Source of the DNA: a virus
Taxonomy: Duplodnaviria; Heunggongvirae; Uroviricota; Caudoviricetes
Direction: 5' to 3' (one strand)
DNA length: 25,434 bases
Virus record (IMG/VR): IMGVR_UViG_2681813267_000002
Under the pieces are notes generated by a model, which was not told where the DNA came from, ran no database searches, and saw only the letters and a program-made list of their open reading frames with translations. The position numbers were made by a program, and so were the translations under genes. Position 1 is the first letter of the stretch; each line of letters opens with the position of its first letter. Shown piece after piece: positions 1 through 25,434 of the stretch.

Positions 1-155
1 AACAGATGTCTGGAAATATAGGGGCAAATCCAATCGTCGCCGTATTCCCGTATTAACAGAGACCGTAGCCCGACGGGGAACTCCTTCTGCGCGAGTGTGC
101 GGGAATAATCAAAAACGATGCACACCGGGGTTACCGGGTACACATATTTCATCAT
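1..155 (-). CDS. Partial ORF of unknown product (N-terminal 51 codons; continues past the window start)
   Basis: Minus-strand ATG-ATG at 155-150 opens a frame with no stop to position 3 (MMKYVYPVTPVCIVFDYSRTLAQKEFPVGLRSLLIREYGDDW...). Same strand as the two accessory genes to its right. No clear Shine-Dalgarno; the opposite-strand frame is also open. Confidence 0.3.
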   Translation of the reverse strand, partial: MMKYVYPVTPVCIVFDYSRTLAQKEFPVGLRSLLIREYGDDWICPYISRHL

Positions 156-200
156 GCCAGCGAGTCCGGTTCTGGCACGGAAGAAACCGGACGTTATGAT

Positions 201-626
201 TTAGTGCGGAAATATTTGTGTAGTGTTCTGTATGTTCTCAGTAAAGAGTAATGAATTATCAAAGGTATAGTAATACCTTTTGTTTTCGTGGATATTTGTA
301 ATCCATCTGAAAACCCCTGCTGTAGCAAGATTTTTCCTGTATTCGTAAAATGATAACTCTCCTGATTTGAATCCTTTTAAGGTGGCTTCTATAAGGCATT
401 TATTTTTTGAAAATCTTACATTTACAACCTTACCCTGTCCTTTTATTAAAACCGTATTATCGTTTTCAAGAACAAGATGAATATTCTCTGTGGCTAAATA
501 GTAAATGTAATGTGAGACATTGTGACGTTTTAGTTCAGAATAAAACCAGTGATAGTTTAAATTATTTCGCACTTTATCGAATATTTGTTTAAAAATGGCA
601 ACCTGAGCCATTGTAGTACCTTCCAT
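201..626 (-). CDS. Hypothetical AT-rich accessory protein (141 aa; 136 aa if started at the second ATG, 611)
   Basis: Uninterrupted ORF in a markedly AT-rich segment. A GGAAGG Shine-Dalgarno-like motif sits about 7 nt before the ATG at 611, so 201..611 is the likelier true extent. No family recognised with confidence; a similarity to the prophage DUF1398 (YbcV/YdfO-like) proteins is only a recollection from length and context. Confidence 0.6.
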
Positions 627-668
627 GTGATATGAGGGGGCGTAGTCTGCACGATTATCTAAATTGCT

Positions 669-902
669 TCAATCTGGTCTAACCTGTTTTCTGAGCAATT
701 CAGTAATGTCACTCTTTTCTTTGTTTGCTTCAGGCGAAACTCTTTTTTCTGAGCACAGTCTCCGGCGGCAGGCTTCAATGACCCAGGCTGAGAAATTCCC
801 GGACCCTTTTTGAACAAGAGCGATGTTAATTTGTTCAATCATTTGGTTAGGAAAGCGGATGTTGCGGGTTGTTGTTCTGCGGGTTCTGTTCTTCGTTGAC
901 AT
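669..902 (-). CDS. Small ribbon-helix-helix (Arc/MetJ-like) DNA-binding protein, 77 aa
   Basis: Translation shows a basic N-terminal tail, then a strand-helix-turn-helix pattern (RNIRFPNQMIEQINIALVQKGSGNFSAWVIEACRRRL) that parallels the Arc repressor fold. I recall a near-identical shorter ORF at the lambda right end and in the DUF3950 (YlcI/YnfO) prophage family; the C-terminal 25 residues differ here. Confidence 0.7.
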   Translation of the reverse strand: MSTKNRTRRTTTRNIRFPNQMIEQINIALVQKGSGNFSAWVIEACRRRLCSEKRVSPEANKEKSDITELLRKQVRPD

Positions 903-1059
903 GAGGTTGCCCTGTATTCAGTGTCGCTGATTTGTATTGTCTGAAGTTGTTTTTACGTTAAGTTGATGCAGATCAATTAATACGATACCTGCGTCATAAT
1001 TGATTATTTGACGTGGTTTGATGGCGTAGATGCACGTTGTGACATGTAGATGATAATTA

Positions 1060-1290
1060 TTATCATTTTGCGGGTCCTTTCCGGCGATCCGACAGGTTAC
1101 GGGGCGGAAGGCGCGCGGGTTTTCGCTATTTATGACAATTTTCCGGTTTAAGGCGTTTCCGTTCTTCTTCGCCGTAACCTAATGTTTTTATTTAAAACAC
1201 CCCCTGAAAAGAAAGGAAACGACAGGTGCTGAAAACGGGCTTTTTGGCCTCTGTCGTTTCCTTTCTCTGTTTTTGTCCGTGGAATGAACA
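1060..1290. other. cos: cos region (cosQ, cosN, cosB) of a lambda-type phage; cosN 12-mer at 1102..1113
   Basis: Flanks match the lambda right end (CCGACAGGTTACG) and left end (CGCGGGTTTTCGCTATTTATGA...) as I recall them, directly upstream of nu1. The 12-mer itself reads GGGCGGAAGGCG, not the canonical GGGCGGCGACCT. Confidence 0.7.
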
Positions 1291-1810
1291 ATGGAAGTCA
1301 ACAAAAAGCAGCTGGCTGACATTTTCGGTGCGAGTATCCGTACCATTCAGAACTGGCAGGAACAGGGAATGCCCGTTCTGCGAGGCGGTGGCAAGGGTAA
1401 TGAGGTGCTTTATGACTCTGCCGCCGTTATAAGATGGTATGCCGAAAGGGATGCTGAAATTGAGAACGAAAAGCTGCGCCGGGAAGTTGAAGAACTGCGG
1501 CAGGCCAGCGAGACAGATCTCCAGCCAGGGACTATTGAGTACGAACGCCATCGACTTACGCGTGCGCAGGCCGACGCACAGGAGCTGAAAAATGCCAGAG
1601 ACTCCGCTGAAGTGGTGGAAACCGCATTCTGTACTTTCGTGCTGTCGCGGATCGCAGGTGAAATTGCCAGTATTCTCGACGGGATCCCCCTGTCGGTGCA
1701 GCGGCGTTTTCCGGAACTGGAAAACCGACATGTTGATTTCCTGAAACGGGATATCATCAAAGCCATGAACAAAGCAGCCGCGCTGGATGAACTGATACCG
1801 GGGTTGCTGA

Positions 1811-1836
<26 letters not shown>
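1291..1836 (+). CDS. nu1: Terminase small subunit Nu1
   Basis: 181-aa translation (MEVNKKQLADIFGASIRTIQNWQEQGMPVLRGGGKGNEV...) is essentially lambda gpNu1, with the N-terminal winged-HTH cosB-binding domain. It overlaps the start of A as in lambda. Confidence 0.97.
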
Positions 1837-5517
<3,681 letters not shown>

Positions 5518-5537
<20 letters not shown>

Positions 5538-6837
5538 TCTCCCGCATATTGCCAGCATGGCTTTTAATGAGCCGCTGATGCTTGAACCCGCCTATGCGCG
5601 GGTTTTCTTTTGTGCGCTTGCAGGCCAGCTTGGGATCAGCTGCCTGACGGATGCAGTATCCGGCGACAGCCTGACTGCCGGAGAGGCACCCGCGGCGCTG
5701 GCGTTATCCGGTGATGATGACGGACCACGACAGGCCCGCAGTTATCAGGTAATGAACGGCATCGCCGTGCTGCCGGTGTCCGGCACGCTGGTCAGCCGGA
5801 CGCGGGCGCTGCAGCCGTACTCGGGGATGACCGGTTACAACGGCATTATCGCCCGTCTGCAACAGGCTGCCAGCGACCCGATGGTGGACGGCATTCTGCT
5901 CGATATGGACACACCGGGCGGAATGGTGGCGGGAGCATTTGACTGCGCTGACATCATCGCCCGTGTGCGTGACATAAAGCCGGTATGGGCGCTGGCCAAT
6001 GACATGAACTGCAGCGCAGGTCAGCTGCTTGCCAGTGCCGCCTCCCGGCGTCTGGTCACGCAGACCGCCCGGACAGGCTCCATCGGCGTCATGATGGCTC
6101 ACAGTAATTACGGCGCTGCACTGGAGAAACAGGGCGTGGAAATCACGCTGATTTACAGCGGCAGCCATAAGGTGGATGGCAACCCCTACAGCCATCTACC
6201 GGATGATGTCCGGGAAACATTGCAGTCCCGGATGGATGCAACCCGCCGGATGTTTGCACAGAAGGTGTCGGCATATACCGGCCTGTCCGTGCAGGCTGTG
6301 CTGGATACCGAGGCTGCAGTGTACAGCGGTCAGGAGGCCATTGATGCCGGACTGGCTGATGAACTTGTTAACAGTACCGATGCGATCACCGTCATGCGTG
6401 ATGCACTGGATGCACGTAAATCCCGTCTCTCAGGAGGGCGAATGACCAAAGAGACTCAATCAACAACTGTTTCAGCCACTGCTTCGCAGGCTGACGTTAC
6501 TGGCGTGGTGCAAGCGACGGAGGGCGAGAACGCCAGCGCGGCGCAGCCGGACGTGAACGCGCAGATCACCGCAGCGGTTGCGGCAGAAAACAGTCGCATT
6601 ATGGGGATCCTCAACTGTGAGGAGGCTCACGGACGCGAAGAACAGGCACGCGTGCTGGCCGAAACCCCCGGTATGACCGTGGAAACGGCCCGCCGTATTC
6701 TGGCCGCAGCACCACAGAGTGCACAGACGCGCAGTGACACTGCGCTGGATCGTCTGATGCAGGGGGCACCGGCACCGCTGGCTGCAGGTAACCCGGCATC
6801 TGATGCCGTTAACGATTTGCTGAACACACCAGTGTAA
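5518..6837 (+). CDS. C: Head maturation protease / scaffold C (439 aa from a GTG start)
   Basis: The listed ORF (5383..6837) contains the lambda gpC N-terminus (TAELRNLPHIASMAFNEPLMLEPAYARVFF...) from the in-frame GTG at 5518, preceded by GAGGAGGAG. The S49/ClpP-like protease core is apparent. Overlaps the 3' end of B. Confidence 0.93.
6232..6837 (+). CDS. nu3: Scaffolding protein Nu3 (in-frame internal start within C)
   Basis: In-frame ATG at 6232 (RMDATRRMFAQKVSAY...) at the position homologous to lambda nu3; shares the C reading frame and stop. Called by lambda homology only. Confidence 0.7.
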   Translation: MDATRRMFAQKVSAYTGLSVQAVLDTEAAVYSGQEAIDAGLADELVNSTDAITVMRDALDARKSRLSGGRMTKETQSTTVSATASQADVTGVVQATEGENASAAQPDVNAQITAAVAAENSRIMGILNCEEAHGREEQARVLAETPGMTVETARRILAAAPQSAQTRSDTALDRLMQGAPAPLAAGNPASDAVNDLLNTPV

Positions 6838-6846
6838 GGGATGTTT

Positions 6847-7179
6847 ATGACGAGCAAAGAAACCTTTACCCATTACCAGCCGCTGGGCAATAGTGACCCG
6901 GCTCATACCGCAACCGCGCCCGGCGGATTGAGTGCGAAAGCGCCTGCAATGACCCCGCTGATGCTGGACACCTCCACCCGTAAGCTGGTTGCGTGGGATG
7001 GCACCACCGACGGTGCTGCCGTTGGCATTCTTGCGGTTGCTGCTGACCAGACCAGCACCACACTGACGTTCTACAAGTCCGGCACGTTCCGTTATGAGGA
7101 TGTGCTCTGGCCGGAGGCTGCCAGCGACGAGACGAAAAAACGGACCGTGTTTGCCGGAACGGCAATCAGCATCGTTTAA
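6847..7179 (+). CDS. D: Head decoration protein D
   Basis: From the ATG at 6847 the product ([27 protein letters not shown]...) matches lambda gpD, 110 aa. The upstream ATG at 6841 in the ORF track is probably not used. Confidence 0.95.
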
Positions 7180-7199
7180 CTTTACCCTTCATCACTAAA

Positions 7200-7222
7200 G
7201 GCCGCCTGTGTGGCTTTTTTTA
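7200..7222 (+). terminator. Short hairpin plus T7 tract between D and E (attenuator- or terminator-like)
   Basis: GCCGC-ctgt-GTGGC stem-loop (one G-T wobble) followed by TTTTTTT directly upstream of the E start; seen in sequence, function inferred. Confidence 0.35.
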
Positions 7223-7234
7223 CGGGATTTTTTT

Positions 7235-8260
7235 ATGTCGATGTACACAACCGCCCAGCTGCTGGCGGCAAATGAGCAGAAATTTAAGTTTGATCCGCTG
7301 TTTCTGCGTCTCTTTTTCCGTGAGAGCTATCCCTTCACTACGGAGAAAGTCTATCTCTCACAAATTCCGGGACTGGTAAACATGGCGCTGTACGTTTCGC
7401 CGATTGTTTCCGGTGAGGTTATCCGTTCCCGTGGCGGCTCCACCTCTGAATTTACGCCGGGATATGTCAAACCCAAGCATGAGGTGAATCCGCAGATGAC
7501 CCTGCGTCGCCTGCCGGATGAAGATCCGCAGAATCTGGCGGACCCGGCTTACCGCCGCCGTCGCATCATCATGCAGAACATGCGTGACGAAGAGCTGGCC
7601 ATTGCTCAGGTCGAAGAGATGCAGGCAGTTTCTGCCGTGCTCAAGGGCAAATACACCATGACCGGTGAAGCCTTCGATCCGGTTGAGGTGGATATGGGCC
7701 GCAGTGCGGCGAACAACATCACACAGTCCGGCGTCACGGAGTGGAGCAAGCGTGACAAGTCCACGTATGACCCGACCGACGATATCGAAGCCTACGCGCT
7801 GAACGCCAGCGGTGTGGTGAATATCATCGTGTTTGACCCGAAAGGCTGGGCGCTGTTCCGTTCCTTCAAAGCCGTCAAGGAGAAGCTGGATACCCGTCGC
7901 GGCTCTCATTCCGAGCTGGAGACAGCGGTAAAAGACCTGGGCAAAGCGGTGTCCTATAAGGGAATGTATGGCGATGTGGCCATCGTCGTGTATTCCGGAC
8001 AGTACGTGGAAAACGGCGTCAAAAAGAACTTCCTGCCGGACAACACGATGGTGCTGGGGAACACTCAGGCTCGCGGTCTGCGCACCTATGGCTGCATTCA
8101 GGATGCGGACGCACAGCGCGAAGGCATTAACGCTTCTGCCCGTTACCCGAAAAACTGGGTGACCACCGGCGATCCGGCGCGTGAGTTCACCATGATTCAG
8201 TCAGCACCGCTGATGCTGCTGGCTGATCCTGATGAGTTCGTGTCCGTTCAACTGGCGTAA
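7235..8260 (+). CDS. E: Major capsid protein E
   Basis: From the ATG at 7235 the product (MSMYTTAQLLAANEQKFKFDPLFLRLFF...) is lambda gpE, 341 aa. The ORF-track start at 7208 is an upstream in-frame extension. Confidence 0.97.
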   Translation: MSMYTTAQLLAANEQKFKFDPLFLRLFFRESYPFTTEKVYLSQIPGLVNMALYVSPIVSGEVIRSRGGSTSEFTPGYVKPKHEVNPQMTLRRLPDEDPQNLADPAYRRRRIIMQNMRDEELAIAQVEEMQAVSAVLKGKYTMTGEAFDPVEVDMGRSAANNITQSGVTEWSKRDKSTYDPTDDIEAYALNASGVVNIIVFDPKGWALFRSFKAVKEKLDTRRGSHSELETAVKDLGKAVSYKGMYGDVAIVVYSGQYVENGVKKNFLPDNTMVLGNTQARGLRTYGCIQDADAQREGINASARYPKNWVTTGDPAREFTMIQSAPLMLLADPDEFVSVQLA

Positions 8261-8301
8261 TCATGGCCCTTCGGGGCCATTTTCTCTCTGTGGAGGAGTT
8301 C

Positions 8302-8700
8302 ATGACGAAAGATGAACTGATTGCCCGTCTTCAGGAGCTGGGTGAGCAATTGAACCGCGATGTCAGTTTGACGGGAACGAAAGAAGAACTGGCGCTTCGT
8401 GTGGCAGAGCTGGAAGAAGAGCTTGATGACACGGATGAAACTGCCGGTCAGGACACCCCTCTCAGCCGGGAAAATGTGCTGACCGGGCATGAAAATGAGG
8501 TGGTATCAGCGCAGCCGGATACCGTGATTCAGGATACGGCTGAACTGGTCACGGTCGTGGCACTGGTGACGCTGCATACTGATGCACTTCACGCCACGCG
8601 GGATAAACCTGTGGCATTTGTGCTGCCGGGAACGGCGTTTCGTGTCTCTGCCGGTGTGGCAGCCGAAATGACAGAGCGCGGCCTGGCCAGAATGCAATAA
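8302..8700 (+). CDS. FI: DNA-packaging / head assembly protein FI
   Basis: The ATG at 8302 follows GGAGGAG; product (MTKDELIARLQELGEQLNRDVSLTGTKEEL...) matches lambda gpFI, 132 aa. Confidence 0.93.
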   Translation: MTKDELIARLQELGEQLNRDVSLTGTKEELALRVAELEEELDDTDETAGQDTPLSRENVLTGHENEVVSAQPDTVIQDTAELVTVVALVTLHTDALHATRDKPVAFVLPGTAFRVSAGVAAEMTERGLARMQ

Positions 8701-8711
8701 CGGGAGGCGCT

Positions 8712-9065
8712 GTGGCTGATTTCGATAACCTGTTCGATGCTGCCATTGCCCGCGCCGATGAAACGATACGCGGGTACATGGGAACGTCAGCCACCATGAC
8801 ATCCGGTGAGCAGTCAGGTGCGGTGATACGTGGTGTTTTTGATGACCCTGAAAATATCAGCTATGCCGGACAGGGCGTGCGCGTTGAAGGCTCCAGCCCG
8901 TCCCTGTTTGTCCGGACTGATGAGGTGCGGCAGCTGCGGCGTGGAGACACGCTGACCATCGGTGAGGAAAATTTCTGGGTAGATCGGGTTTCGCCGGATG
9001 ATGGCGGAAGTTGTCATCTCTGGCTTGGACGGGGCGTACCGCCTGCCGTTAACCGTCGCCGCTGA
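8712..9065 (+). CDS. FII: Head-tail connector protein FII
   Basis: 117 aa (MADFDNLFDAAIARADETIRGYMG...), same size and position as lambda gpFII; GTG start. Confidence 0.93.
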   Translation: MADFDNLFDAAIARADETIRGYMGTSATMTSGEQSGAVIRGVFDDPENISYAGQGVRVEGSSPSLFVRTDEVRQLRRGDTLTIGEENFWVDRVSPDDGGSCHLWLGRGVPPAVNRRR

Positions 9066-9076
9066 AAGGGGGATGT

Positions 9077-9655
9077 ATGGCCATAAAAGGTCTTGAGCAG
9101 GCCGTTGAAAACCTCAGCCGTATCAGCAAAACGGCGGTGCCCGGTGCCGCCGCAATGGCCATTAACCGCGTTGCTTCATCCGCGATATCGCAGTCTGCGT
9201 CACAGGTTGCCCGTGAGACAAAGGTACGCCGGAAACTGGTAAAGGAAAGGGCCAGGCTGAAAAGGGCCACGGTCAAAAATCCGCAGGCCAGAATCAAAGT
9301 TAACCGGGGGGATTTGCCCGTAATCAAGCTGGGTAATGCGCGGGTTGTCCTGTCCCGCCGCAGGCGTCATAAAAAGGGGCAGCGTTCATCCCTGAAAGGT
9401 GGCGGCAGCGTGCTTGTGGTGGGTAACCGTCGTATTCCCGGCGCGTTTATTCAGCAACTGAAAAACGGCCGGTGGCATGTTATGCAGCGTGTGGCCGGGA
9501 AAAACCGTTACCCCATTGATGTGGTGAAAATCCCGATGGCGGTGCCGCTGACCACGGCGTTTAAACAGAATATTGAACGGATACGGCGTGAACGTCTTCC
9601 GAAAGAGCTGGGCTATGCGCTGCAGCATCAACTGAGAATGGTAATAAAGCGATGA
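9077..9655 (+). CDS. Z: Tail completion protein Z
   Basis: 192 aa, same size and position as lambda gpZ. Confidence 0.93.
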   Translation: MAIKGLEQAVENLSRISKTAVPGAAAMAINRVASSAISQSASQVARETKVRRKLVKERARLKRATVKNPQARIKVNRGDLPVIKLGNARVVLSRRRRHKKGQRSSLKGGGSVLVVGNRRIPGAFIQQLKNGRWHVMQRVAGKNRYPIDVVKIPMAVPLTTAFKQNIERIRRERLPKELGYALQHQLRMVIKR

Positions 9656-10047
9656 AACATACTGAACTCCGTGCAGCCGTACTGGATGCACTGGAGAAGC
9701 ATGACACCGGGGCGACGCTTTTTGATGGTCGCCCCGCTGTTTTTGATGAGGAAGATTTTCCGGCAATTGCCGTTTATCTCACCGGCGCTGAATACACGGG
9801 CGAAGAGCTGGACAGCGATACCTGGCAGGCGGAGCTGCATATTGAAGTTTTCCTGCCTGCTCAGGTGCCGGATTCAGAGCTGGATTCGTGGATGGAGTCC
9901 CGGATTTATCCGGTGATGAGCGATATCCCGGCACTGTCAGATTTGATCACCAGTATGGTGGCCAGCGGCTATGACTACCGGCGCGACGATGATGCGGGCC
10001 TGTGGAGTTCAGCCGATCTGACTTATGTCATTATCTATGAAATGTGA
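9652..10047 (+). CDS. U: Tail terminator protein U
   Basis: 131 aa, same size and position as lambda gpU; overlaps the Z stop. Confidence 0.93.
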
Positions 10048-10054
10048 GGACGCT

Positions 10055-10795
10055 ATGCCTGTACCAAATCCTACAATGCCGGTGAAAGGTGCCGGGACCA
10101 CCCTGTGGGTTTATAAGGGGAGCGGTGACCCTTATGCGAACCCGCTTTCAGACGTTGACTGGTCGCGTCTGGCAAAAGTTAAAGACCTGACGCCCGGCGA
10201 ACTGACCGCTGAGTCCTATGACGACAGCTATCTCGATGATGAAGATGCAGACTGGACTGCGACCGGGCAGGGGCAGAAATCTGCCGGAGATACCAGCTTC
10301 ACGCTGGCGTGGATGCCCGGAGAGCAGGGGCAGCAGGCGCTGCTGGCGTGGTTTAATGAAGGTGATACCCGTGCCTATAAAATCCGCTTCCCGAACGGCA
10401 CGGTCGATGTGTTCCGTGGCTGGGTCAGCAGTATCGGTAAGGCGGTGACGGCGAAGGAGGTGATTACCCGCACGGTGAAGGTCACCAATGTGGGACGTCC
10501 GTCGATGGCAGAAGATCGCAGCACGGTGACGGCGACGACCGGCATGACGGTGACACCCGCCAGTGCTTCCGTAGTGAAAGGGCAGAGCACCACGCTGACC
10601 GTGGCATTCCAGCCGGATGGCGCAACCGACAAGAGCTTCCGTGCGGTGTCTGCGGATAAAACAAAAGCCACCGTGTCGGTCAGTGGTATGACCATCACCG
10701 TGAAAGGTGTTGCTGCAGGCAAGGTCAACATTCCGGTCGTATCTGGTAATGGTGAGTTTGCTGCGGTTGCAGAAATCAACGTCACCGCCAGTTAA
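10055..10795 (+). CDS. V: Major tail tube protein V (with C-terminal Ig-like domain)
   Basis: From the ATG at 10055 the product ([31 protein letters not shown]...) is lambda gpV, 246 aa. The ORF-track start at 10025 is an upstream extension. Confidence 0.96.
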
Positions 10796-10810
10796 TCCGG
10801 AGAGTCAGCG

Positions 10811-11233
10811 ATGTTCCTGAAAACCGAATCATTTGAACATAACGGTGTGACCGTCACGCTTTCTGAACTGTCAGCCCTGCAGCGTATTGAGCATCTCGAC
10901 CTGATGAAACGGCAGGCAGAACAGGCGGAGTCAGACAGCAACCGGAAGTTTACTGTGGAAGACGCCATCAGAACCGGCGCTTTTGTGGTTGCGATGTCCC
11001 TGTGGCATAACCATCCGAAGAAGACGCAGATGCCGTCCATGAATGAAGCCGTTAAACAGATTGAGCAGGAAGTGCTTACCACCTGGCCCACAGAGGCAAT
11101 TTCTCATGCTGAAAACGTGGTGTACCGGCTGTCCGGTATGTATGAGTTTGTGGTGAATGATGCTCCTGAACAGGCAGAGGACGCCGGGCCTGCAGAGCCT
11201 GTTTCTGCGGGAAAGTGTTCGACGGTGAGCTGA
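10811..11233 (+). CDS. G: Tail assembly chaperone G
   Basis: 140 aa (MFLKTESFEHNGVTVTLSELSALQRIEHLD...), same size and position as lambda gpG. Confidence 0.95.
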   Translation: MFLKTESFEHNGVTVTLSELSALQRIEHLDLMKRQAEQAESDSNRKFTVEDAIRTGAFVVAMSLWHNHPKKTQMPSMNEAVKQIEQEVLTTWPTEAISHAENVVYRLSGMYEFVVNDAPEQAEDAGPAEPVSAGKCSTVS

Positions 11234-11649
11234 GTTTTGCCCTGAAACTGGCGCGTGAGATGGGGCGACCCGACTGGCGCGCCATGCTTGCCGGGATGTC
11301 ATCCACGGAGTATGCCGACTGGCACCGCTTTTACAGTACCCATTATTTTCATGATGTTCTGCTGGATATGCACTTTTCCGGGCTGACGTACACCGTGCTC
11401 AGCCTGTTTTTCAGCGATCCGGAGATGCATCCGCTGGATTTCAGTCTGCTGAACCGGCGCGAGGCTGACGAAGAGCCTGAAGATGATGTGCTGATGCAGA
11501 AAGCGGCAGGGCTTGCCGGAGGTGTCCGCTTTGGCCCGGACGGGAATGAAGTTATCCCCGCTTCCCCGGATGTGGCGGACATGACGGAGGATGACGTAAT
11601 GCTGATGACAGTATCAGAAGGGATCGCAGGAGGAGTCCGGTATGGCTGA
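10811..11649 (+). CDS. T: Tail assembly chaperone G-T fusion, made by a programmed -1 ribosomal frameshift
   Basis: The T frame (11215..11649) is open in the -1 frame relative to G and begins at the slippery site near the G 3' end, as in lambda G/GT. Confidence 0.88.
11209..11215 (+). other. Slippery heptamer G_GGA_AAG for the G to G-T -1 frameshift
   Basis: GGGAAAG read in the G zero frame as G-GGA-AAG; identical to the canonical lambda recoding site. Confidence 0.88.
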
Positions 11650-14203
11650 ACCGGTAGGCGATCTGGTCGTTGATTTGAGTCTGGATGCGGCCAGATTTGA
11701 CGAGCAGATGGCCAGAGTCAGGCGTCATTTTTCCGGTACGGAAAGTGATGCGAAAAAAACAGCGGCAGTCGTTGAACAGTCGCTGAGCCGACAGGCGCTG
11801 GCTGCACAGAAAGCGGGGATTTCCGTCGGGCAGTATAAAGCCGCCATGCGTATGCTGCCTGCACAGTTCACCGACGTGGCCACGCAGCTTGCAGGGGGGC
11901 AGAATCCCTGGCTGATCCTGCTGCAACAGGGTGGTCAGGTTAAGGACTCCTTCGGCGGGATGATCCCCATGTTCAGGGGGCTTGCCGGCGCGATCACCCT
12001 GCCGATGGTGGGGGCCACCTCGCTGGCGGTGGCGACCGGTGCGCTGGCGTATGCCTGGTATCAGGGCAACTCAACCCTGTCCGATTTCAACAAAACGCTG
12101 GTCCTTTCCGGTAATCAGGCGGGACTGACGGCAGATCGTATGCTGGTCCTGTCCAGAGCCGGGCAGGCGGCAGGGCTGACGTTTAACCAGACCAGCGAGT
12201 CACTCAGCGCACTGGTTAAGGCGGGGGTAAGCGGTGAGGCTCAGATTGCGTCCATCAGCCAGAGTGTGGCGCGTTTCTCCTATGCATCCGGCGTGGAGGT
12301 GGACAAGGTCGCTGAAGCCTTCGGGAAGCTGACCACAGACCCGACGTCGGGGCTGACGGCGATGGCACGCCAGTTCCATAACGTGACGGCGGAGCAGATT
12401 GCGTATGTTGCTCAGTTGCAGCGTTCCGGCGATGAAGCCGGGGCATTGCAGGCGGCGAACGAGGCCGCAACGAAAGGGTTTGATGACCAGACCCGCCGCC
12501 TGAAAGAGAACATGGGCACGCTGGAGACCTGGGCAGACAGGACTGCACGTGCATTCAAATCCATGTGGGATGCGGTGCTGGATATTGGTCGTCCTGATAC
12601 CGCGCAGGAGATGCTGATTAAGGCAGAGGCTGCGTTTAAGAAAGCAGACGACATCTGGAATCTGCGCAAGGATGATTATTTCGTTAACGATGAAGCACGG
12701 GCGCGTTACTGGGATGATCGTGAAAAAAAACGCCTGGAGCGGGATGCAGCCCAAAAGAGGGTAGATCAACAGCGTCAACAGGACAAAAATGCGCAGCAGC
12801 AGAGCGATACCGAAGCGTCACGGCTGAAATATACCGAAGAGGCGCAGAAGGCTTACGAACGGCTGCAGACGCCGCTGGAGAAATATACCGCCCGTCAGGA
12901 AGAACTGAACAAGGCACTGAAAGACGGAAAAATCCTGCAGGCAGATTACAACACGCTGATGGCGGCGGCGAAAAAGGATTATGAAGCGACGCTGAAAAAG
13001 CCGAAACAGTCCGGCGTGAAGGTGTATGCGGGCGATCGTCAGGAAGACAGTGCTCATGCGGCCCTGCTGACGCTTCAGGCAGAACTCCGGACGCTGGAGA
13101 AGCATGCCGGAGCGAATGAGAAAATCAGCCAGCAGCGCCGGGATTTGTGGAAGGCAGAAAGTCAGTTCGCGGTACTGGAGGAGGCGGCACAACGTCGCCA
13201 GCTGTCCGCACAGGAGAAATCCCTGCTGGCGCATAAAGACGAGACGCTGGAGTACAAACGCCAGCTGGCTGCACTTGGTGACAAGGTTACGTATCAGGAG
13301 CACCTGAATGCGCTGGCGCAGCAGGCGGATAAATTCGCACAGCAGCAACGGGCAAAACGGGCAGCCATTGATGCGAAAAACCGGGGGCTGACTGACCGGC
13401 AGGCAGCGCGGGAAGCCACGGAACAGCGCCTGAAGGAACAGTATGGCGATAATCCTCTGGCGCTGAATAACGTCATGTCAGAGCAGAAAAAGACCTGGGC
13501 GGCTGAAGACCAGCTTCGCGGGAGCTGGATGGCAGGCCTGAAGTCCGGCTGGAGTGAGTGGGAAGAGAGCGCCACGGACAGTATGTCACAGGTTAAAAGT
13601 GCAGCCACGCAGACCTTTGATGGTATTGCACAGAATATGGCGGCGATGCTGACCGGCAGTGAACAGAACTGGCGCAGCTTCACCCGCTCCGTGCTGTCCA
13701 TGATGACAGAAATTCTGCTTAAGCAGGCAATGGTGGGGATTGTCGGGAGTATCGGCAGCGCCATTGGCGGGGCTGTTGGTGGCGGCGCATCCGCGTCAGG
13801 TGGTACAGCCATTCAGGCCGCTGCGGTGAAATTCCATTTTGCAACCGGGGGATTTACGGGAACCGGCGGCAAATATGAGCCAGCGGGGATTGTTCACCGT
13901 GGTGAATTTGTCTTCACGAAGGAGGCAACCAGCCGGATTGGCGTGGGGAATCTCTACCGGCTGATGCGCGGCTATGCGGAAGGTGGTTATGTGGGCGGTG
14001 CCGGAAGTCCGGCGCAGATGCGGCGGGCTGAAGGCATTAATTTTAATCAGAACAATCACGTGGTGATTCAGAACGACGGTACGAATGGTCTGCCAGGTCC
14101 ACAGATGATGAAGGCCGTGTATGACATGGCCCGCAAGGGTGCCCGTGATGAAATTCAGACACAGATGCGTGATGGTGGCCTGTTCTCCGGAGGTGGACGA
14201 TGA
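11642..14203 (+). CDS. H: Tail tape-measure protein H
   Basis: 853 aa, same size as lambda gpH; long coiled-coil-rich sequence with a glycine-rich C-terminal region; overlaps the T stop and the M start. Confidence 0.96.
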   Translation: MAEPVGDLVVDLSLDAARFDEQMARVRRHFSGTESDAKKTAAVVEQSLSRQALAAQKAGISVGQYKAAMRMLPAQFTDVATQLAGGQNPWLILLQQGGQVKDSFGGMIPMFRGLAGAITLPMVGATSLAVATGALAYAWYQGNSTLSDFNKTLVLSGNQAGLTADRMLVLSRAGQAAGLTFNQTSESLSALVKAGVSGEAQIASISQSVARFSYASGVEVDKVAEAFGKLTTDPTSGLTAMARQFHNVTAEQIAYVAQLQRSGDEAGALQAANEAATKGFDDQTRRLKENMGTLETWADRTARAFKSMWDAVLDIGRPDTAQEMLIKAEAAFKKADDIWNLRKDDYFVNDEARARYWDDREKKRLERDAAQKRVDQQRQQDKNAQQQSDTEASRLKYTEEAQKAYERLQTPLEKYTARQEELNKALKDGKILQADYNTLMAAAKKDYEATLKKPKQSGVKVYAGDRQEDSAHAALLTLQAELRTLEKHAGANEKISQQRRDLWKAESQFAVLEEAAQRRQLSAQEKSLLAHKDETLEYKRQLAALGDKVTYQEHLNALAQQADKFAQQQRAKRAAIDAKNRGLTDRQAAREATEQRLKEQYGDNPLALNNVMSEQKKTWAAEDQLRGSWMAGLKSGWSEWEESATDSMSQVKSAATQTFDGIAQNMAAMLTGSEQNWRSFTRSVLSMMTEILLKQAMVGIVGSIGSAIGGAVGGGASASGGTAIQAAAVKFHFATGGFTGTGGKYEPAGIVHRGEFVFTKEATSRIGVGNLYRLMRGYAEGGYVGGAGSPAQMRRAEGINFNQNNHVVIQNDGTNGLPGPQMMKAVYDMARKGARDEIQTQMRDGGLFSGGGR

Positions 14204-14529
14204 AAACCTTCCGCTGGAAAGTGAAACCCGGTATGGATGTGGCTTCGGCCCCTTCTGTAAGAAAGGTGCGCTTTGGTGATGGCTATTCCCAGCGAGCGCC
14301 TGCCGGGCTGAATGCCAACCTGAAAACGTACAGCGTGACGCTTTCTGTCCCCCGTGAGGAGGCCATGGTACTGGAGTCGTTTCTGGAAGAGCACGGGGGC
14401 TGGAAAGCCTTTCTGTGGACGCCGCCTTATGAGTGGCGGCAGATAAAGGTGACCTGCGCAAAATGGTCGTCGCGGGTCAGTATGCTGCGTGTTGAGTTCA
14501 GCGCAGAGTTTGAACAGGTGGTGAACTGA
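14200..14529 (+). CDS. M: Tail tip protein M
   Basis: 109 aa, same size and position as lambda gpM; ATGA overlaps at both ends. Confidence 0.93.
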   Translation: MKTFRWKVKPGMDVASAPSVRKVRFGDGYSQRAPAGLNANLKTYSVTLSVPREEAMVLESFLEEHGGWKAFLWTPPYEWRQIKVTCAKWSSRVSMLRVEFSAEFEQVVN

Positions 14530-15227
14530 TGCAGGATATCCGGCAGGAAACACTGAATGAATGCACCCGTGCGGAGCAGTCGGCCAGCGTGGTGCTCTGG
14601 GAAATCGATCTGACAGAGGTCGGTGGTGAACGTTATTTTTTCTGTAATGAGCAGAACGAAAAAGGTGAGCCGGTCACCTGGCAGGGGCGACAGTATCAGC
14701 CGTATCCCATTCAGGGGAGTGGTTTTGAACTGAATGGCAAAGGCACCAGTACGCGCCCCACGCTGATGGTTTCTAACCTGTACGGTATGGTCACCGGGAT
14801 GGCGGAAGATCTACAGAGTCTGGTCGGCGGAACGGTGGTCCGGCGTAAGGTTTACGCCCGTTTTCTGGATGCGGTGAACTTCGTCAACGGAAACAGTGAC
14901 GCCGATCCGGAGCAGGAGGTGATCAGCCGCTGGCGCATTGAGCAGTGCAGCGAACTGAGCGCGGTGAGTGCCTCTTTTGTACTGTCCACGCCGACGGAAA
15001 CAGATGGCGCTGTTTTTCCGGGACGTATCATGCTGGCCAACACCTGCACCTGGACCTATCGCGGCGATGAGTGCGGTTATCACGGTCCGGCGGTCGCGGA
15101 TGAATATGACCAGCCAACGTCCGACATCACGAAGGATAAATGCAGCAAATGCCTGAGTGGCTGTAAGTTTCGCAATAACGTCGGCAACTTTGGCGGCTTC
15201 CTTTCCATTAACAAACTTTCGCAGTAA
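14529..15227 (+). CDS. L: Tail tip protein L
   Basis: 232 aa, same size and position as lambda gpL; C-terminal cysteine cluster (CTWTYRGDECGYHG...CSKCLSGC) consistent with its known Fe-S site. Confidence 0.95.
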   Translation: MQDIRQETLNECTRAEQSASVVLWEIDLTEVGGERYFFCNEQNEKGEPVTWQGRQYQPYPIQGSGFELNGKGTSTRPTLMVSNLYGMVTGMAEDLQSLVGGTVVRRKVYARFLDAVNFVNGNSDADPEQEVISRWRIEQCSELSAVSASFVLSTPTETDGAVFPGRIMLANTCTWTYRGDECGYHGPAVADEYDQPTSDITKDKCSKCLSGCKFRNNVGNFGGFLSINKLSQ

Positions 15228-15232
15228 ATCCC

Positions 15233-15976
15233 ATGACAGAGACAGAATCAGCGATTCTGGCGCACGCCCGGCGATGTGCTCCAGCGGAGTCGTGCGGCTT
15301 CGTGGTAAGAACGCCGGAGGGGGAAAGATATTTCCCCTGCGTGAATATCTCCGGTGAGCCGGAGGCGTATTTCCGTATGTCGCCGGAAGACTGGCTGCAG
15401 GCAGAGATGCAGGGTGAGATTGTGGCACTGGTCCACAGCCACCCCGGTGGTCTGCCCTGGCTGAGTGAGGCCGACCGGCGGCTGCAGGTGCAGAGTGATT
15501 TGCCGTGGTGGCTGGTCTGCCGGGGGGCGATTCACAAGTTCCGCTGTGTGCCACATCTTACCGGGCGGCGCTTTGAGCACGGGGTGACGGACTGTTACAC
15601 GCTGTTCCGGGATGCTTACCATCTGGCGGGGATTGAGATGCCGGATTTTCATCGTGAGGATGACTGGTGGCGTCACGGTCAGAATCTCTATCTGGATAAT
15701 CTGGAGGCCACAGGGCTGTATCAGGTGCCGTTGTCAGCGGCGCAGCCGGGCGATGTGCTGCTGTGCTGTTTTGGTTCATCGGTGCCGAATCATGCCGCCA
15801 TTTACTGTGGTGACGGCGAGCTGCTGCACCATATTCCTGAACAACTGAGCAAACGAGAGAGGTACACCGACAAATGGCAGCGACGCACACACTCCCTCTG
15901 GCGTCACCGGGCATGGCACGCATCTGCCTTTACGGGGATTTGCAACGATTTGGCCGCCGCATCGACCTTCGTGTGA
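15233..15976 (+). CDS. K: Tail tip assembly protein K (long form, 247 aa, with MPN/JAMM and NlpC/P60-like regions)
   Basis: The full ORF contains a JAMM-type H-S-H-x7-S-x2-D motif (HSHPGGLPWLSEAD) and a downstream Cys/His region (GVTDCY...H...H). The classical 199-aa lambda K annotation corresponds to the internal Met at 15377. The I start overlaps the K 3' end. Confidence 0.9.
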   Translation: MTETESAILAHARRCAPAESCGFVVRTPEGERYFPCVNISGEPEAYFRMSPEDWLQAEMQGEIVALVHSHPGGLPWLSEADRRLQVQSDLPWWLVCRGAIHKFRCVPHLTGRRFEHGVTDCYTLFRDAYHLAGIEMPDFHREDDWWRHGQNLYLDNLEATGLYQVPLSAAQPGDVLLCCFGSSVPNHAAIYCGDGELLHHIPEQLSKRERYTDKWQRRTHSLWRHRAWHASAFTGICNDLAAASTFV

Positions 15977-16545
15977 AAACGGGTGCCGAAGCCATCCGGG
16001 CGATGGCCACACAGCTCCCTGCGTTTCGTCAGAAGCTGAGCGACGGCTGGTATCAGGTGCGTATTGCCGGGCAGGATGTTAGCACGTCCGGATTAACGGC
16101 ACAGTTACATGAGGCTCTGCCTGACGGCGCTGTGATTCATATTGTTCCCAGAGTCGCCGGGGCCAAGTCAGGTGGTGTATTCCAGATTGTCCTGGGAGCA
16201 GCCGCCATTGCCGGATCATTCTTTACCGCCGGAGCCACCCTTGCAGCATGGGGGGCTGCCATTGGTGCCGGTGGTATGACCGGCATTCTGTTTTCTCTCG
16301 GTGCCAGTATGGTGCTCGGCGGTGTGGCTCAGATGCTGGCACCGAAAGCCAGAACTCCCCGCACACAGACAACGGATAACGGTAAGCAGAACACCTATTT
16401 CTCCTCACTGGATAACATGGTTGCCCAGGGCAATGTTATGCCTGTTCTGTATGGTGAAATGCGCGTGGGGTCACGTGTGGTATCTCAGGAGATCAGCACG
16501 GCAGACGAAGGGGACGGTGGTCAGGTTGTGGTGATTGGTCGCTGA
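15874..16545 (+). CDS. I: Tail tip assembly protein I
   Basis: 223 aa, same size as lambda gpI; overlaps the K 3' end by about 100 nt as in lambda; ubiquitin-like N-terminus and hydrophobic Gly/Ala-rich C-terminal half. Confidence 0.94.
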   Translation: MAATHTLPLASPGMARICLYGDLQRFGRRIDLRVKTGAEAIRAMATQLPAFRQKLSDGWYQVRIAGQDVSTSGLTAQLHEALPDGAVIHIVPRVAGAKSGGVFQIVLGAAAIAGSFFTAGATLAAWGAAIGAGGMTGILFSLGASMVLGGVAQMLAPKARTPRTQTTDNGKQNTYFSSLDNMVAQGNVMPVLYGEMRVGSRVVSQEISTADEGDGGQVVVIGR

Positions 16546-16602
16546 TGCAAAATGTTTTATGTGAAATCGCCTCCGGGCGGTTTTATCGTTTATGGAGCAT
16601 GA

Positions 16603-20256
<3,654 letters not shown>

Positions 20257-20278
20257 AATATTTATAACCCCAATAAAT

Positions 20279-20302
20279 GGCGTCAGGAATGACGCCTTTT
20301 TT
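20279..20302 (+). terminator. Rho-independent terminator downstream of J
   Basis: GGCGTCA-ggaa-TGACGCC hairpin followed by TTTTTT, 23 nt after the J stop. Confidence 0.8.
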
Positions 20303-20326
20303 ATTGCAGAAAAGCGAGAGGTAATT

Positions 20327-20843
20327 ATGCGTAAAGTTTGTGCAGCCATTTTGTCCGCAGCCATCTGTCTGGCCGTATCCGGTGCGCCTGCATGGGCGTC
20401 TGAACATCAGTCCACGCTGAGCGCGGGGTATCTTCATGCCCGGACCAACGTTCCCGGCAGTGATGATCTGAACGGGATTAACGTGAAATACCGTTATGAG
20501 TTTACGGATACGCTGGGGCTGGTGACGTCATTCAGCTATGCAGGAGACAAGAATCGCCAGCTGACCCGTTACAGCGATACCCGCTGGCATGAAGATTCCG
20601 TGCGTAACCGCTGGTTCAGCGTGATGGCGGGGCCGTCTGTGCGCGTGAATGAATGGTTCAGCGCGTATGCGATGGCGGGTGTGGCTTACAGCCGTGTGTC
20701 GACTTTTTCCGGGGATTATATCCGCGTAACTGACAATAAGGGGAAAACGCACGATGTGCTGACCGGAAGTGATGACGGTCGCCACAGCAACACGTCTCTG
20801 GCGCACTGACGGTTTCATCGTGGGTGTCGGTTATAAATTCTGA
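20327..20843 (+). pseudogene. lom: lom-like outer membrane protein gene (Ail/Lom family) with a frameshifted 3' end
   Basis: Has its own Shine-Dalgarno (GAGAGG) and a signal-peptide-like N-terminus (MRKVCAAILSAAICLAVSGAPAWA). The frame stops at 20809 after 160 aa, but the +1 frame continues as LWRTDGFIVGVGYKF* to 20843, which is the expected C-terminal beta-strand with terminal Phe. Confidence 0.6.
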
Positions 20844-20869
20844 TTAGCCAGGTAACACAGTGTTATGAC

Positions 20870-20895
20870 AGCCCGCCGGTTCAGGCGGGCTTTTT
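20870..20895 (+). terminator. Rho-independent terminator downstream of lom
   Basis: GCCCGCC-ggttca-GGCGGGC hairpin followed by TTTTTT, just upstream of the stf start. Confidence 0.8.
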
Positions 20896-20907
20896 TGTGG
20901 GGTGAAT

Positions 20908-23900
20908 ATGGCAGTAAAGATTTCAGGTGTACTGAAAGACGGCACAGGAAAACCGGTACAGAACTGCACAATCCAGCTGAAAGCAAAACGTAACAGCACC
21001 ACGGTGGTGGTGAACACGCTGGCCTCAGAAAATCCGGATGAAGCCGGGCGTTACAGCATGGACGTTGAGTACGGTCAGTACAGCGTTATTCTGTTGGTGG
21101 AAGGATTCCCGCCGTCACATGCCGGGACCATCACCGTGTATGAAGATTCCCGACCCGGTACGCTGAATGATTTTCTCGGTGCCATGACGGAGGATGATGC
21201 CCGTCCGGAGGCACTGCGCCGTTTTGAGCTGATGGTGGAAGAGGTGGCGCGTAACGCGTCCGCGGTGGCACAGAACACGGCAGCCGCGAAGAAATCAGCC
21301 AGCGATGCCAGCACATCAGCCCGTGAGGCGGCAACCCATGCGACTGATGCTGCAGATTCAGCACGTGCAGCCAGCACGTCAGCCGGACAGGCCGCTTCGT
21401 CGGCTCAGTCAGCGTCTTCCAGCGCAGGAACGGCATCAACAAAGGCCACTGAAGCCTCAAAAAGTGCTGCCGCTGCAGAGTCCTCAAAAAGCGCGGCGGC
21501 TACCAGTGCCGGTGCGGCGAAAACGTTAGAAACGAATGCGGCAGCGTCACAACAATCAGCAGCCACTTCTGCATCCACCGCGACCACGAAAGCGTCAGAA
21601 GCTGCCACCTCAGCCCGGGATGCGTCGGCTTCAAAAGAGGCGGCAAAATCATCAGAAACGAACGCATCATCAAGCGCCAGTAGCGCAGCTTCCTCGGCGA
21701 CGGCGGCTGCAAATTCTGCGAAGGCGGCCAAAACGTCCGAGACGAACGCCAGGTCTTCTGAAACGGCAGCGGGACAGAGTGCCTCAGCTGCGGCAGGCTC
21801 AAAAACAGCGGCTGCGTCGTCTGCCAGCGCCGCGTCAACAAGTGCCGGGCAGGCCTCAGCCAGTGCCACCGCCGCCGGAAAATCGGCAGAAAGCGCCGCA
21901 TCATCCGCTTCAACAGCCACAACGAAGGCTGGCGAAGCCACTGAGCAGGCCACGGCAGCAGCGAGGTCAGCTTCCGCAGCGAAGACATCCGAAACGAACG
22001 CGAAAGCGTCGGAAACCCGTGCAGAATCCTCAAAAACGGCTGCCGCATCGTCCGCCAGTTCGGCGGCGTCATCGGCATCATCGGCGTCTGCTTCAAAAGA
22101 TGAGGCGACCAGACAGGCGTCAGCAGCGAAGGGCAGCGCCACGACGGCATCCACGAAGGCGACAGAGGCTGCTGGTAGTGCGACGGCAGCAGCTCAGAGC
22201 AAAAGTACGGCGGAATCTGCAGCAACGCGCGCTGAGACAGCGGCAAAACGGGCAGAGGATATTGCATCCGCCGTGGCGCTTGAGGATGCGAGCACGACGA
22301 AAAAGGGGATAGTACAGCTCAGTAGTGCGACTAACAGCACTTCCGAGTCACTGGCGGCAACACCAAAAGCCGTTAAGGCCGCGTATGACCTGGCTAACGG
22401 GAAATACACCGCACAGGATGCAACGACAGCACAGAAAGGGATAATCCAGCTAAGCAGCGCGACCAACAGCACGTCTGAAACGCTGGCGGCAACGCCAAAG
22501 GCAGTAAAAGCAGCCAATGACAATGCTGAGAAACGTCTGCAGAAAGATCAGAACGGTGCGGATATCCCTGGCAAAGACACCTTTACGAAAAATATTGGTG
22601 CCTGCCGTGCCTTCGGTGGGTCAGTAAGCACAACAACAGGAAACTGGACGACTGCACAGTTTATCGAGTGGCTGGATTCTCAGGGAGCATTTAACCATCC
22701 ATACTGGATGTGCAAGGGTTCCTGGTCTTATGGCAATAATAAAATCATTACTGATACTGGCTGCGGTAATATTCATCTCGCCGGAGCTGTCATTGAAGTA
22801 ATGGGGATAAAGTCAGCGATGACGATCCGCATTACCACTCCGACCACATCCAGCGGTGGCGGAACAACCAACGCCCAGTTTACCTATATTAATCACGGAA
22901 CAGATTATTCACCTGGCTGGCGAAGGGACTATAACTCCAGAAATAAGCCAACGGCATCAGAGATCGGGGCGCTACCGTCAGGTGGAACAGCAGTATCATC
23001 AGTTAATCTGGCTTCAAAAGGTCGGGTAGCCGCGCTGACAGACAATACGCAGGGGGCAGCAGGTCTTGAGTTATACGAGGTGTATAACAACGGATATCCA
23101 ACAGCGTATGGAAATATCATTCACCTGAAAGGGATGACAGCCGTTGGCGAAGGTGAGTTACTCATCGGCTGGAGTGGTACAAGCGGTGCTCATGCTCCGG
23201 CATTTATTCGTTCACGACGGGATACGACCGACGCAAACTGGTCGCCGTGGGCGCAGCTTTACACCTCGGCTCATCCTCCTGCAGAGTTTTATCCAGTCGG
23301 TGCACCAATCCCGTGGCCATCAGATACCGTTCCGTCTGGTTATGCCCTGATGCAGGGGCAGACTTTTGACAAATCTGCTTACCCGAAACTTGCAGCCGCT
23401 TATCCGTCAGGCGTGATCCCTGATATGCGTGGCTGGACGATTAAGGGCAAGCCCGCCAGTGGTCGTGCCGTATTGTCTCAGGAACAGGATGGCATTAAAT
23501 CGCACACCCACAGCGCCAGCGCATCCAGTACGGATTTGGGGACGAAAACCACATCGTCGTTTGATTACGGCACTAAATCCACGAATAACACCGGGGCGCA
23601 TACGCACAGTCTGAGCGGCTCTACAAGTTCAGCTGGGGCCCACCAACATAGTCAGACTGGGCCCAGAACGAATAGCGGGAGTCAACCTACTGGAATGTTT
23701 CCGGCAGGGAGTACTCAAGTTAGCGGGACTAATCAGGTTGGTATCAGTGGCTCATTAACCAGTGGCACCTCCCAATGGGTAGGTAAATCATCTTCAGAAG
23801 GAAACCATACACACTCACTGTCCGGCACAGCAGCATCTGCGGGTGCACACGCGCATACTGTCGGTATTGGTGCTCATACGCACTCTGTTGCGATTGGTTC

Positions 23901-23991
23901 ACATGGACACACCATCACCGTTAACGCTGCTGGTAACGCGGAAAACACCGTCAAAAACATCGCATTTAACTATATTGTGAGGCTCGCATAA
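20908..23991 (+). CDS. stf: Side tail fibre protein Stf (long, apparently intact)
   Basis: Begins [26 protein letters not shown]... at the ATG at 20908; the ORF-track start is an upstream GTG at 20902. Long Ala/Ser/Thr-rich repetitive shaft, tandem fibre repeats and a His-rich C-terminal domain with HxH motifs. About 1027 aa. Confidence 0.93.
22303..22515 (+). repeat. Tandem 44-aa (132-bp) tail-fibre repeat units within stf
   Basis: [27 protein letters not shown] at 22303..22383 and [27 protein letters not shown] at 22435..22515; this is the recurring phage tail-fibre repeat motif. Confidence 0.85.
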
Positions 23992-24572
23992 TGGCATTCA
24001 GAATGAGTGAACAAGCACGGACCATAAAAATTTATAACCTGCTGGCCGGAACTAATGAATTTATTGGTGAAGGTGACGCATATATTCCGCCTCATACAGG
24101 TCTGCCTGCAAACAGTACCGATATTGCACCGCCAGATATTCCGGCTGGTTTCGTGGCTGTTTTCAACAGTGATGAGTCATCGTGGCATCTCGTTGAAGAT
24201 CATCGGGGTAAAACGGTTTATGACGTGGCTTCCGGCGACGCGTTATTTATTTCTGAACTCGGCTCATTACCGGAAAATGTCACCTGGTTATCCCCGGAAG
24301 GGGAGTTTCAGAAGTGGAACGGCACAGCCTGGGTGAAGGATACGGAAGCAGAAAAACTGTTCCGGATCCGGGAGGCGGAAGAAACAAAAAACAGCCTGAT
24401 GCAGGTAGCCAGTGAGCATATAGCGCCGCTTCAGGATGCTGTGGATCTGGAGATCGCAACGGAGAAAGAAACCTTGTTGCTGGAAGCTTGGAAAAAGTAT
24501 CGGGTGTTGCTGAACCGTGTTGATACATCAACTGCACCGGATATTGAATGGCCAGTAGCACCTATAGGGTAA
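23991..24572 (+). CDS. tfa: Tail fibre assembly protein (chaperone) Tfa
   Basis: 193 aa ([54 protein letters not shown]...) matches lambda Tfa closely; start overlaps the stf stop (TAATG). Confidence 0.95.
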
Positions 24573-24655
24573 ATTCGTAATGATTACCTAAATACGTTAT
24601 TCTTTTGTTAAAAAAGTGATTTTGCTATAGGTAGGGAGTATGTTCTTGGATTAAG

Positions 24656-24689
24656 AATAAAAAATCGCCATGAAAGAGCTTCATGGCGA
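24656..24689 (-). terminator. Rho-independent terminator oriented for leftward (minus-strand) transcription
   Basis: Perfect 10-bp inverted repeat TCGCCATGAA-agagc-TTCATGGCGA at 24665..24689, preceded on the + strand by AATAAAAAA, which is a T tract after the hairpin on the minus strand. There is no T tract on the + side. Confidence 0.7.
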
Positions 24690-24809
24690 GTACATAAACG
24701 TACAAAATGTGATGAAAGTAGAGTGGCGTAAGCCACTATATTAAGATATGACAATAGCGAAGAAAAGTAAATAACATTTTATGGACGTTTAATTGTTAAT
24801 TATAAAAAN

Positions 24810-25184
24810 NNNNNNNNNNNNNNNNNNNNNNNNNNNNNNNNNNNNNNNNNNNNNNNNNNNNNNNNNNNNNNNNNNNNNNNNNNNNNNNNNNNNNNNNNNN
24901 NNNNNNNNNNNNNNNNNNNNNNNNNNNNNNNNNNNNNNNNNNNNNNNNNNNNNNNNNNNNNNNNNNNNNNNNNNNNNNNNNNNNNNNNNNNNNNNNNNNN
25001 NNNNNNNNNNNNNNNNNNNNNNNNNNNNNNNNNNNNNNNNNNNNNNNNNNNNNNNNNNNNNNNNNNNNNNNNNNNNNNNNNNNNNNNNNNNNNNNNNNNN
25101 NNNNNNNNNNNNNNNNNNNNNNNNNNNNNNNNNNNNNNNNNNNNNNNNNNNNNNNNNNNNNNNNNNNNNNNNNNNNNNNNNNNN
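24810..25184. other. Run of 375 undetermined bases (assembly gap or masked segment)
   Basis: Literal N characters; the flanking DNA on both sides is very AT-rich. Confidence 1.
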
Positions 25185-25386
25185 GAATTAAATTACATTT
25201 GCAATAATTAATTTATTATTACTCAATAATTACCGATATTATTATTGTAAATTAATCATTAGAATGCAAAAAGAAATGTAACGGCAAAATAAGAGGACGA
25301 TAGCTGAGAAAAAAGCGTGCTTTCCCAATCTGGGGCAAATCACGTCTGAATGACACCTGAAAACAGGTGGTAGCCTCAAGAAGGCT

Positions 25387-25434
25387 GGTGATGCTGCCAA
25401 CTTACTGATTTAGTGTATGATGGTGTTTTTGAGG
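25387..25434 (+). mobile_element. IS1 insertion sequence, left terminal inverted repeat and first 48 bp (truncated by the window end)
   Basis: GGTGATGCTGCCAACTTACTGATTTAGTGTATGATGGTGTTTTTGAGG matches the IS1 left end as I recall it (23-bp terminal repeat GGTGATGCTGCCAACTTACTGAT followed by the insA leader). Confidence 0.88.

Follow-up and report, generated by a model that had tools for sequence, protein, structure and literature searches.

The morons of lambdoid phages, a concept of Hendrix and colleagues exemplified by lom and bor of lambda, are extra genes with their own terminators, located between or after the late genes; they are atypical in composition, patchily present among related phages, and plausibly expressed from the prophage. 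The type I toxins Hok, Ldr, TisB, and Ibs/ShoB are small hydrophobic membrane peptides that depolarise the membrane, and are often found on mobile elements.

YncL of E. coli K-12 (b4598; 31 aa, MNVSSRTVVLINFFAAVGLFTLISMRFGWFI) is a small inner-membrane protein with a single hydrophobic helix, encoded on the chromosome between patD and ortT. Expression of yncL goes up in minimal medium and on heat shock; when the protein is produced, the membrane depolarises to a sublethal degree, the phage-shock response is triggered, the nucleoid condenses, viability falls, and cells shift towards a silent state (PMC12542507). YncL is cleaved in vivo by RseP, alongside the Hok toxins (PMC10470546). In Salmonella, where its expression is sigma-S dependent, yncL was originally listed as an sRNA, STnc1110; like YohP/STnc1330, it is a short transcript once thought to be non-coding that encodes a hydrophobic peptide of about 30 aa (PMC5437024).

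The window analysed here (25,434 nt, IMG/VR record IMGVR_UViG_2681813267_000002) is the right arm of a lambdoid prophage, with J, lom, stf, and tfa. The segment following tfa is interrupted by a run of N, within which an initial annotation had proposed a hidden accessory gene on the minus strand. Relatives with identical flanks do have a minus-strand ORF there, although it specifies a 33-aa peptide (ORF33) rather than the product of a sizeable gene. Comparison with these relatives makes it likely that the gap holds a leftward unit of the moron type, encoding ORF33 as a YncL-like membrane peptide and terminated by a hairpin that is visible in the window.

The segment after tfa

The tail fibre assembly gene tfa (23991..24572, plus strand; 193 aa) is the last late gene before the segment; a 98.8%-identical region is so annotated in RefSeq genomes. 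As the initial annotation stated, the DNA that follows is AT-rich: GC content is 29.7% at 24573-24808 and 21.6% at 25185-25300, against 55-56% in the tail genes. The same annotation saw no ORF in the determined sequence after tfa; ORFs of 34-52 codons do exist there, and are taken up below.

Two observations concern the late genes themselves. Rfam family RF02111 ("IS009") has a full-length match at 24334-24532 on the plus strand (218 bits, against a gathering score of 117); since this match falls wholly inside the tfa ORF, what the family models seems to be conserved coding sequence of prophage tfa genes rather than a distinct RNA gene. The lom ORF (20327-20809) specifies 160 aa, compared to 199 aa in relatives; near window position 20804 it lacks about 83 nt, and with them the C-terminal strands of the Ail/Lom barrel, through either a real deletion or an assembly error.

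Directly after tfa comes a lineage-variable spacer (24573..24654), outside the conserved module described below: it is identical at 51/77 positions in a copy found beside sitDCBA (L008), compared to 95-100% in the module. It is followed by an intrinsic terminator of the leftward unit (24655..24689, minus strand), whose stem runs from 24689 to 24665 and whose U tract runs from 24664 to 24655. The stem has 11 pairs, five of them G-C, with 3 nt in the loop, and TTTTTTATTC comes after it. No other terminator-like site occurs in 24400-25434, a region for which shuffled sequences give 0.4 +/- 0.7, and the terminator is present in all 44 distinct copies examined; the leftward terminator of the initial annotation is thus borne out. 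Among these copies the stem changes only at its terminal pair, and at the loop-adjacent G-U pair, which becomes A-U in the lineage of L008 and the more divergent L029; this last pair lies just outside the ten pairs taken in by the count of stem conservation.

Between terminator and gap lies what would be the part of the hidden gene's 3′ UTR that can be seen in the window (24690..24808, minus strand). It includes a conserved small hairpin, GUGGC-UUAC-GCCAC (24722-24737), with pairs that are invariant or changed only to wobble. The minus strand of 24651-24808 as a whole folds with -35.3 kcal/mol, compared to -15.5 +/- 2.8 for shuffled sequences (z = -7.0). A long-range stem proposed from this fold was rejected, as compensatory changes are lacking and its pairing is disrupted in L029. 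In the leftward direction from 24808, each of the three minus-strand frames reaches a stop codon within 18 nt (UUU UUA UAA; UUU UAU AAU UAA; UUU AUA AUU AAC AAU UAA), as had been reported. The conclusion once drawn from this, that a leftward gene would end at about 24790..24809, does not fit the relatives, in which the ORF33 stop codon falls about 30 nt inside the gap and 24655-24808 holds 3′ UTR and terminator.

To the right of the gap, the conserved module ends within ten nucleotides (25185..25194), where column conservation in the alignment falls from ~0.86 to ~0.6, at about position 6830 of the closest relative (L001). A very AT-rich spacer of 107 nt follows (25195..25301, ~22% GC), which occurs only in the AraC/lambda attachment site context; it folds no better than shuffled sequences (z = 0.2 and -2.0), and has a single 12-nt inverted repeat. 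The initial annotation had called the stretch 25185-25300 promoter-like, but its four sigma-70-like sites are a chance number (2.8 +/- 1.7 in shuffles). Nor does it suit as the promoter region of the gene, as the module ends at ~25194 and the only candidate promoter is inside the gap.

More than 500 genomes have the next 85 nt (25302..25386) by themselves, at the far right ends of other lambdoid prophages. In intact phages these 85 nt continue into the last 62 nt of the tRNA-Ser gene serU (62/62 identical), and after this fragment into ~277 nt of the chromosome downstream of serU; the junction carried by phages ev099, mEp332, and PhiR70_1 accordingly comprises ~195 nt of phage arm, 62 nt of serU, and ~277 nt of chromosome. 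In ev099 this junction (L003 5665-6199, 535 nt) matches the prophage/serU/yodB junction of strains SMS-3-5 and AREA_505 with 97% identity. By this match, 25302-25386 is assigned as the left 85 nt of a fossil attR arm that stems from a lambdoid prophage integrating at serU. The three phages carry the arm inside their accessory region, and in the window IS1 has truncated it. The fossil junction is host DNA captured by a phage. The window itself ends 48 nt into an IS1A element, with its left terminal inverted repeat and first bases at 25387..25434 (plus strand); the same junction runs into an annotated IS1A transposase gene in L001 and a second relative (L002). The IS1A of L001 (7023-7790) has no target-site duplication, and its two sides correspond to ev099 positions 5749 and ~6302, from which it follows that about 550 nt, including the serU fragment, were deleted beside it. 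The minus strand of the fossil arm also has a hairpin (ACGUG...CACGC, at ~25308-25345) followed by UUUUUU, possibly an additional, weaker terminator of leftward transcription at the former prophage end; the hairpin was missed by the terminator scan, and its fold has a z of only about -1.8.

The scaffold gap and its content in relatives

The N run reported after tfa exists, although it comprises 376 N beginning at 24809 (24809..25184, placed on the minus strand), as counted in the window, and not 375 beginning at 24810. It had been read as a mask of true length. The one other N run of the scaffold, 72 N within gene J (18942-19013), argues against this. Both sides of the J gap carry the same 81 nt (78/81 identical), and anchors separated by 349 nt in eight relatives have 502 nt between them in the window, the excess being exactly the 72 N plus the 81 duplicated bases. 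As the contig ends overlap here by 81 nt, the N runs are scaffolder gaps, and 376 is a mere estimate: N-run lengths in this scaffold are unreliable, and not a length-true mask. One by-product of the J gap is the artefactual duplication of 25 residues at 18861-19094, which are present once in relatives; the three mismatches between the 81-nt copies suggest that reads from two prophage copies of J were mixed.

The sequence missing after tfa can be read from relatives. In the closest of these (L001), which is identical to the window at 236/236 positions of the left flank and 208/210 of the right, the flanks are separated by 311 nt (L001 6510-6820), most likely the true length of the fill. Left flank, fill, and right flank are contiguous in 280 complete E. 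coli genomes, and the window-specific right flank is found in 273. These 280 genomes all have 311 nt at this position, as do three viable lambdoid phages with the same flanks; in each of the 44 distinct copies the fill is likewise 311 nt long, free of large insertions or deletions. At least 80% of the fill query is covered in 811 of the 813 genomes that have the module. In practice, then, the standard fill is present in every genome sharing the window's context. Relatives allow the N runs of this scaffold to be filled with confidence.

From left to right, the fill of relatives consists of the last ~29 nt of the 3′ UTR, ORF33 (102 nt with its stop codon), a leader of ~27 nt, a candidate promoter, and ~120 nt of conserved upstream sequence. 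Projected onto the window, ORF33 would occupy 24838-24939 if measured from the left edge of the gap, or 24903-25004 from its right edge. Since the gap bases are absent from the window, we infer the presence of ORF33 in this particular strain from its relatives; it is very likely.

The block from ~24655 to ~25194 is 95-100% identical in three different settings: beside IS1 and AraC at the lambda attachment site by ybhB-bioA; beside a 65-aa ORF and a truncated ydfJ, at the Qin position; and beside sitDCBA, where the sequence diverges on both sides of the block. Its identity across three cargo contexts indicates a unit that travels with the tail-fibre end, and therefore independently of the cargo. 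The AT-rich unit (ORF33, a 3′ UTR of ~150 nt from the ORF33 stop to the terminator, and the terminator) is about 475 nt long. The module has a GC content of ~30%, compared to 55%, and is found in 813 of 5426 complete E. coli genomes, but in only 4 of 50,697 phage records; DNA-anchor and protein-pattern scans showed it to be absent from all species-representative genomes. In these collections no relatives were found outside E. coli strain-level accessory DNA. In the Qin context, a 65-aa hypothetical protein (WP_001421370.1 / WP_000348576.1) is encoded on the minus strand ~250 nt beyond the right edge of the module, immediately preceding the truncated ydfJ (L006 3113-3310, L007 3115-3312, L009 2937-3134).

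The phages ev099 (L003), PhiR70_1 (L004), and mEp332, all viable, have about 1.5 kb between tfa and the next gene on which their annotations agree, an AraC-family regulator. Within this spacer the annotations disagree. PhiR70_1 lists the 37-aa ORF37 (L004 5399-5512, minus strand), which is broken in several related copies, and ev099 an ORF of 55 aa (L003 5615-5782, minus strand); neither lists ORF33, and the third record has no ORF there at all. ORF33 was likewise not annotated in the other records inspected; RefSeq annotates nothing in the fill, and no gene caller or curated phage family lists it. Gene callers systematically miss small membrane proteins, of which ORF33 would be a conserved example in E. 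coli prophages. Widespread in E. coli prophages, the hidden element amounts to a modest annotation gap and does not represent a novel type of system. As the unit follows tfa beside three different cargos, its assignment to the slot where lambdoid phages carry b-region and moron genes holds up; the segment after tfa is best explained as the start of the prophage accessory (b-region) DNA, with the ORF33 unit as its first element.

Coding evidence for ORF33 and its similarity to YncL

In the fill of relatives, the minus strand has an ORF of 33 codons, MKIQSKLIVLLNIIIAFILFELLAQKFGLSTLF, which is intact in every full copy. Its coding statistics come mainly from one divergent copy (L029, 85% identical) and one lineage (that of L008, in the sit context). 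L029 differs from L001 at 18 positions of ORF33 (sd = 11, nd = 7; pS = 0.56, pN = 0.088), 10 of them at third codon positions and one at a second. Compared to the commonest ORF33 variant it has 19 substitutions, which change five codons and introduce no stop; in simulations with 19 random substitutions, five or fewer altered codons together with the absence of a stop had a probability of 3e-5. The L008 lineage adds four further synonymous changes, against one non-synonymous. From this codon pattern, the simulation, and the intactness of the ORF in full copies, ORF33 may be taken with little doubt as a real protein-coding gene.

The other ORFs considered as candidates were rejected. ORF37 (L001 6785 to 6672) is broken in several copies and ORF48 (24754 to 24608) interrupted in several related ones, by lost starts, stops, or frameshifts, while ORF52, to the right of the gap, reads into the IS1 end and so cannot be a conserved gene.

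BLASTP and HMM searches, which the initial annotation had recommended for any ORF recovered from the gap, were run on the ORF33 of relatives and led to YncL. In NCBIfam the peptide has a single match, NF000537 ("stress response membrane protein YncL"), to which the common variant aligns from residue 1 to 28 (model positions 1-28 of 30; E = 1.3e-5, 25.0 bits) and the L029 variant with 23.5 bits. By BLASTP, 11 of 28 residues are identical to K-12 YncL (39%) and 18 of 28 positive, in an ungapped alignment with a pairwise E of 2e-7; none of ten shuffled peptides that kept the composition of N-terminus, helix, and C-terminus matched YncL. ORF33 has a GRAVY of 1.5, and a best 19-residue hydropathy of 2.54, compared to 2.15 for YncL. 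Both variants fall below the NF000537 equivalog cutoff of 35 bits, which would account for the absence of the gene from PGAP calls.

Beyond this match, Pfam, PHROGs, and PADLOC gave no family for the peptide, and the exact sequence occurs only twice, unnamed, among ~15 billion predicted proteins. At the DNA level no similarity to the yncL locus is detectable; a likeness of the yncL and ORF33 promoter regions that was apparent by eye was not significant (P = 0.29 and 0.77). No intermediates between ORF33 and YncL were found in the viral or species-representative collections, and a literature search for the peptide and hairpin sequences found no paper. It is nonetheless quite likely, from the protein comparison, that ORF33 is a homologue of YncL. 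With scores below the equivalog cutoff it is filed as YncL-like and not as YncL, and thus as an apparently distinct, prophage-borne paralogue.

The K-12 yncL gene has a Shine-Dalgarno sequence, AAAGGTGG. In contrast, there is no Shine-Dalgarno-like purine run within 15 nt of the ORF33 ATG in either L001 or L029 (...CAGTATTCCGAAATG), and ORF33 would presumably be translated without one.

Proposed role, alternatives, and comparison with known systems

Within the gap, some 28 nt ahead of the ORF33 start codon, TTGACT-17-TATTGT is a candidate promoter for the unit, with a -35 element that is kept in L029; it is one of four consensus promoter sites, a chance number (4.1 in shuffled sequences). Transcription from this site would yield a leftward mRNA of ~310 nt, composed in order of a short leader, ORF33, a 3′ UTR of ~150 nt with its small hairpin, and the terminator. 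Such an mRNA would be unable to read into tfa, the terminator at 24689 to 24665 stopping leftward transcription before it could run antisense into that gene. By analogy with YncL, the single-pass peptide would insert in the inner membrane of the lysogen and lower the membrane potential when made, a role in host physiology or conversion and not a virion function. The chances that ORF33 does modulate the membrane potential of the lysogen seem, on this analogy, about even.

Three other explanations were weighed. The gap of this strain might hold something other than the standard fill, such as a rearrangement, a variant 65 nt longer, or a disrupted gene: its estimated length is 376 N compared to 311 nt in relatives, the assembly did break there, and rare copies are truncated by IS elements (e.g., L009 and L044). 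However, the gap lengths of this scaffold are demonstrably unreliable, an estimate of 376 nt is too small for an IS element, both flanks abut the fill exactly as in the 280 genomes, and coverage of the fill query reaches 80% or more in 811 of the 813; the break itself may plausibly have come from poor short-read coverage at ~27-30% GC. A non-standard fill thus seems highly improbable. The conserved unit could also be a non-coding RNA (a prophage sRNA, or one derived from the 3′ end), with ORF33 untranslated. The missing Shine-Dalgarno sequence points this way, as do the folding of the visible 3′ region far better than shuffles (z = -7.0) and the conservation of the last ~90 nt, the best-conserved part even in the divergent copy. 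A minus-strand TATAAT at 24804 to 24799 (TACAAT in L029) could start an RNA of ~140 nt, and there is the precedent of the Salmonella yncL locus, catalogued first as STnc1110 (PMC5437024). Against this, the codon-position pattern and synonymous excess in ORF33 would be unexpected (P = 3e-5), the long-range stem lacks compensatory changes and is broken in L029, and the conservation of the 3′ end is partly ascertainment bias, as the DNA anchor came from there. Nothing in the segment reaches an Rfam gathering threshold: a candidate resembling the sRNA MicC scored far below it (22.8-23.8 bits, compared to 90; E = 0.8-1.0), mainly on account of the terminator, and was rejected. An untranslated ORF33 is therefore quite unlikely, while an sRNA derived from the 3′ end could exist in addition to a coding ORF33.

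Finally, ORF33 might be the toxin of a module resembling type I toxin-antitoxin systems, with an antisense RNA restraining a peptide for killing or addiction. Being small and hydrophobic, with one helix (GRAVY 1.5), and encoded on a mobile element, it would suit such a role; when its relative YncL is produced, the membrane depolarises and viability falls (PMC12542507), and YncL is handled in vivo by RseP alongside the Hok toxins (PMC10470546). Against this, the opposite strand has no convincing promoter (its ATGACA-18-TAACAT is at chance level, and altered in L029) and no terminator overlapping ORF33. The long structured 5′ leader usual for type I toxin mRNAs is also lacking, PADLOC and Pfam gave no match, and the reported effect of YncL is sublethal. 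A toxin of this type is accordingly very improbable.

The preferred reading remains a leftward, moron-type unit that encodes a YncL-like peptide. A phage-borne YncL-like copy would be a plausible route for prophages to modulate host stress physiology. One extension, speculative and rather unlikely, is that a family of lambdoid phages has built a lysogenic-conversion device from a YncL-type peptide, with a dual function in which the 3′ end of the transcript, unusually conserved and structured, might also act in trans as an sRNA. If this were true, effects on host dormancy or tolerance, superinfection exclusion, or abortive infection would come into consideration, and about 15% of E. coli genomes would carry a dual-function micro-moron invisible to current annotation.

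Of the described systems, YncL is the most similar. It is like ORF33 in size class and in having a single hydrophobic helix; the alignment is collinear, with M1, S5, L10, N12, A16, L19, F20, L22, F27, and G28 shared, and both appear as small stand-alone transcription units with a short leader. The C-terminal tails differ (GLSTLF in the 33-aa ORF33, GWFI in YncL), as do the locations: K-12 yncL is chromosomal, between patD and ortT, whereas ORF33 is always found after tfa, at the prophage end. The Salmonella transcripts STnc1110 and STnc1330 share with ORF33 the same annotation blind spot, but are chromosomal and sigma-S dependent, while ORF33 is prophage-borne and its transcript predicted. Hok, Ldr, TisB, and Ibs/ShoB resemble ORF33 as small hydrophobic peptides, but for ORF33 no antisense partner was found, nor their characteristic leader, nor a match to them in sequence or model. 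In genomic arrangement ORF33 resembles the lambdoid morons. Like them, the ORF33 unit is an extra gene with its own terminator, located after the late genes, atypical in composition, patchily present among related phages, and plausibly expressed from the prophage; it differs from the classical examples in the far smaller size of its product, in a promoter of its own that is a candidate only, and in being transcribed opposite to the late operon.
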